Origin: Rebecca billardiae RCC1528
Lineage: Eukaryota; Protista; Haptophyta
NCBI GenBank assembly: GCA_965240325.2
Contig: OZ251226.1
Span: 1,364,001 to 1,428,000 of the forward strand
Length of the DNA: 64,000 nucleotides
Direction: 5' to 3'
The notes under the pieces are model-generated. The model had not been told where the DNA came from and ran no database searches. It was given only the letters and a program-made list of their open reading frames with translations. This document shows positions 1 through 64,000 of this stretch, one piece after another. The translations under genes were made by a program, and so were the position numbers. Positions within the stretch are counted from its first letter, which is position 1. Every line of letters starts with the position of its first letter.

Positions 1-86
1 CCGCTGCCGCCCGGCGCTCAGGAAAAAACCTTGAGGTGATGTCGCGCTGGCCGCTCGCTGGGAGCTCCCGGCCCGGACCTCCCTTG
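1..86 (+). mobile_element. Right-hand TIR end of a second copy of the P-like non-autonomous DNA transposon (runs off window start)
   Basis: Bases 1-86 nearly match 40010-40094 and end in ...GGACCTCCCTTG. Similarity stops exactly at the element terminus. Confidence 0.85.
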
Positions 87-1166
87 AACGAGGGCAGCAT
101 CGAGAGCAACGACCATGCGGCATGCGCCGCTCTCCGGTAATCCTGAGGGTCAGATGCGTTTGCCTCTCGCCAGGTGTGCTCAGACGAGCAGAGACTAGGC
201 GACAATCTCGTCCCTCTGGCAATGGCCGGCTCTGACATGTCGCTCGTCCTTACGAAGCAATGCCCTGGAACTCGGGGCCAGTCACAGACTTGAGTGCATG
301 CACGAGGTGAGTTCGGTGTGTTCAGTGCGGGTGGTGGAGCGGCGCGGCGTGCAAGGGAACCCGTCTTCTGCTTGTGTCTAGACGAATGCACCCTCTGACG
401 AACTCACCGAGCACGGGTGCTCCCAAGATTGCAGAGCCGCCATCAGCGAGTCGCGGTCTGCCGCCGCTATGATCGGGCACGCGCGCGCCCGATGCGGCCA
501 TGTCTCGTTCCGTGGTCGGTTGTGGCCCAAGCCGTGTGCGCACATGTCCTCTTCGTCGGGCTCTCGCGAGGCCTAGTACGCATACAGTGTGGCCCAATAG
601 TGCAAGCGCCACACGCGTTCTCACGGCGCGGCGCGGAGGCGAGCTGCGTCTGCCGCCGGTCGTCGTTTGAGCGAGATTCGAGCAGATACGCCGAACTCAT
701 TACTCACCAAATTGAATGGCGCGGTAAAGTTCATAGTTCATACGTTGCTTCTCCAGGTTTCAGACTTCCTGCCCGCCAATCGTATCGGCAGGATCCATCC
801 GCCCTCTTTTCATCGAGTTTACCCGCGGCTACTTGCGAGCATGATCGTGTAATAATACCTCGGCCGACCAACGGGCAGTCATCACGACAACCTACTAAGG
901 CGTGATGAAGATTCGCCGTCCACCAAGCGACCACCTCGCCTGCTGGGCGTGAGATGGCGTGAGTGCGTGACGAACGGGCATACAAACTCTCCAAAAGGCG
1001 GTGATGCTGAGAGCGCAACATTGGCTCACAGCAAGGCACCAAGCACGCCCTTCCGCCGGCCCGGTTGGCGGGCGGTCATTTCGATCGGCCGGGTGAGGGT
1101 TACACCCCCGGAGGCTCGGACTTCCCGCGCCCGCAACGGCCGCGGCCGCGCGCGCGCACAGCTAGG

Positions 1167-2233
1167 ATGAGCTCCCCCGGCAAGAGGCGAGAGATGGACG
1201 TGATGAAGCTGTGAGCGCGTCGACACTCACGGAGCGCGCTTCGGGGGGTGCGCCCGTCCGGGGTGCGCACGCCACCCGCTCACGCGGCCTCCCGCGTGGC
1301 TCGCGGACACTGCGTGCTGCAGTATGATGAGCGACTACAACATCTCCCTGGTGGAGGACAATGTGAACGACTTCTATGTCATCTTCCCCGGGCCCAAAGA
1401 GAGTGAGTCGCCGCGTCGCGCGTGGGCGGCGTGCACGCGCTCCGGGCTGACGCGCCGTCGTGCGCGCACGCCTTGCGCACGCGCGCGCGCGCAGGCCCGT
1501 ACGAGGGTGGGCGATGGAAGGTGCACGTGGAGCTGCCCGAAAACTATCCCTACAAGTCGCCGTCCATCGGCTTCTGCAACCGCATCTTCCACCCCAACGT
1601 AGACGAGATGTGAGCGCGCGCGCGCCGCGCTCAGCGCCCTCGGTCGTCCTCGGCGCCGGTCGTGGACGGCGGCCGCGGGAGGAGGGGGAGACGAGGGGGG
1701 TGGGGTAGGATGAAAGGCGGGCGGGAAGCCGCCGCTTGCCCCAGCCCCGGCTCACGCACCCCCGCCTCCGCATCCGCCTCCTCCGCGCCGCGCGCGCGCA
1801 GGTCGGGCTCCGTCTGTCTCGACGTGATTAATCAGACGTGGTCGCCGATGTTCGACCTGCTCAACGTCTTCGAGACGTTCTTGCCGCAGCTGCTGCTCTA
1901 CCCCAACCCGACGGACCCGCTGAACGGCGAGGCGGCCTCTCTGTTGCTCCGCGAGCCCGAGCAGTACAAGGCGAAAGTCAAAGGTGCGCGGCGCGCTGCC
2001 CGCGGCCGCGCGCGCGCGCGCGCGCCGCACGCTCACGCCGCCGCCGCCCTTGCCAACCGCCGAACCGGTGCGCTCGCGCAGAGTATGTGTTGAGATACGG
2101 CCAGGACGTCTCGCTGGAGATGGACGTGCCAAGGCGGTCTGGCGGCAGCAGCGGCGACGGCGGCGACATGGACGACGACGACGACGACGATGACGATCTC
2201 GAGTACATCTCGGACGGCTCCGACTCGCTGTGA
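1167..2233 (+). CDS. UBE2H: Ubiquitin-conjugating enzyme E2, UBE2H/UBC8 type; 5 exons (1167-1210, 1323-1402, 1495-1609, 1802-1983, 2082-2233)
   Basis: The spliced product reads [20 protein letters not shown]...[55 protein letters not shown]...[12 protein letters not shown], followed by an acidic tail. All introns are GT-AG and phase-consistent. Confidence 0.93.
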
Positions 2234-3127
2234 TTCGTCGGCCCCGGCGCACTCGTCGCGCGGCGGACTGCGCCCAGAGCACACGGCGCGCGCACACGCA
2301 GCACCCAGTCTCCCCATCTCATCGCGCAGTGGCATGACCCGCGCAGCGGAGGGTTTTGCCCGCGGCAGTGACGCCCCGGACGCCCACCCCGCTTGCAGCG
2401 ACCGGACGTCGGGCTCGATCGCACGGCGGCTCCACACTTCCGGCTCCGCCGTCCGCGTACGTGGCAACGTGCCTATGTTGGCATCGACGCCCTGACGCCC
2501 TGGCAACGAGAGTGACGGTGGCGATGCCGCCATTACGTTACGACGCGTCTCATCAAGAGTGTTCGTTCATCGGGCTGCTTCCGGCCAGCCGCCACGACTG
2601 ATGTACACTACAATCGTCCGCCCATTGGCATTGACGCGCATTGACTGGGCCCCGCCGGACTAGTCGGAGTGACGGAGAGTGCCCCCACAGTCGCAGAGGG
2701 CAGCTAGGCCCCCGGAGTCCGCGCACGGACGGACGGGACCTCGCCCGTCACGCGCGCGACGGCGACGGACGCATCCGATATTCTTCGAGTGAGCCGCCAG
2801 CAATTTCTGTACAGCGGTACATGCGCAGTAGTATATTACTGATATATATATATATATATACAGTACTACGTATATGTATATGGGTGGTCGTTACGAAAAT
2901 AACTCTGCCGGCGCAGCAATTAGAAAGTCTATACTACGAACGAATGGCACTCACGAACGTCTCCGCCGAGGCTCGGGCCTCGGGCTCCGAGTCCGACGGG
3001 CTCGGGCTCGGCTCAGGCTCGCTCGACCTCATCAGGTAACCTAGACCTCGGCGGCTCGTCCGCGAGTCATCAGCAATAGAGGCGCCGCCAGGCCATGCAC
3101 CGGGAGCCATCGACCAGCACGCGCTCG

Positions 3128-5201
3128 TCATCCGGCCGACGTCGACGGCGCGGTGGACGAGGGCGCCGGCGATTGCGCACGCGCCAACGCGCCCGCGCCG
3201 AGCATCGGTGACGCGGCGCCCTGCTGCCGCTGCGACAGCAGCGTCGGCAGCGCGGGCAGTTCAGCGTACCAGCGCGCGACAACCTGGGCGAGGCTCTTGG
3301 TTCGTACGAGCCGCTGCACCTCCCACAGGTCGCACGTGACCTCCGTCACGCTGTCCGCGCACTTGTACTCCTCGCTGTCCACGAAGCGCAGCAGGCCGCG
3401 GCTGAAGGCTCGCTCCTCCGGCTGCGCCGCGCCGCGCCGAGCCGCCGACGCGCGCGGCGCGAAAAATCGCGCGGGCAAATGGGCGCGGGCGTGGCGGTGA
3501 GTGTGCGCGCGCGTGGCGGGCGTGCGCGCGCGCGCGCGCGCTCACCTTGGACCACGCCACGCTCGAGGGCTCCGCTTCGGCCAGCGCCTTGCGCGCCGCA
3601 CCCACATCGTACCCATGTGAGTGCAGCAGCCTCAGCGCTGCCTCCTGCCGCTGTGGGGCGCCGCCCGCCGGCGCGGCGCCCGGCGCGAGCACCGAGCCTG
3701 CGCACGAGCTGACGCTCGCGGTGGTCGAGCTCGCGGCGGTGCCCACGCCGACGGGCGCGTTGGCGCACGACGACGTGACGAACCGGTGCACTGCCTCCAG
3801 CGACGTCGCGACCAATTCGTCCTCAGGCACGCTGCTGACGCCGCCGCCGCCGCCTCCCACAACCGCCGCCGCCGCGCTTCGTGTCGGCGTCGCTCGCCGC
3901 AGCTGCCGCTGTGGTCCGGGGTTCGCGGCGGCGGGCGGAGGCGCCCAGACGAGCTCGTCCGCGCGGTCGGGCAGCGCACGCGCCTCCTCCACGGGCAGCC
4001 AGCCGCCTTTCGCCGCCCGCTCGCTGCACGGCGGCAACTCGGCCTGGTGGGATCTGCCGACGCCGACGGCGCTCGGCTTGCCGCTCGATGCGCTCAGGTG
4101 GTGGCCCGGCGACGTGGGCGTGCGCCCGCCCGGGGAGAGGGGCGTGCCGTCGTCCGCCGTGCCGAGCTTGAGCTTCTGCGGGGCGCGCGGGGGAGGGCGC
4201 GGCGGCGCGGCGGCGCGGCGACGTGCGCGTGGGCCACGCGCGCCCTCGCGCCGCGCGCGCCGCCGCCGCGAGGGCGCGCGCGGCGCGTGGGAAGAGCGCG
4301 CGCTGGCTCCCACCTTTCGAGCCTCAGCCGCGGCGCCGCCGCCGGCGCGCGCGCTGCGGCCCAGCGGGCTGCCACCTTCGGCGCCCTTAGGCTTGGGCGA
4401 GCGCCTCGCCGACTTGAGCTCGGAGGCCGGGTCGCGCAGCCGCGCGGGCAGGTACAGCTGCCGCCCCTTCTTCGTGACGCCGCTGACAATGTTCACCGGC
4501 TGGCGACCGGTAGCCGCCGTCTCGTGTCTCGCGCGCTTCGCGCTTGCACCGGGCGTGCGCGCGAGCCGGCTGCCGCGCGCCGAGCCGGGCGTCCGCCTGC
4601 CGCTGTGCACGCCGCGCCCGCCGCCCGCGCCCCGCGCCGCCTGCCGCGCGGCGTACCGCCGCTCCAGCTCCGCCAGCTCCTCCGCCTCCGGGAGATAGTC
4701 TGAGATTGTAGCGCGCTCGCGCAGCCTCGCGAGCTCCGACTCGGCGGGCGGCGCGGGCGGCTGCACGAGCGCGAGGAGGCAGCGCTGGAGGGCGGCGTGC
4801 GACCGCCTCTGCATGATCGGCGGGATCGCCTGCGTCTGCTGCAGCCGGAGCAGCAGGCGCGACGCCGGCACGTTGGCTCGGAAAAGCCTGTCCGACGTCG
4901 GCGCGGGCGGCACCGGCGAGCGCGAGGCGGGCGCGCCCGAGGGCGGGACAAAGGCGCCGCACGGTGCGACGGGGAGCGAGGGCACGACGCTTGCGCCGCG
5001 GCCGCTCCCCGGCGGCGACTCCGCCTGGAAGACCTTCGTCTTGCGCCATGCGATCGGAGTCTTGCCGTCCGAGATGCGAAATTGCGTGTACAGCTTGCCA
5101 GGCGAGTAGTGGCGGTCGGGGAAGCAGCCGCCGCCTCGGAGGGGCGGCACTGGGGCCACCACCTCGGGCTGCGCCTCGCCGTTCGCGGCGACCAGGCTCA
5201 T
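3128..5201 (-). CDS. ELM2/SANT-domain chromatin-regulator-like protein; introns ~4313-4176 and 3545-3422
   Basis: ELM2-like motifs VGVGRSHQAELP, ELVWAP and QEAALRLLHSHGYDVGAA. After splicing, a SANT-like WSK|PEERAFSRGL...WEVQRLVRTKSLAQVVARWY follows. Confidence 0.7.
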
Positions 5202-5514
5202 CACCCCACGTCAGCGTCGCCCGCGGGCTTCTCGCGCCAGGCTGCCTCGAGGTTGACGAGCCGCCCCAACGCGCCTCGCTTGTTTCAAGCCAGGCTTTCC
5301 GCGCCCAGCGCTGGCGAGCACAAGGGGCCGGAGTTGGCGCCAATGATGAACAGGACTGATCAAGAGGACCCGGATCGCGCTTCACCAGGCGGCCGTCGGT
5401 TGACGAGGCGGGCGGGAGAGCCAGCCGGAATCCCGCTGCAGAAAGCCCGTGACCGAGCACTCCGGACGGCCGCGGCGCATCGACTCGCAATCGCGCGCGC
5501 GCGTGTCGCGCGTG

Positions 5515-8500
5515 ATGCGCGGCGCGTGGTGGCGCGCGTGCCGCGCCGCGGCGCCGCTCACGCCGCGAGCGCGGCGGCTGTGCACCTACGAGCGCCTCGA
5601 GCCCGTCGAGCACGTGCTCAAGCGCCCCGAGATGTACGTCGGCGCGACCGAGCTCGTGAGCGAGCCGCTCTGGGTGCTCGAGCCGTCGACGCGCACGCTG
5701 GTGTACCGCACGTGCACGCACGTGCCGGCGGTGCTCAAGGTGTTCGACGAGATACTGGTGAACGCGCTCGACGCGAGCCAGCGCTCGAAGCTCACCGATG
5801 AGCTCCGCGTCGACATCGACGCGGCCGCGGGCCGCGTGTGCGTCCACAACAACGGGCCAGGCATCGCGGTCGCTGTGCACGAGACGGAGGGCGTGTGGAT
5901 CCCCGAGCTGGTGCTCGGCTCGCTCTTCGCCGGGTCCAACTTCGACGACGCCCGCGCGCGCACCGTCGGCGGGCGGCACGGCTTCGGCGCCACGCTGACC
6001 AACATCTTCTCGTCGCGGTTCGAAGTGGAGACTGTGGACACGGGACGGCAGCTGCACTACCGGCAGGCGTGGGCGCGGAACATGGCGGAGTGCGGCGAGC
6101 CCGCGGTGCGCACGGCGAAGGGCACGCCCGCCGAGCGGCGCGGCTACACGCGCGTCGACTTCACCCTCGACCTGCCCCGCCTCGGCCTGGGCTCGCTCGG
6201 CGGCGACACGCTCGCGCTCATGTGCCGGCGCGTGTACGACGCGGCCGCCGTCTCGCGCTGCGCGGTGTTCCTCGACGGCGAGCGCGTGGAGGTGGGCGGC
6301 TTCGGCGCGTACGCGGCGCTGTGCCTCCCGCACGCGCACGCCGACGGCGCCGCGCACGCCGCCGCGGTCGCCTCGACCAAGCTGAGCGTCGGCGACCACA
6401 AGTGGCAGCTGGCCGTCGCGCGCGCGGGCGGCGCGGACGGCGCGGCCGCCGCCGCCGAAGGGCTGCCGCCCGCGACGCACCTGAGCTTCGTCAACGGCGT
6501 GCACACGAGCAAGGGCGGCACGCACGTGAGCGCGGTGTACGACGCGCTGTGCAAGGCGCTCGTGCCGCGCCTCGCCCGCGGCGCGGGCGACGCGGCGAAG
6601 CACGTGACGCCGGCACTCATCCGATCGCACCTGCTGCTCGCGCTGAGCGCGACAGTGGACAACCCGGCCTTCGACTCGCAGACGAAGGAGCGGCTGTCGA
6701 CGCGGCCGGCGGCGCTGGGCGACGTGGGCGACGCGCTCACCGACGCCTTCGCGCGCAAGCTCCTCGCGCTCGACGGCCTGCGCGACGCCATCCTCGGCGC
6801 GGCGCGCGCGCGCTCGGAGAAGCAGGGCGGCGGCGCCGCGCTCAAAATCAAAGCCAAAAAATCGGGCGGCCGGCCCGCCGTGCCCAAGCTGGAGGACGCG
6901 CTGAAGGCGGGCGGGCCGCGCGCGGCGGAGTGCACGCTGATCCTGACGGAGGGCGACTCGGCCAAGGCGCTCGCCGTCGCAGGCCTCGAGGTCGTCGGCC
7001 GCGACCTCTACGGCGTGCTGCCGCTGAAGGGCAAGACACTCAACGTGAGGGACCTGCCGCGCGCCCGCGCGACGGCCAACGAGGAAGTTCGCGGAATCTT
7101 CCTCTCGCTCGGCGTCGCGCCGGACACGCCGGCGGCGCAGCTGCGCGAGCGGCTGCGGTACGGGCGCGTGCTGCTGATGACCGACCAGGACCACGACGGC
7201 TCGCACATCAAGGGCCTCGTCCTTAACCTCCTCGACGTCTTCTTCCCGTCGCTCGTCGGCAGCCGAGGCTTTGTCAGCCATTTCGTGACGCCGATCGTGA
7301 AGGCGCGGCCGCGCGGCGGCGGGGCGGGGAGCCGGGGCGAGGGCGGCGAGCGGAGCGCGCCGCGCCGGCGCAAGGCGTCGGCGCAGGGACCCGCGCCCGA
7401 GCCCGCGGCCCCGCGCGTGCTCGAGTTCTACTCGCTGCAGGAATACGATGAGTGGCGGCAGCGGCAGCTGAGCGGAGGCGGCGGCGCGGCCGGCGGCGGC
7501 GGCGCGGCCGGCCGGGACGGCGGCGGCGGTGGCGGCGGCGAGGAGGGCAGCGCGGGCGGGGCGGCGCGGGGCGCGCAGGGTGCGGACGCCACCGCCGCGC
7601 TGCGGCAGCGCTGGGCCATCAAGTACTACAAGGGCCTCGGCACCAGCACCTCGCAGGAGGCGCGAGAGTACTTTCGAGATATCGACGCGCACGTGAAGGA
7701 AATTGCATGGGCGGAGGGGGACAGGGACCAGCTCGACATGGCGTTCGCGACGAAGCGCGCGCCCGACCGGCGCGAGTGGATGCTCCGCGCGCAGCGCGCG
7801 GGCGGGAGCGCCGCCTCGACCGTCACCGACGCGCCCGCGCTCCCGGCCGTGCACAGTGCGCTGCGTGCGGAGCCGGACGCAGCCGGCGCGGCGGGCGCGG
7901 CGGGCGCGGCGGGCGAGCGGCCGCCGGCCGTGACGATCGGCGGCGGCGCGGCGGCGGTGGCCGAGCGCACGGTGGGCGAGTTCATTGAGCACGACCTCGT
8001 GCAGTTCGCGCTCGCCGACTGCGTCCGCTCCATCCCCTCCGTGCTGGACGGCCTCAAGCCCACGCAGCGCAAGGTGCTGTATGCTTGCTTCGGGCGGCGC
8101 GGCGGCGGCTCGTCGGAGGTCAAGCTGGCGCAGCTGGCGAGCTACGTGGCCGAGGCCACGGCGTACCACCACGGCGAGGCGTCGATGGTCTCGACGATCG
8201 TCGCGATGGCGCAGGACTTCGTCGGCGCCAACTCCGTGCCGCTCCTCGTCGGCGTCGGCCAGTTTGGCACCCGCTGGTCCGGAGGCGACGACGCGGCCGC
8301 CGCCCGGTATATCCACGTGCGAGTCGCGCCGATCGCGCGGCTGCTCTTCCCGCGTGCGGACGACGCGGTGCTCCCGCGCGTGGAGGAGGAGGGGCGGCTG
8401 GTCGAGCCGCTCGCGTACGTGCCCGTCGTGCCGCTCGCGCTGCTCAACGGCGCGCAGGGCATCGGCACCGGCTGGTCGACCACCATGCCCTCGTACCACC

Positions 8501-9642
8501 CCCTTGCGGTGCTGGGCAACACGCGCCGGCTCGCGGCCGCCGAGGGCGACCCGAGCGCGCGCGCGGCGCTCGCGCCCATGCCGGTCTGGGCGGCGGGGTT
8601 CCGCGGGCGGTTCGGCCCCGCGGAGGAGCGCGGCGAGTCGCGCCGCGCCGTGTGCGTCGGCGCGCTCCACGCCCGCTCCGCCACGCACGTCGACGTGACC
8701 GAGCTGCCGCTCGGCCGCTGGACTCGAGACTATAAGGCACACCTGGACGCTCTGATCGCCGAGGGCCGGCTGGGCTCTTACTCGGAGCGGCACTCGGAGC
8801 GGCACGTGCACTTCGAGCTGAAGATGAGCCGGCAGCAGGGCGAGGCGCTGCGCGCGTTCCCGTCCGCCGCCGCGGAGCGCGTGATGCGCGAGAGCGGCGC
8901 GCTGCCAGAAGGCGGCGGCGGCGGCGGCGGCCGCCGCGGCCGCGGCCGCGCAGGCGGCGCCGGCGGCCTGACGGAGCGGCAGCGGTGGGCGCTGGAGTAC
9001 AACCTCAAACTGCATGGGTACGTGCAGCTTGGCAACGCGCACCTCTTCGACACGAGCGGCGCGATCGCGCGCTACCCTGGGCCGGAGGACATCCTGCTCG
9101 AGCACGCCGCCGCGCGCCGGGCGCTCTACTCGCGGCGCAAGGCTGCCGAGGTGCGCGCGCTCGCCGCCGCCGAGGCCGAGCTGGCAAATCGCTCTCGGTT
9201 TGTCGAGATGGTGGTGGCCCGGAGGATCGACCTGCTCGGCTCGCGGCGCGAGCAGCTCGTGGGCGCGCTGGCCGAGCACGGCTTCGAGACGGCCGCACAG
9301 CTGCGCGCGCGGGCCGGCCCGCCCAGCGAGGAGGCCGCCGACGCCGCCGACGCCGACGGTGAATCGCGCGCCGACTCCGCCCGGCAGGCGGGCGAGGGCA
9401 GCGATGGTGCCGCGGATGGCGCGGACGGCGGTGACGGCGGCGACGACGACTACGGCTACCTGCTGCGCATGCAGCTGCGCGAGCTGACGGCCGAGCGCGT
9501 GCAGCGACTGCTCGCCGAGCGCGAGCGGTGCGCGGCCGAGCTCGCCGCCTCGCGCGCGCGCACCGAGCGTCAGATGTGGGATGCGGAGCTTGATCGTCTG
9601 CAAGAGCCGCTCGAGCGCATCGTTGCGGACGGCGAGAGCTGA
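5515..9642 (+). CDS. TOP2: DNA topoisomerase II (type IIA, eukaryotic-like), intronless, lacking the long CTD, with a putative organellar transit peptide
   Basis: Motifs EHVLKRPEMYVG, FDEILVNA, NNGPGI, GGRHGFGA, FDSQTKE, TEGDSA, PLKGK, MTDQDHDGSHIKGL, YYKGLGTS, DGLKPTQRK, YHHGE and catalytic AARY. The N-terminus MRGAWWRACRAAAPLTPRARRL is Arg/Ala-rich and acid-free. Confidence 0.93.
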   Translation: MRGAWWRACRAAAPLTPRARRLCTYERLEPVEHVLKRPEMYVGATELVSEPLWVLEPSTRTLVYRTCTHVPAVLKVFDEILVNALDASQRSKLTDELRVDIDAAAGRVCVHNNGPGIAVAVHETEGVWIPELVLGSLFAGSNFDDARARTVGGRHGFGATLTNIFSSRFEVETVDTGRQLHYRQAWARNMAECGEPAVRTAKGTPAERRGYTRVDFTLDLPRLGLGSLGGDTLALMCRRVYDAAAVSRCAVFLDGERVEVGGFGAYAALCLPHAHADGAAHAAAVASTKLSVGDHKWQLAVARAGGADGAAAAAEGLPPATHLSFVNGVHTSKGGTHVSAVYDALCKALVPRLARGAGDAAKHVTPALIRSHLLLALSATVDNPAFDSQTKERLSTRPAALGDVGDALTDAFARKLLALDGLRDAILGAARARSEKQGGGAALKIKAKKSGGRPAVPKLEDALKAGGPRAAECTLILTEGDSAKALAVAGLEVVGRDLYGVLPLKGKTLNVRDLPRARATANEEVRGIFLSLGVAPDTPAAQLRERLRYGRVLLMTDQDHDGSHIKGLVLNLLDVFFPSLVGSRGFVSHFVTPIVKARPRGGGAGSRGEGGERSAPRRRKASAQGPAPEPAAPRVLEFYSLQEYDEWRQRQLSGGGGAAGGGGAAGRDGGGGGGGEEGSAGGAARGAQGADATAALRQRWAIKYYKGLGTSTSQEAREYFRDIDAHVKEIAWAEGDRDQLDMAFATKRAPDRREWMLRAQRAGGSAASTVTDAPALPAVHSALRAEPDAAGAAGAAGAAGERPPAVTIGGGAAAVAERTVGEFIEHDLVQFALADCVRSIPSVLDGLKPTQRKVLYACFGRRGGGSSEVKLAQLASYVAEATAYHHGEASMVSTIVAMAQDFVGANSVPLLVGVGQFGTRWSGGDDAAAARYIHVRVAPIARLLFPRADDAVLPRVEEEGRLVEPLAYVPVVPLALLNGAQGIGTGWSTTMPSYHPLAVLGNTRRLAAAEGDPSARAALAPMPVWAAGFRGRFGPAEERGESRRAVCVGALHARSATHVDVTELPLGRWTRDYKAHLDALIAEGRLGSYSERHSERHVHFELKMSRQQGEALRAFPSAAAERVMRESGALPEGGGGGGGRRGRGRAGGAGGLTERQRWALEYNLKLHGYVQLGNAHLFDTSGAIARYPGPEDILLEHAAARRALYSRRKAAEVRALAAAEAELANRSRFVEMVVARRIDLLGSRREQLVGALAEHGFETAAQLRARAGPPSEEAADAADADGESRADSARQAGEGSDGAADGADGGDGGDDDYGYLLRMQLRELTAERVQRLLAERERCAAELAASRARTERQMWDAELDRLQEPLERIVADGES

Positions 9643-10077
9643 TCGGCCGCGGCGGGCCACGACTCTGAGCGGGCCTGTGTTCGACCAGCCCCACCGGGAC
9701 AAGGCCGCCAGCCCCCCGCAGCTTTTTCGTGGCGCAAGGATGAGCGGGCCGCACTTGCACCTCACCGTCAGGGCTCAGACAGCCATCGTTGCCGGCTTTC
9801 CCCCAGTTCGTGCTTTCCGGCGGGTTTTGGGGCGGCAAAATCGCTTCTGCTCGTACCATAGCCAGAATCTTTGAGAAAGCGCCGCGGAATCTTCGACCGT
9901 GAACCGGTTCGCGCACGTATGAAGCGCATGTAACGGCTTCCGCACGCGTCCGGACCGCGTACAAAAGGCGCGGTGCGCCTGCGCACGCCTAGCCACGTGC
10001 CGAGCCAGGTCCCCGTTCACGACCCACGTCAGGTCACATCCTCCCCGCCGTGCACGTAGTCCCACACCGCAGCCAAA

Positions 10078-11813
10078 ATGCCGGAGTACGCGCGAGCGGC
10101 GGGCGGGGCGGCGAGCGGTGGGCGGCGTGCTCGGCGGGCGCGGGCGGGGATGGGCGTGGCTGCCTCGGCGGGCGGCGCCGCGCTGGGCGCGAGAGCACGC
10201 ACGCTGCCACCGCTGATCGCGCGCGCGCGGCGCGCCCTGCGCTACGCCCGGCACCCACCTCGTGCCGGTGCGCAGGAAGGAGCACATGTCGATTGTCATC
10301 TGCGGCCACGTCGACTCTGGCAAGTCGACGACCACCGGCCGCCTTCTCTTCGAGCTCGGCGGTATCCCCGAGCGTGAGATGGAGAAGCTCAAGGCCGAGG
10401 CCGAGCGGCTCGGCAAGTCGTCGTTCGCGTTCGCCTTCTACATGGACCGCCAGAAGGAGGAGCGCGAGCGCGGTGTGACGATCTCGTGCACGACGAAGGA
10501 GTTCTTCACGGAGAAGTGGCACTACACCATCATCGACGCGCCGGGCCACCGTGACTTCATCAAGAACATGATCTCGGGCGCCGCGCAGGCGGATGTCGCG
10601 CTCCTCATGGTGCCGGCGGACGGCAACTTCACGACGGCCATCCAGAAGGGCAACCACAAGGCGGGCGAGGTGCAGGGCCAGACGCGCCAGCACGCGCGCC
10701 TCATCAACCTGCTCGGCGTGAAGCAGCTCATCTGCGGCGTCAACAAGATGGACTCCGACCCGGCGGGCCCGTACAAGCAGTCGCGGTACGATGAGGTCGG
10801 CGGCGAGATGAAGTCGATGCTCATCAAGGTCGGCTGGAAGAAGGAGTTCGTGGAGAAGTCGGTGCCGGTGCTGCCGATCTCGGGCTGGATGGGCGACAAC
10901 CTCAACCAGAAGTCGACCAACATGACGTGGTGGACCGGCTGCGACGTCGAGATGCCGGAGGGCAAGGTGCACGTGCACACGCTGTACGATGCGCTCAACG
11001 ACATGGTCAAGCCGCCTGAGCGCAAGACGGACGCGCCGATGCGCCTGCCGATCTCGGGCTGCTACAAGATCAAGGGCGTGGGCGACGTGCTCGCCGGCCG
11101 CGTCGAGCAGGGCGTCGTCAAGCCCGGCGAGGAGGTCATCTTCCTGCCCACGCACACGACGGTCAACCCGTGCGTCGGCAAGGTTTTCACGGTCGAGATG
11201 CACCACCAGCGCATCGACCAGGCGGGCCCGGGCGACAACGTCGGCATGAACATCAAGGGCCTGGTGAAGGAGAACATGCCGCGCACGGGCGACGTGATGG
11301 TGTACAAGAAGGACACCACGCTCAAGGCCGTCGAGAACTTCACCGCGCAGATCCAGACGCTCGACATTCCGGGCGAGCTCAAGTGCGGCTACTCTCCGAT
11401 TGGCTTCGTGCGCTGCGGCCGTGCGGCGTGCCGCATGACGGAGATCAAGTTCAAGGTGGGCAAGGAGACGGGCGGCAAGAAGCTGGAGGCGCCGCACTCG
11501 CTCAAGTCGAACGAGATGGCGGAGGTGCGCGGCGCGGCGCGCGGCCTCGCGAGACCGACCGACCGACGGCGCGCGCGCGCGCACTGTGGCCGCCCGCGTG
11601 TGCTCACCGATCCTCTCCGCGCCGTGCCCGCGCCGCCGCTCTCGCAATCTCTCCCGTGCGCAGGTCGTGTTCGCGCCGCAGCAGCCGCTGGTCGTGGACT
11701 CGTTCAAGAACTGCGAGGGCCTGTCCCGCATCGCCTTCCTCGACGGCAACACCGCCGTCATGCTTGGCAAGGTGACGGCCGTCACGCACAAGGAGGACAA
11801 GGGCAAGAAGTAA
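10078..11813 (+). CDS. EFL: Elongation factor-like GTPase (EFL); exons 10078-10085, 10276-11524, 11664-11813
   Basis: The spliced product begins [24 protein letters not shown]. It contains YMDRQKEERERGVTISCTTKEFFT, DAPGHRDFIKNMISG, the EFL-type GNHKAGEVQGQTRQH and NKMD. Confidence 0.93.
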
Positions 11814-13061
11814 TTTGGTTGGTGACTGTCATTCAGCACCGGCCTGGACAACGCCTCGCGTGCGATCGTGGTGGCGCACCCCGTCCCGGCCGGAGTGGAC
11901 GGTCTCAGCCCTTCTTGCGCAAACCGTTGGCAGCTCCTCGCGCGCGGGCCCGGGCGCCCGCTCGTGCCGCGCACGTACCCGGCCCTCGCCATGCGAAGGC
12001 CGTGGGCACGTGTGCCGCGCACAAACCGGGGCCCGCCCGATCAGTTGGCGGCGCCTCGAGCGCGCGCACCGGAGCTGCCGCAGCTGTTGGCAAGCTGAGA
12101 CGATCTACGTGCATCCGATCTACCGCTTGCGTCTAGTGTTAAGCAATCCTACTGCACAACGAATAGCCTACTAGCTGCGTATCAGCTTGGTGTCATTGGC
12201 ACCCGACTACACTCTAGCTTATCGGATGATAATTTATTAATTATGATCTAATGACTAATGAGTCGGGCACGGTACTGCAGAACTGCTCCGACTCAGTGAC
12301 TACTCAAATTGTGACTAGACACTAGTCATTAGCGCTGTCTAGTCACTGCAGACACTGAGCTAGTACTCACGCGGAGTATACCGTTAATAACTCGTTTACT
12401 ACTGCTACAGTAACGGGCTCTCACATTGGTCACTGTATTACGACACTATTACCGTCAGCATTATTACTGACAGACCGTAGTTACTACGGTAATCGATTGT
12501 ATGTACCGTCAGTCCCGCTGACGCTGACGCTGTCCCGCGCGGGACGCCTGCGGACGGCGGGACGGCTCCGGGGCCAGTGGGCCTGGGAGTCTGCTCACAT
12601 CAGAGTGAGTCACACAGACGGCTACTTAGCTGATGCTGACGTACTACTAGTACTACTCCGAGTACCGTCCGAGTTTACCGAAAGTTTACGGCAGGTCACG
12701 CGAGTCCGTCCGAGTCCGTCAGAACAGAAGCTGAAGTACGTCAGAGTGCCGATTAGCAGAGTGCGCGCACTGACTAACTGCTCGCGGTCTCTACCGTACT
12801 AGTACTATAGACGACTACTGTACTGTACAACTAGTTCTACGACAGCTAGCAGTCTACTGCTCATATGTACTGGAGTAAGCCACTACTGCAAGATGCTGCG
12901 GCAGCTGCCGCCGCAGTCGCGGCCACGGCCTACGGGCCGTAGAGTACCGTAGATTATCGACGCAGCGCCACAATAACAATTACAATATAGTAAATTGGTC
13001 TCGTCAGACGGTCCGCTAAGACTAAGAGGCAGGATCTCACCGCTTTGAGATCGATCTAGTG

Positions 13062-13829
13062 CTACTGCTCAACGCCGATCTTCCTCAGCTCAGATGGCGA
13101 GAGCCCGTAGTCCAAGAAGACCTCCTCGCCAGCTTCGATGGTCACCGAGGCGGCGAGAGCGACAGCTCGCGGCGCTCGTCGCGGGTCGTGCGGCTCGAGG
13201 GGCACCGCCTCGCCGAAGGGGTCGACGTGTGACCACGCGCTCGGCACGGTCGGGACGTGTGCTGCATCGCGCTTGGCGAGCGGCGGCGCTTCGGGGAAGG
13301 CGCCCATGTCCAGGCAGAAGGCGTTGGCCGAGACCCCAACGGGCGGGTGGTTCGCCATGTGCGCGATGGCGTTGCAGCGGGGGACACGCCGCCGCAGGAG
13401 GCAGCACTTCTCCAGGCATCCCGGCGTCGCGTCGACGACCGCCCCATCCTCGAGCCTGAGCGCATAGCTCGGGTTGGGCTGGCACTCGAGGTGCGTGCCC
13501 AGCAAGTAGCTGTGTCCGGGCGGGCCATCGACTGTCAGCCCAGGGGGGGCGGGGTACAGGATGCCCGGGTACATGGCGATCAGCTCGCCAGCGTCGATGC
13601 GCCGCGAGGCAAACAACCCCATGCCCGCGCCAGGGACTGTTGACGTAGCTGCAACAGCGCGATTCGGGTCGCGTGCGATGTACTCGGCGAAGCGCTCGCC
13701 GACGAGCACATCGAGCGAGGCCGTGGCTGGCGAGGCGCATCCGACGAGCGAGGCGAGGACCTCGCGCGCGGCGGGCTTTCCCTTTGCCAACCCCAGGAAC
13801 CGGGCGACCACCGAGGCCGCCGCCGCCAT
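13062..13829 (-). CDS. SET-domain protein (SETD9-like methyltransferase)
   Basis: Motifs STVPGAGMGLFA, GELIAMYPG, AHMANHPP and IEAGEEVFLDYG. Confidence 0.8.
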   Translation of the reverse strand: MAAAASVVARFLGLAKGKPAAREVLASLVGCASPATASLDVLVGERFAEYIARDPNRAVAATSTVPGAGMGLFASRRIDAGELIAMYPGILYPAPPGLTVDGPPGHSYLLGTHLECQPNPSYALRLEDGAVVDATPGCLEKCCLLRRRVPRCNAIAHMANHPPVGVSANAFCLDMGAFPEAPPLAKRDAAHVPTVPSAWSHVDPFGEAVPLEPHDPRRAPRAVALAASVTIEAGEEVFLDYGLSPSELRKIGVEQ

Positions 13830-14112
13830 GGAAGCCGATTGCGACGGCGACGTCCCGAGCCGCCTTGCCTCCCACCGTCTCGACGAGCAGCGCGGCCCGC
13901 TCCGACGCACCCGCTCACCTGGCCTCTGCGTCACCCACCGCCGCGTCGAGGCAGGTGCTCGAGAATTCCTAAGTGAGACCGGTGGCTCGGCGGCCGAAGG
14001 TTCGGGCTCTCCTAAAAGAAACTTGTGGATCCCCGTGCGTCCTGGTCAGTACCCCCATAGCTGGGTATCCTGCTTGCCGAATCCTTGATCGCCGATACGA
14101 CTGGCGAGCGCC

Positions 14113-15472
14113 ATGGTGTCGGCAGCGCTGTTCGTATCGCTGGCACTCGGCTTCTCGGCCCCGGGCCGAATGCCGGTCTCGCGGGCGTCGCGGGCTTCGG
14201 CCGTCACGATGGGTCCGATCCGCTTCGTCAAGCGCGTGCTGGGCAAGCAGAAGCAGGACTTCCTCGAGGCGACGGTGTGACGCGTGTGCGCCCACGCGCG
14301 CACTCTCGCGCTGCGCGCCTGCTCACGTGCAACCGTGCGGTCGCGTGCGCGCGCGCGCACGCGAGCGCGCAGCCGTACTGGGATCAGTCGACTATTCCTC
14401 TCAACACATACAAGGTGCGCGCCCGCCGACAAGGCAGCGAGCCGCGACGCTCGGCACTCTGCGGGCACCAACAGCGTGCGCTGCCCGTCCTCCGCCGCTC
14501 GCGCGCAGAACAAGGCGCCATTCACCGGAAAGGTCACCAGCGTGAAGCGCATCGTGGGTCCGGCGGCGACGGGTGAGACGTGCAACATTGTGATCAAGCA
14601 CGGCGGCAAGATGCCCTACTGGGAGGGCCAGTCGTACGGCGTGATCCCGCCGGGGATCAACCCGAAGAACGGCAAGCCGCATACGGTGCGCCTCTACTCG
14701 ATCGCGTCGTCGCGGTACGGCGACGACATGACGGGGAAGACCGGGACGCTGTGCGTGCGCCGCGCGGTGTATGTCGACCCGGAGACGGGCAAGGAGGACG
14801 ACTCGAAGAAGGGCGTTTGCTCCAACTACCTCTGCGACGCGACCGCTGGGACGGAGGTGCAGATGACGGGCCCGTCTGGCAAGGTGATGCTGATGCCTGA
14901 GGAGGACCCGAAGACCGACCTGATCATGGTGGCGACGGGCACGGGCATCGCGCCGTACCGCGGGTTCATCCGGCGCCTCTTCGTGGAGAAGACCCCCGCC
15001 GCCGCCGCGTACAAGGGCCAGGCGTGGCTCTTCCTCGGCGTGGCGAACTCGGACTCGCTCCTGTACGACGACGAGTGGCAGGCGGCGCTCCAGGCGTACC
15101 CGGACAACTTCAGGCTGGACTACGCGCTCTCGCGCGAGCAGGCGAACAAGAGCGGGGGCAAGATGTACATCCAGGACAAGGTGGAGGAGTACGCCGATGA
15201 GATCTTCAGCAAGTGCGCGCCCGCGCGCACCCCCGCGCCGGTCGCCGCGACACCGAGCCCTCACGCCACGCGCCGATGGCGACCGCGCCGCCGCCACCGC
15301 TCCGCCCTGCAGGCTCGAGAGCGGTGCGCACATCTACTTCTGCGGCCTGAAGGGCATGATGCCCGGCATTACGGACATGCTCGAGCGCGTGGCGAAGAGC
15401 AAGAACATTGTGTGGGCTGAGATGCTCGAGGGCCTCAAGAAGAAGGGCCAGTGGCACGTTGAGGTGTACTGA
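14113..15472 (+). CDS. petH: Plastid ferredoxin-NADP+ reductase; exons 14113-14274, 14373-14414, 14509-15212, 15313-15472
   Basis: Bipartite presequence [14 protein letters not shown]|[13 protein letters not shown], then [34 protein letters not shown] and the C-terminal WHVEVY. Confidence 0.95.
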
Positions 15473-16577
15473 GCGCGGCTGCGCATTCTGAAGGGCCACC
15501 GAAGCCGCGGTCCGCCGCGGGGTCGATCACAGCGCCAGCAGTCTGCAGTGCCGGGTTCCACACGCTGGTTGCCATGCAGAAGTTGCGGATGCGCGGTCTG
15601 CGCTCGGCGCGACGGCGGTGTTGATGGCCGAAGCACGAGTCGCTGGCCACACCTTGTGTGACAGGCTCAGGGGCCTGCGTATGAAATTCTCACGACTATG
15701 AAATACGGACGTTACGCCTTTTCCAAGAGCCGGGACTAAGCAGACAGCAGTACGGTCTGCAGTACCGAGTGATCGCGCCATACCGGGTACCGTCGTCGGA
15801 GCCGGACTCGGGGTGACTTGGTCCGTCGGTCATGTGCCATGTTACTACCACGTATATGTCTATGTGGTCGGTGGCTGCCGCGGGCCGGCGGGGCCGCGGC
15901 CCGCGGGCGGCGCGGGCGGGCTCCGGAGTCCGGGGGCGGGGTGCGGCGCGGGCGGTCCCCGCGGACTGGCCGGAGGGAGCCTTACACTCGCAGAGGTGAG
16001 TAGGGCCCCCATCATGGCCATTGATTACCCATATTGATAATATTCGATAGTGTCATTTGTCGGCATCACATCGGCACCAGTGAAGTCTGCCGCTGAGCAT
16101 TAAGGTCCAGGCCCAGCTGTCCAGCTGAGACTCGGATCGGAGGACAGGAGGTACGTTCGGACTCGGTCTCGGAGTCGCAGACTCGCAGAGTGGCAGCAGA
16201 CAATCACAGTTTGTGAGAGTATTAACTGCTATATTAATTATTAATATTAAGGCGGGGTTAAGACGTTTCTGTCTACTGATGTCTGATGATCTAATGTCTG
16301 CGGCGACTACGGACACTGAAGATGACCTCTTCGTCGAAGAGTCGTAGACTGGCGGCATCGTGATCGAGACCGTCGTGACTCGGTCTCGCGGCGCGGCCCA
16401 GCCTCTGGCTCTGGGCTGTATGCGGTCTGGCCTCCGGCTCTGCGTCTGGGGCAAGAGTGGCACAGACGCCGCGCGGCGTGAGGGAAGCACGCACACCCGA
16501 TCGAACCTGCCGCGGTGACCGCCGATGCCCGGGTGTGCAGCCTGGGCCTGCCCCCCTCAGCAAGCACCGAGGCGGGC

Positions 16578-17546
16578 TCAGGCGAATTGGGTCTTCCACA
16601 CCTGCGGCGCCTTTTTGGACAGCGCGTTGAAGACGGCGGTCTGGGACTTGGCGTCCGCGCAGATCGCCCACATGAGGCCGCCCCTCCCGGTGCCCGCCAT
16701 CTTGGCGCCGAGCGCGCCCGCCTCGCGCGCGGCAGTCACCAGGTCGTCGAGCTCCTTGCACGACACGGTGAGCTGCTGCAGCAGCTCGTGGTTCTTGTCA
16801 GCGAGCTTGCCGATCGCCGGCCAGTCACACTTCTGGAGCGCCTCTTCTGCCTCCTTGTAGATCTCGTTGTAGCTGCTCATCAGGCCGTCGAACCACTTGG
16901 GGTCCTTGTCCTTCTTCTCGCGCACGTCCGCGACCACCTTGCTCGTGCTCGCCGTGATCCCCGTGCTCGCGTACACGATGAGCGCTGGCTTTGAGAGCGT
17001 CTTTGTCTCAAAGAGGGGCGCGCCGTCCGTGCGCTGGAACTTGAGCACACCGCCGTAGGTCGCGGCGGTGTTGTCGATGCCGGAGGGCTCGCCGTGGTAG
17101 CCCTTTTCGCCCTCGTAGCCGGCGGCGTTGATCTGCTCCTCCGTGAGCTCCTTGCCCTGCGCGGCGGCGACGGCGCGCGCGACCGAGACGCAGTTGGCCG
17201 CCGAGGCACCGATGCCGCTCACCGCGCAAAGGTCGCCGCCGAGCGTGATCTTCAGGCCCTTCTTGGTCGTGTCGAACTCCAGGTGATTCAGCACCAGCCG
17301 GGTCCCCTCGAGCATCTCCGCCGCCTTCTCCTCCTTGTACCCGGGGATCGCCGGGCGGTTGTCCTCGACAATCAGCCCATGGGACCACTCGGCATCGCTG
17401 ACCTCGACTTTGCAGTCGGTGTACGCAGCGACGGCGCCAACGAACGACGGCGCCTTGTACACGACGAAGTGCTCGCCGAAGAGAATGAGCTTGCCGAAGC
17501 CGCGGTGGTGCGCAGCCTTCTGCCGCTTGCTCTGCCGCGATGCCAT
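16578..17546 (-). CDS. MVK: Mevalonate kinase (GHMP kinase)
   Basis: Motifs GKLILFGEHFVVY, SGIGASAA, HGEPSGIDN and GAKMAGTGRGG; intronless. Confidence 0.88.
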   Translation of the reverse strand: MASRQSKRQKAAHHRGFGKLILFGEHFVVYKAPSFVGAVAAYTDCKVEVSDAEWSHGLIVEDNRPAIPGYKEEKAAEMLEGTRLVLNHLEFDTTKKGLKITLGGDLCAVSGIGASAANCVSVARAVAAAQGKELTEEQINAAGYEGEKGYHGEPSGIDNTAATYGGVLKFQRTDGAPLFETKTLSKPALIVYASTGITASTSKVVADVREKKDKDPKWFDGLMSSYNEIYKEAEEALQKCDWPAIGKLADKNHELLQQLTVSCKELDDLVTAAREAGALGAKMAGTGRGGLMWAICADAKSQTAVFNALSKKAPQVWKTQFA

Positions 17547-17672
17547 GGTGGATGACGCCAACGATGGGCTGCTTGATGCGATCTCGCGGCCGAGTTCGCG
17601 CAGCGGCGTCCGAGCTGGCCGCGAGATGTCCGGGCGCGGTACGCCGGTCCGGATGCCATCGAAACGCTTCGC

Positions 17673-18630
17673 CAGGTCTCCAAATTTGTTGGCGGCAGTG
17701 CTTGCCCGATCGTCGACAAGTCGGCGCTGGTGGCAGAGCACCGCCTGCACCGCGATCGAATAGCTTGAGTGCGGCTTTAGCTGCAGCAGCGCGATCCACC
17801 TGCGCTGCGCGGCTCGCATGGGCCTGCTGCGCCCTCGGTCAGTTGCGAGGCCGCGAGGGTGCGGGACCGGATGTCAGACGGCTGTCTCAGCCGCTGGACT
17901 CTGGCGGCTGGTCGAGCGGTGATGCGACCGTCCCCGTGTGCCCTGCGCGGCCGCGTGCGCGCTTGCCGCTCTGCTCAGCTGGCCGGCCGGCGGCATCTGG
18001 CGCTGCTGCGGTTGGCAGGAACTACGTTTCGCCCTCGACTGCTGCTCTGTGCCTCCTCGTCGTCCGAGTCGTCGTCCATGGACGAGCCTCGGTCCGCGTG
18101 CGGGCAGTAGGGGGGGGGGGGATGGCGCAGGTGATGCGTGCCAAGAACGCGCAAGCCGCGCCGCCTTGCGCTCCTGGCGTTTCTTGACGGCGCGAAGTGT
18201 CAAGGAGCGGCGGCTGGATGGGGACCGAATCCGCCTCCCCTGCGCGTCACGCCGAGGCCCGCGGTTCCCGCGTCGAGGCTGCTTCTTCTGCTTCTGAGAG
18301 TGTTGATGCTCACCGTCAGCAGTCGGCACTTCAGCAACCGAGCCATTCGCGACGAGCGGGCGCGCCGGCGGAGCCGACTTGGCGGACTTGCGCGCTGCGC
18401 GCGGGGCCGGTGAGTGGGAGCATCATTCAGGAGGTGCGCCACCTGGTCCCTCGCGCCGCGGCCCGCTGGGTGCCACCAGCGGTGGCTCCCTGCCTGTGGA
18501 GAAGCACCGAGCCCTGCATCCGGCGGCTCTGGCAGCGGCCGCGCGGAGTACGTCAGACGGACGCTCCCATCTGGCAGAAGGGAGAGGTGCACCCCACACG
18601 GGAGGTCGTCGGCGGCCGGCGGCGGTGAGC
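17673..18630 (-). mobile_element. Dispersed repeat family F2, degenerate copy 1 (tandem with copy 2)
   Basis: Colinear similarity to 18669-19570, e.g. GCCTGCACCGCGATCGAA and CTTCTGAGAGTG.TG.TGCT. Confidence 0.75.
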
Positions 18631-18640
18631 TGGATTCATT

Positions 18641-19718
18641 CTATGATTTAACGCGACAGGAGGACGGCTCAGGTCTCCTGATTCGTCGGCGGCAGCAGTG
18701 CCCGATCGTCGACAAGACGGCGTTTGTGGCAGGCAGAGCATAGCCTGCACCGCGATCGAACGGCTTGAGCGCGGCCTTGAGCTGCTGACGCGCGATCCAC
18801 CTGCGCTGCGCGGCTTGCATGGACCTGCTGTCTGTGCCCCGAGCGAGGGCGAGCGAGGGAGGGTGCAGGTCCGGATGTCAGGCTGTCAGCTGGCAGTCTC
18901 AGTCAGCCGCTGGTACTGTAGCAGCTGGTCGAGTCTGCTGCCCCGTGCTGCCCCGTGCTCCCCGGGCGGTCGCGGAGGCGCTTGCCGCTCGATCCAGTTG
19001 GCTGGCTGGCGGCAGCTGGCGCTGCGACGTCGTCCTGGGGGCACTTCGGCTTCGCACGCTGCTGCGGTGCCTCCTCGTCGTACAAGACGGCGGGGGCGAG
19101 TATCGGTCCTCGTGGAGCGGTGGAGGGGGGCAGCAGGGACTGGCGTGGGTGCAGCGGTCCGCGCCAGGCACGCCGCCGTGCGCGCCTGGCGTTCCTTGAT
19201 GGCGCGGCGCGTCGAGGAGCGACGGCTCGATGAGTCGATGGAGAACGAATCTGTCGGCCCTCGGCGTCGCGCCGTTGCCCGCGCTTCCCACGCCGGGGCT
19301 TCTTCTTCCGCTTCTGAGAGTGCTGCTGCTCGTCGTTCGCTTGCGGCACCTCGGCGTCCATGCCCTGCGCGGCGGGCGGGCACACCGGCGGGGACAGCTT
19401 GCGCGCTGCGCGCTGGGCGGGCTGCGGGGGAGCACGACTAGGCGCGCCACCACCTCCGTCTTGCGCGGCCGGCTGCCACCGGCGGTGGTTCCCTGTGGAG
19501 AAGCAGAGCCTGCATCCGTCGGATTGGCCGCCACCCGTGGAGCCGCAGTTTGCGTCAGACGCGCGCCACTGCAGGGTGAGCTGCACCATGCGTGAGAGGT
19601 CATCGTTGGCGATGCGCTTTTCTGCGGCACGGCGGTGGAAAGAGTAGGCGGGTTCCATGAGGTCACCACGACTAATCACGCCTTAACCAAGTGTGCACGT
19701 TAAAACATAGTAAACTGT
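18641..19718 (-). mobile_element. Dispersed repeat family F2, near-complete copy with 13-bp subterminal inverted repeats
   Basis: CTATGATTTAACG at 18641 pairs with CGTTAAAACATAG at ~19698-19710. Homologous to 52250-53210, 28192-28415 and 58808-58856. Confidence 0.75.
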
Positions 19719-20334
19719 ATGACCCATCGCTTTTTGATATGGATTGAATTTGATCATGCATCAGCCAAGAATCTTATCGTATCGTGATTCTTGGGATCGA
19801 TAGCAACTTTCTAGTAGGCTCATCATCGGCGCGTGGACCTGCGCACCCAAGCTGTTGGCCATACAAATGACTTCACAGTCTGGCCTTCTCTTCAACGGAC
19901 GCGCGACGATTCGTGATCCCGATCGAGCGCGTCCACCCCCTAATTAAAATAATCTGTCGGCGAATCCGCGGCATCGGCGGAGATGCGCACCCGGCCGGGC
20001 CCGCCCGCGCTGGGGTGCACCGAAATGCGCGATGAATAATTAGCTGTGCATGGTCATGTGGTTGCTTCTTGGGCAGGGCCGCCATTTCGTCGGCGGCAAA
20101 GCCTGTGACGCAAGCTCGAACGACTCGAACCAGTGGCCGACGGCTCAAGGTGTTTGGATCGAGCCGCAAGAGCGGTGAGCGCGCGCAGACTCGCGCGGCG
20201 CGCGTGCCTGGGCGGCGTGCCAGCGCGCTTCTGTCGAGCTGAGGTGCGCCGCTCAGCTCTCTCTCGCGACGACGCCCACCCGCACGCCCTTCTCTGCGGC
20301 TCCCTGCGCGCCGGTGCGCCGATCCCTCGAGCAG

Positions 20335-23322
20335 ATGTTTGGCGGCAGATCGGACATGTCGCCCGGAGGCTTCATGCCGTCCGGTCGACGCGCGAGGGCG
20401 GACATGGACGAGGCATACGACCCATTACGCTCGCGTGGCGGCATGCCGGACTCCGGCCCGTCGGCGCACTGGCAAGCGGTGTGCTCCACGCGCGAGCTCG
20501 CGGATGCACCGCGCCGGACAGCCCAACACGTGTGCGGGCTGTGCACGATCTGAGCCGCGTCTTTGGGCGCGCTGCTTGCGGCGGCTCTTCGCGCGCAGGT
20601 GATGACAGGGCACCTGAACCGCATCGAGCAGACGCTGCAGCACATGCTCATCTCGCCGCAGCACATGCTGCGCTCGCCGCCGCCGCCGCAGCTGTCACCG
20701 CCCGCCCGTGGGCAGTACATCCCGACCGAGCTTGTGGAGCAGCTGCGAGCGCTCGTGTTCCAGATGACGCAGGCGGTGTACGAGGGGGGTTACGACAGCG
20801 GGTACAGCGTGCGCTCGCCGCCGCTCCCGAGCGACGCGGAGCGCCGACTCGACGCGCGGATCGACCGGCTGTCGCAGCTGCTGGCGCAGAGCGGCGAGCC
20901 GCTGCAGTGGTCAAACGGCCCGGCGGCGGCGGGCGCGGAGACGGCGGCGGCGGGGGTGGTGGCGGCGAGCGCGCGGCTGACGGAGCTCGAGAGGGAGCTC
21001 GAGCGCCTGCGCGCGCACTACGAGCAGGAAGTGCGACTGCTGCGCACCGAGCTGCAGCAGAAGGCTGCACACATCGAAATGCTTGAGGCTCGCGCAGCGG
21101 CTGTGGCCGCGATGGCGTCAGCGCCTCAGCCGCCGGCGCAGCCGGCGCAGCCGGCGCAGCCAGCGGCGCAGTACGCGCAGTACGCGCCGCCGCCGGCGGC
21201 GGCGGCGCAGCCAGCGACGCAGTACGCGCCGCCGCCGCTGCCGGCGCAGCCCGCCGCCGCGTCGCTGCCCCCGCAGCCGGCCTCGGTGCCGCAGCAGCCT
21301 GCGCAGCCGGCGAGGCCCCCACTTCCGGTGGCACCGCCGCCCGCGCCGCCCACAGTCGCACCGGAGCAGACGCCGTCGCTGCCCGCCACGCCGGCGACGT
21401 CGGCGCTCCCCGCGTCGCTGGGTGGCATGCTCTCTCCGCTCGCCGTGCTCGCGAGCAGGACATCGCTCCCACCGCCGCTCGATCTGCAGCCACCGGCGAG
21501 GGGCTTGTCTCTCTACGCGCCGGACGCGCCCGCCGCGCCTCCGCCGCCGCCCGCCGTCTCGACGCCGGTCGCGGCGCCGGTCGCGGCGCCGGTGCCTTCG
21601 GCACCCGCGCAGGTGCCACTGGCGCCAGCCGCCGCGGTGCCACCAGCGCCGCCACCGAACACGTTCGCGCTGCCGCCCGCGAGCAAGGAGCTGCTCGGCG
21701 CGCTGCGGGCGGCGGGCGAGGGGCGCGGCGCCCTGCCGACTGTCGGCGGCGGCACGTGGCGTGAGGCGCTCGCGGCAGCGATCAGCCCGATGCAGCTGGC
21801 GGTGGTGTTCGTGGACATGACGGTGCCGGGCGTCGTGATCGCCGAGTGCAGCGCGGGCTTCGAGCGCACGACGGGCTTCCCGAGGCACGAGACCGTCGGC
21901 CGCAACTGCCGCTTCCTGCAGGGGCCGCAGACGGAGCCCAAGGCCGTGTCCAAGATGGTGCGCGCGCTGCGCAAGGCGAAGGAGCTGCATATCAAGGTGA
22001 CCAACTACCGCAAGGACGGCTCGCGGTTCACCAACGAGCTGACGCTCCTGCCCGTGATGGACACGAACGGCGGGTACCGCTACTCGATCGGCGTGCAGTC
22101 CGCCATCGAGGGGCGCAGCGTGGCGGAGGAGGTGGCGCTCGCGGAGCTGCGCGCCGAGCTGCCACGGCTCATGCCCGCGCATGCGCAGCCCGCCGCCTTC
22201 GACCAGGCGGCGGTGAGCGTGTCCGACCTGGACAAGGACGAGCAGTACCGCAACTCGCTGGTCCGGTTCACCAAGATGCTGTGGACCATCGACACCGAGT
22301 CCACGCTCGCGCAGCTCATGGGCGTGCCCGAGGCGAGCGACGCGTTTCGTCAATTCCTCGCCGAGAGCAACGAGCACGCGCAGCTCGACCTCTGGCTGGC
22401 CGCGCAGGGGCTGCAGGCGCTCGCCGACCCGAAGGCGCGCGACGCGTCGGCGCGCGCGATGCTCGAGCAGTACGCCGGGATGAGCAGCGAGCAGGCCGCC
22501 GCGATGGACGCGAGCGCCACGCTCGAGCGCGCCGAGGCGGCGAAGGAGCAGCTAGTCAGCGAGCTGCTGCCGCGCTTCATCAAGTCGCGCGCGTCCGAGC
22601 CGATCATACGCTCCCTGCTCTCGACCACGTCGATGGTCGACGTCTCGCAGCTGGTGTGGGAGAAGTACACGATCCCGCCCGACCTGGCGGGGTTCGTGCA
22701 CTCCTTCGTCGCGGTGGCGGAGACGCTCCCCGCGTGCATCGTGCTTTCGGACATGTCCATCCCGGGCAACCCGATGTTTTTTGTGAACACGGAGTTCTGC
22801 CGCGTGACGGGCTACCCGAAGGACGAGGCGCAGGGCCGGAACTGCCGATTCCTGCAGGGGCCGCAGACCGAGCCGGCGTCGGTGGCGGTGATCCAGGACA
22901 CGCTCCGCCGCGGCGCGGACTGCTTCGTGAAGATCACCAACTACCGCAAGAACGGCGAGACGTTCCAGAACCTGCTGTCGATGCGGCCGCTGCACGACTC
23001 GAACGGCGTGTACCGCATGTGCATCGGGGTCCAGTTCGCCGTCGACAACGGGCAGGACTTGAGGCGGCGCGTGAAGAAGCTCGCGCTGCTGCTGCAGCTG
23101 CTCCCGTCGCAGATCGACGTCGCGCACGACTCGACCAAAGCCGGGCCGAAGCACACGCCGCGCCACGCCAGCCACGAGGCCGGCGTCTCCATCGAGGACC
23201 AGCTCGAGCAGGCGCTCACGCGCACCGCGCCCGTGCTCGACGCGGCAGACATGGTCGGCGCCGAGCGGTACGCGGACCACCACCAGGAGATGCTCGAGGA
23301 GCTCCGAGTCTCGAGGCGCTGA
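20335..23322 (+). CDS. Blue-light receptor candidate: coiled-coil/Pro-rich N-terminus + LOV + RGS-like + LOV; intron 20479-20598
   Basis: Two GRNCRFLQG motifs, each followed by NYRK.G and IGVQ. The intervening segment LAQLMGVPEASDAFRQFLAESNEHAQLDLWLA...ARAMLEQY...LLPRFIKS resembles an RGS domain. Confidence 0.85.
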
Positions 23323-23936
23323 GCGCGAGAGCCGCGAGCGAGAGCCGCGAGCCGCGCGTGGGCCGTGGCGGGTGGGTGCGGCGTGCCGCGCATCCGCCGC
23401 TCGCCCTCGGAGCTGGCCTCGGGCTCGGAATAACGGGCTGCTGTGCCACCACGCGCAATCGGCAATGGCGCGCATTACTCAAAGTTACGACGCCTGTCGA
23501 TCAGCATGTTCATCGTCATCATGTAAATCGGTATAGCTAGACGACTCTGAATATCAGTCGTATTATATTATTATTATTATTATTTATATAACTGTTACGG
23601 TAAGTTCCGAGACCGTCCGTGAACTCTGTGAAGTCAGATTTAGTCAGCCTACTGGCTACTCAGTTCGTCATCGCGCGTAGTGACTATAGTTAGTGAGGCG
23701 TACTCACCGACGGCCGCCTTAGGCTTAGCGCACGGCAGCAGCACTCTCATCTGCTGCTCCAGCCTGCTCATCAAGCATCGTCACAGTTTCTAAACGAATA
23801 TTCAAATTGACACTGACGGAGTCTATCGCCACAGTATATACGACGACTGAGTAGTGAGTATTAAGGCGGCCTACTGCCTAGTGCAGACCTGGGCCGAGTG
23901 GGCGTGGCGGCTCGGACGAGATGATATATGGCGTTA

Positions 23937-26360
23937 TTATCCGAAGGATTGGCGCGGTCTTCGGCGCGGCGATGTGTGCTGCGGCACGGTGTCGGCGGTG
24001 CCAGCGCCTCGGCTCGATGATGCCGACGCCTTCGGCGCGGCCGTCGCGATGCCCAGCGCCGCCGCCGCCGCCGCTGCAGTCTGGCCGTTTGCCCTGCGCA
24101 CGCGCGGCGTCGTCGGCGTCGCCATGCGCGCGCGCGGTGCTGACGACGGGCGATGGCGCAGCGCGGCGCTGGCCGCCGACTCGAGCGTGCGCCCCATGAG
24201 CCGCTCGATCTCGCCCAGCCTCAGCTCGCGCACAAACCCGAGCCGCGCCAAGTGCGACCGCTTGCGCTGGTTGCTAGCGCGCGTCCGCATCGCGTCCGCG
24301 CGCGTCGCGTCGTGCTCGCGCGCGTGCGCGCGCGCCGCGCGCTTCGCTCGCTCCTCGTGCCCCAGGGCTGTCCGGCAGAAGGCCAGGCTGCGCTCGGCGT
24401 GGTCGACGCACCGCGCGAGCACGTCCACGTCGGCGAGGCACGCCGCCACGCGCTCCGCGCGCGCGTGCAGCTGCTCGTCCTCGAGCGCGCTCAGCGTGCG
24501 AGCGCCGCGCCACTCCAGAGCAGCCGACTGATCGGCCAGTTCGGCGCAGTGCGCGCCGGTTTCGGCGATGGCGGCGCGCAGCCGGCTCGCCACGCCGTCG
24601 AGGCTGGAGCGGGCGCGCTCGGCGAGCGCGACGTCGCGCTCCGTGCGCGAGATCTGGTCCACACGACCTGCAAGCTCCGCCACGCTGCGCGCGCGCCGCT
24701 CGCGCAGCGCGTCCCGACGCTCAGCGAGCTCTGAGACGGCCGCGTGTGCGCGCGCGCGCTCCGCAGCGGCCTCGTCGCACGCGGCGGTGGCGCGCGCCGC
24801 GGCCTCGTGCGCCGCGCCGAGCTGCTCGAGGCGCTGCTCGAGCTGCGCGGCGAGGCCCGAGCTGGCCCGCCCGCGCGCCTCCGCCTCCGCCTCCGCCCCC
24901 TCGATCGCCGCGCGCGCCGCGGCCGCGCGACCCTCCGCCCGCTGCAGCCCGGCCGCCTGCCTGCGCAGCCGCTGCCTCAGCTCGCCCTCGCGCGTGCCGG
25001 CCGAGTGCTGCGCCGCATGCGCCGCGTCGAGCTGCGCGCGGAGCTCGGACGCCGTGCGCGCCGCCTCGGCGCGGCGCGCGGCCATGCGCTCGAGCGCGTC
25101 GCGCACGTGCGCCATCTCCTCCCGTGCCGCGGCCGCGCGCTCGTCAGCTGCTGTGATGTCGCGCTCGGCGCGCGCGCGCATGCTCGCTCGCGCGCTCGCG
25201 TCCGCCGCGCGCCGGTGCGCGGCTTCGGCCTCGTCGCGGGCGCCGGTGGCGGCCTGGCCCTCCAGCCGGCGGGCGAGGAGCTCGTCGGCCTCGAGCGCGC
25301 CGAGCTGCGAGCGCAGCCGCGCCTCGACCACGCGCTCGCGCGCCAGCTCCTCCTCCCGCTCCCGGACTGAGCTCCGGACTTGCTTCAGCTCGGCGGCGCG
25401 CGACGCGCCCTCGTCGTCCAGTGCGCGCGCGGCGGCGCGCCGGCGCTCGAGCTCGGCGCGAAGGCGCGCGGAGGCTGCCTCGAGCTCGGAGGCGCGTGTG
25501 CATGCGTCGCGCCACTCGCGCCCCGCGCCCCACGCCACCGACTCGGCGCGCGCCACCTCGCGCTCGAGCTGCACGGCGTGCGTGCGCGCAGACAGGAGTG
25601 CCTGCGTGCGCTCGCGCGTCTCCGCCCGTGCGCGCTCCGAGTGCGCGCGCAAAGCGTCGGTGCTCGCGGAGAGGGCGTCGACGAGGCGGCGTGCCTCGAG
25701 GCCCACCGCCTCCGCCACGCCTCGCTCAGCCCGCTGCAGCGCGAGCTGCTCCTCCAGCTCCGCGAGCGTGGCCGCGCGGATCTCGGCGTGCGCCTCGAGC
25801 GCCGCGCGCGTCTGAAGGCCGTCCACTGCCGCAAGCGCATCGCGCGACACCTCGGACTCGGCGGCGAGGGCGTCGGCTCGGGCGAGGCGAGCCCGCTGCT
25901 CGACGGCACGAGCGCTCTCCTCCGCTGCGTGCAACGCGGCTGACGCGCGCTCGAGCCGTGCGCGCTCGTCCGCAAGCAGCCGCTCCGCGCGATGCCTCTG
26001 CGACGCTGCTGCGTCGTGCCGCGCGCTGAGCTCGCCAGCGTCGGCCTTGGCCGCGCGCGAGGCGTTGGCGGCGGCGCGGAGCGCGCGCGTGGTGGAGACG
26101 AGACGCTGCTGCGCGAGGACCAGCCCGTCCTCCGCTCGCGATGCCGCCGTCTCGAGGGCCTTGAGCTCGTCGCGCGCGCGCTGTGCTTGACGCCGCGCGC
26201 GGCCGAGCGCGTCCGATGCGCGCCGGTGCCGGCGGCCGAGCTGCTCGCGCAGGGCGGCGTTGAGCCGGCGCATCGCCGCATGCCCTGCCGGAAGCTCGGC
26301 CGCCGCGGACGCGCCGCCCTCGCCCAGGCGCAGCTCGCGCCAGTGCGAGCCCCACCACAT
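23937..26360 (-). CDS. Long coiled-coil protein (possibly CCDC40-like axonemal protein; assignment weak)
   Basis: ~800-codon A/E/R/L heptad-rich ORF, divergent from RPS14. The segment MRRLNAALREQL...LAQQRL loosely recalls the CCDC40 N-terminus. Confidence 0.6.
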   Translation of the reverse strand: MWWGSHWRELRLGEGGASAAAELPAGHAAMRRLNAALREQLGRRHRRASDALGRARRQAQRARDELKALETAASRAEDGLVLAQQRLVSTTRALRAAANASRAAKADAGELSARHDAAASQRHRAERLLADERARLERASAALHAAEESARAVEQRARLARADALAAESEVSRDALAAVDGLQTRAALEAHAEIRAATLAELEEQLALQRAERGVAEAVGLEARRLVDALSASTDALRAHSERARAETRERTQALLSARTHAVQLEREVARAESVAWGAGREWRDACTRASELEAASARLRAELERRRAAARALDDEGASRAAELKQVRSSVREREEELARERVVEARLRSQLGALEADELLARRLEGQAATGARDEAEAAHRRAADASARASMRARAERDITAADERAAAAREEMAHVRDALERMAARRAEAARTASELRAQLDAAHAAQHSAGTREGELRQRLRRQAAGLQRAEGRAAAARAAIEGAEAEAEARGRASSGLAAQLEQRLEQLGAAHEAAARATAACDEAAAERARAHAAVSELAERRDALRERRARSVAELAGRVDQISRTERDVALAERARSSLDGVASRLRAAIAETGAHCAELADQSAALEWRGARTLSALEDEQLHARAERVAACLADVDVLARCVDHAERSLAFCRTALGHEERAKRAARAHAREHDATRADAMRTRASNQRKRSHLARLGFVRELRLGEIERLMGRTLESAASAALRHRPSSAPRARMATPTTPRVRRANGQTAAAAAAALGIATAAPKASASSSRGAGTADTVPQHTSPRRRPRQSFG

Positions 26361-26493
26361 GCGCGAGCCAACGGAAGCTTTGGCCTTCACAGTCAAGCCA
26401 GCCGGCCGCCATGGAAGTCCGGGAGGCTTCCGGAGCACCGGACATTGCACTGAAGTCGAGGCCACGCGACCTCGCCTGTCCTGTGTCGACGCG

Positions 26494-27246
<753 letters not shown>

Positions 27247-28191
27247 GCCCTCGAGGCTGCCTCCCGGGTGCGCCGGCCCCTTGGTGCTGCTGGTCGTGCT
27301 GTCATGCAACCTGCCACGGCTCGGCGGGTCTGCGAGCACAGCATGCGTCCGCACGAGCTGCGAAGCGTGCGCCCGCCGGTCTACATGATTCACCCATTTC
27401 CGGGATCATCTTAACTGTGGTTCGCGCGCAGCCAGTCAATCAGCATGGAGGGCATTGAATCTCCGTCTGTCATGATCGTCGGGCCACACTCGGTCGCCGA
27501 CGCTGCGTCGTACTGCCTGCGACGTAGTGCGCAGCCTGGACAAGGTCACTGCGTGGCAACGCGTACGCACTACGCTCACTCGCTGCTGCGGAGACTAACC
27601 AGTAACCCGCCGGGAGGCGGGAGTACTCGGTGCGCCGCGGCCGGGCGGCCCGAGTCCGCCGCGGGCGGGCCCGGGGCCGCGGGCGGCTGGCGCCTGGCGC
27701 CGCCTGGCGGCGGCGGGGTGACACAGACTGACACTGAACCGTTAAGTTTATATAGTATCATTACTCAGAATTATGGAGTACTGACTGATGGACCGCAGTA
27801 CTGGCGGGCTCGGGCCGTCATTGTCTCCCGGAGCCAAGTCAGAGACCGCGTGACTCCGCCGTGAGGCTCGCTCACTACGCCTACGGTGATTAACTAAGAA
27901 TTTATAGCAATTAACTAAGTCCGGGTAGGCGTTGCCACTACTACTCACTCGGCTCCGAGTTAGTCCGCGCAGACCGCGGGCGCCGTCCGCCGCCGTCAGC
28001 GTGACCGTGACGCCGCGGCCCGGGCCGGCGGCGGCCGCCGGGCTACGGGAGAATACGGCGCCATCATAGTTAGACGCGGCCGATCGGACGGGCCACGAGG
28101 CCGGACGGGCCCAGGTAGTTTTATTCCGGGTAAAATATTATTAATAATTTATAATAATAATTTCAAATTAATATGTGTTTCACGCCTTCCA

Positions 28192-28415
28192 GTGCCTGTG
28201 TCTTTAAATCATAGAATTAGTCATGCGAGCCGCGCAGCGCAGGTGGATCGCGCTCCAGCAGCTCAAGGCCGCGCTCAAGCCATTCGATCGCGGTTCAGGC
28301 TATGCTCTGCCACCAGCGCCGACTTCGTGTCGACGATCGGGCACTGCCGACGACGAATCAGGAGACCTGCGGCGGCCTGCGCCGTCCTACCTGTGTCGTT
28401 AAATCATAGAATGAG
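28192..28415 (+). repeat. Truncated 3' fragment of family F2 with a duplicated end motif
   Basis: Reverse complement of ~18635-18822. CCTGTGTC.TTAAATCATAGAAT occurs twice (~28195 and ~28391). Confidence 0.75.
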
Positions 28416-28729
28416 TAGTCAGTAATCAGTTCCGAACTCGAACGAAGCTGGCACCGCACCCGTCGGCGTCGGACCCGTCCCGCAGCCCCCTATTAATACA
28501 TCTGAATAAGACAGCTTCTGTCAACTTACTCGCGGAGTCGGACTCTGCCCGTTGCAGGCTCCCTGGGTCCCTGGCCGCGCGTGTCTTACTCTTAATGCTG
28601 CGCCAGTCCGTGCTGCTGCATGGCTGGTAAGCTAGTGGTAGAATCACTAGTTAGTGAAAAAAACTATATTACCCGTCGCGCAGCTAATGCCTAATTCGAT
28701 TCGTTGCCAGACCTCCCATTTCATATTAT

Positions 28730-28733
<4 letters not shown>

Positions 28734-28828
<95 letters not shown>

Positions 28829-28852
28829 GAGAGAGAGACAGAGACGGAGAGA
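28734..28852. repeat. (GA)n microsatellite
   Basis: Direct reading. Confidence 0.97.
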
Positions 28853-29192
28853 GTCACTTAGTAGGAGCTCAAAATAACTACCGCCGGCAGGAGTTTTGAG
28901 CCCGCTGGGCCGGGGACGGCCGGGACGGGCTCAGGAGGTTTCTGGGACGGGTGGATGCCGTGTGCGCGTGATGCCGCGCGCGTCGTGCCGACGCCGGCAA
29001 GCCGCGCTCCGCGCGCTGAGCTGCCTAGTGAGCTTGAGTCTCGGGCTCGATAAATCGTGTCTGGGCAGCCTGGCTGCATGATTAGGAGTGGGGAAGCTTC
29101 GGCCGGCCGACGACTTCCGATGAGCAATATTCGGGGGAGGGTAGCAAGCGCCTGTCTGCCCGCGGCGCCGCGCGGACCCTCCGACTGGTGAC

Positions 29193-30205
29193 TCAGAGGT
29201 CGTCGCCGTACAGGTCCTGCACGAGGGCGCCGTACTCGCCCGCGCACAGCTCGAGGATCTCGCGCCACAGGGGCTTGGAGCCGGGCCGGTTGGACGGCTC
29301 CGAGCGCTCCTTGAAGAGGACGTCTCGGGAGACACTGGCGGGGCGCCACAAGCCCGCGTCCAGCTGCTTCTCAAGCTCTCCGGATTTGAACACTGCAACC
29401 GCGCGGCGCAAGCACGGAGCAGCGCGCATGTGAGCTGAGGGCCGAACGCACTCGCACCCACGCGCACGGCGAGGCGTGGCAGCGCACCGGTTTTGCCGGC
29501 GAAGACCATGGATCGTGTCGCCATGATCTTGCCGGACTCGATCAGCGGCCTGGCCTTGCCCCACGGCCCGTACGCCACCCCGGTGAACACGGCCTCGAAG
29601 CCTTCCGGCGCCTCCGGCCCGTCATGCTGCGCGAGCACCATGACCGCATCGCGCGCCTGCACGCCGCCAAACCAAAGCGGGTTGATGGGCGCGACGGCGT
29701 ACTCGTCGCCCTTGATGTCGCCGAGGAGGATGCCCGTTCTCCGCTCGAGCAGCAGCGCGTCGAACCCGCCCGATTTGTCCCGCGAGACGAGGATGACGAC
29801 TGGGAGCACGCGCGCCAGGAGGTCACCGCGAGCGTCGGGCGGCAGCGGTCCGCGGAGGGCGAACTGATCGTACGGCGCGCCGCGCGCGCTGGGTGCGCCC
29901 TCACGCCAGGCGGTGTGATCAGCGACGAGGACCGCACCCGTCTCGAGGCCCTCGCTCGCGCGCGCCCACATGTCGTCACTGCCGAAGCGACTGGACTGGG
30001 CGCCCGCGCCGCCGCCGCCCATCTGGCGCTGCAGCTGCTCCCGGAAGGCGTTCAGCGCGGCGGACTCGTCGTCGTCCGCGGCGGAAGCGCGGACGGCCGC
30101 GGTGCGGCCGCGTAGCCTGCTCTGCGCCGAGCACGGCGCATGGCGCGCCGCCTCCGCCGTGGCGAACAGCGCGAGGAGCGCGACGACGATGACTTCGCGC
30201 GTCAT
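29193..30205 (-). CDS. DUF179/YqgE-AlgH-like protein with a putative plastid-targeting presequence; intron 29487-29393
   Basis: Signal peptide MTREVIVVALLALFATAEA, LETGAVLVA, PLWFGG, and the C-terminal GELEKQLDAGLW...LWREIL. Confidence 0.7.
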
Positions 30206-30311
30206 CCTCGCTGGCCACGACCAGCTGAGTCCGGCTGCACCCTCACTGGGTCCGGACCACGGCTCGGCTTCGGCCCGCACTGCCGCACTCGTGCCCGGCG
30301 CAGCCGACAAG

Positions 30312-32569
30312 ATGGCGAGCGTGGACGACGAGATGGATGACGCCGAACGGGACCGCGACCGCCGCGGCTCCCCGGAGCGCCGCCCCCGCGACAGCTACCG
30401 CAACGACGACGAGGAGGAGGACCCGCGCGCCCGCGGCAAGGAGTCGATGGAGCTCGCGGAGGAGGACGCCGCTTTTGTGCTCGGCCGCGGTGGCATGACC
30501 AAGAAGAAGATCGAGCGCGCGTGCAACGCCGTGATCGACGTGAACGAGCGCGAGTACCGCATCGAGATCACCGGGACGAAGAGCGAGCGCAAGCGCGCGC
30601 GGGACTACCTCACCTTCGTCATGCAGCAGCGCGTCGGCGCCGTCGTGATCGACACCAACAAGCCGCGCGACGACCTGACGATCCTCTCGGTGCCTGAGGA
30701 TTGCGTCGCGTTCGTGATGGGTCGCGGCGGGCAGACGCTGCGCACGATCGAGGAGGAGTGGGCCACGCTCATGTTCTTCGCCAAGGTCGCCGGCGCCGCG
30801 ACGTCCGAGAAGCTCATGATCTTCGGCGACCTCCGCGCGCGCCGCGGCGCCGAGCTCAAGGTGATGTCGGCCATCGAGCACAAGAAGCCCGGCTACTACG
30901 TCCAGCAGGGGGACAACGGCCTGCCCGAGTCGGTGCGCATGTCCGAGCGGTACGAGGGGGACGCGCTGCCGCCGGACGCGGTGCGTCGACGCGCCTGCGC
31001 GCGCGCGCGCCCGCGTGCCCGCGCGCTCGTTGCGTCACGCGGCCAGCCTGCAGCATTGCCGCTCGACACCACTCGATGGCACGCGCGCCCGCCCGCGCCT
31101 TAGTCGTGGCGCCACCCTTTCCCGCGCCGCCGGCGCGCGTGCCGCAGGACTGGGATGTGGACATGATCCCGTTCACGAACGACGACTTCTCGTACGCGCT
31201 CGGCGCGCAGGGCTCCACGCGCCGCAAGCTCGCCAAGGCCTCCGGCTGCATCCTGGAGTACGTGGGCATGGTGGCGTGCATCGCAGGTGGGCACGGGCGC
31301 GCGCGAGCGCGCGCGATCGCGCGCGAGCGCGCGCGAGCGCGCGCGAGTGAGCGAGAGCGGGCGAGAGCGGGCGAGAGCGGGCGCGCGCGCGCGCGGGTGG
31401 GCGTGGCGCGCGGGACCGGTGATGGTGCTCCAGCCCGCACGCACTTGGATGGGCGGAGGCGCAGGCCGGCCCCGGGGATCGTCGAGCGCTGAGCGCCGCC
31501 CGCCCACGCGCCCGACTCTCACCCGCACCCGTCGGGGCAGGCACGCGCGATGACCGCAAGCGCTGCCGAGACTACCTCCGCTGGCTGCTCAAGCAGCGCA
31601 CGGGCCCGGTGCACGTCGAGCACGACGGGCGCACGGACGTGATTGCCCTGCAGGTCCCGCCCGAGTCCGTCGGTGCGCGCCCGCGCGCCCGCCGCGCGCT
31701 CGGGCCGTGCGCGCGCACGCGCGCGCCGCACGATCGATTGAAGCCGCAACGCGCACGCACGCCTGCGGCGTCCGCTGCACGCCTGCGGCCTGTCTGCTGC
31801 CTCGGTCGGCCGTGCGCGCGCCCCGCACCGCCGCCAGGCTTCATCACAGGCACGCGCGGCGAGACCCTCCGGCAGATCGAGCGCAACACGGGCACCTTCT
31901 GCTTCACCTCCTCCGCGCAGCACTCAGAGACTGGTGGTATGCGCCCGACCAGAGGCGCGGACGCGCGCGCCCGCGCGGCTCGGCCGCACGCCGCACGCCG
32001 CACGCCGCGCGTGAGTGGGCTGCACGCTCGAGCGTCGCCCAGCCGCCTCGCCGTGCGCTCCGGACTCACGCGCGCCCGTGCCTGGCCCCGCGCCCACGCG
32101 CGTTGCCGCAGGCCGCCACGAGACGCTGCTCATTTTCTCACACGACTCGAACGCGCGCGCGCGCGCGCGCGACGAGGTGGAAGGCCGTCTGCACGAGCAC
32201 GCCATGATGCGGCGGGGTGGCGGGATGGGCGGCCGCGGGGGCGGCGGCTACGAGCAGCGTTACGACGACCGGCGCGACTACGACCGCGGGCGCGACCGCC
32301 ACTACGACGACCGGCGCGACGACCGGCGCGACCGCGACCGCTACGATGACCGGCGCGACCGTCGGCGCGACGACGATTACGACGACCGGTATGACCGGCG
32401 CCGTGAGGAAGACCGCCGCGGCGATCGCCGCCGGCGCGACGACGAGTACGATGATCGCTACGACCGCCGCCGCCGGGACGAATACGACCGCTACGACGAT
32501 CGCGATCGGCGCGACCGCGACCACCGCCACGACGACCGGCGCGGGCGCGACTACGACCACCGCCGCTGA
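30312..32569 (+). CDS. Multi-KH-domain RNA-binding protein with an RD-rich tail; introns ~30981-31147, 31287-31540, 31673-31837, ~31937-32111
   Basis: Four KH-like GxxG loops (FVLGRGG, FVMGRGG, ALGAQG, FITGTRG), phase-consistent splice sites and an Arg/Asp/Tyr repeat C-terminus. Confidence 0.82.
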
Positions 32570-32851
32570 GCAGCACACGCCAGGCCGCGTCGAGCACGCC
32601 TGCCGGCGCGCACACCTGGCGGGCTGCGCCCGCTGAGCGCTCTCGGGGCCCGCAGCCTCGCGCCTCGAGGGAGCGCCGGCTGCGGCGTGCCGCTCGCGGC
32701 ACTGGCTGCACCGAGCATGATGTCTTCGCGAGCGCGGCAAGGCACTCGCGACGATGCACGTGTCTTGCGCTGGCGCTGTCGCAGCGGCGCGGCGGGCTGA
32801 CCGATCCGCGGCGCGCGCGCCAGCTCGCTCGCGCCGCGGATCGGTCAGCCC

Positions 32852-33234
32852 AGGGGGCAGGGCTGCGGGTGGCGCACTGCCTGACCTCGTCAGGTCAGGA
32901 ACGGGCGCGGAGCCGCGGACGCATTCCGCTATGTGTCTGCTGCACTCTGACTACTCTGAGCCTGACGCTTGCCCGTTGCATACCACGTCGTTACATATAA
33001 TTATAAATGAACAATATCGTAATTAATAATGCATACATTGACAAGCTATTTATTCGTCAGTTAAATAAATAAATATAATAAATACATCAGCAGTTTCAAG
33101 CAGTCATTTAAACCGCTTGAAACAGAAATTGCACTTAGTATATATTAGCCTGAGCATACATGTAAATATTGACGACGTGGTATGCTGATGCAACGGGCAA
33201 GCGTCAGGCTCAGAGTGTGACAGGAGACACATAG
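32852..33234. repeat. Repeat family F3: inverted pair (~32929-32991 / ~33172-33234) around an AT-rich core
   Basis: CTCTGAGCCTGACGCTTGCCCGTTGCAT and its reverse complement are both present. Further copies lie at ~41532-41590 and ~58352-58467. Confidence 0.75.
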
Positions 33235-33326
33235 TGAGAAGTATTGAAGTAATTATGAATAACAATCAAGTATAATATATATATATGCATTTAAAGGACT
33301 TGTCTCCAACGGCTGGCCAAGTCTCG

Positions 33327-34250
33327 ATGGCGAGCGCGGCGGCGGCGGCGCTCCGCGTCGTGACATGGAACGTTTGGTTCGCGGATTTCAGGATGGAGCA
33401 GCGCGCGCGCGGCGCGCTGCGGCATGCGCGGTCAGCCGACGTGAATGTCATCGCATTCCAGGAGGTCACCCCGCGCTGCTTTCAGATTCTCACCACTGAC
33501 GAATGGCTAATGACCAGGTTCACCCTCTCCGCCAGCTCGCCGGCCGCGGTGGCGCCGTACGGCTGTCTGCTCGCGATTCGGAACGACCTTGCGCCGAGGT
33601 TCTCTCAAGACGCCCTCCCCACGCGCATGGGCCGAAGCCTCGTGCGCGCGGACGTCACGCTGCCGCACAGCCATGCACGCGTGCGCATCGGCACCGTCCA
33701 TCTGGAGAGCCTCGACAGCAGACCGGTGCGGGAGCAGCAGCTCGCGGTGATAGCCCGCGCGCTGGAGGGCGCGCCCTCGATCCTGGTCGGCGACTTCAAC
33801 TTCTGCTCTCGGCGAGAGTGGTCGCGCGCCCATCGGCGGGACGCCGACGGTGTGCCCGAACTCGTGCGCCATTGGGAGAAGCATGGCGGGCCTGTGCCCG
33901 CGGCGACTGGGCTCGAGAACGACGTCCTCGCGAAGCTGCTGCCCGAGCACGTGGACGTGTGGACCGAGCTCATGCCCGCCGGGGACTGTGGCTTCACGTA
34001 CGACACCGTGCGCAACACCATGCTCGCGGGTCAGCACAAGTACGAGCGCATGCGGTACGACCGCGTGCTGACGTCCAAATTGCATGGCGCGGGGTTGCGG
34101 CCGCAGGCCATCGAGCTTCTGGGCGTCGAGCCGATGCAGGGCGAGGCAGGTGAGGACGCTGCCGCGGCAGAGCACCCGCCGCGCGGAGGGCCTTCCTACC
34201 ACGTCAGCGATCATTTTGGCTTGCTCGCAACCTTCGCTGCTGCTGACTGA
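33327..34250 (+). CDS. Endonuclease/exonuclease/phosphatase family protein, TDP2-like
   Basis: Motifs LRVVTWNVWF, VIAFQEV, TRMGRSL, TVHLESL, LVGDFN, RYDRV and SDHFGL. Confidence 0.85.
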   Translation: MASAAAAALRVVTWNVWFADFRMEQRARGALRHARSADVNVIAFQEVTPRCFQILTTDEWLMTRFTLSASSPAAVAPYGCLLAIRNDLAPRFSQDALPTRMGRSLVRADVTLPHSHARVRIGTVHLESLDSRPVREQQLAVIARALEGAPSILVGDFNFCSRREWSRAHRRDADGVPELVRHWEKHGGPVPAATGLENDVLAKLLPEHVDVWTELMPAGDCGFTYDTVRNTMLAGQHKYERMRYDRVLTSKLHGAGLRPQAIELLGVEPMQGEAGEDAAAAEHPPRGGPSYHVSDHFGLLATFAAAD

Positions 34251-34360
34251 CACCCTTGAATCAACGGTACTCAACTCAGGCAGCGACGAATCGGAGTGTC
34301 GGACTGAACACTACTCACTGAACACGTCTCATTCTCATCAATGATCATAAATCAGATCTA

Positions 34361-36366
34361 ATGGCCCGCGGTGCAGGGCGGAGCGCGCAGCGTGGAGCCC
34401 GCACCAGCGGGCCCGAACCACGTTTCAAAAAGATCTTTGATCAAGAAAAAAGGGACGGGGGCGATTTTTAGGGCTGGCGGAGACCGAGTTTCGAGTTTTT
34501 GAGATCGCATAGAGAGGTCTATTAGGCCGAAAAAAACCGCGTCCAGCTGATTCCCTTAAGTAAAGTGCGATCTGGACGTCAGCTGGACGTGACATTAGTG
34601 TAACGGTTCGTTACGAGCGCGATTTTAAGTATGAGATTGCCGCCAACCGCCAACCGATAAAAACGGCAAGGCAAGGGCTCGGGAAACTTGATCACTTCTA
34701 AATGTGAATAGTAAAATGCTCTCCCCGAGCGCGCCTGTCGCCTCGCAGGCCGCGCGTCTCGCCCTCTCGCTCGCTCTCCCCGAGGCTGAGCTCGCGGCCC
34801 GCCTGTCACCTCGCAGGCGCGCGCCACGGACACATGCGCGACGAGATCGCGGCGGGGGCGGCGAGATCGCGGCGGGGGCGACGGGCAACAACCTGCCCGC
34901 GGGCGCGTTCGTCACTCGAGGAGCAGCGCGCAAGGGCGAGCCGAGTCCGGAGCACGCGAGCTCGTCGCTCGCCGACCGGAGCAGAGCGCGCCGCCCGCCG
35001 CCGCCGAGCGAGCGGCGCGGCAGAGCTGATGAGCCGGATGCGCCCGGAGCTCGCGCGGCTGAAGGGCGAGCTCGAGCACGCGAGCTCGCGCCTCGACGCC
35101 GAGCCCGAGCTCCTCCTCAACTCGGTCGACGGCGGCGCGGAGGTCCAGCAGCAGCGTGAGGACTCACAGACAGTGTGAGTGAGCCGCGCGCAGCTCAGCC
35201 TGCCGCTGGCAGCCGCCGTCTTCGAGGCCGACGCGGCGGAGGAGGCGGCGGGCGACGAGATCGCGGCGGGGGCGGCGAGATCGCGGCGGGGGCGACGGGC
35301 AACAACCTGCCCGCGGGCGCGTTCGTCACTCGAGGAGCAGCGCGCAAGGGCGAGCCGAGTCCGGAGCACGCGAGCTCGTCGCTCGCCGACCGGAGCAGAG
35401 CGCGCCGCCCGCCGCCGCCGAGCGAGCGGCGCGGCAGAGCTGATGAGCCGGATGCGCCCGGAGCTCGCGCGGCTGAAGGGCGAGCTCGAGCACGCGAGCT
35501 CGCGCCTCGACGCCGAGCCCGAGCTCCTCCTCAACTCGGTCGACGGCGGCGCGGAGGTCCGGCAGCAGCGTGAGGACTCACAGACAGTGTGAGTGAGCCG
35601 CGCGCAGCTCAGCCTGCCGCTGGCAGCCGCCGTCTTCGAGGCCGACGCGGCGGAGGAGGCGGCGGGCGAGCACGGCGGCGCGGTGGAGCAGGCGCGCACG
35701 CGCGGCGGCAGGCGCGACGCGCCGCTCGCCTCGTTCCACCGCCCCGAGCTCCGCTCGGTCGGTCTCGGTGCGCGGCTGCGCAGCCGGCAGGCCGGCGGGC
35801 CAGCAGTCTGCAGTGGCGCGCGCTCTCGCTCTGCCGGCACGAGGCGTGCCGGCTGAGCGACCAGCGGCCCGTCGTCGAGCGCATGGCGCAGGGCGAGTAC
35901 CTCAAGCAGGTGCGCCCGCTCGCGCGCACGCGCCGGCTCGCGACCAGCGGCCCTTCGTCGAGCGCATGGCGCAGCGCGAGCACCTTGCAAGCAAGCTGAA
36001 GCAGGTGCGCCCGCACGCGCGCACGCGCCGGCCCGGCGCCGCGCGGCGCCTCTCGCCCTCTCGCCCTGCGCGCGCCGCCGCCCCGCTTCCCCGCGCGGCC
36101 CGTCCGCGCCTCTCGCCCTGCGAGCGCGCCGCCCCGCTTCCCCGCGCGGCCCGTCCGCTGGTGTCCCATGCCACCCTTGGCCGTGCGCGCCCGCAACTCG
36201 CGCCGAGTCCGAGACTCGGTCTCGGGTCTGACTCTCCCTCTCAGAGTGGCTGAACTGTCTTTCTGACTAGGACTGACTGACTCGTCAGTCTCATTCTCAA
36301 CCACTGCGCCGCGGGCCCCGAACTGATGCGTTGGTTCTACGGAAAAGGACCGCGGAACGCGGTCAT
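34361..36366 (+). mobile_element. Non-autonomous Helentron/DINE-like element, copy A (carries unrelated internal DNA)
   Basis: 5' end ATGGCCCGCGGTGC. The 3' end has the sub-terminal inverted copy CCGCGGGCC followed by the hairpin GACCGCG-GAA-CGCGGTC-AT. Ends are shared with copies B-D. Confidence 0.75.
34838..35669 (+). repeat. Near-perfect tandem duplication, period 414 bp
   Basis: ACGAGATCGCGGCGGGG at 34841 and 35255; the two units are almost identical. Confidence 0.92.
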
Positions 36367-36486
36367 ATCATCGCTAATAAGATATCACTAGCTAGAGTAG
36401 TGTCGCACGACGACGCGGACCCGCCGTCCGTCGGCGGTCCGGTCGGTGCGGCCCGTGCCACTGTGACTCAGTAGACTGTTTCTGTT

Positions 36487-38106
36487 ATGGCCCGCGGTGC
36501 AGGGCGGAGCGCGCAGCGTGGAGCCCGCACCAGCGGGCCCGAATCACGTTTCAAAAAGATCTTTGATCAAAGGAAAAAGGGACGGGGGACGATTTTCAGG
36601 GCTGGAGGAGACCGAGTTTCGAATTTTAAGACTCCCTTACAGGTGCATCCTCGTCGAAAAAGGGCGCGTCCGCCGTCTTGAATAGTGAACAGAGGAATCA
36701 ACGAAACCCACGCCCAAGTGTGCCAGGGTGAGTAATTACGGGTGGACTTAGTGGTTCATGTGTGACCATAGTAAATAAATATGGGCCTCGCCGCCGCAAG
36801 AACGACTCTCACCAACTCCAATACTGCGAGACATTGAAAAAATACCCGCAGCTATTCGTCGCCAGCCCATTTCATAGTCACTGATCGACGCACCGAGCTG
36901 GCAGCGAGCCTCAAAACTCGCCGTCGTCGCAAGGCAGCAGGTTTGCGGAGCCCGTTGGCGGAGGTGCCAGCGCCGCGCGACTCTCGCCTCCAAGCAAGGG
37001 CGGGCGATGGGCAGGTGCGCGCGGCCAGTGGCGCCTGGAGCGCGCGTCTGCGGCGGGTCCCGACGGCCGTCGACATCGTGTTCGTGCCCCGCTCACTAGT
37101 CACTCCGCGCGCCCCTGCCGCCCTGTCGATGCCTGCGCGGCCGGGGCCGCGCGTCAGCGCAGCCGCCGCCCTTTGTTCGGGCTCTCGCAAGCTCGGGGGC
37201 AGCGGCGCCTGACTGATGCCGGACTGATCGATCTCTGAGTCTCCGACTTCACCACACGCCCCCCTTGTCATGCCTCTCCGCCAGGGTCTCCCAGAACTCT
37301 TCTTCAGAGCAGGCGCGCCAACCCGAATCCATCGATCTGTTCCGTGCCGGCACTCTCGGCCCGCGCCGGCAAGTCTGTCTGCAGCGCTGGACGGGCGGAC
37401 CTAGGAGGACGAGCTGCGGCGCGGACGACGGTGGTGCGCGACGTCCCCAGAGCTGGCCGTGCCTCTGCGACGCGTGCCGAGCCTGACCGAGGTGTGTCAC
37501 CCCGTGACCCTGTGCAGTGCAACCGCGGCGTGCGGAGTGAATAACAATCACCGGTGCCCTCGCACCTCGGCACACACAGTGCTCCCTCTGGCTGTCTGCT
37601 CCGCGTGGCCTGGCGTGCACGTAGATAGAGTTGCGCTCATGCGTCGATCACGCCTCGCGCCCGCCTGTCGGCCGTCGCGCAGGCGCTGGTCGAACCCTAC
37701 TCGGACCAGTGCAAATCATCTACTGACTACTCCTGGCGCTGCCGCGGCGCGCGGTCACGGTGACGACAGACAGCGCGGTCAGCAGCAGCGGCCCGAACGA
37801 ATCCGCGGCCCCGCACAGTGTTCCCTGGCTGTCAGCTCCACGTGGCCTGGCGTGCACGTGGAGTCGCGCTCATTCGTCGATCACGCCTCGTCGCATCCGC
37901 CTGTACACAATCCGGGCGCCGCGCCGGCGGCTGCGATGGGCCCGCGCCCGCGGCGCCGGCGCCGGGGCGCAGCGGCGCGCCGCTGGAGTCTAGTTGTACG
38001 GGCATGCAACTGGTCTGTCAATAGACGACTGCGACGGAGGGTGCACCGCCACCGCGGGCCCCGAACTACGTTCGTTCTACGGAAAAGGACCGCGGAACGC
38101 GGTCAT
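36487..38106 (+). mobile_element. Non-autonomous Helentron/DINE-like element, copy B
   Basis: Same termini as A. CACCGCGGGCC (38050-38060) is the inverted copy of the 5' GGCCCGCGGTG; hairpin at 38088-38104; the interior is homologous to C and D. Confidence 0.78.
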
Positions 38107-38988
38107 TATTAGTGAGGTGACATAACGACTACTATTGACTGGACCGGTGGGTCCGGCACAACCGCCTGCCTGGCAGCAGTGCGCCCGAAATTTGCGCGGC
38201 TGTGGGCAGTCCCAGTGGCGGCCAGTCGGGGCTTCCGATCCCACAAAAGCGCACTACTGAGCACTATCTTGGCATGCTCCCCCGCTGGCTCGCCGCTCGG
38301 CGAGCGAGGGAGCCGCTGGGCGCCTGGCCCAGGCAACTGCGGTTGTTGGTGCGGTGTCTGCGGCGCGAGCCGAGCCGCGCGCACTGATGTGGCCTGATGC
38401 TGTGCCGCACGCCAGTTGTCTATTAGGGTCCGGCTCAGCCGGTAGCTACGGCTGCAGATTTGAGATTAAATTAGTAATAAGCTACTGTCACGACTCACGA
38501 GCCGCGCCGAGTCAGAGTGCCTTCGTCGGTCGCGTTAGTACTTTAACTATCACCACTTAGACTGACACTGCTAGGTCCATATTTCTGCGAGTGGCTCTGA
38601 CGTTCGTCTTCGACCTAGTTTCAGACGACTAGCTTAGTCGGAGACATGCCAATACTACACAGCAGGAGATACTGGGATTACTGGCGACTGCTTTAATAAT
38701 ATTATTGCATGATGTATTTAACGAATTCGGAGTTGGATCGCGATTTCTATTTGTTAACTCTGTACTCAGTAGCTAGCTAAGCTAAGCTAGTTTCTCGGAC
38801 TCCGAGTGCCCCGATGTAGCTTACAGTCAGTGACATTACCGACAAACCGTTCGCGGATGACTACGATGCTGTCTGTCAGTCTTGTCTATGCCATGGCAGT
38901 ATAATCGGCGCTCGCGCCCCGCTCGCCCGCTCGCCTCAGCCTCGGATGGCACGTCATCCTATCGAAATCTCAAATCTGGTCACCAGGA

Positions 38989-40094
38989 CAAGGGAGGTCC
39001 GGGCCGGGAGCTCCCAGCGAGCGGCCAGCGCGACATCACCTCAAGGTTTTTTCCTGAGCGCCGGGCGGCAGCGGCGGCGAGGGCGGTGCTCCGCTGGCGG
39101 GGCGCGCACGGGGCACGGCGCTGCGGGCGCGGATGTGCCCGCAGAGCCGGCGCGTGCGGACGGGCTGTTGCGGGAGAGCATCTGGCGCCCTCCTGCGCCG
39201 CGCGCATTGCGCCACGCCTCTTTCGCCTTGACTCAGGGCAGCGCGCACATGCGCGCCGCGTCAAGGCCAGCCTTGCCGCGCCGCAGCCGACCGCGCGCGC
39301 GCCGTGCGCGGCGTGGTCGGGAAGGAACGGGCGTGGCTGCCGGGCGAGATGGCGACATCACGTGCGCACGCCATGCCGCCCCGCCACGCCTTGACGAGCG
39401 TGTCGCCGGTCCGTTTGCACGCCTCTTCGAGTTGTCTCAAATGGTCTGCACGGCCTCGCGGTCGCGACCCTTGTCGGGACGATCATTGAGACACAGAACA
39501 GTGCCAGACGGGCACGCGGACTACTCTTACATGAATGTCCATCACCACGTGGCCATGTAGAAGTGCTGGGTGCGACGCTTTCCTCGCGCTGATGCACTTT
39601 CATCATCTTTTTCGAGCTCAGGTCTGGCTTCAGGCACGGCAAGAAATCAGCACTCGTCAACAGCTGTGCGGATCCGTTATCGCGCCCTTTCGCGGCGCCG
39701 CGGGACGACATGGCGTGCGCACGTGATGTCGCCATCTCGCCCGGCAGCCGCGCCCGTTCCTTCCCGACCACGCCGCGCACGGCGCGCGTGCGGTCGGCTG
39801 CGGCGCGGCAAGGCTGGCCTTGACGCAGCGCGCATGTGCGCGCTGCCCTGAGTCAAGGCGAAAGAGGCGTGGCGCAATGCGCGCGGCGCAGGAGGGCGCC
39901 AGATGCTCTCCCGCAACAGCCCGTCCGCACGCGCCGGCTCTGCGGACACATCCGCGCCCGCAGCGCCGTGCCCCGTGCGCGCCCCGCCAGCGGAGCACCG
40001 CCCTCGCCGCCGCTGCCGCCCGGCGCTCAGGAAAAACCTTGAGGTGATGTCGCGCTGGCCGCTCGCTGGGAGCTCCCGGCCCGGACCTCCCTTG
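38989..40094. mobile_element. Non-autonomous DNA transposon with ~387-bp TIRs and a 7-bp TSD (P-superfamily-like)
   Basis: TIRs at 38989-39375 and 39709-40094, termini CAAGGGAGG...CCTCCCTTG, TSD ACCAGGA at 38982-38988 and 40095-40101; no transposase ORF. Confidence 0.92.
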
Positions 40095-40129
40095 ACCAGG
40101 AGATTCTCCTCGTGATTGATCAGCATTCC

Positions 40130-41392
40130 ATGGCGGCCTGCGTGCGGCGACACGTCCTCCTCACTCAACACGCCCTCCATGGATGGCGAAGACACAGCGA
40201 TGCAGGCTTATTCGTCAAGGGGCTGAGTACGGCGATATCGGCGAAGCACGGTGACCTATCTGTCAGGTGCGCCAGCGCGGCCGACGTGGCTGCTCTGGCC
40301 AAGCAGCACAAGGGCCTCCTGAGCCTTGCCGATGGCTTGCCGGCCGTGGACAGCATCGAGACGAGCAAGGTCCCACTCGCGCCGGACTTCAGGGACAACA
40401 CGATCGCATCATCGCGCGCGGTGTTCGCTGCGCTCGATCAGCTGCCGCGGCCCAAACTTGTCGCGTGCAAATCGGGCCGCCGCGCGCGCATTGCTGTGGC
40501 GGCGTGGGTGGCCGCGCGCAATGGCGGCGACGCAGACGCGGCAGTCGAGTACCTGCGCGGCACTGGCGACGTGGCAGACGATGCGCCGCAGCGTGAGCAG
40601 TGGGTGCGCGGTGCCGTCGCCGCGCACACCGTCGCGCTCAGCGCGCCTCTCATCTTTCGCCAGCTCTTCGAGAAGGAGTCCAGCACATTCACGTACCTCC
40701 TTGCCGACTCGGTCACCAGGGAAGCAATTTTGATCGACCCGGTCGATCTCACCGCCGAGCGCGACCTGGCAGAGGTGGAGAGCTACGTGACGCCGGGCGG
40801 TGAGCAGGGCCTTCGGCTCGTCGGTGCCGCGAACACGCACTGCCACGCCGACCACATCACCGGCACCGCCATCCTGAAGCAGCGGGTGCCTGGGTGCACG
40901 TCAATCATCGGCGCAGCCGCCGGCGCCAAGGCCGACCGGTACGTGGTCGGTGGCGACAAGATCCGGTTCGGCTCGCGCTGGCTCGAGGTGATCCCGACAC
41001 CCGGGCACACGGACGGCTGCGTCAGCTTCGTCCTCGACGACCGCTCGATGGTCTTCAGCGGCGACGCGCTGCTCATCAAGGGGTGCGGCCGCACCGACTT
41101 CCAGCAGGGCTCCTCTGAGACACTGTTCAGCTCCGTGCGCCACGGCATCTTCACGCTGCCGCCAGAGTGTATCGTGTACCCCGCGCACGATTACCAGGGC
41201 CGTACAGCGTCGTCGGTGCGCGAGGAACGGCTGCTCAACCCGCGGCTTGGCGATGGCAAGACGCTCGACGAGTTCGTCGAGATCATGAAGAAGCTCAACC
41301 TGCCGTATCCAAAGAAGATCGACGAGTCGCTGCCAGCAAATCTTCTCTGCGGCTTCCCCGACGAGGAGAGCTGGAGAGCTGCGCGTAAATAA
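40130..41392 (+). CDS. ETHE1: Persulfide dioxygenase (ETHE1-type) with an N-terminal DUF442-like sulfurtransferase domain and a putative mitochondrial presequence
   Basis: ETHE1 motifs LIFRQLFEKESSTFTYLLAD, NTHCHADHITG, TPGHTDG, GCGRTDFQQG and YPAHDY. Upstream lies PRPKLVACKSGRRA (Cx4R loop). Confidence 0.88.
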   Translation: MAACVRRHVLLTQHALHGWRRHSDAGLFVKGLSTAISAKHGDLSVRCASAADVAALAKQHKGLLSLADGLPAVDSIETSKVPLAPDFRDNTIASSRAVFAALDQLPRPKLVACKSGRRARIAVAAWVAARNGGDADAAVEYLRGTGDVADDAPQREQWVRGAVAAHTVALSAPLIFRQLFEKESSTFTYLLADSVTREAILIDPVDLTAERDLAEVESYVTPGGEQGLRLVGAANTHCHADHITGTAILKQRVPGCTSIIGAAAGAKADRYVVGGDKIRFGSRWLEVIPTPGHTDGCVSFVLDDRSMVFSGDALLIKGCGRTDFQQGSSETLFSSVRHGIFTLPPECIVYPAHDYQGRTASSVREERLLNPRLGDGKTLDEFVEIMKKLNLPYPKKIDESLPANLLCGFPDEESWRAARK

Positions 41393-42256
41393 TCTTGGTG
41401 GAGTGTGCCGGTGGCAAGTCGTCATTGATCACTACGACGGACTCGCCCTGGACCTGGCGGTCAGATCAGGGCGTCGAATCAAAGGACCCGATCAAAGGAC
41501 AATTATAATAATAAAGGTATTTACTGAACTTCGACGACGTGGCATGCAACGGGCAGGCGTCAGCAGGCTCGGAGAGTGCAGCGGAGTGCAGCAGGCACGT
41601 AGGATGAATCGTATCAAAGTTATAACTATGGATCACGTAGAATGCATGTCTGACGCGCCCGTTCCGACCAACCACTGACCAGGTCTGAGGTCATTGGCCG
41701 AGTGCCACTGTCCGAGCCACTGACACTCACTGACACCATTCACATTTATTTCACGCTGGCCGCTGCCCTTGCGGCTTGCCGCGTAGTTATTATTATTAAT
41801 ATATATATTATAACGTCCACAGCATGCGCCGCCTTGGCAAGAAGAGCGCAAGGCCGCGCTGCACAACCGATTCATTCACTGTTCACACGTCTAGTGACTA
41901 GTTCACACCGAGTACCGACACGTGGGCAGAGTGGCCACAATAAACCATCCGATGCTGCTGTGAATTCGGCGTGCGTCATGGCCGCCGACGACGCAGGATG
42001 CTCAGCTATGCCGCGCCGACACAACATCGTCTGCTACTTGTACATTAGACGCATCTGTGACGAAGACCGCGACCGCTCTCCGGAGGACGACGACGACGCA
42101 AGGCCAGGAAGGCGGTTCAACTTGGAATCTCGCCTGCCTGAGCTGTGTGGGTCTCTTTTTCTTAGTAAACTGTACCCCCATACTCAATACCGCCAAAGTT
42201 GCATGCGCAGCGGAGCTCCAACCCCTATCAATCGCGACGAAGCTCGGGAGTACTCG

Positions 42257-44176
42257 ATGGCGGCACGCGCGGGGCTGCTCGCCCTCTGGGTCGGCGCTCT
42301 GCCGGCCGCATCGAGCGCGGCGACGCCTCGCGTGGCCGTCTGCCTGATCGGGTCTTTGCCACAAGGGGACACCTTCGCGCTGCGCCGCTCGATCAACGCC
42401 ACCGTCCTCAGCGTCGCCGACGGCGCGTGGAGCGCTGACACTTTCATCGAGTCGTGGCTGCCTGCGCGGCCCGCCGGCACCAACGAGCCGGACCCGCTGT
42501 GGCACGACCTCTTCCCGGGGATTATCTCGCTTGGCGTCGAAGTGCCCGGCCCGCGCACCCCGCCGCAGTGCGAGCGGCTTCGCCGCGTGCACGCATGCGC
42601 CGACGCTAAGCGCGCGTGGGAGGATTCGCACCATTTCACCTACGACGCTGTCGTCGAGCTCGAACTGGATGGCGGGTGCGGTGAGGCGCAGTGGGGTGGC
42701 ATCGGGCAGGCAGTGCGCGCGGCGGTGCTCTCCGGTGGCCTGCGCGACCGCCCGCTCGAGCGCTGGCTCCGCCCGGGCGGCACGGCGTGCTGTGCGCTCG
42801 GCCACTCTGCCGGCTTTGACGCGTACGCGCGCGCGTGGGAGCTGAGCGCGAGCAAGCCGTGCCGCGGCAAGAAGCTACCGCGCAGGAGCTCGGGGGATGG
42901 GACGCAGGCGGACGCGCTGGTCGCCACCGCTGCCAAGCCAGCCCCGAGCGCTGCCGCTCTCGGCGCCGCGCTGCTTGAGCGGCTTGACGCCCACCTGCGC
43001 ACAGCGCTGCCGGGTGCCCACACTCACGAGATCGAGACCGCGGCGGCGGCGCGGCCGCCAGCTGCGCCGCCGCCGACGGAGGCGGTCGCGTCTGCGGGCT
43101 CGTCCGCGTTGCCGCGCGTCGCGGTGTGCGTCGCTGGGCTCTTCCGCGGGCACCGCAAGGCCATGCTCCCCTCCCTCCGCGCCAAGGTGCTCCACAACAA
43201 CTCGTGGCAGGCGGACCTCTTCGTGGAGACTTGGCTGCACGAGGGCGCGGATCGCATTACGCGCATGCGGCACAGACGCGAGGGCCACGGCCAGATCGTC
43301 AACGTGCGCTGGCGCTTCCTGTACCCGGAGGCGGTGTCGGTGCGCCAGCTTCGGACGCCGCAGAACGTGTCGCGCCACTTCCGTGGGCTCTCCCTCCCGG
43401 CCGGCCTCGCCATCGCTCACGCAAATCGCTTCATGAGCACGCTGCCCAACCTGGGACGGATCTCAGACTGCGCCCACGCGATTCGGCGCTGGCAGGCAGC
43501 GACGGGCCTGGCGTACGACGTCGTTGTGAAGCTCCGGCCGGACAAGCCGTGCGGCGGCACCTCATGGCGCTCGCTGCGCGACGCTGTGCAGGCGGTCCTC
43601 GACTCGCAGCGCGCGGTGCGCGCCGCCGCCGCCGTCGCCGGTGGTGCTGGCGGCTCCGGAGACGGCGGCTCTCGAGGCGCAGCGTCGCCGCAGGCGGCGC
43701 GCCGGCAGACGCGCGCGTGGCCAGCGCCGCGCGCCGCACCCGTGGTGCACGGGCGGCAGCTCATGCCCAAGGCGGTGCTGGTCGCGCCGGGCTCGGTCGG
43801 CGTGAACCGCTCGGTCGGCATCCAGTTCGTCCACGGCAACCGCTGGCCGCACATGCAGGTGTCGGACGAGTGGGCGGTGGGCACACCCGCCGCCATGCAA
43901 TTCTACATGGGCGCATTCGACGCGATTGGGCGGTTGTGGCGGTCGGCGGAGATGCAGCGCAAGCTGCGCAACGTCAGGCCCCAAGCGTTTAATTGGGCGC
44001 TCGACGAGGGCTTCATGTTCGTGCACATGGCACAGTCGCCGGGCTACTACCCGCACGGCAGCCGGTACACCATGTGTTGCGAGTACCCGCAGGCGCGTAA
44101 GCACTACGCAGCGTGCGGAGCCTACTACCGCGCGCTGGCCGCGGGCAATCAGACGAGCGTGTTAGCCTGGCCTTGA
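42257..44176 (+). CDS. Secreted protein with two tandem RVAVC...YDxVVKxRPD domains (putative glycosyltransferase-like)
   Basis: Signal peptide MAARAGLLALWVGALPAASSA. The repeated blocks are RVAVCLIG/RVAVCVAG, ADTFIESW/ADLFVETW and YDAVV/YDVVVKLRPD; QVSDEWAVG follows in the second domain. Confidence 0.65.
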   Translation: MAARAGLLALWVGALPAASSAATPRVAVCLIGSLPQGDTFALRRSINATVLSVADGAWSADTFIESWLPARPAGTNEPDPLWHDLFPGIISLGVEVPGPRTPPQCERLRRVHACADAKRAWEDSHHFTYDAVVELELDGGCGEAQWGGIGQAVRAAVLSGGLRDRPLERWLRPGGTACCALGHSAGFDAYARAWELSASKPCRGKKLPRRSSGDGTQADALVATAAKPAPSAAALGAALLERLDAHLRTALPGAHTHEIETAAAARPPAAPPPTEAVASAGSSALPRVAVCVAGLFRGHRKAMLPSLRAKVLHNNSWQADLFVETWLHEGADRITRMRHRREGHGQIVNVRWRFLYPEAVSVRQLRTPQNVSRHFRGLSLPAGLAIAHANRFMSTLPNLGRISDCAHAIRRWQAATGLAYDVVVKLRPDKPCGGTSWRSLRDAVQAVLDSQRAVRAAAAVAGGAGGSGDGGSRGAASPQAARRQTRAWPAPRAAPVVHGRQLMPKAVLVAPGSVGVNRSVGIQFVHGNRWPHMQVSDEWAVGTPAAMQFYMGAFDAIGRLWRSAEMQRKLRNVRPQAFNWALDEGFMFVHMAQSPGYYPHGSRYTMCCEYPQARKHYAACGAYYRALAAGNQTSVLAWP

Positions 44177-44248
44177 CCGCGCTCGTCGCGGTGACGCCCG
44201 CGACGCCTGCTACTGCTAGCTAGGCCTATGTCTAAGGCCTATGGAGTT

Positions 44249-45990
44249 ATGACCGCGTTCCGCGGTCCTTTTCCGTAGAACGAACGTAGTTCGGGGCCCG
44301 CGGTGGCGGTGCACCCTCCGTCGCAGTCGTCCCGTACACGTGTAACTAGACTCCATCCAGCGGCGCGCCGCCCAGCGCCGCGCCGCCGCCAGCGTGCGCC
44401 GAGTGTGGACTGTCGGTCGTCGGCCGAGCTGCCCTCATCACAGACGGCCCTTACCTGACCCCCTGCGCGTGCGCGACGGCCGACAGGCGGATGCGACTCG
44501 GCGTGATCGACGCACGAGCGCGACTCTGGCACGCCAGGCCACCGGCGGAGCTGACTGACAGCCAGGGAGCCGGACGGCGCGGGACCGCGCGGATTCGACC
44601 GTTCGTTCGGGCCTGCCGCTGACCGTCGTCGCCGCGACGCCAGCAGCGCAGGAGTAGATGATCTGCAGGTCAGTAGGGTTCGACCTGCGCGCCTGCGCGA
44701 CGGCCGACAGGCGGGCACGAGGCGTGAGCGACGCATGAGCGCGACTCTACGTGCACACCAGGCACCACGCGGCCGAGCTGACTGACCGCGAGCCAGGGAG
44801 CACGGTGCGAGCAGCCATGCAGCACCGGTGCTTGCGCGCGCCGCGCGTGCACGGGGTGACACACCTCGGTCAGGCTCGGCACGCGTCGCAGAGGCACGGC
44901 CAGCTCTGGGCACGCCAGGCGCCCAGGCCACGCGGAGCTGACAGCCACGGGGAGCCGACGGCGCGCGGGGCCGCGGCCAGTTCCGAGTTCGACTTGCGCC
45001 TGCTCTGAAGAAGAGTTCTGGGAGACCCTGGCGGAGAGGCATGGCAAGGGGGGCGTGTGGTGAAGTCGGAGACTCAGAGATCGATCAGTCCGGCATCATG
45101 CGCCGCTGCCCCCGAGCTTGCGAGAGCCCGAACACAGGGCGGCGGCTGCGGCGGCGGCGGCACGGCCGCGCGGCCGGCCGCGCAGGCATCGACAGGGCGC
45201 GGCAGGGGCGTGCGGAGTGACTAGTGAGCGGGCACGAACGCGATGTCGACGGCCGTCGGGACCCGCCGCAGACGCGCGCTCCAGGCGCCACTCGGCACTC
45301 GCCACGCGCACCTGCCCATCGAGCGCCCCCTTGCGGACCAACCAAGAGTCGTCGCGGCTCGCTCGCCACCCCCGAACGAAGAAACCTGCACACGTCGTCC
45401 TTGCGACGGCGGCAGGTTTTGAGCTCGCCAGCTCGGTAAGTCAGTGACTATGGAATGGGCTGGCAACGAATAGCTGCGCGGGTATTTTCAATAAGGCTTG
45501 CGGGTTTTAGACTCTAGATACCAACCGCCGCGAAGCCAAGTTCATATTCATCAAGGCGGAGGCAAACTAAAAGAGTCCGGTCATACGCGACCCGCTTCCT
45601 CTGCAATCCGAGCTTTCGGCATACGCGGGTACTACGATACATTATGGCCCGCGGTGAAGATAAATACGATGAGAGTCGTTGCGGCGGCGAGGCCATATTT
45701 ATTTATTACTATGGTCACACATGAACGAGAGGCTACCCACAATTACCCTGCCTGGCGCACTTGGGCGTGGGTTTCGTTGATTCCTCTGTTCACTATTCAA
45801 GACGGCGGACGCGCCCTTTTTCGACGCTAATGCACCTGTAAGGGAGTCTCAAAATCGAAACTCGGTCTCCTCCAGCCCTAAAAAATCGCCCCCCGTCCCT
45901 TTTTTCTTGATCAAAGATCTTTTTGAAACGTGGTTCGGGCCCGCTGGTGCGGGCTCCACGCTGCGCGCTCCGCCCTGCACCGCGGGCCAT
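44249..45990 (-). mobile_element. Non-autonomous Helentron/DINE-like element, copy C
   Basis: Reverse complement of the B termini and interior, with an extra ~170-bp insert near 45495-45670. Confidence 0.78.
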
Positions 45991-46089
45991 AATGGAGTAT
46001 GGTGATCCAGTAAATATATTGCATAATTGGCGCAGCCTGCGCGCGCGGACTCGCGGAGCTGTTCATCCGCCGCTATATCTGTTAATAAT

Positions 46090-47765
46090 ATGACCGCGTT
46101 CCGCGGTCCTTTTTCCGTAGAACGAACGTAGTTCAGGGCCCGCGGTGGCGGTGCACCCTCCGTCGCAGTCGTCTATTGACAGACCAGTTGCATATGCCCG
46201 TACAACTAGACTCCATCAGCGGCGCGCCGCCGCCCGCCGCGCCGGGCGGGCCCATTGCAGCCGCCGGCGCGGCGCCGATTGTGTACAGGCGGATGCGACG
46301 AGGCGTGATCGACGCATGAGCGCGACTCCACGTGCACACCAGGCCACGCGGAGCTGACAGCCAGGGAGCACGGTGCGGGGCCGCGGATTCGTTCGGGCCG
46401 CTGCTGCTGACCGCTGTCCCCGGGGTCACCCCCCGCGCCGGCAGCGCCCGGGAGTAGGGCTGGAGGAGTAGGGTCCGAGTAGGGTTCGACCAGCGCCTGC
46501 GCGACGGCCGACAGGCGGGCGCGAGGCGTGATCGACGCATGAGCGCAACTCTACGTGCACGCCAGGCCACGCGGAGCTGACAGCCCGAGGGAGCACGGTG
46601 CCGAGGTGCGAGGGCACCGGTGATCCGGTTCGCGCACTCGCCGCGCGTGCACGGGCAGCTGACACACCTCGATCAGGCTCGGCACGCGTTGCAGAGGCAC
46701 GGCCAGCTCTGGGGACGTCACGCACCACCGTCGCCCGCGCAGCTCGTCCTCCTCGTAGAGTACCGTTCAGTTCCGAGGCGTAGCCCTCGCTCAGAGTCGA
46801 CCGACGATGGACTCGGATCGTCGGCGCGCCTGCTCTCTCTCAATCAAGAAGAGTTCTGGGAGACCCCGGAAAGGCATGGCAAGGGCGGCGCGTGGTGAAG
46901 TCGAAGGCTCAGAGATCGATCAGTCCGGCATCAGGCGCCGCTGCCCCCGAGCTTGCGAGAGCCCGAACACAGGGCGGCGGCTGCGGCGCCGGCTCGCGGA
47001 CACGCCGGGGCCGCGCAAGGCCGCGCCGAGGCATCGACAGGGCGGCAGGGGCGGCGGGGGCGCGCGGAGTGAGCGGGGGCACGACGAACGCGATGTCGAC
47101 GGCAGTCGGGACCCGCCGCAGCCGCGCGCTCCAGGCGCCATTCGCCGCGCGCACCTGCCCATCGCCGTCCTCACCCGCGTCGGTCGCTCGTGAGCCTCGT
47201 GCCCGTGGAGCCCTCGCCTCCAAACGCGGGCCGCCTCTGGTGGGCCGCCGCCCGGGGCCACGCGCGCGCCCAACCAAGTCCGTTCGCGTCAGATAGTATT
47301 GAGATTCGCCGAGGTTGGCCCATCGGCTACTGACCCTTGCCTCGTCGGCTCCTGATACAGACACGGCGCGATTGAATAGTTGATTCAACTGATTCAAGGG
47401 ACGTACATGGTCACATCGGTTCGCGGCAATCTCTATCTAGATACGTCATCGCTCCTTGGACCTTGCTGCAATCTCATTGGCCGGAAAAATCGCTTGTAAC
47501 GGTTCGTTACGTTAGGGATCCTAAAGGGCGTGAAGTTTTTTGGACGGGCGTCACTCCACGCTTTACTATGAACTTGCCGTGGGCGCGACCTTTTTCGGCC
47601 GTGATGCATCTGTAGAGAGGGTCTCAAAATTCGAAACTCGGTCTCCTCCAGCCATGAAAATCGTCCCCCGTCCCTTTTTTCTTGATCAAAGATCTTTTTG
47701 AAACGTTGTTCGGGCCCGCTGGTGCGGGCTCCACGCTGCGCGCTCCGCCCTGCACCGCGGGCCAT
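46090..47765 (-). mobile_element. Non-autonomous Helentron/DINE-like element, copy D
   Basis: Same termini as A-C in reverse orientation. The 5' part resembles A and the body resembles B/C. Confidence 0.78.
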
Positions 47766-47972
47766 CATTCGTCCTGATGATGTAGTATGCGATCAATTCG
47801 TCATCATAAGCTACGAGCTAGTAGCTATAGCAGAGGACGGCATCCGGCAGAGACCGTAGCATTGTCTCAGTCGTCATACCTGGCCGTAGTGTATCGATAC
47901 GGTGCCGAAGCCAGGCGCCACGCGGAACTCTCAGCAGCTGCGTGTCGTAGACACCCTGAGACAAGTGTATAA

Positions 47973-50356
47973 TTAATAATGTGTGCATAATGTGTGCATA
48001 ATGTGTCCGCCGCCGACGAGGTCCTCGATCGAGCTCTCCTCGAAGTGCTGCGTGCGCACGAAGGCGTGCACGTTGCGCTGCGCGAACACGGCGCGCAACA
48101 GCGGCATGCTCAGCAGATAAAGCGGGCCGAGCGGCGCGGGGAGGGCTCCGAGAGCGTTCGGAGCGGGCAGCCAGCCCCTGGGGGGAGTGTAGCACCACTT
48201 GCGGAAGACCTTGCTGGCCAGCAAGCGCACGCGGTGCGGGCCGCGCTGGTCCATCTCGCCCGCGAACCCGCACAGCCGGCCCTCCGCGGCGGACGTCGCG
48301 TTCGGCCGCACCTGCCAGCTGGCGATGAAAATCACGTGTGCGATGAGCGCGCGGCCCGCCGTCCGGCTCGTGTCGAGCGCGCGCAGGTCCGAGACGAGCT
48401 GCTGGAGCTGCACGTACGAGTCGCCGTCCGCCTTGCCGATGAACTGCGCGTCGGGCAGCCGGCGCTCCGCCGTCGCGAACCACGTGAGCGCCTTGCGTGA
48501 CACAATCCAGTCGGGCGCGTCGAGCCAGACCATGTCTTTGTGCGTGCGCGCCGTCGCGGAGCACGTCGGGCAGCTGCGGCGCGGCGGGCTTGCGGCCGTG
48601 ACCGAGGACAAAGACGACGCACACGCCATCGGGGGCGCGCGTGGCGTAGGTGCGCCGGATCTGCGCGCGCCTGAACCACGCCGTGAAGCCCTGCACCGGC
48701 GGATGCTCGCTGATTGAGCCCGCCGTGCGCTCGACGACGCTCATCACACCGAGGACGAGCTAGCAGCGGCGCGGCCGCGCGACGGCCGGCCCATTGTCTA
48801 GCCCTGGTGGCGATGCGAAGTCGGGCGCCCAGCGCTCGGCGTCGGTGATCGGCGGGCTGGGCGGCGGGCGAGCGCCCTGCGCGGCCTTCGCGCGCGCTGT
48901 GCTGGCGCGCGGCGCGGCCAACGCGCCGGCTAGATGAGCGCTCGTCCCGCACGCAAGCTGAGCAAGCTGCGGCGGCCGAGCGGTCGCGTTGCGCGCGCCG
49001 GCGGCTGCGGAAGCGCGCGGCGCGTGCCCGCCGGCCGCACCGATCGCGCACGCCAGGGTCGGGCATCGTTCGCCGCCCTTGAACGCGGTGGGCTCCCACA
49101 CGTCGAGTGCAGCCCAGTTCATCGGCGCGACTCCAAACCCGCCCTCCCCGTTTGCCCTCAGCTCGTTGTCCGCCCCACACACCGCACCGCGCTGCCCAGC
49201 TCGACGGCCGATGGCGCCCACACGTCGCTCACGTTGCGCCATGTGCGCGGGTCCGAATGGACCTCCCAGCGCGCGCGGAGGAGCATGAGCTGGGTTGGCA
49301 CGTTGTCCGCCTCGAGCACGCGCACGAGGCACGATGGCCGGGCACAACGCGCGCCGCCGTCAGGCCACGCGCACCCGCCGCGCCGCAGCAGCTGCTCAAA
49401 GCCAGGCCACGGCCTGCGCGCGCGCACTGAACGCCCTCGGCCCCAGCCGTTCACGAGGCCGAGGTTCCACCAGAAGAGCAGACGCGCGCGTTCAGCGCGC
49501 GGGAGCGCCGACGCGTCGCGCGGCGGCCTGGGCAGCGCGGCCGCCGCCAGATCGATCGGCTGTGCGATGTCATCCCTGAACACCGCCCACGTACTCACGA
49601 GATACAAATCTCCCTGCCTCATGGTGCCCGCGCCGCCGAGCACGACGTGCCGTAGGTGGCCAGCGGCGACGTACGCCTCGAGCCGGCCGAGGCTGAACGG
49701 CACCTCGTGCACAAAGTCGGGCCGGGTGCGCCAGACGAGGGCCCTCGGGTCCGGAGCCAGGCCGTGCAGCGTCGCGGCCGCCCACGCAAGCACCGCCCAT
49801 GCGCCGTGCCAGCCGAGCGTGATGCAGTCCGGGACTCCGGGTAGGCGGCCAGTGCACCGGTGCGAGCGGCGACCGCGTACGCCAGCCGCCCGCCGAACGG
49901 GTTGTCCGCGAGCAGCGCGTCGACCGCCATGGAGGGCCCGCTGTACCCCGCGCCGCGCATCCGCGCCTGCCACTCGCCCGACAGCCTTGGGTGCTTGTCG
50001 AGCTCGTCGTTGAAGAAGCCGCCCACAAAGAAGCACCCGTCGGTCGCGCGGTCGGTGATGTAGGCGAGCATGTGCTGCGTCAGCCAGAACGAGCGTTAGT
50101 GGCCGGACATCATCACCCAAAGCCGGGGACTCGCGCATGTGCTGCTCGCAGATGCGGGCAAGGACGCTGGTCGCGGGATCGGCGCCGTCGCCGGCCATGC
50201 GCCCGGGCTCGCTGCCGTGATCGCGACGGTGCCCACAGTGGAGTTCCATATGCCCTCGAGCCGCGCGCGCAGAGCGCCGAGCCGCTCGGACCCGCGATCT
50301 GCCGCCGTCGCATCGGCCGCTAGCAGAGCCAGCGCGACGTGGGTGATGACCGCCAT
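47973..50356 (-). pseudogene. Disrupted secreted glycosyltransferase gene: signal peptide + RxRPD domain + GT31 (Galactosyl_T-like) domain
   Basis: In-frame TAA at 50098-50096 (MMSGH*RSF) and TAG at 48762-48760 (RC*LVLGVMS), plus frame changes near 49830, 49180 and 48555. GT31 motifs RRAQIRRTY, VVFVLG, DMVWLD, FIGKADGDSYV, GPLYLLS and IED are spread over two frames. Confidence 0.7.
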
Positions 50357-50481
50357 GGATTGAAAGAATGCGATGCCAGGAGGCCGTGGTCTTGCCTGCT
50401 GCGCCGGTACACAGGGGGGCACAGCAGTCCCCAGGTTTGGAGGGCCCCCGCCGGCCCCCCCCCCCGTGCGCGCTCTCAGCC

Positions 50482-51954
50482 ATGGTCGCCGCGAGCGCGG
50501 CTCCCGCGGCCCTCGGCGCGTGCTGGATGTTCGCCCTTTCCGCGCGCGACTGCAGCCCTTCGACGGGCGGCCCCTTCGATCCGGCGTCCGCGCGTGCATC
50601 GGTGCAGGAGCTCGTCGCGAGCATCGAGCGCTCAAGGAGCGCCAACCCGAGCCTGCCGCTCTGCGTCATCACGCCGATGAACGCCACGCTGGTGCACGCT
50701 CTCGTCGCATCTGCTGTGGACGACCCATCGGCCGCCCTGTTCCGCTCGGAGGTGTCCGTCGTGTCGACCTGCACGGGCTCGCTGACACGCGCGCCGTCGC
50801 CCGTTCGCCGCAGGCTGCGAACGCTCCGGCGGCCGATCCACGTCACGCACGGCGGCGGAGGCAGCAGCGGCTCCGCCGGCGCTTTGGCACGACTCCGGAA
50901 GGCCATCCAGGATGCCCAACCCAATCAGTTCTCCCCCAACCGCCGCCGCGGCGGCAAATTGCTCCAGCCTCCGGTGGCGCCTGATGAGAGACAGCGGCTG
51001 CAGGGACGGAGCTCGGCAGCTGCGCAGGCGCGCGGCGCGGCCCCGCTGCTGTCCAGCGCGTGCAGCCCGTGCGACCCGCTCCGCCCACACGGCGGGGCCC
51101 CGCCGGGCCCCCGCGATGACTCGAGCCCCGCCGCCCCACGGCACCGCACCGACACCTACGCTCACCTCGCGACCGCGCGCGCGGCAGAGCACGTGCCGTT
51201 TGCCGCCACGGTCGTGCTGGCCGGCGCAGCGGCGCTGTGTGCCAACGCGACGGAGGGCCTGTCGGGCGTCGTGGAGTACATGGCGCAGCGGAATCGCTCG
51301 GTCGCGCTGCGCTTCGCTCGCCCAGCCGGGCGCACTGCCGCCGCGACGCTGGCAGAATGCCGCGCAGCCTGCCTGCCGGCAGACTCCGCCACGGCCGCTG
51401 CGCCGGATGGTGGCGGCGGCGAAGCGATCAGCCTCGCGGCTGGAGGTGCCCGTGCGCTCGGCGACGAGAGCGAGCGCATGCGCTGCGCGGCGGAGTGTCT
51501 GAACCGCGAGCAGCCCGGCTCGCCGCCGAGCTGTGCCGCATCCGCGGCCGTCATGCTCGTGCGCCGGGGACAGCAGGCCGTGGAGTTCTCGCGCGCGTGG
51601 GTGTCACAAGTCCTCAGCGCCGCCCGCGCGCCCGCCCCGGCGTCGGCCGTAGGCCCGCAGCTTTTGTATGCGAGCGGGCTTGCCGGTGCCAAAGCGACGG
51701 CGGCATGCGCGCGCGTGGTGAATCTGCCGCCCGATGCTTTGGTGAGCGCCCCGGGCCCTGACGCGCGACCGCCATCTGCAAGCCTGCTGGGCACATCGTC
51801 GCTGGCTGTGCTCGGATGTCAGCCGCCTGGCGCCGGGCCCGGCGCAGCCGCCGACGGGCAGCTGCCGGCGGGCGGCGCGGCCAACTGCCCGGCGCACGCG
51901 CGGTGCTGCGCGCGTGAGGGCGGCGGCTGCGGCGCCCACGTGCCTGCCGACTGA
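50482..51954 (+). CDS. Hypothetical protein, possibly a degenerate glycosyltransferase-like secretory protein
   Basis: Long ORF divergent from the pseudogene. SIERSRSANPSLPLCVIT and VPFAATVVL loosely recall GT-A family segments, but there is no DxD. Confidence 0.45.
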   Translation: MVAASAAPAALGACWMFALSARDCSPSTGGPFDPASARASVQELVASIERSRSANPSLPLCVITPMNATLVHALVASAVDDPSAALFRSEVSVVSTCTGSLTRAPSPVRRRLRTLRRPIHVTHGGGGSSGSAGALARLRKAIQDAQPNQFSPNRRRGGKLLQPPVAPDERQRLQGRSSAAAQARGAAPLLSSACSPCDPLRPHGGAPPGPRDDSSPAAPRHRTDTYAHLATARAAEHVPFAATVVLAGAAALCANATEGLSGVVEYMAQRNRSVALRFARPAGRTAAATLAECRAACLPADSATAAAPDGGGGEAISLAAGGARALGDESERMRCAAECLNREQPGSPPSCAASAAVMLVRRGQQAVEFSRAWVSQVLSAARAPAPASAVGPQLLYASGLAGAKATAACARVVNLPPDALVSAPGPDARPPSASLLGTSSLAVLGCQPPGAGPGAAADGQLPAGGAANCPAHARCCAREGGGCGAHVPAD

Positions 51955-52249
51955 CATCTGGACCCAATCGGCCAATGAGATACTCATTCTAAATTAATAA
52001 TACTGATCTCAGAGTTATTCACGGATTTAGTCAGCGAATAATTACAGTCGTCGTTTATAATAAGCTATACTAAGAAAAAAGAATAATATCAAATATATCA
52101 GATACATAGAGTAAGTACGGTAACTAGAGAGACGCACACAGTCACACTCACAGGCTGACTGTCACAGGCCTGCGCAGGCTGCACAGCTTCAACTATGAAC
52201 TAGTTGTGCAGGCGAGTACCTACTACTATTACTATACCTGCCGTTTCCG

Positions 52250-53210
52250 GAATGGCCTCGTGACCCATGGAGCCGATGCTCGACGCGACCACCTTGCCTG
52301 AGGGGCTATCGGACGGCGTGCTGCGCCTCTACGACCGCCACGTGCGTGCCGCGCAGAGAAGGCAGAAGCGCACCGCCAAACTAGATGGCCAACTGGCAAC
52401 TCTCACGCATGGTGAAGCTCACCCTGCCAGGTGGCGCCGTGTCTGACGCAAACTGTGGCTCCATGGAGGGCGGCCGTGACGGATGCAGGCCCCGCTTAGA
52501 CTCCACAGGGAACCCCCGCCGGTGGCAGCCGGCGGCGCAAGGGAGGCCGTGGCGCGCCTACTCGTGCTTCCCCGCCGACCACCCAGCCGCGCAGCGCGCA
52601 AGCCGGCCCCGCCGGTGCGCCCGCCCGCCGCGCCGGGCATGGACGCTGAGGTGCCGCAGGCACTGAACGACGAGCAGCAGCACTCTCAGAAGCGGAAGAA
52701 GAAGCCCCGGCGTGGGAAGCGCGGGCAACGGCGCGACACCGAGGGCCGACGGATTCGTTCTCCATTGAGCCGTCGATCCTCGGCGAGCCGCGCCGTCAAG
52801 GAACGCCAGACGCGCAAGGCGGCGCGCCTGGCGCCGACCGCTGCACCCACGCCAACCCCTGCTGCCCCGCTCCACGATGACCGAGACTCGCCCCCGGGCG
52901 ACGACTTGGACGACGAGGAGGCATCGCCGCAGCGGGCGAAGCGCACCCTGGACGACGCCGCAGCGCCAGCTGCCGCCAGCCAGCCAGCTGGCTCGAGCGG
53001 CAAGCGCGTACGCGACCGCCCGGGGAGCTAACGGGGCAGGCTCGACCAGCTGGCAGCTGCTACCAGCGGCTGAGACGGCCAGCTGACATCCGGACCTGCA
53101 CTTTCGCCCTTGCTCGGGGCACAGCACCGGCATGTCCAGCGAGCCGCGCAGCGCAGGTCGCGCTTCAGGAGCTCAAGGCCGCGCTCATCATCAAGTTTTC
53201 GATCGCGGTG
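52250..53210 (+). mobile_element. Dispersed repeat family F2, plus-strand copy
   Basis: Reverse-complement homolog of ~18750-19670; encodes the same QQHSQKRKKKPRRGKRGQRR peptide. Confidence 0.78.
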
Positions 53211-53536
53211 TAATTATTCTGGTTCACAGCTCGCGCTCAAGATCAGGCGCTTGCCGTGACACAACTCGATCTCATTGGTATCACAATTTCAGCCAGGGGA
53301 GTAGGGGACGCCCACTTTCAAATTAATTTAAATAATAAACGGCGGATCAGCCATCCATAATTATGATCAACAGGTATGCACAGTACCCATAGTGGGTAAT
53401 GAAATCTGATGGCGCACTTGATTGACGTGACAAGTACGTGAGTTGCCGCGCGTCATCCGTCTTGACCCCGCGCGTCGTCCGTCAAGACGACGCGACCCCA
53501 GCCGACTCAAGCGCCGACCCAAAGGGCGGCCCGCCG

Positions 53537-54910
53537 ATGGCGCGGCTGCGCACGTTGGAGCCGCTCATCAACTCACCTGCCTACCGCACGCAGCAGGGCG
53601 ACGCGAGCCCCGCCACCGACGCCGTGCGCGCCAAGGTGCGCTCGCTCGCACTCGACGGCTCGCCGACGCTTGCCGCGTCCGAGCTGCGCGCACTGCGCCG
53701 GCTAGGCGAGGGCGGTTTCGCCGAGGTGGAGCTGTGTGAGGTCTTGTCTGAGGCGGTGGCGCGCTTCGGCCCGCGCCTCGCCACCGCCCCGCGCGGCCCC
53801 GGTGGTGGCGCGCTCGTCGCGGTCAAGTGGCTGAAGACGCACATCGTCGCCGACCCGGGCCCGCTCGCCACGTCCGAGCGCAAGCACATCGCACTGCCGG
53901 CGCACGAGGTGTCGAACTTCTTCGCGGAGGCCGCGCTCCTGCGCTCGCTCGAGCACCCGAGCGTGATCACCGCGCACGGCTGCTACCTCCTCAACGGGCG
54001 CGGCGCGCTCATCCTCGAGTACTGCGCGGGCGGCACACTCGCCGAGCGCGTGCGCAAAGGCAAGGGGTACGCGAGCGCCGAGGGGCTTCGCTGGCTCATC
54101 GAGCTTGCGCGCGCGCTCGAGTACATCCATACCGGCACCGGCTTTACCATCGCGCACCGCGACCTCAAGCCCGAAAACGTGCTCCTCGACGGCGCGGGCC
54201 GCGTGCGCCTGGCCGACTTTGGGCTGTCACGGCTGCTGCCGCTCGGTGCGGATGGGCCGCCGCCAGTGGCGCACTCGACGTCAGCGCCATCGCTGTCGCT
54301 CCTCTTCTCCGCGGAGCCCTCGCACCCGCCCCTCGCCCTCGGCCAGCGCGACATCCGGCACGCCGTGGTGACGGGTCGCACGGGCTCCTCGCGATTCATG
54401 GCTCCGGAGAACTGGCGAGGCGAACAGTGCGTTTGCGCGATCGACCTCTGCGCCGTCACTCGCTGCGCTGCGCCGGCCCGACCTGCATGCTGTCGCGGTC
54501 ACACTCCGCTGCCGGATCCCATGCGTGCGCTGCGCAGATATACGGCCAACGTCGACGTCTTCTCCTTCGGCGTGATCGCGTGGGAGGTCCTCAGCGCGCA
54601 GCGCGCGTACTCGCACATGCACTTCACCGGCGAGCAGGTGGCCGAGTACGTGGCGAACAAGGGGCTGCGCCCCCCTGTGCCCGAGGCCTGGCCGCACGAG
54701 CTGCGGCAGCTCATCTCGCAGTGCTGGGCGGAGGATAAGACCGCTCGCCCTTCGATGGCGATTGTCGCGCCCGCTCTTGCAGCGCTGGGTAAGCGCTCGG
54801 AGGCCGACGCGACGATCCTCCGTGGCGTGCTCGCGCCCCGCCAGGTCTCGCCGCTCGCCGGGATCAGCCGATTCCTCAACGGACACATCAGCAAGGGGGT
54901 CGCGGGGTGA
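53537..54910 (+). CDS. Ser/Thr protein kinase (TKL-like); in-frame intron 54427-54537
   Basis: Motifs LGEGGFAEV, VAVK, HRDLKPEN, DFG, MAPE, DVFSFG and LRPPVP...CWAED...RP. Confidence 0.92.
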   Translation: MARLRTLEPLINSPAYRTQQGDASPATDAVRAKVRSLALDGSPTLAASELRALRRLGEGGFAEVELCEVLSEAVARFGPRLATAPRGPGGGALVAVKWLKTHIVADPGPLATSERKHIALPAHEVSNFFAEAALLRSLEHPSVITAHGCYLLNGRGALILEYCAGGTLAERVRKGKGYASAEGLRWLIELARALEYIHTGTGFTIAHRDLKPENVLLDGAGRVRLADFGLSRLLPLGADGPPPVAHSTSAPSLSLLFSAEPSHPPLALGQRDIRHAVVTGRTGSSRFMAPENWRGEQCVCAIDLCAVTRCAAPARPACCRGHTPLPDPMRALRRYTANVDVFSFGVIAWEVLSAQRAYSHMHFTGEQVAEYVANKGLRPPVPEAWPHELRQLISQCWAEDKTARPSMAIVAPALAALGKRSEADATILRGVLAPRQVSPLAGISRFLNGHISKGVAG

Positions 54911-55522
54911 GTGGCACTGCGTTCGTTCAAGCGCAGCAAAGGCGTAAGCTACCGTTCATCTCCTTGCCGGCGGGCCCAGCTGGCAGCTCAAGAGTCTAGG
55001 CTCTAGCGTATCCGCCATTCTTCTTTGCCGGTCAGCCTGTACTGTACTCTGTAGGCGGTACGTGCCGGTTGGCGACTGACGCGCAACGTGCAGCAACTGC
55101 TTCAAGCTCGGCGAGAGTCTCTAGCTTCGGATACCGATGCCGATCTGGTACGCCAAGGCACCTGTCATGCGAGGGTGTGAGCCCGCGTGAAGTTCACTAC
55201 TATTCGGATTCCGTGAGGCCGTGAAGGGTATCGCGACTGCGTCTGCGAGCAGCAGCGAGGCGGCAGGCAGAGCGAGGCGGGTCTCGCCCTCAGATAGTTA
55301 GGGTCGATCAGCCGACTCCGCGGGCGCCGTGATCGACTCATCTGCAAAATCAATCTAGAAGCAGTCGTAAGTGACAGATTAGCAGCGATATAAGACACGC
55401 TATACGGCCACCCGTGGGCTGTCAGTACTGACCAGTACTCATCAGATTTATACTCTGCTGGTACACGGCCCGGTCCCGGTCGGAGACGGACGATCTGTAC
55501 TCTGTAGTATATATACATGTAT

Positions 55523-55540
55523 GTGTGCGCGCGCGCGCGC

Positions 55541-55598
<58 letters not shown>
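55523..55598. repeat. (GC)n-(GT)n compound microsatellite
   Basis: Direct reading; alternating purine-pyrimidine tract. Confidence 0.95.
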
Positions 55599-55605
<7 letters not shown>

Positions 55606-56138
55606 TGTAGACTATAGACATAGTTAGTAGTTACGACTCGAGCCGCTCGAAGCGACTCGCACGACTACGACTCAAGTACGAGGTCCGGTCCGCCTGCTAA
55701 GTTCCAGCAAGTGGAGTGCTAAGGCTGAGCTCAGAGAAGTCATCATAGAGCTACGGCCCGAGCCAGGCGCGGACTTATCACCGGTCCGCCTTTCTCAGCC
55801 GAAAAAATACGGATATGCTTATTCAACTGCTCGCAGATTCTGATCAGCAGCATTATAAATAATCGCCGCGACATCCGAGGCATCAGCACGCGGACGCAGT
55901 CTAACGGCCACGTCGTCGGAGCAGCCGTGTGAGTACTGAGTGCCTGGGCCGGTCCTGCCCGCGCGGGCCTGCCAGGTAGTACTAGTAGGCCTGCGCCCGC
56001 GCCACCCAGCCAGCCTAGCTGTTAGGCTCGCGGACGTCCGATGTCCGCCAACCAATGCAGTCCGGGCCGGGAGCCGGGGGAAGCGGAAGGCTCGACCCGG
56101 GCTCGTGCAGCAGCGAGGGAGTTTTACCCCAATATAGC

Positions 56139-56139
<1 letters not shown>

Positions 56140-56224
<85 letters not shown>

Positions 56225-56240
56225 GAGTCAGAGAGAGACA
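56140..56240. repeat. (GA)n microsatellite
   Basis: Direct reading. Confidence 0.97.
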
Positions 56241-56518
56241 GATCACAGAGTCGTGATCGAGAGTCTGAGACGGCACTATGACTAGTGAGAGAGAGTAACC
56301 AGAGACGGTTATTCGAGGGCACTAATATAGGACGTAGTAGTGAGTCAGTTCGTGCAAGATGATGAATAATGTCGTCGGCGTCCCCATCAGATCACTCACG
56401 AGTCAGACTCAGAGCACTTGACTAGTCGCAGGACTTCAATCTTCATGACGGCTTGCATTGCAAGAAGATGCTGCGCGCACTCCGCGGCACGGCAGCACGG
56501 ACGCGGGCCAATATGTGC

Positions 56519-56953
56519 TCATGCGTGAGGTGGTACTTGCGGTTGTTGTGACTGTAGCCGCCGTAGCTCCGCGGACTTGCGCTCGAGGTCTCGTTCTAGA
56601 TCCTTGATCGCTTGAGATATCTTACCGGCATCAGCGCTCAGCATCCCTGCCACAGATGTGTGCGACATTTTCATGAAGCTCGGGCCACCGGTGAGTACCC
56701 AGTGTTTCGATGCAGGATCTGCAGGACCGCCTGCCATAGCCTTGACGGCCTCGCCGTTACGAGCCTTCTGCTCTCGCATGTGCTCCAGTTGCCGCCGGGC
56801 GTCGATAACCTCAGCCTGCTTCGCGTGCACACTCGCTGCAAGATTCACATCCACATGCGTGTCGATCTCTGGCTGACGAGGCGCGGCGGGCGGGGGAACG
56901 TCTTCGTCCTCGTCTGACGACTCGATGTGGTCCCATCTTGAGTAGTCCACCAT
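56519..56953 (-). CDS. PDRG1-like prefoldin-family protein with a Cdc37-like N-terminal motif
   Basis: N-terminus MVDYSRWDHIESSDEDE, then coiled coil / WVLTGGPSFMKM hairpin / coiled coil, the prefoldin beta-type layout. Confidence 0.65.
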   Translation of the reverse strand: MVDYSRWDHIESSDEDEDVPPPAAPRQPEIDTHVDVNLAASVHAKQAEVIDARRQLEHMREQKARNGEAVKAMAGGPADPASKHWVLTGGPSFMKMSHTSVAGMLSADAGKISQAIKDLERDLERKSAELRRLQSQQPQVPPHA

Positions 56954-57078
56954 GCTTGCCCGCACACCCCAAGTTTGCGCGCCGAAGTTCTCCGCCACAA
57001 GGATTCAGATGGCCACGCAGGCAGCCATCGTGTTCATGAGCAGACAGGCGCGCGCAGGCCCCGCCCGTCTCGGCAGCA

Positions 57079-57615
57079 ATGGCGTGCCAAATCCCGCCGG
57101 TGAACTTCGGCATGGTCGAGGAGGACCTCTATCGATGTGGAATGCCGAGCCAGCTCAACTTCCCATTCCTCGAGAAGCTACGCCTGCGAACAATCATTTG
57201 CATGCTGCCCGACGAGCTGCCGCAGCACTTCTCCACATGGCTCGGCGACCAGGGCACGCGGTGCATCCACTTGGGCGAGCGTATGCAAACGAGAAGCCCG
57301 TGGAAGCCCGTCCCGGAGGATGTTATCCTCGAAGGCCTCAATGTGCTTTTGAACCCAACTAATTACCCAATCGCGGTGATGTGCAGCCTCGGCCGTCATC
57401 AGACGGGCACGCTTATCGGCTGCTTGCGCAAGCTCCAATGTTGGAACTTGACGTCGATTCTGGAGGAGTACCGGCGGTATGCCGGCAGCAAACACCGTCA
57501 GCTCAACGAACAATTCATCGAGCTGTTCGACGTCGACCTTGTGCACATGCCCCGCGCGCCGCCAACGTTCTTTTACGGCGCGCATGAGGTGGACGCGCAC
57601 ATCGCCGGGACTTAA
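57079..57615 (+). CDS. OCA1/Siw14-family atypical tyrosine-phosphatase-like protein
   Basis: Motifs PPVNFGMVEEDLYR, NFPFLEKL, YPIAVMCSLGRHQTG, GCLRKLQ.W, EEYRRYAG and EQFIELFD. Confidence 0.88.
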   Translation: MACQIPPVNFGMVEEDLYRCGMPSQLNFPFLEKLRLRTIICMLPDELPQHFSTWLGDQGTRCIHLGERMQTRSPWKPVPEDVILEGLNVLLNPTNYPIAVMCSLGRHQTGTLIGCLRKLQCWNLTSILEEYRRYAGSKHRQLNEQFIELFDVDLVHMPRAPPTFFYGAHEVDAHIAGT

Positions 57616-58351
57616 TGCCATTGCTGTGTGGGCCCGATGCATCGTTCTCTGCCCCGCGCAGTGCTCAGCGTGTCGTCGCCTGCCCCCCCGCCTCCTGAGT
57701 CCCGGCCGTCGCTCCGAGCCGATGACTCATGGCCGCTGTTACGTAGACGGGAGCTCGGCGGATTCGGTCCCGTCCATGATGATTGGCGGGCGGTGGCGCC
57801 TCAAAAGGCCCCGGGGCAGGTGACCGAAGACGGGCGATCGGTCCGCGGACGCGACGACAATATTGATCATCGTCATTTCATCACTCGATCAGATTGGTTA
57901 CACGTATTTACTGTGCCTGTTTCGGGCTGCTTTATCAGACGCGCATCACGGCCTCACTTCAACTTTAATAACCGGGCAGCCGGCGGGCCCCCGGCGGGCC
58001 GCGGGCCCGAGGCACGTGCCTCCCACCCAGTGACCCACCGGGCCGGCCGGCCGATCCTCGCCCTCACTCATCAGAATTCGGTCGTGCCAGTCCGACTCCT
58101 GACGGCTGATGACTATTATTACGACGCAGCCTAGCTAGTAGCTGTAGGCTCCGTGACCGACTTACGGGCGACTGTCATAACTATATATATAAGTCATTCA
58201 GTGATGTACTCGACTCCTAACGGACAGCCTGACAGCGTAGCCAGTAACGAGTAAGCCACGGTGGGGACTCCGGGCTTTATATTAATAGGCTCACTGCTCA
58301 CAGTCGTCCGGTCACTGGATGGAGGATATATATGTATATATATATATTTAT

Positions 58352-58467
58352 TTAACGACGTGGTATGCAACGGGCAAGCGTCAGGCTCAGAGTGCAGCCG
58401 ACACATAAAATGCGTCCGCGCCTTCCGACCAGGTCAGGCAGTGCGCCACCCGCAGCCCTGCCCCCCT
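58352..58467 (+). repeat. Repeat family F3 copy
   Basis: Reverse complement of ~32852-32993. Confidence 0.78.
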
Positions 58468-58807
58468 ACGGGAGCGGGGCCGGGGTGGAGCATCACTTTG
58501 GCCTGCTGGGGCACGCGGCGGCTATATATAACACTACCTGAGTCGTTCGGACAGTGACTGACACGAAACTCGGCGGGATAATCGCCGTCTGCTCTCGGCC
58601 ATGATCTGTCAATGGTACTCCACTGATACGCGGCTCCTATCTGAGACCAGGCCGGCCCGCAGGCCGGTCGGACCGCTTGGAACTCCTTCACTCCTCGGAC
58701 GATCAGATCACAGATGGCAACGGCCGCCACGGATCTGGATGGATCAACGATTCCATCAGTTGCCAGCCATGTGCACTGGTCAACACCGATCGATCGATAT
58801 GTTCGAT

Positions 58808-58856
58808 TACAGTTTACTATGATTTAACGTGCACACTTGGTTAAGGCGTGATTAAC
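58808..58856 (+). repeat. Isolated 5' terminus of family F2
   Basis: TACAGTTTACTATGATTTAACGTGCACACTTGGTTAAGGCGTGATTA is the near reverse complement of 19673-19719. Confidence 0.8.
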
Positions 58857-59907
58857 GCCATCCAACACTGCACAAAGACACCGCCACAAAACAGACCGGC
58901 GCAGGCAGGTGAGGGGCGCGTTACTGATCGAGACGCATCTACCGAGTGGCAGTGGCACGTGGAAAGATTATGCGATACAGCAGTGTTATTGCGGTGCCAC
59001 GCCGAGACATTACGGTCCTGTGACCCCCCCCCCCCCGGCCTGACACTGACAGCTAATGACTTGCGCGGGGCCCTCATACTAGTCCGGTATAGTCGCCCCG
59101 TATTCCGCCCAGGCCATCGTCTGACTCCATACGTATCGCTGCGTCAGCGGAAGGGCTCTCCCGTTGGCATCCGTGTATCACCAGAGAAGCTATACAGTAT
59201 ACTACTACGCGCAGCCTCCTAAGAATACCACGGGCGTAGCTAGTGATTAGCTACCGCCGAAGAGTCCGCTGAGTGAACCGCCGACGCGTTGCGGCCCGTT
59301 TCACTTTCAGGCGTTTATGTCCCGGGGGCCGTCGCAGAATCCCGCGGAAACTGACCGACGGCGCGCATTCAGTCATTCACTATTACTTTCAGCCCGGTCT
59401 AACTAGTAGTTAGTTGTTATTATTTGTAATTAATAATAATTATTAATTTACTTATACATATAATTATGTGCTCTCGCGTCTGAGGTCATGGGTTCAAACC
59501 AGTTTCCAGGTCTCTCTTCGGAGAGCGTGCGATGAAGGATGGCGCGCGGCAACCTGCCACCGTGAGCCTTACGCACGTTAAAACAAATGAACTGTAAGCG
59601 TTATCGGCGGCGCAGCCGCAGTACGCGGCGTCGGCGCCGCTGGAGCAGCGCATCACGCTGCTACTTGCGACAGCATTCCGAGGATGTGAGGAGTGCCCTG
59701 CCGGCGCGAGCGTCGCGTCCGGGTCGCGGATGCCAGCCGGACTTGCGAGCGCGACGGGTCACACTCACAGGCCTGATCGGCAGGCGCGGAGGCACCATCG
59801 CGCCAGGCGCACAGATCTGTGAGCGCGCGAACACCATGCTGAAGTGCTGGGCCGGCCAGCTCAGGACGAGGAGCGCACGCCGAGGAATGGCTCGAAGCCA
59901 CCCCAGC

Positions 59908-60936
59908 TCAAGGCATCTGCGGCTGCCGACGGTCCTGTGGCTCCGTCGCCCATGCCGCCTTCGTGACGAAGTCTGGCTTCGGGCCTCCGACCTCGGGGAG
60001 ACTGCCGGGAGCATCGCTCTGCTCCCACGCTGCGCGGAACTCGTCGTAGTCGATCAGTCGGAAGACGAGGATGAACAGCAGCGTCATGAGGAAGAAGACG
60101 TACGGCTTGTACATGAGGTCGAACTTGCGCTCCCTGCACCCCTGGTGCTCGTGCCGCCAGCCGTCCGCCAGCTTGACGTACCGTTTGCGCGCGCTCAGCC
60201 AGCACTCAGCGGTCGAGCCCTCTGGGTACATGTCGATGATCTTCTGCGCCTCCTGGCGGAGCTCGTCCTCCTCGGGGAACCAGGTGGCCTCGGGCGCCGC
60301 GTTCAGGCTCACCGTGAAGTCCTTGCTCTGCGTGGCCGGCTTGACGAGCACTTCGACGCACGCGTTGCCCCCGTGCGCGCGCTCCAGCCGCGCGAGCTCA
60401 GCCGGCTGCACGACCGTGCATACGTGCTGCTCCCACGGCTTCGCGAGCTCAAAGTCCGTTCTGAGCTGCAGCATGGCGAAGATGAACGCGATCGCCAGAG
60501 CGGTGAATGCGACGACGTAGCACCCGACCGTGGCGTTTGGCGTCATGTCCTGGACGGCAGGGAGGCGACGGCTGCCGTCGGTGAGCTCGGATGACTTCTC
60601 GTCGTTCGGTGTGCTACGGCGCGTGGCCATCCTCCCGGCGCCCGCACCGCCCAGCAAGCGGCCCATCATGCTGGTTCGGCGTGCGGAGGTGGTCGTCGTT
60701 CGGTTCGTATCCGCGCGCGAGGTCAGCATCTTCAGAGGGCCAGGCCGGTTGGAGCGACCCGTCTCGGTCTTGATCAGAGGGTTCTGATCGCCTTGCGGGC
60801 TTGCGGGCGGAGGGCCGGTGGGGCTGGGGGCCGAGGGCGGCACTGCCGGGCTGGGCGACTGCGCGGCACTCGCGCCGGCGCCCTGCGGCTGCTCGGCATC
60901 GGCCTGGGCTGGGGGCTTGCTCGCGCCGCAACCCAT
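59908..60936 (-). CDS. Dually acylated (MGCGASK) two-TM membrane protein with a Cys-containing loop
   Basis: N-myristoylation/palmitoylation motif, TM1 VGCYVVAFTALAIAFIFAML and TM2 PYVFFLMTLLFILVF. Confidence 0.7.
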   Translation of the reverse strand: MGCGASKPPAQADAEQPQGAGASAAQSPSPAVPPSAPSPTGPPPASPQGDQNPLIKTETGRSNRPGPLKMLTSRADTNRTTTTSARRTSMMGRLLGGAGAGRMATRRSTPNDEKSSELTDGSRRLPAVQDMTPNATVGCYVVAFTALAIAFIFAMLQLRTDFELAKPWEQHVCTVVQPAELARLERAHGGNACVEVLVKPATQSKDFTVSLNAAPEATWFPEEDELRQEAQKIIDMYPEGSTAECWLSARKRYVKLADGWRHEHQGCRERKFDLMYKPYVFFLMTLLFILVFRLIDYDEFRAAWEQSDAPGSLPEVGGPKPDFVTKAAWATEPQDRRQPQMP

Positions 60937-61255
60937 CGCGGGCGCGGGGCCAGGCAGGTGTGGAGCGGTCACCGACAAGGCTTGAGCAGACCCGATGGCA
61001 AAAAGCGCGTGGCGAGAGGCGTCTCAATTTCGAGCGAATACCGTTACATTGAACATCAAGCGCGCGCAAGATCAACGACGACTGTGTTCGTACATACAGC
61101 TTGTCGTGTTTCAGTACTAAGATGTCACCCCTCAATGACAATCGCTCTCATGGACGCAGTACTCAGCCAGGCGAATCGCCACGCACCAGTGTGACAATCT
61201 GAAGACTGTAGTAGGTACCGAGCTGCTCCGACGCGGGGTCGGCGTGTGCTCGGCG

Positions 61256-62758
61256 CTAGTTTGCGATGAAGAATGCGTCGTCGTCTCCGTCGACGCGCCA
61301 CGGCTGCGCAATGTGTCGCACCAGCGTGGCGCGCCTCGCCAGCTCTGCCGTGCGCGCGAGCAGCCGGAGGTACAGCTCGCCGTCCGCCTCGCCTCGGAAG
61401 AAGTCCTCGGGCGGCGGCGTGCGCGTGCGCACGTAGCGGTTGTAGAAGAGGCCGAGGAAGTGGAGCAGCAGCGAGAGGTACTCATCGTCCCGCTCCATGC
61501 GGAACTCGTTGATCCCGAAGCACGCGCTCGCGCTGAGCAGACGCCCCGCGCGGCAGCGCGCGCACAGCATTTCGAGTTGCACTTGCGGCACATGCGTGCT
61601 CAGCAGCTGCGCGTGTGGGCCGCGGCCGAGCGTGCTGGACGGCTCGCCGTCGTGCGCGCCGCGCCACACGCAGAAGCCGCCGGGACGCTTCCGATCTTTC
61701 ACGAACGGGCAGACGTTCTTCACCTCGACCGTCTCGAGCTGACCGTCAGCACGCCGCAGCATCGCGTCAGGCGAGGCGCCGATCGGCGGGAGCGCTGCGC
61801 CGCGCACGCGCTCGGCAATGACTGGCGGCAGCGTGGTCACGTCCAGCATGCTCAGCCCGGCCTCGGCGAGGCACGCGCCCGGCTCGAGCTGCTCCACGGC
61901 CGAGCGCAGCGTCGACGCCTCCTGCGCCGAGCCCCACGCGCAGCGCACCGCGGAGATGGAGCAGCCTGAGCCGAGCCCGCGCCGGGCGCGCGCGGAGCCG
62001 CCGCGCGGCCGCCCAACGAGCGCGCGCTCGGTGGCGCGCGCCTTGCGCGTGGCGGCGTTGAAGGCGTCGATGGCCTCCTCGTTCAGCGCGGCGAGGAGCG
62101 CGTCCTCCTCTGCGTCGACTGCGCGCGCGGCGTCCGCCTGCCACGTCACCCCCTCTTCCGCCTCGCCGCACAGGCTGGCCCACGCGCCCAGCGCCTGGCC
62201 GTGCCCCGCCATGGCTGGCGAGAGGCCGAGTTCGGCCGCGGCGCGCGGCTCGCACAGGCCGAGCGCGCCGAGGAGGTGGCGCGATGTGATCACGCCGGCG
62301 TGCAGCTCGCTCCACAGCGGGTCGTCCTGCCGCACGTACGCGAACGTGCGCGGGCCTCCGACGTGCACATCGTCGACGGGCGGAAGCGCGCGGAAGTGAT
62401 CGTGCGCGCGCAACTCGTCGAGCGAGGTTGCTCGCCAGTGCACGTTGGGCACGCGCCCGCGGAGGAGCGGGTCCTGGCGACCGCCGGTTCGTTTTGGCGA
62501 GGCGCTGCGCTCGCGCGCGCCGCGCCCCACGCCCAGATCGAGCTTCCCTTGCAGCGAGCGCGCGAGCTCCTCGTCGTCTGAGCCGCCGAGCAGCTCAAAC
62601 TGATTGGCGGCTGGCGAGCGGGTGGCGCGGGGCATGCCACTGGTGGTGGCTCGACGTTCCGGGCGCCTGCGCGACGGTCGTGCCCTACTGCGTGCGGGCG
62701 ACGCCGGCTCGAGCAGCAAGAGCAGAAGCAAGAGAAGTAGTGACGCGCTCGCCGCCAT
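61256..62758 (-). CDS. YqaJ/lambda-exonuclease-like PD-(D/E)xK nuclease with a putative bipartite targeting presequence
   Basis: Motifs RQDDPLW...GVITS, WGSAQE, IGASPDA, VEVKNVCP and QVQLEM. The N-terminus is MAASASLLLLLLLLLLEPA followed by an Arg/Ser-rich stretch. Confidence 0.8.
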   Translation of the reverse strand: MAASASLLLLLLLLLLEPASPARSRARPSRRRPERRATTSGMPRATRSPAANQFELLGGSDDEELARSLQGKLDLGVGRGARERSASPKRTGGRQDPLLRGRVPNVHWRATSLDELRAHDHFRALPPVDDVHVGGPRTFAYVRQDDPLWSELHAGVITSRHLLGALGLCEPRAAAELGLSPAMAGHGQALGAWASLCGEAEEGVTWQADAARAVDAEEDALLAALNEEAIDAFNAATRKARATERALVGRPRGGSARARRGLGSGCSISAVRCAWGSAQEASTLRSAVEQLEPGACLAEAGLSMLDVTTLPPVIAERVRGAALPPIGASPDAMLRRADGQLETVEVKNVCPFVKDRKRPGGFCVWRGAHDGEPSSTLGRGPHAQLLSTHVPQVQLEMLCARCRAGRLLSASACFGINEFRMERDDEYLSLLLHFLGLFYNRYVRTRTPPPEDFFRGEADGELYLRLLARTAELARRATLVRHIAQPWRVDGDDDAFFIAN

Positions 62759-63008
62759 GCGCGGATGCGCCGCCAACGACCAAAAGCCCGAAGCCCCGAG
62801 AAAAGGGCGGGCCTGAGACGACGGTTTCAGGTTCGTCGAAAGGCCACGAACAGTGGCAGCGGCGTTTGGCGCGAGCGGTTGGAGTTGAGCTCCTCCATTT
62901 CGCGGAATATTACCAGCATTTACCCGACCGAGGCTGTCCACCGGCCGCTGCGCAAAGATTCTTCCGCTGCGTGGTGGACGGCCGCGCGCATTCATCATCG
63001 CAACTGCG

Positions 63009-64000
63009 ATGAGACTCTTCCACGCCGCACGCTGGGCGCGACGTGCGGCGCTGGGCGCGGCCTGCGGCGCAAGCGCATCATTTGTGGCCTCTCGCGTCTC
63101 GTTGACCGAGGCCTCCGCGCCGTCGGCCGCTTCCGACCCGCTCTCGCCGCCGAGCGGCGCCCCGGCCGGCGGCCAGGCGCACGGCAAGGTGGTGGCATGT
63201 GGCTGGCCGACGTACACCAAGGCGCAGGTGGCGGAGCACGCGACGGCGGAGACGGGGATCTGGGTGACGTACAGGGACGGCGTGTACGACATCACCGACT
63301 TCGTTCAGGCGCACCCCGGGGGCAACCGTATCCTCCTCGCCGCGGGCAAGGCCATCGACGGATTTTGGAACCTGTACCAGCAGCACACCAACTCGCCCGC
63401 GCCCATGCAGATGCTGAAGGCGATGCAGATCGGTGCGTGCGCGCGGGCGGCAGGTGGCGTGGGGAGTGGAGGCGCGAGCGCCGCATGCCGCGCGCGCCGC
63501 GTGAGGCGGGGCGGGACACCACCACCGTGCATGCACTCGCGCGGAGGTGGATGCGCGCGCCGCATCAAACCGTCGGCGCGGCGCGGCGCTCGTGCGCGCA
63601 TGGCGCAGGCGTGCTCGACCCGTCGGAGGTGGAGCAGATAGACGAGGACGACCCGTACGCGCGTGACCCAAAGGTCCACCCCGCGCTGCACATGCACTCG
63701 GACAAGCCGCTCCAGGCCGAGACCCCCGCCGCGCTCCTCCTCGACAGCTGGGTGACGCCGAGCGACCTCTGGTTTGTGCGCGGCCACCACCCGGTGCCTG
63801 AGATTGACGAGAAGGAGTATCGGCTCACGGTGCGCGGGCGCGGGCTGGCGGAGCCGCGCGAGTTCAAGTTCACGCTCGAGGAGCTCAAGGCGAACTTCCC
63901 CAAGCACGAGGTCGTCGCCACGCTCCAGTGCGGCGGCAACGGCCGGCGGCTCTTCAACGACGTGAAGAAGACGATGGGCATCCCGTGGGGCGCCGGCGCC
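63009..64000 (+). CDS. SUOX: Sulfite oxidase (transit peptide + cytochrome b5 + Mo-pterin domain), truncated by window end; intron 63433-63608
   Basis: Cytochrome b5 motifs GIWVTYRDGVYDITDFVQAHPGG and FWNLYQQH. After splicing it continues with DDPYARDP, QAETP, FVRGHHPVP and TLQCGGNR. Confidence 0.9.

What the first reader, a model, noticed from the sequence alone, without database searches (positions are those of the whole stretch)
20335..23322. LOV-RGS-LOV protein: candidate helmchrome-like, light-gated G-protein regulator in a haptophyte-like alga
Seen: two complete LOV domains (~21800-22100 and ~22720-23040). Both retain the photoactive Cys (GRNCRFLQG) and the signalling Gln (IGVQ). They sandwich a ~100-aa helical segment (~22290-22590) with RGS hallmarks, and are preceded by a coiled coil and a long Pro/Ala linker. 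There is no kinase (so not phototropin) and no clear bZIP basic region (so not aureochrome). Known: RGS+LOV receptors are described as stramenopile flagellar helmchrome (repeated RGS-LOV-LOV units) and fungal RGS-LOV proteins. Inference: this is a distinct architecture that may couple blue light to G-alpha GAP activity or to eyespot/flagellar signalling, and could be useful as an optogenetic part.
Basis: partly seen in the sequence, partly recalled or inferred. Interest (0 to 1): 0.85.

Follow-up and report, generated by a model that had tools for sequence, protein, structure and literature searches.

The report
Haptophyte helmchrome-like LOV-RGS-LOV photoreceptor gene
This alga's gene encodes a likely blue-light sensor in which two flavin-type LOV domains flank a shortened RGS domain; it is one stand-alone member of a family already noted in marine haptophytes, and no member has been tested at the bench.

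Summary
One open frame (window 20563-23322, +) encodes a coiled coil, a Pro/Ala linker, LOV1, an RGS domain, LOV2 and a conserved 70-residue tail.

- **LOV domains:** both keep the adduct cysteine and the flavin-contacting residues.
- **RGS domain:** the middle segment is RGS by Pfam, by profile search and by predicted fold.
- **Start:** The first ATG after it is 20602.

The claim of a distinct architecture does not hold. More than 40 environmental and Pavlovales/Prymnesium proteins carry the same LOV-RGS-LOV-tail unit with the same ~313-residue Cys-to-Cys spacing. Coesel et al. 2021 already reported helmchrome-like LOV plus single-RGS proteins in these haptophyte classes. A tree places LOV2 as sister to the RGS-adjacent LOV of stramenopile helmchromes.

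The scan had already noted this module elsewhere in the same genome, as long arrays fused to ion channels.

GAP activity is doubtful. The RGS domain lacks a ~25-residue stretch (about helix 6). It has Ala and Gln at the two Asn positions that contact G-alpha. Its conservation is strongest next to the LOV junctions.

Verdict: a new member of a known, uncharacterised kind. Moderate interest.

The parts
20602..23322 (+). Minimal single-exon coding sequence (906 codons plus stop). The frame is open from 20554, and the 5' end is unresolved.
   Evidence: ORF listing. In-frame TGA at 20551-20553 and first ATG at 20602. Third-position GC 0.84-1.00 in this frame. Collinear 51% alignment to the 661-aa environmental homologue P0020.
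20551..20553 (+).
20971..21120 (+). Probable coiled coil (ORF residues 137-186).
   Evidence: Heptad-like Glu/Leu/Arg sequence. Weak Pfam hits to the Filament and Tup_N coiled-coil families. Nearest named atlas clusters are coiled-coil families, with weak scores. No homologue shares this part.
21121..21762 (+). Pro/Ala-rich low-complexity linker (residues 187-400; 29% Pro, 25% Ala).
   Evidence: Not conserved in relatives apart from its last ~30 residues.
21766..22164 (+). LOV1 with its flanking A'-alpha and J-alpha helices (residues 402-534). Adduct Cys449 is at 21907-21909. Gln512 is retained.
   Evidence: Pfam. Family HMM 166.8 bits. Gap-free alignment to solved LOV domains, E 5e-28 to 1e-20. 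Key residues. AlphaFold model.
22195..22659 (+). Helmchrome-type RGS domain (residues 545-699; Pfam core 583-666). It is shortened around helix 6.
   Evidence: Pfam 29.7 and 34.3 bits against a cut-off of 23.9. Family profile against PDB: RGS5 at E 1.5e-8, and the top 34 hits are all RGS or axin. Model pLDDT 92. All 50 listed Foldseek hits contain RGS or RGS-homology domains. VIA Z 11.1, rmsd 3.1 A over 101 residues to RGS8. Motif mapping.
22657..23109 (+). LOV2 with its conserved junction helix and basic J-alpha ending in LLPS (residues 699-849). Adduct Cys761 is at 22843-22845. Gln824 is retained.
   Evidence: Family HMM 268 bits. PDB hits to aureochrome and phototropin LOVs at E 6e-25. Key residues. 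Tree. Junction and J-alpha compared with Ectocarpus.
23110..23316 (+). Family-specific C-terminal tail (residues 850-918). It is helical with low model confidence.
   Evidence: Conserved in haptophyte relatives and absent from stramenopile helmchromes. pLDDT about 60. No Pfam family.

Best explanation
**What it is.** The gene encodes a stand-alone, single-unit member of the haptophyte helmchrome-like LOV-RGS-LOV photoreceptor family.

**Shown here**
- Two LOV domains have every residue needed for flavin binding and Cys-adduct formation.
- A true but shortened RGS fold sits between them.
- The two ends of the RGS domain run directly into the J-alpha helix of LOV1 and the A'-alpha helix of LOV2.
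- The RGS-LOV2 pair is orthologous to the RGS-LOV pair of stramenopile helmchromes.

**Inferred mechanism**
- Blue light forms the flavin-cysteine adduct in one or both LOVs.
- The flanking helices loosen. This changes the exposure of the clamped RGS domain and frees the basic J-alpha helix and tail.
- The N-terminal coiled coil holds the protein as a dimer or oligomer, or on a cell structure.
- The signal leaves as light-dependent binding to a partner.

**My estimates**
- Working photoreceptor: about 0.85.
- Output by protein or membrane binding through the RGS/J-alpha region: about 0.6.
- The partner is a G-alpha subunit: about 0.35.
- Efficient RGS4-like GAP catalysis: about 0.2.
For: - Domain calls come from Pfam and family HMMs.
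- Both LOVs align without gaps to photoactive solved LOVs and keep NCRFLQ, the two Asn, the Arg and the Gln.
- The whole module folds confidently as one unit (pLDDT 87.8, pTM 0.71).
- The RGS fold is confirmed by profile and structure.
- The same unit, with ~313-residue Cys spacing, occurs in 43 copies among the 120 listed relatives, some of them in tandem.
- In the tree, LOV2 falls in a haptophyte clade (99/93) that is sister to the helmchrome Cys-LOV (99/96). LOV1 groups with Pavlovales (100/95).
- Conservation within the RGS domain is highest in helix 1 and helices 8-9, next to the LOV junctions. The RGS-to-LOV2 junction is nearly invariant.
- The Gln at the SEEN-Asn position is the top residue in at least 90% of aligned copies. 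Ectocarpus helmchrome has it too.
- Equivalents of RGS4 Asp163 and Arg167 are kept as Glu667 and Arg671.
- Haptophytes have expanded G-alpha families (PMC3971589).
- Haptophyte helmchrome-like transcripts peak at dawn in the ocean (PMC8017926).
Against: - There is no transcript evidence for this gene. No RNA run was listed.
- No member of the family has been tested biochemically.
- The G-alpha-contacting Asn of the KEVN loop is Ala647 and the SEEN Glu-Asn is Ala606-Gln607. The helix-5/6 loop is poorly conserved, and about 25 residues around helix 6 are deleted relative to canonical and helmchrome RGS domains.
- The module also occurs as 10-copy arrays and fused to a cyclic-nucleotide-type ion channel (P0121 and P0123). 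That is hard to reconcile with a dedicated GAP role.
- I could not read model coordinates, so the domain contacts are inferred from sequence order and confidence scores only.
Confidence: 0.6

Rival explanations
1. One reading: a light-gated GTPase-activating protein. In light, the RGS domain binds GTP-bound G-alpha and speeds hydrolysis as RGS4 does, coupling blue light to heterotrimeric G-protein signalling at the flagellum or eyespot.
For: - There is true RGS homology and fold.
- The Glu667/Arg671 equivalents of the helix 7-8 contact residues are retained.
- A polar Gln is conserved at the SEEN-Asn position.
- The Pavlovales CCMP2436 paralogue has Ser at the KEVN-Asn position, as GAIP does.
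- Haptophytes have many G-alpha genes.
Against: - Ala647 replaces the key Asn in this copy.
- The helix-6 region is deleted, and the helix-5/6 loop is the least conserved part of the domain.
- The family profile recovers only 225 clusters among 1.84 billion representatives at E up to 0.001. This looks like a separate, divergent RGS branch.
- Array and channel fusions of the same unit exist.
- No G-alpha link has been shown even for helmchrome in the papers I read.
Confidence: 0.2
2. BcLOV4-like membrane switch. The RGS-derived domain no longer acts on G proteins. Instead it masks the basic, amphipathic J-alpha helix and tail of LOV2 in the dark. Light releases them, and the protein moves onto anionic membranes or a flagellar structure.
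For: - Fungal RGS-LOV BcLOV4 works this way, with the RGS domain as the dark-state inhibitor (PMC6099885).
- LOV2 is followed by a helix with five basic residues and a Leu-rich face. It is conserved from haptophytes to Ectocarpus.
- Conservation of the RGS domain is concentrated at the LOV-facing end.
- Coesel et al. raise the same possibility.
Against: - The helix lacks the aromatic FKK/FFK motifs that mediate BcLOV4 lipid binding.
- The domain order differs: LOV-RGS-LOV-tail here against RGS-LOV-DUF in BcLOV4.
- A basic amphipathic J-alpha helix is common in LOV proteins and need not bind lipid.
Confidence: 0.25
3. A decayed or detached copy of one unit from the giant LOV/RGS array genes of the same genome, with no function of its own, or a mis-modelled fragment of a larger gene.
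For: - Earlier scan notes place giant arrays of the same unit 60 kb and 125 kb beyond this window's end.
- The 5' end of this gene is unresolved.
- No RNA evidence exists.
Against: - The frame is intact for 919 codons, with third-position GC 0.92-1.00 over the domains.
- All family-invariant residues are kept.
- A six-frame HMM scan finds only this one unit in the 64-kb window.
- The stop falls where the module ends in the relatives mapped (e.g. P0032 and P0002).
- P0020 is a complete single-unit homologue on a short environmental contig.
Confidence: 0.05

Closest known systems
Haptophyte 'helmchrome-like' LOV plus single-RGS proteins (Coesel et al. 2021, PNAS, PMC8017926)
   Same: It has LOV domains combined with one RGS domain and comes from a Pavlovophyceae/Prymnesiophyceae-type lineage. 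It has the same unit, LOV1-RGS-LOV2-tail, with 312 residues between the two adduct cysteines against 307-334 in 43 related copies. It is 51% identical to Pavlovales sp. CCMP2436 proteins and to the environmental protein P0020.
   Different: It has a private N-terminal coiled coil and a 214-residue Pro/Ala linker. LOV1 keeps the signalling Gln, whereas 31 of the 41 aligned copies have Leu there. The paper's main text, as read here, says only that LOV is coupled to a single RGS domain. It gives no LOV-RGS-LOV order and no residue-level analysis.
Stramenopile helmchrome (Fu et al. 2014, 2016; e.g. Ectocarpus, P0013, 1537 aa)
   Same: An RGS domain is followed directly by a Cys-containing LOV. The junction helix is homologous, the J-alpha helix ends in LLPS, and the RGS carries 'AQL(D/E)' in place of the canonical 'EENL' motif. 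LOV2 is sister to the helmchrome Cys-LOV clade (99/96).
   Different: Helmchrome is a two-fold repeat of RGS, LOV, a degenerate RGS-like stretch and a second LOV. In Ectocarpus the second LOV has lost the cysteine (GRNSKFLQ). Here there is one unit that starts with a LOV, and both LOVs keep the cysteine. The RGS is about 25 residues shorter. LOV1 is not resolved as orthologous to the second helmchrome LOV. Flagellar location is unknown here.
Fungal RGS-LOV photoreceptors (BcLOV4; Glantz et al. 2018, PMC6099885)
   Same: An RGS domain and a photoactive-type LOV sit in one chain. The LOV is followed by a basic helix. This is the only RGS-LOV class with a tested mechanism.
   Different: BcLOV4 has the order RGS-LOV-DUF with a single LOV. 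Its lipid-binding helix has aromatic FKK/FFK motifs that are absent here. The fungal class is not among the listed sequence relatives.
Phototropin and aureochrome
   Same: The LOV domains are of the same photoactive type, with E 1e-20 to 1e-25 against solved phototropin and aureochrome LOV structures. Phototropin also has two LOVs per chain.
   Different: It has no kinase and no bZIP domain. An RGS domain lies between the two LOVs.

Membership tests
LOV photosensor domain (flavin-binding PAS) | PAS fold with the GXNCRFLQ motif, including the adduct cysteine | tested here: met
   PAS_9 twice. GRNCRFLQG at Cys449 and Cys761. The LOV fold appears in the model, and the top structural hits are LOV proteins.
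LOV photosensor domain (flavin-binding PAS) | Flavin-contacting Arg, two Asn, and the signalling Gln on the last strand | tested here: met
   LOV1 has Arg470, Asn481, Asn491 and Gln512. LOV2 has Arg782, Asn803 and Gln824. Both align without gaps to solved photoactive LOVs.
LOV photosensor domain (flavin-binding PAS) | Flavin binding and a 450-to-390 nm photocycle | not testable with these tools
   This needs recombinant protein and spectroscopy.
RGS domain (PF00615) | Sequence match above the curated threshold | tested here: met
   29.7 bits in the whole protein and 34.3 bits for the excised segment, against a cut-off of 23.9. The family profile hits RGS5 at E 1.5e-8.
RGS domain (PF00615) | All-helical RGS fold | tested here: met
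   Model pLDDT 92.2. All 50 listed Foldseek hits contain RGS or RGS-homology domains, with target-normalised TM 0.54-0.69 for the stand-alone domains. VIA Z 10.9-11.1 and rmsd 3.1-3.3 A over about 100 residues to RGS8, RGS16 and RGS4. The fold is shortened by about 25 residues around helix 6.
RGS domain (PF00615) | G-alpha contact residues of GAP-active RGS proteins (Glu-Asn of the SEEN motif, Asn of the KEVN loop, Asp and Arg of helix 7-8). RGS4 numbering is recalled from Tesmer et al. 1997. | tested here: not met
   SEEN corresponds to E604-H605-A606-Q607. The KEVN Asn corresponds to Ala647. Only the Asp163/Arg167 equivalents are kept, as Glu667 and Arg671. The alignment in the helix-5/6 loop agrees between HMMER and MAFFT, but the region is divergent.
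RGS domain (PF00615) | GTPase-accelerating activity on a G-alpha subunit | not testable with these tools
   This needs a biochemical assay with the host G-alpha.
Stramenopile helmchrome | RGS domain directly followed by a Cys-containing LOV of the helmchrome clade | tested here: met
   Domain maps. Shared junction and J-alpha motifs. LOV2 is sister to the helmchrome Cys-LOVs, 99/96.
Stramenopile helmchrome | Two-fold repeated RGS-LOV-LOV architecture of about 1,400-1,600 residues | tested here: not met
   There is one unit only, with the LOV first. There is no further unit anywhere in the 64-kb window.
Stramenopile helmchrome | Location in the posterior flagellum or paraflagellar body, and a role in phototaxis | not testable with these tools
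   This is known for brown algae only, from the literature.
Haptophyte helmchrome-like LOV-RGS-LOV family | Collinear LOV1-RGS-LOV2-tail unit with about 313 residues between the adduct cysteines | tested here: met
   The spacing here is 312 residues, against 307-334 in 43 copies. All four family HMMs match in order. The identity to P0020 is 51% and collinear.
Fungal RGS-LOV (BcLOV4 class) | RGS-LOV-DUF order, with a polybasic amphipathic helix carrying FKK/FFK motifs after the LOV | tested here: not met
   The order differs. The post-LOV2 helix is basic (RRRVKK) but has no aromatic residues.
Phototropin / aureochrome | Ser/Thr kinase domain (phototropin) or bZIP domain (aureochrome) | tested here: not met
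   No such Pfam match at E up to 1.

The most novel reading that the evidence does not exclude
The LOV-RGS-LOV unit may be a self-contained natural light switch. In it, an RGS-derived helical domain, clamped at both ends by LOV helices, would act as the moving part rather than as a GAP. The stand-alone, coiled-coil-tethered copy would then work in trans on the same targets as the channel-fused arrays on the same scaffold, for example by co-assembling with them. Alternatively, it would be the first light-controlled G-alpha-binding protein of haptophytes.
Probability: 0.15. Interest if true: 0.7.

Novelty: new member of a known kind. Interest (0 to 1): 0.4.

Why it matters
Haptophytes are major ocean phytoplankton, and their blue-light receptors are essentially uncharacterised. 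This copy is short, single-unit and apparently intron-free over its domains. That makes it a convenient construct for the first biochemical test of the family: flavin photocycle, light-dependent G-alpha, lipid or partner binding, and localisation. A compact 450-residue unit in which two LOV domains clamp a helical effector could also serve optogenetics. The finding does not reveal a new kind of receptor. The class was reported from metatranscriptomes in 2021, and this genome holds many more copies of the unit, including channel fusions that are the more surprising objects.

Tried and rejected
- **Transcript evidence.** The look-up of sequencing runs listed no RNA run. The 5' end and expression remain open.
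I looked for an intron that would remove the TGA at 20551-20553. One donor/acceptor pair checked by eye was out of phase. With no homology in the N-terminal region and no reads, I left the question open.
- **N-terminal region.** BLAST against relatives, Pfam and the protein atlas gave only generic coiled-coil hints.
- **Downstream minus-strand ORF** (23940-27131): no Pfam family.
- **Whole-module Foldseek search.** It returned only LOV proteins, as expected. The RGS segment therefore had to be folded alone.
- **Phylogeny with phototropin and aureochrome.** I did not build it. No stored full sequences of those families were available without typing them in. I relied on PDB E-values and on the published LOV tree.
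- **Glantz et al. 2016 LOV survey.** It is not held in the library.
- **G-alpha genes in this genome.** Earlier notes could not tell me whether it encodes G-alpha.
- **Model coordinates.** They are not readable in scripts, so I could not check whether the LOVs bury the RGS G-alpha face.
Full report
**Observation.**

The region holds one long open frame, 20563-23322 on the + strand, 919 codons. The tool lists a TTG start under the bacterial code. For a eukaryote the first usable ATG is 20602. An in-frame TGA lies at 20551-20553.

Third-position GC in this frame is 0.84-0.94 over the N-terminal part and 0.92-1.00 over the domains. It drops to 0.74 and then 0.42 after the stop. Across 20335-20634 it is 0.80, like the upstream flank. 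I take 20602-23322 as the minimal coding sequence and regard the 5' end as unresolved. No RNA run was listed for this stretch.

**Domains.**

Pfam finds two PAS_9/LOV domains. It also finds an RGS domain above its curated cut-off: 29.7 bits in context, 34.3 bits excised, cut-off 23.9. It finds no kinase and no bZIP.

HMMs built from relatives give these boundaries:
- LOV1: residues 402-534
- RGS: residues 545-699
- LOV2: residues 699-849
- conserved tail: residues 850-918

Both LOVs align without gaps to solved, photoactive LOV domains such as aureochrome, phototropin and bacterial LOV kinases, at E 1e-20 to 5e-28. Both keep GRNCRFLQG, the flavin-contacting Arg and Asn residues, and the signalling Gln.

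The N-terminal 400 residues hold a probable coiled coil (137-186) and a 214-residue linker that is 29% Pro and 25% Ala. Relatives do not share this part.

**Is the middle segment an RGS fold?**

Yes, on four lines of evidence:
- The single sequence hits GAIP and RGS17 at E about 2e-3.
- A profile of 42 family segments hits RGS5 at 1.5e-8 over the whole RGS box. The top 34 PDB hits are all RGS or axin domains.
- The AlphaFold model of the segment has pLDDT 92.2.
- All 50 listed Foldseek matches contain RGS or RGS-homology domains. VIA-align gives Z 10.9-11.1 and rmsd about 3.1-3.3 A over about 100 residues to RGS8, RGS16 and RGS4 in their G-alpha complexes.

The tool warns that Z below about 13 can be non-specific for helical bundles. 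Here, though, sequence and fold point to the same family.

The whole 520-residue unit also folds confidently: pLDDT 87.8, pTM 0.71. In the model, LOV1's J-alpha helix leads into the long first RGS helix. The last RGS helix leads through a nearly invariant junction into LOV2's A'-alpha helix.

**Relatives.**

The database search returned more than 1,500 significant proteins.
- The best named ones are two partial proteins of Pavlovales sp. CCMP2436 (about 51% identity).
- Many 520-700-residue environmental proteins cover the whole unit at 43-51% identity.
- One hit is from a Prymnesium genome bin.
- Stramenopile helmchromes follow (Ectocarpus, other brown algae, pelagophytes, chrysophytes) at 33-38% identity.

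Among the 120 listed proteins, 43 unit copies have two NCRFL motifs 307-334 residues apart. The spacing here is 312. Several proteins carry two units in tandem. The closest single-unit relative, P0020 (661 aa), sits on a 2.5-kb environmental contig. It aligns collinearly from the start of LOV1 to the end of the tail.

A six-frame scan with the family HMMs finds only this one unit in the 64-kb window. The stop codon falls where the module ends in the relatives mapped, such as P0032 and P0002. So this is a stand-alone single-unit gene, not a fragment of a helmchrome.

**Relation to helmchrome.**

Mapped with the haptophyte HMMs, Ectocarpus helmchrome reads as a two-fold repeat of four parts:
- an RGS domain
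- a Cys-containing LOV
- a weak RGS-like stretch
- a second LOV that has lost the cysteine (GRNSKFLQ)

One of the weak stretches gets a sub-threshold Pfam RGS hit of 19.4 bits over nearly the full profile.

The RGS-LOV pair is clearly shared with the window's protein:
- The helix before the LOV is homologous.
- The basic J-alpha helix ends in LLPS in both.
- Both RGS domains carry 'AQL(D/E)' where canonical RGS domains have 'EENL'.

In a maximum-likelihood tree of 75 LOV domains, rooted on a green-algal LOV kinase:
- The window's LOV2 lies in a haptophyte LOV2 clade (99/93).
- That clade is sister to the helmchrome Cys-LOVs (joint support 99/96).
- LOV1 groups with the Pavlovales and P0020 LOV1s (100/95) inside a haptophyte LOV1 clade (94/94).
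- The position of that LOV1 clade relative to the second helmchrome LOV is unresolved.

The protein is therefore a haptophyte relative of helmchrome with a different unit order and number. It is not a helmchrome orthologue.

**Literature.**

Coesel et al. [quoted passage not shown] They note that these had not been described before. They show that the transcripts peak at dawn, and they raise a BcLOV4-like mechanism.

A 2026 survey confirms RGS/LOV combinations in metatranscriptomes. I found no functional study of the haptophyte class. The class is thus known in silico and untested at the bench.

**Can it be a GAP?**

Two independent alignments, HMMER to GAIP/RGS5/RGS16 and MAFFT to a canonical RGS domain in P0240, agree:
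- The canonical Ser-Glu-Glu-Asn loop corresponds to Glu604-His605-Ala606-Gln607.
- The Asn of the Lys-Glu-Val-Asn loop corresponds to Ala647. From recalled knowledge of RGS4-G-alpha-i1 (Tesmer et al. 1997), this is the residue closest to the catalytic Gln of G-alpha.
- The Asp and Arg of helix 7-8 are kept as Glu667 and Arg671.
- About 25 residues around helix 6 are missing relative to both canonical and helmchrome RGS domains.

Across the family, conservation is highest in helix 1 and helices 8-9. These are the ends that join the LOVs. It is lowest in the helix-5/6 loop. The Gln at the SEEN-Asn position is the top residue in at least 90% of aligned copies.

The family profile recovers only 225 clusters among 1.84 billion representatives at E up to 0.001. 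This looks like a small, divergent RGS branch.

Some members are arrays or channel fusions:
- P0121 has 10 units in 4,197 residues.
- P0123 has LOV-RGS-LOV units followed by an ion-transport domain, a cyclic-nucleotide-binding domain and ankyrin repeats.

Earlier notes of this scan describe giant arrays of the same unit fused to channels in this very genome. Two of them lie 60 kb and 125 kb beyond this window's end. I could not read those sequences, but P0123 shows independently that such fusions exist.

Haptophytes do have expanded G-alpha families (PMC3971589), so a G-alpha partner is possible. Taken together, the data favour a light-switched binding module over an efficient RGS4-type catalyst.

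**Mechanism and rivals.**

I commit to a blue-light sensor in which adduct formation in the LOVs loosens the helices that clamp the RGS domain. This would also free the basic J-alpha helix and tail, changing what the protein binds. The coiled coil would provide oligomerisation or anchoring.

My estimates:
- Working photoreceptor: 0.85.
- Binding-type output: 0.6.
- G-alpha as the partner: 0.35.
- Efficient GAP catalysis: 0.2.

The last is unlikely, given the intact frame, the codon bias and the retained invariant residues.

**Verdict.**

This is a new member of a known but uncharacterised kind. Interest is moderate: it is a handy single-unit construct for the first bench test of the family, not a new architecture.

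Noticed in passing
P0123 (2567 aa, JGI metagenome) and P0121 (4197 aa, JGI metagenome); not in the window: Public metagenome proteins carry the same LOV-RGS-LOV unit in other contexts. P0123 has it in front of an ion-transport domain, a cyclic-nucleotide-binding domain and ankyrin repeats. P0121 has it as a 10-unit array. This independently matches earlier scan notes of LOV/RGS array-channel fusions in this genome.
   Followed up: partly
P0013 (Ectocarpus helmchrome) residues 373-524 and 1160-1335: The stretch between the two LOVs of each helmchrome half matches the haptophyte RGS profile at 35-36 bits. One copy also gets a sub-threshold Pfam RGS hit of 19.4 bits over profile positions 2-111. 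Helmchrome may therefore hold four RGS-type domains, two of them degenerate, rather than the two usually drawn.
   Followed up: partly
Alignment A1, column of window residue Gln512 (LOV1): In 31 of 41 family copies, the signalling Gln of LOV1 is Leu. The adduct Cys is invariant in all 41. The window's LOV1 and 7 other aligned copies keep Gln. LOV1 may signal differently in most of the aligned relatives.
   Followed up: partly
window 23940-27131, minus strand: A 1064-codon open frame rich in Ala, Arg and Glu lies tail-to-tail with the photoreceptor gene. It looks like coiled coil and has no Pfam family. Whether it is a real gene is open, since long chance frames are common at this GC content.
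   Followed up: partly
It could be an upstream ORF, a first exon or chance. Codon-position GC does not separate it from non-coding flank.
   Followed up: partly
VIA-align hit 9fqr_Ou: One structural match of the RGS model is an RGS-type domain in a protein of the bovine sperm axonemal doublet (Z 9.9). This shows that RGS-fold proteins can be built into flagella, which is where helmchrome resides.
   Followed up: no
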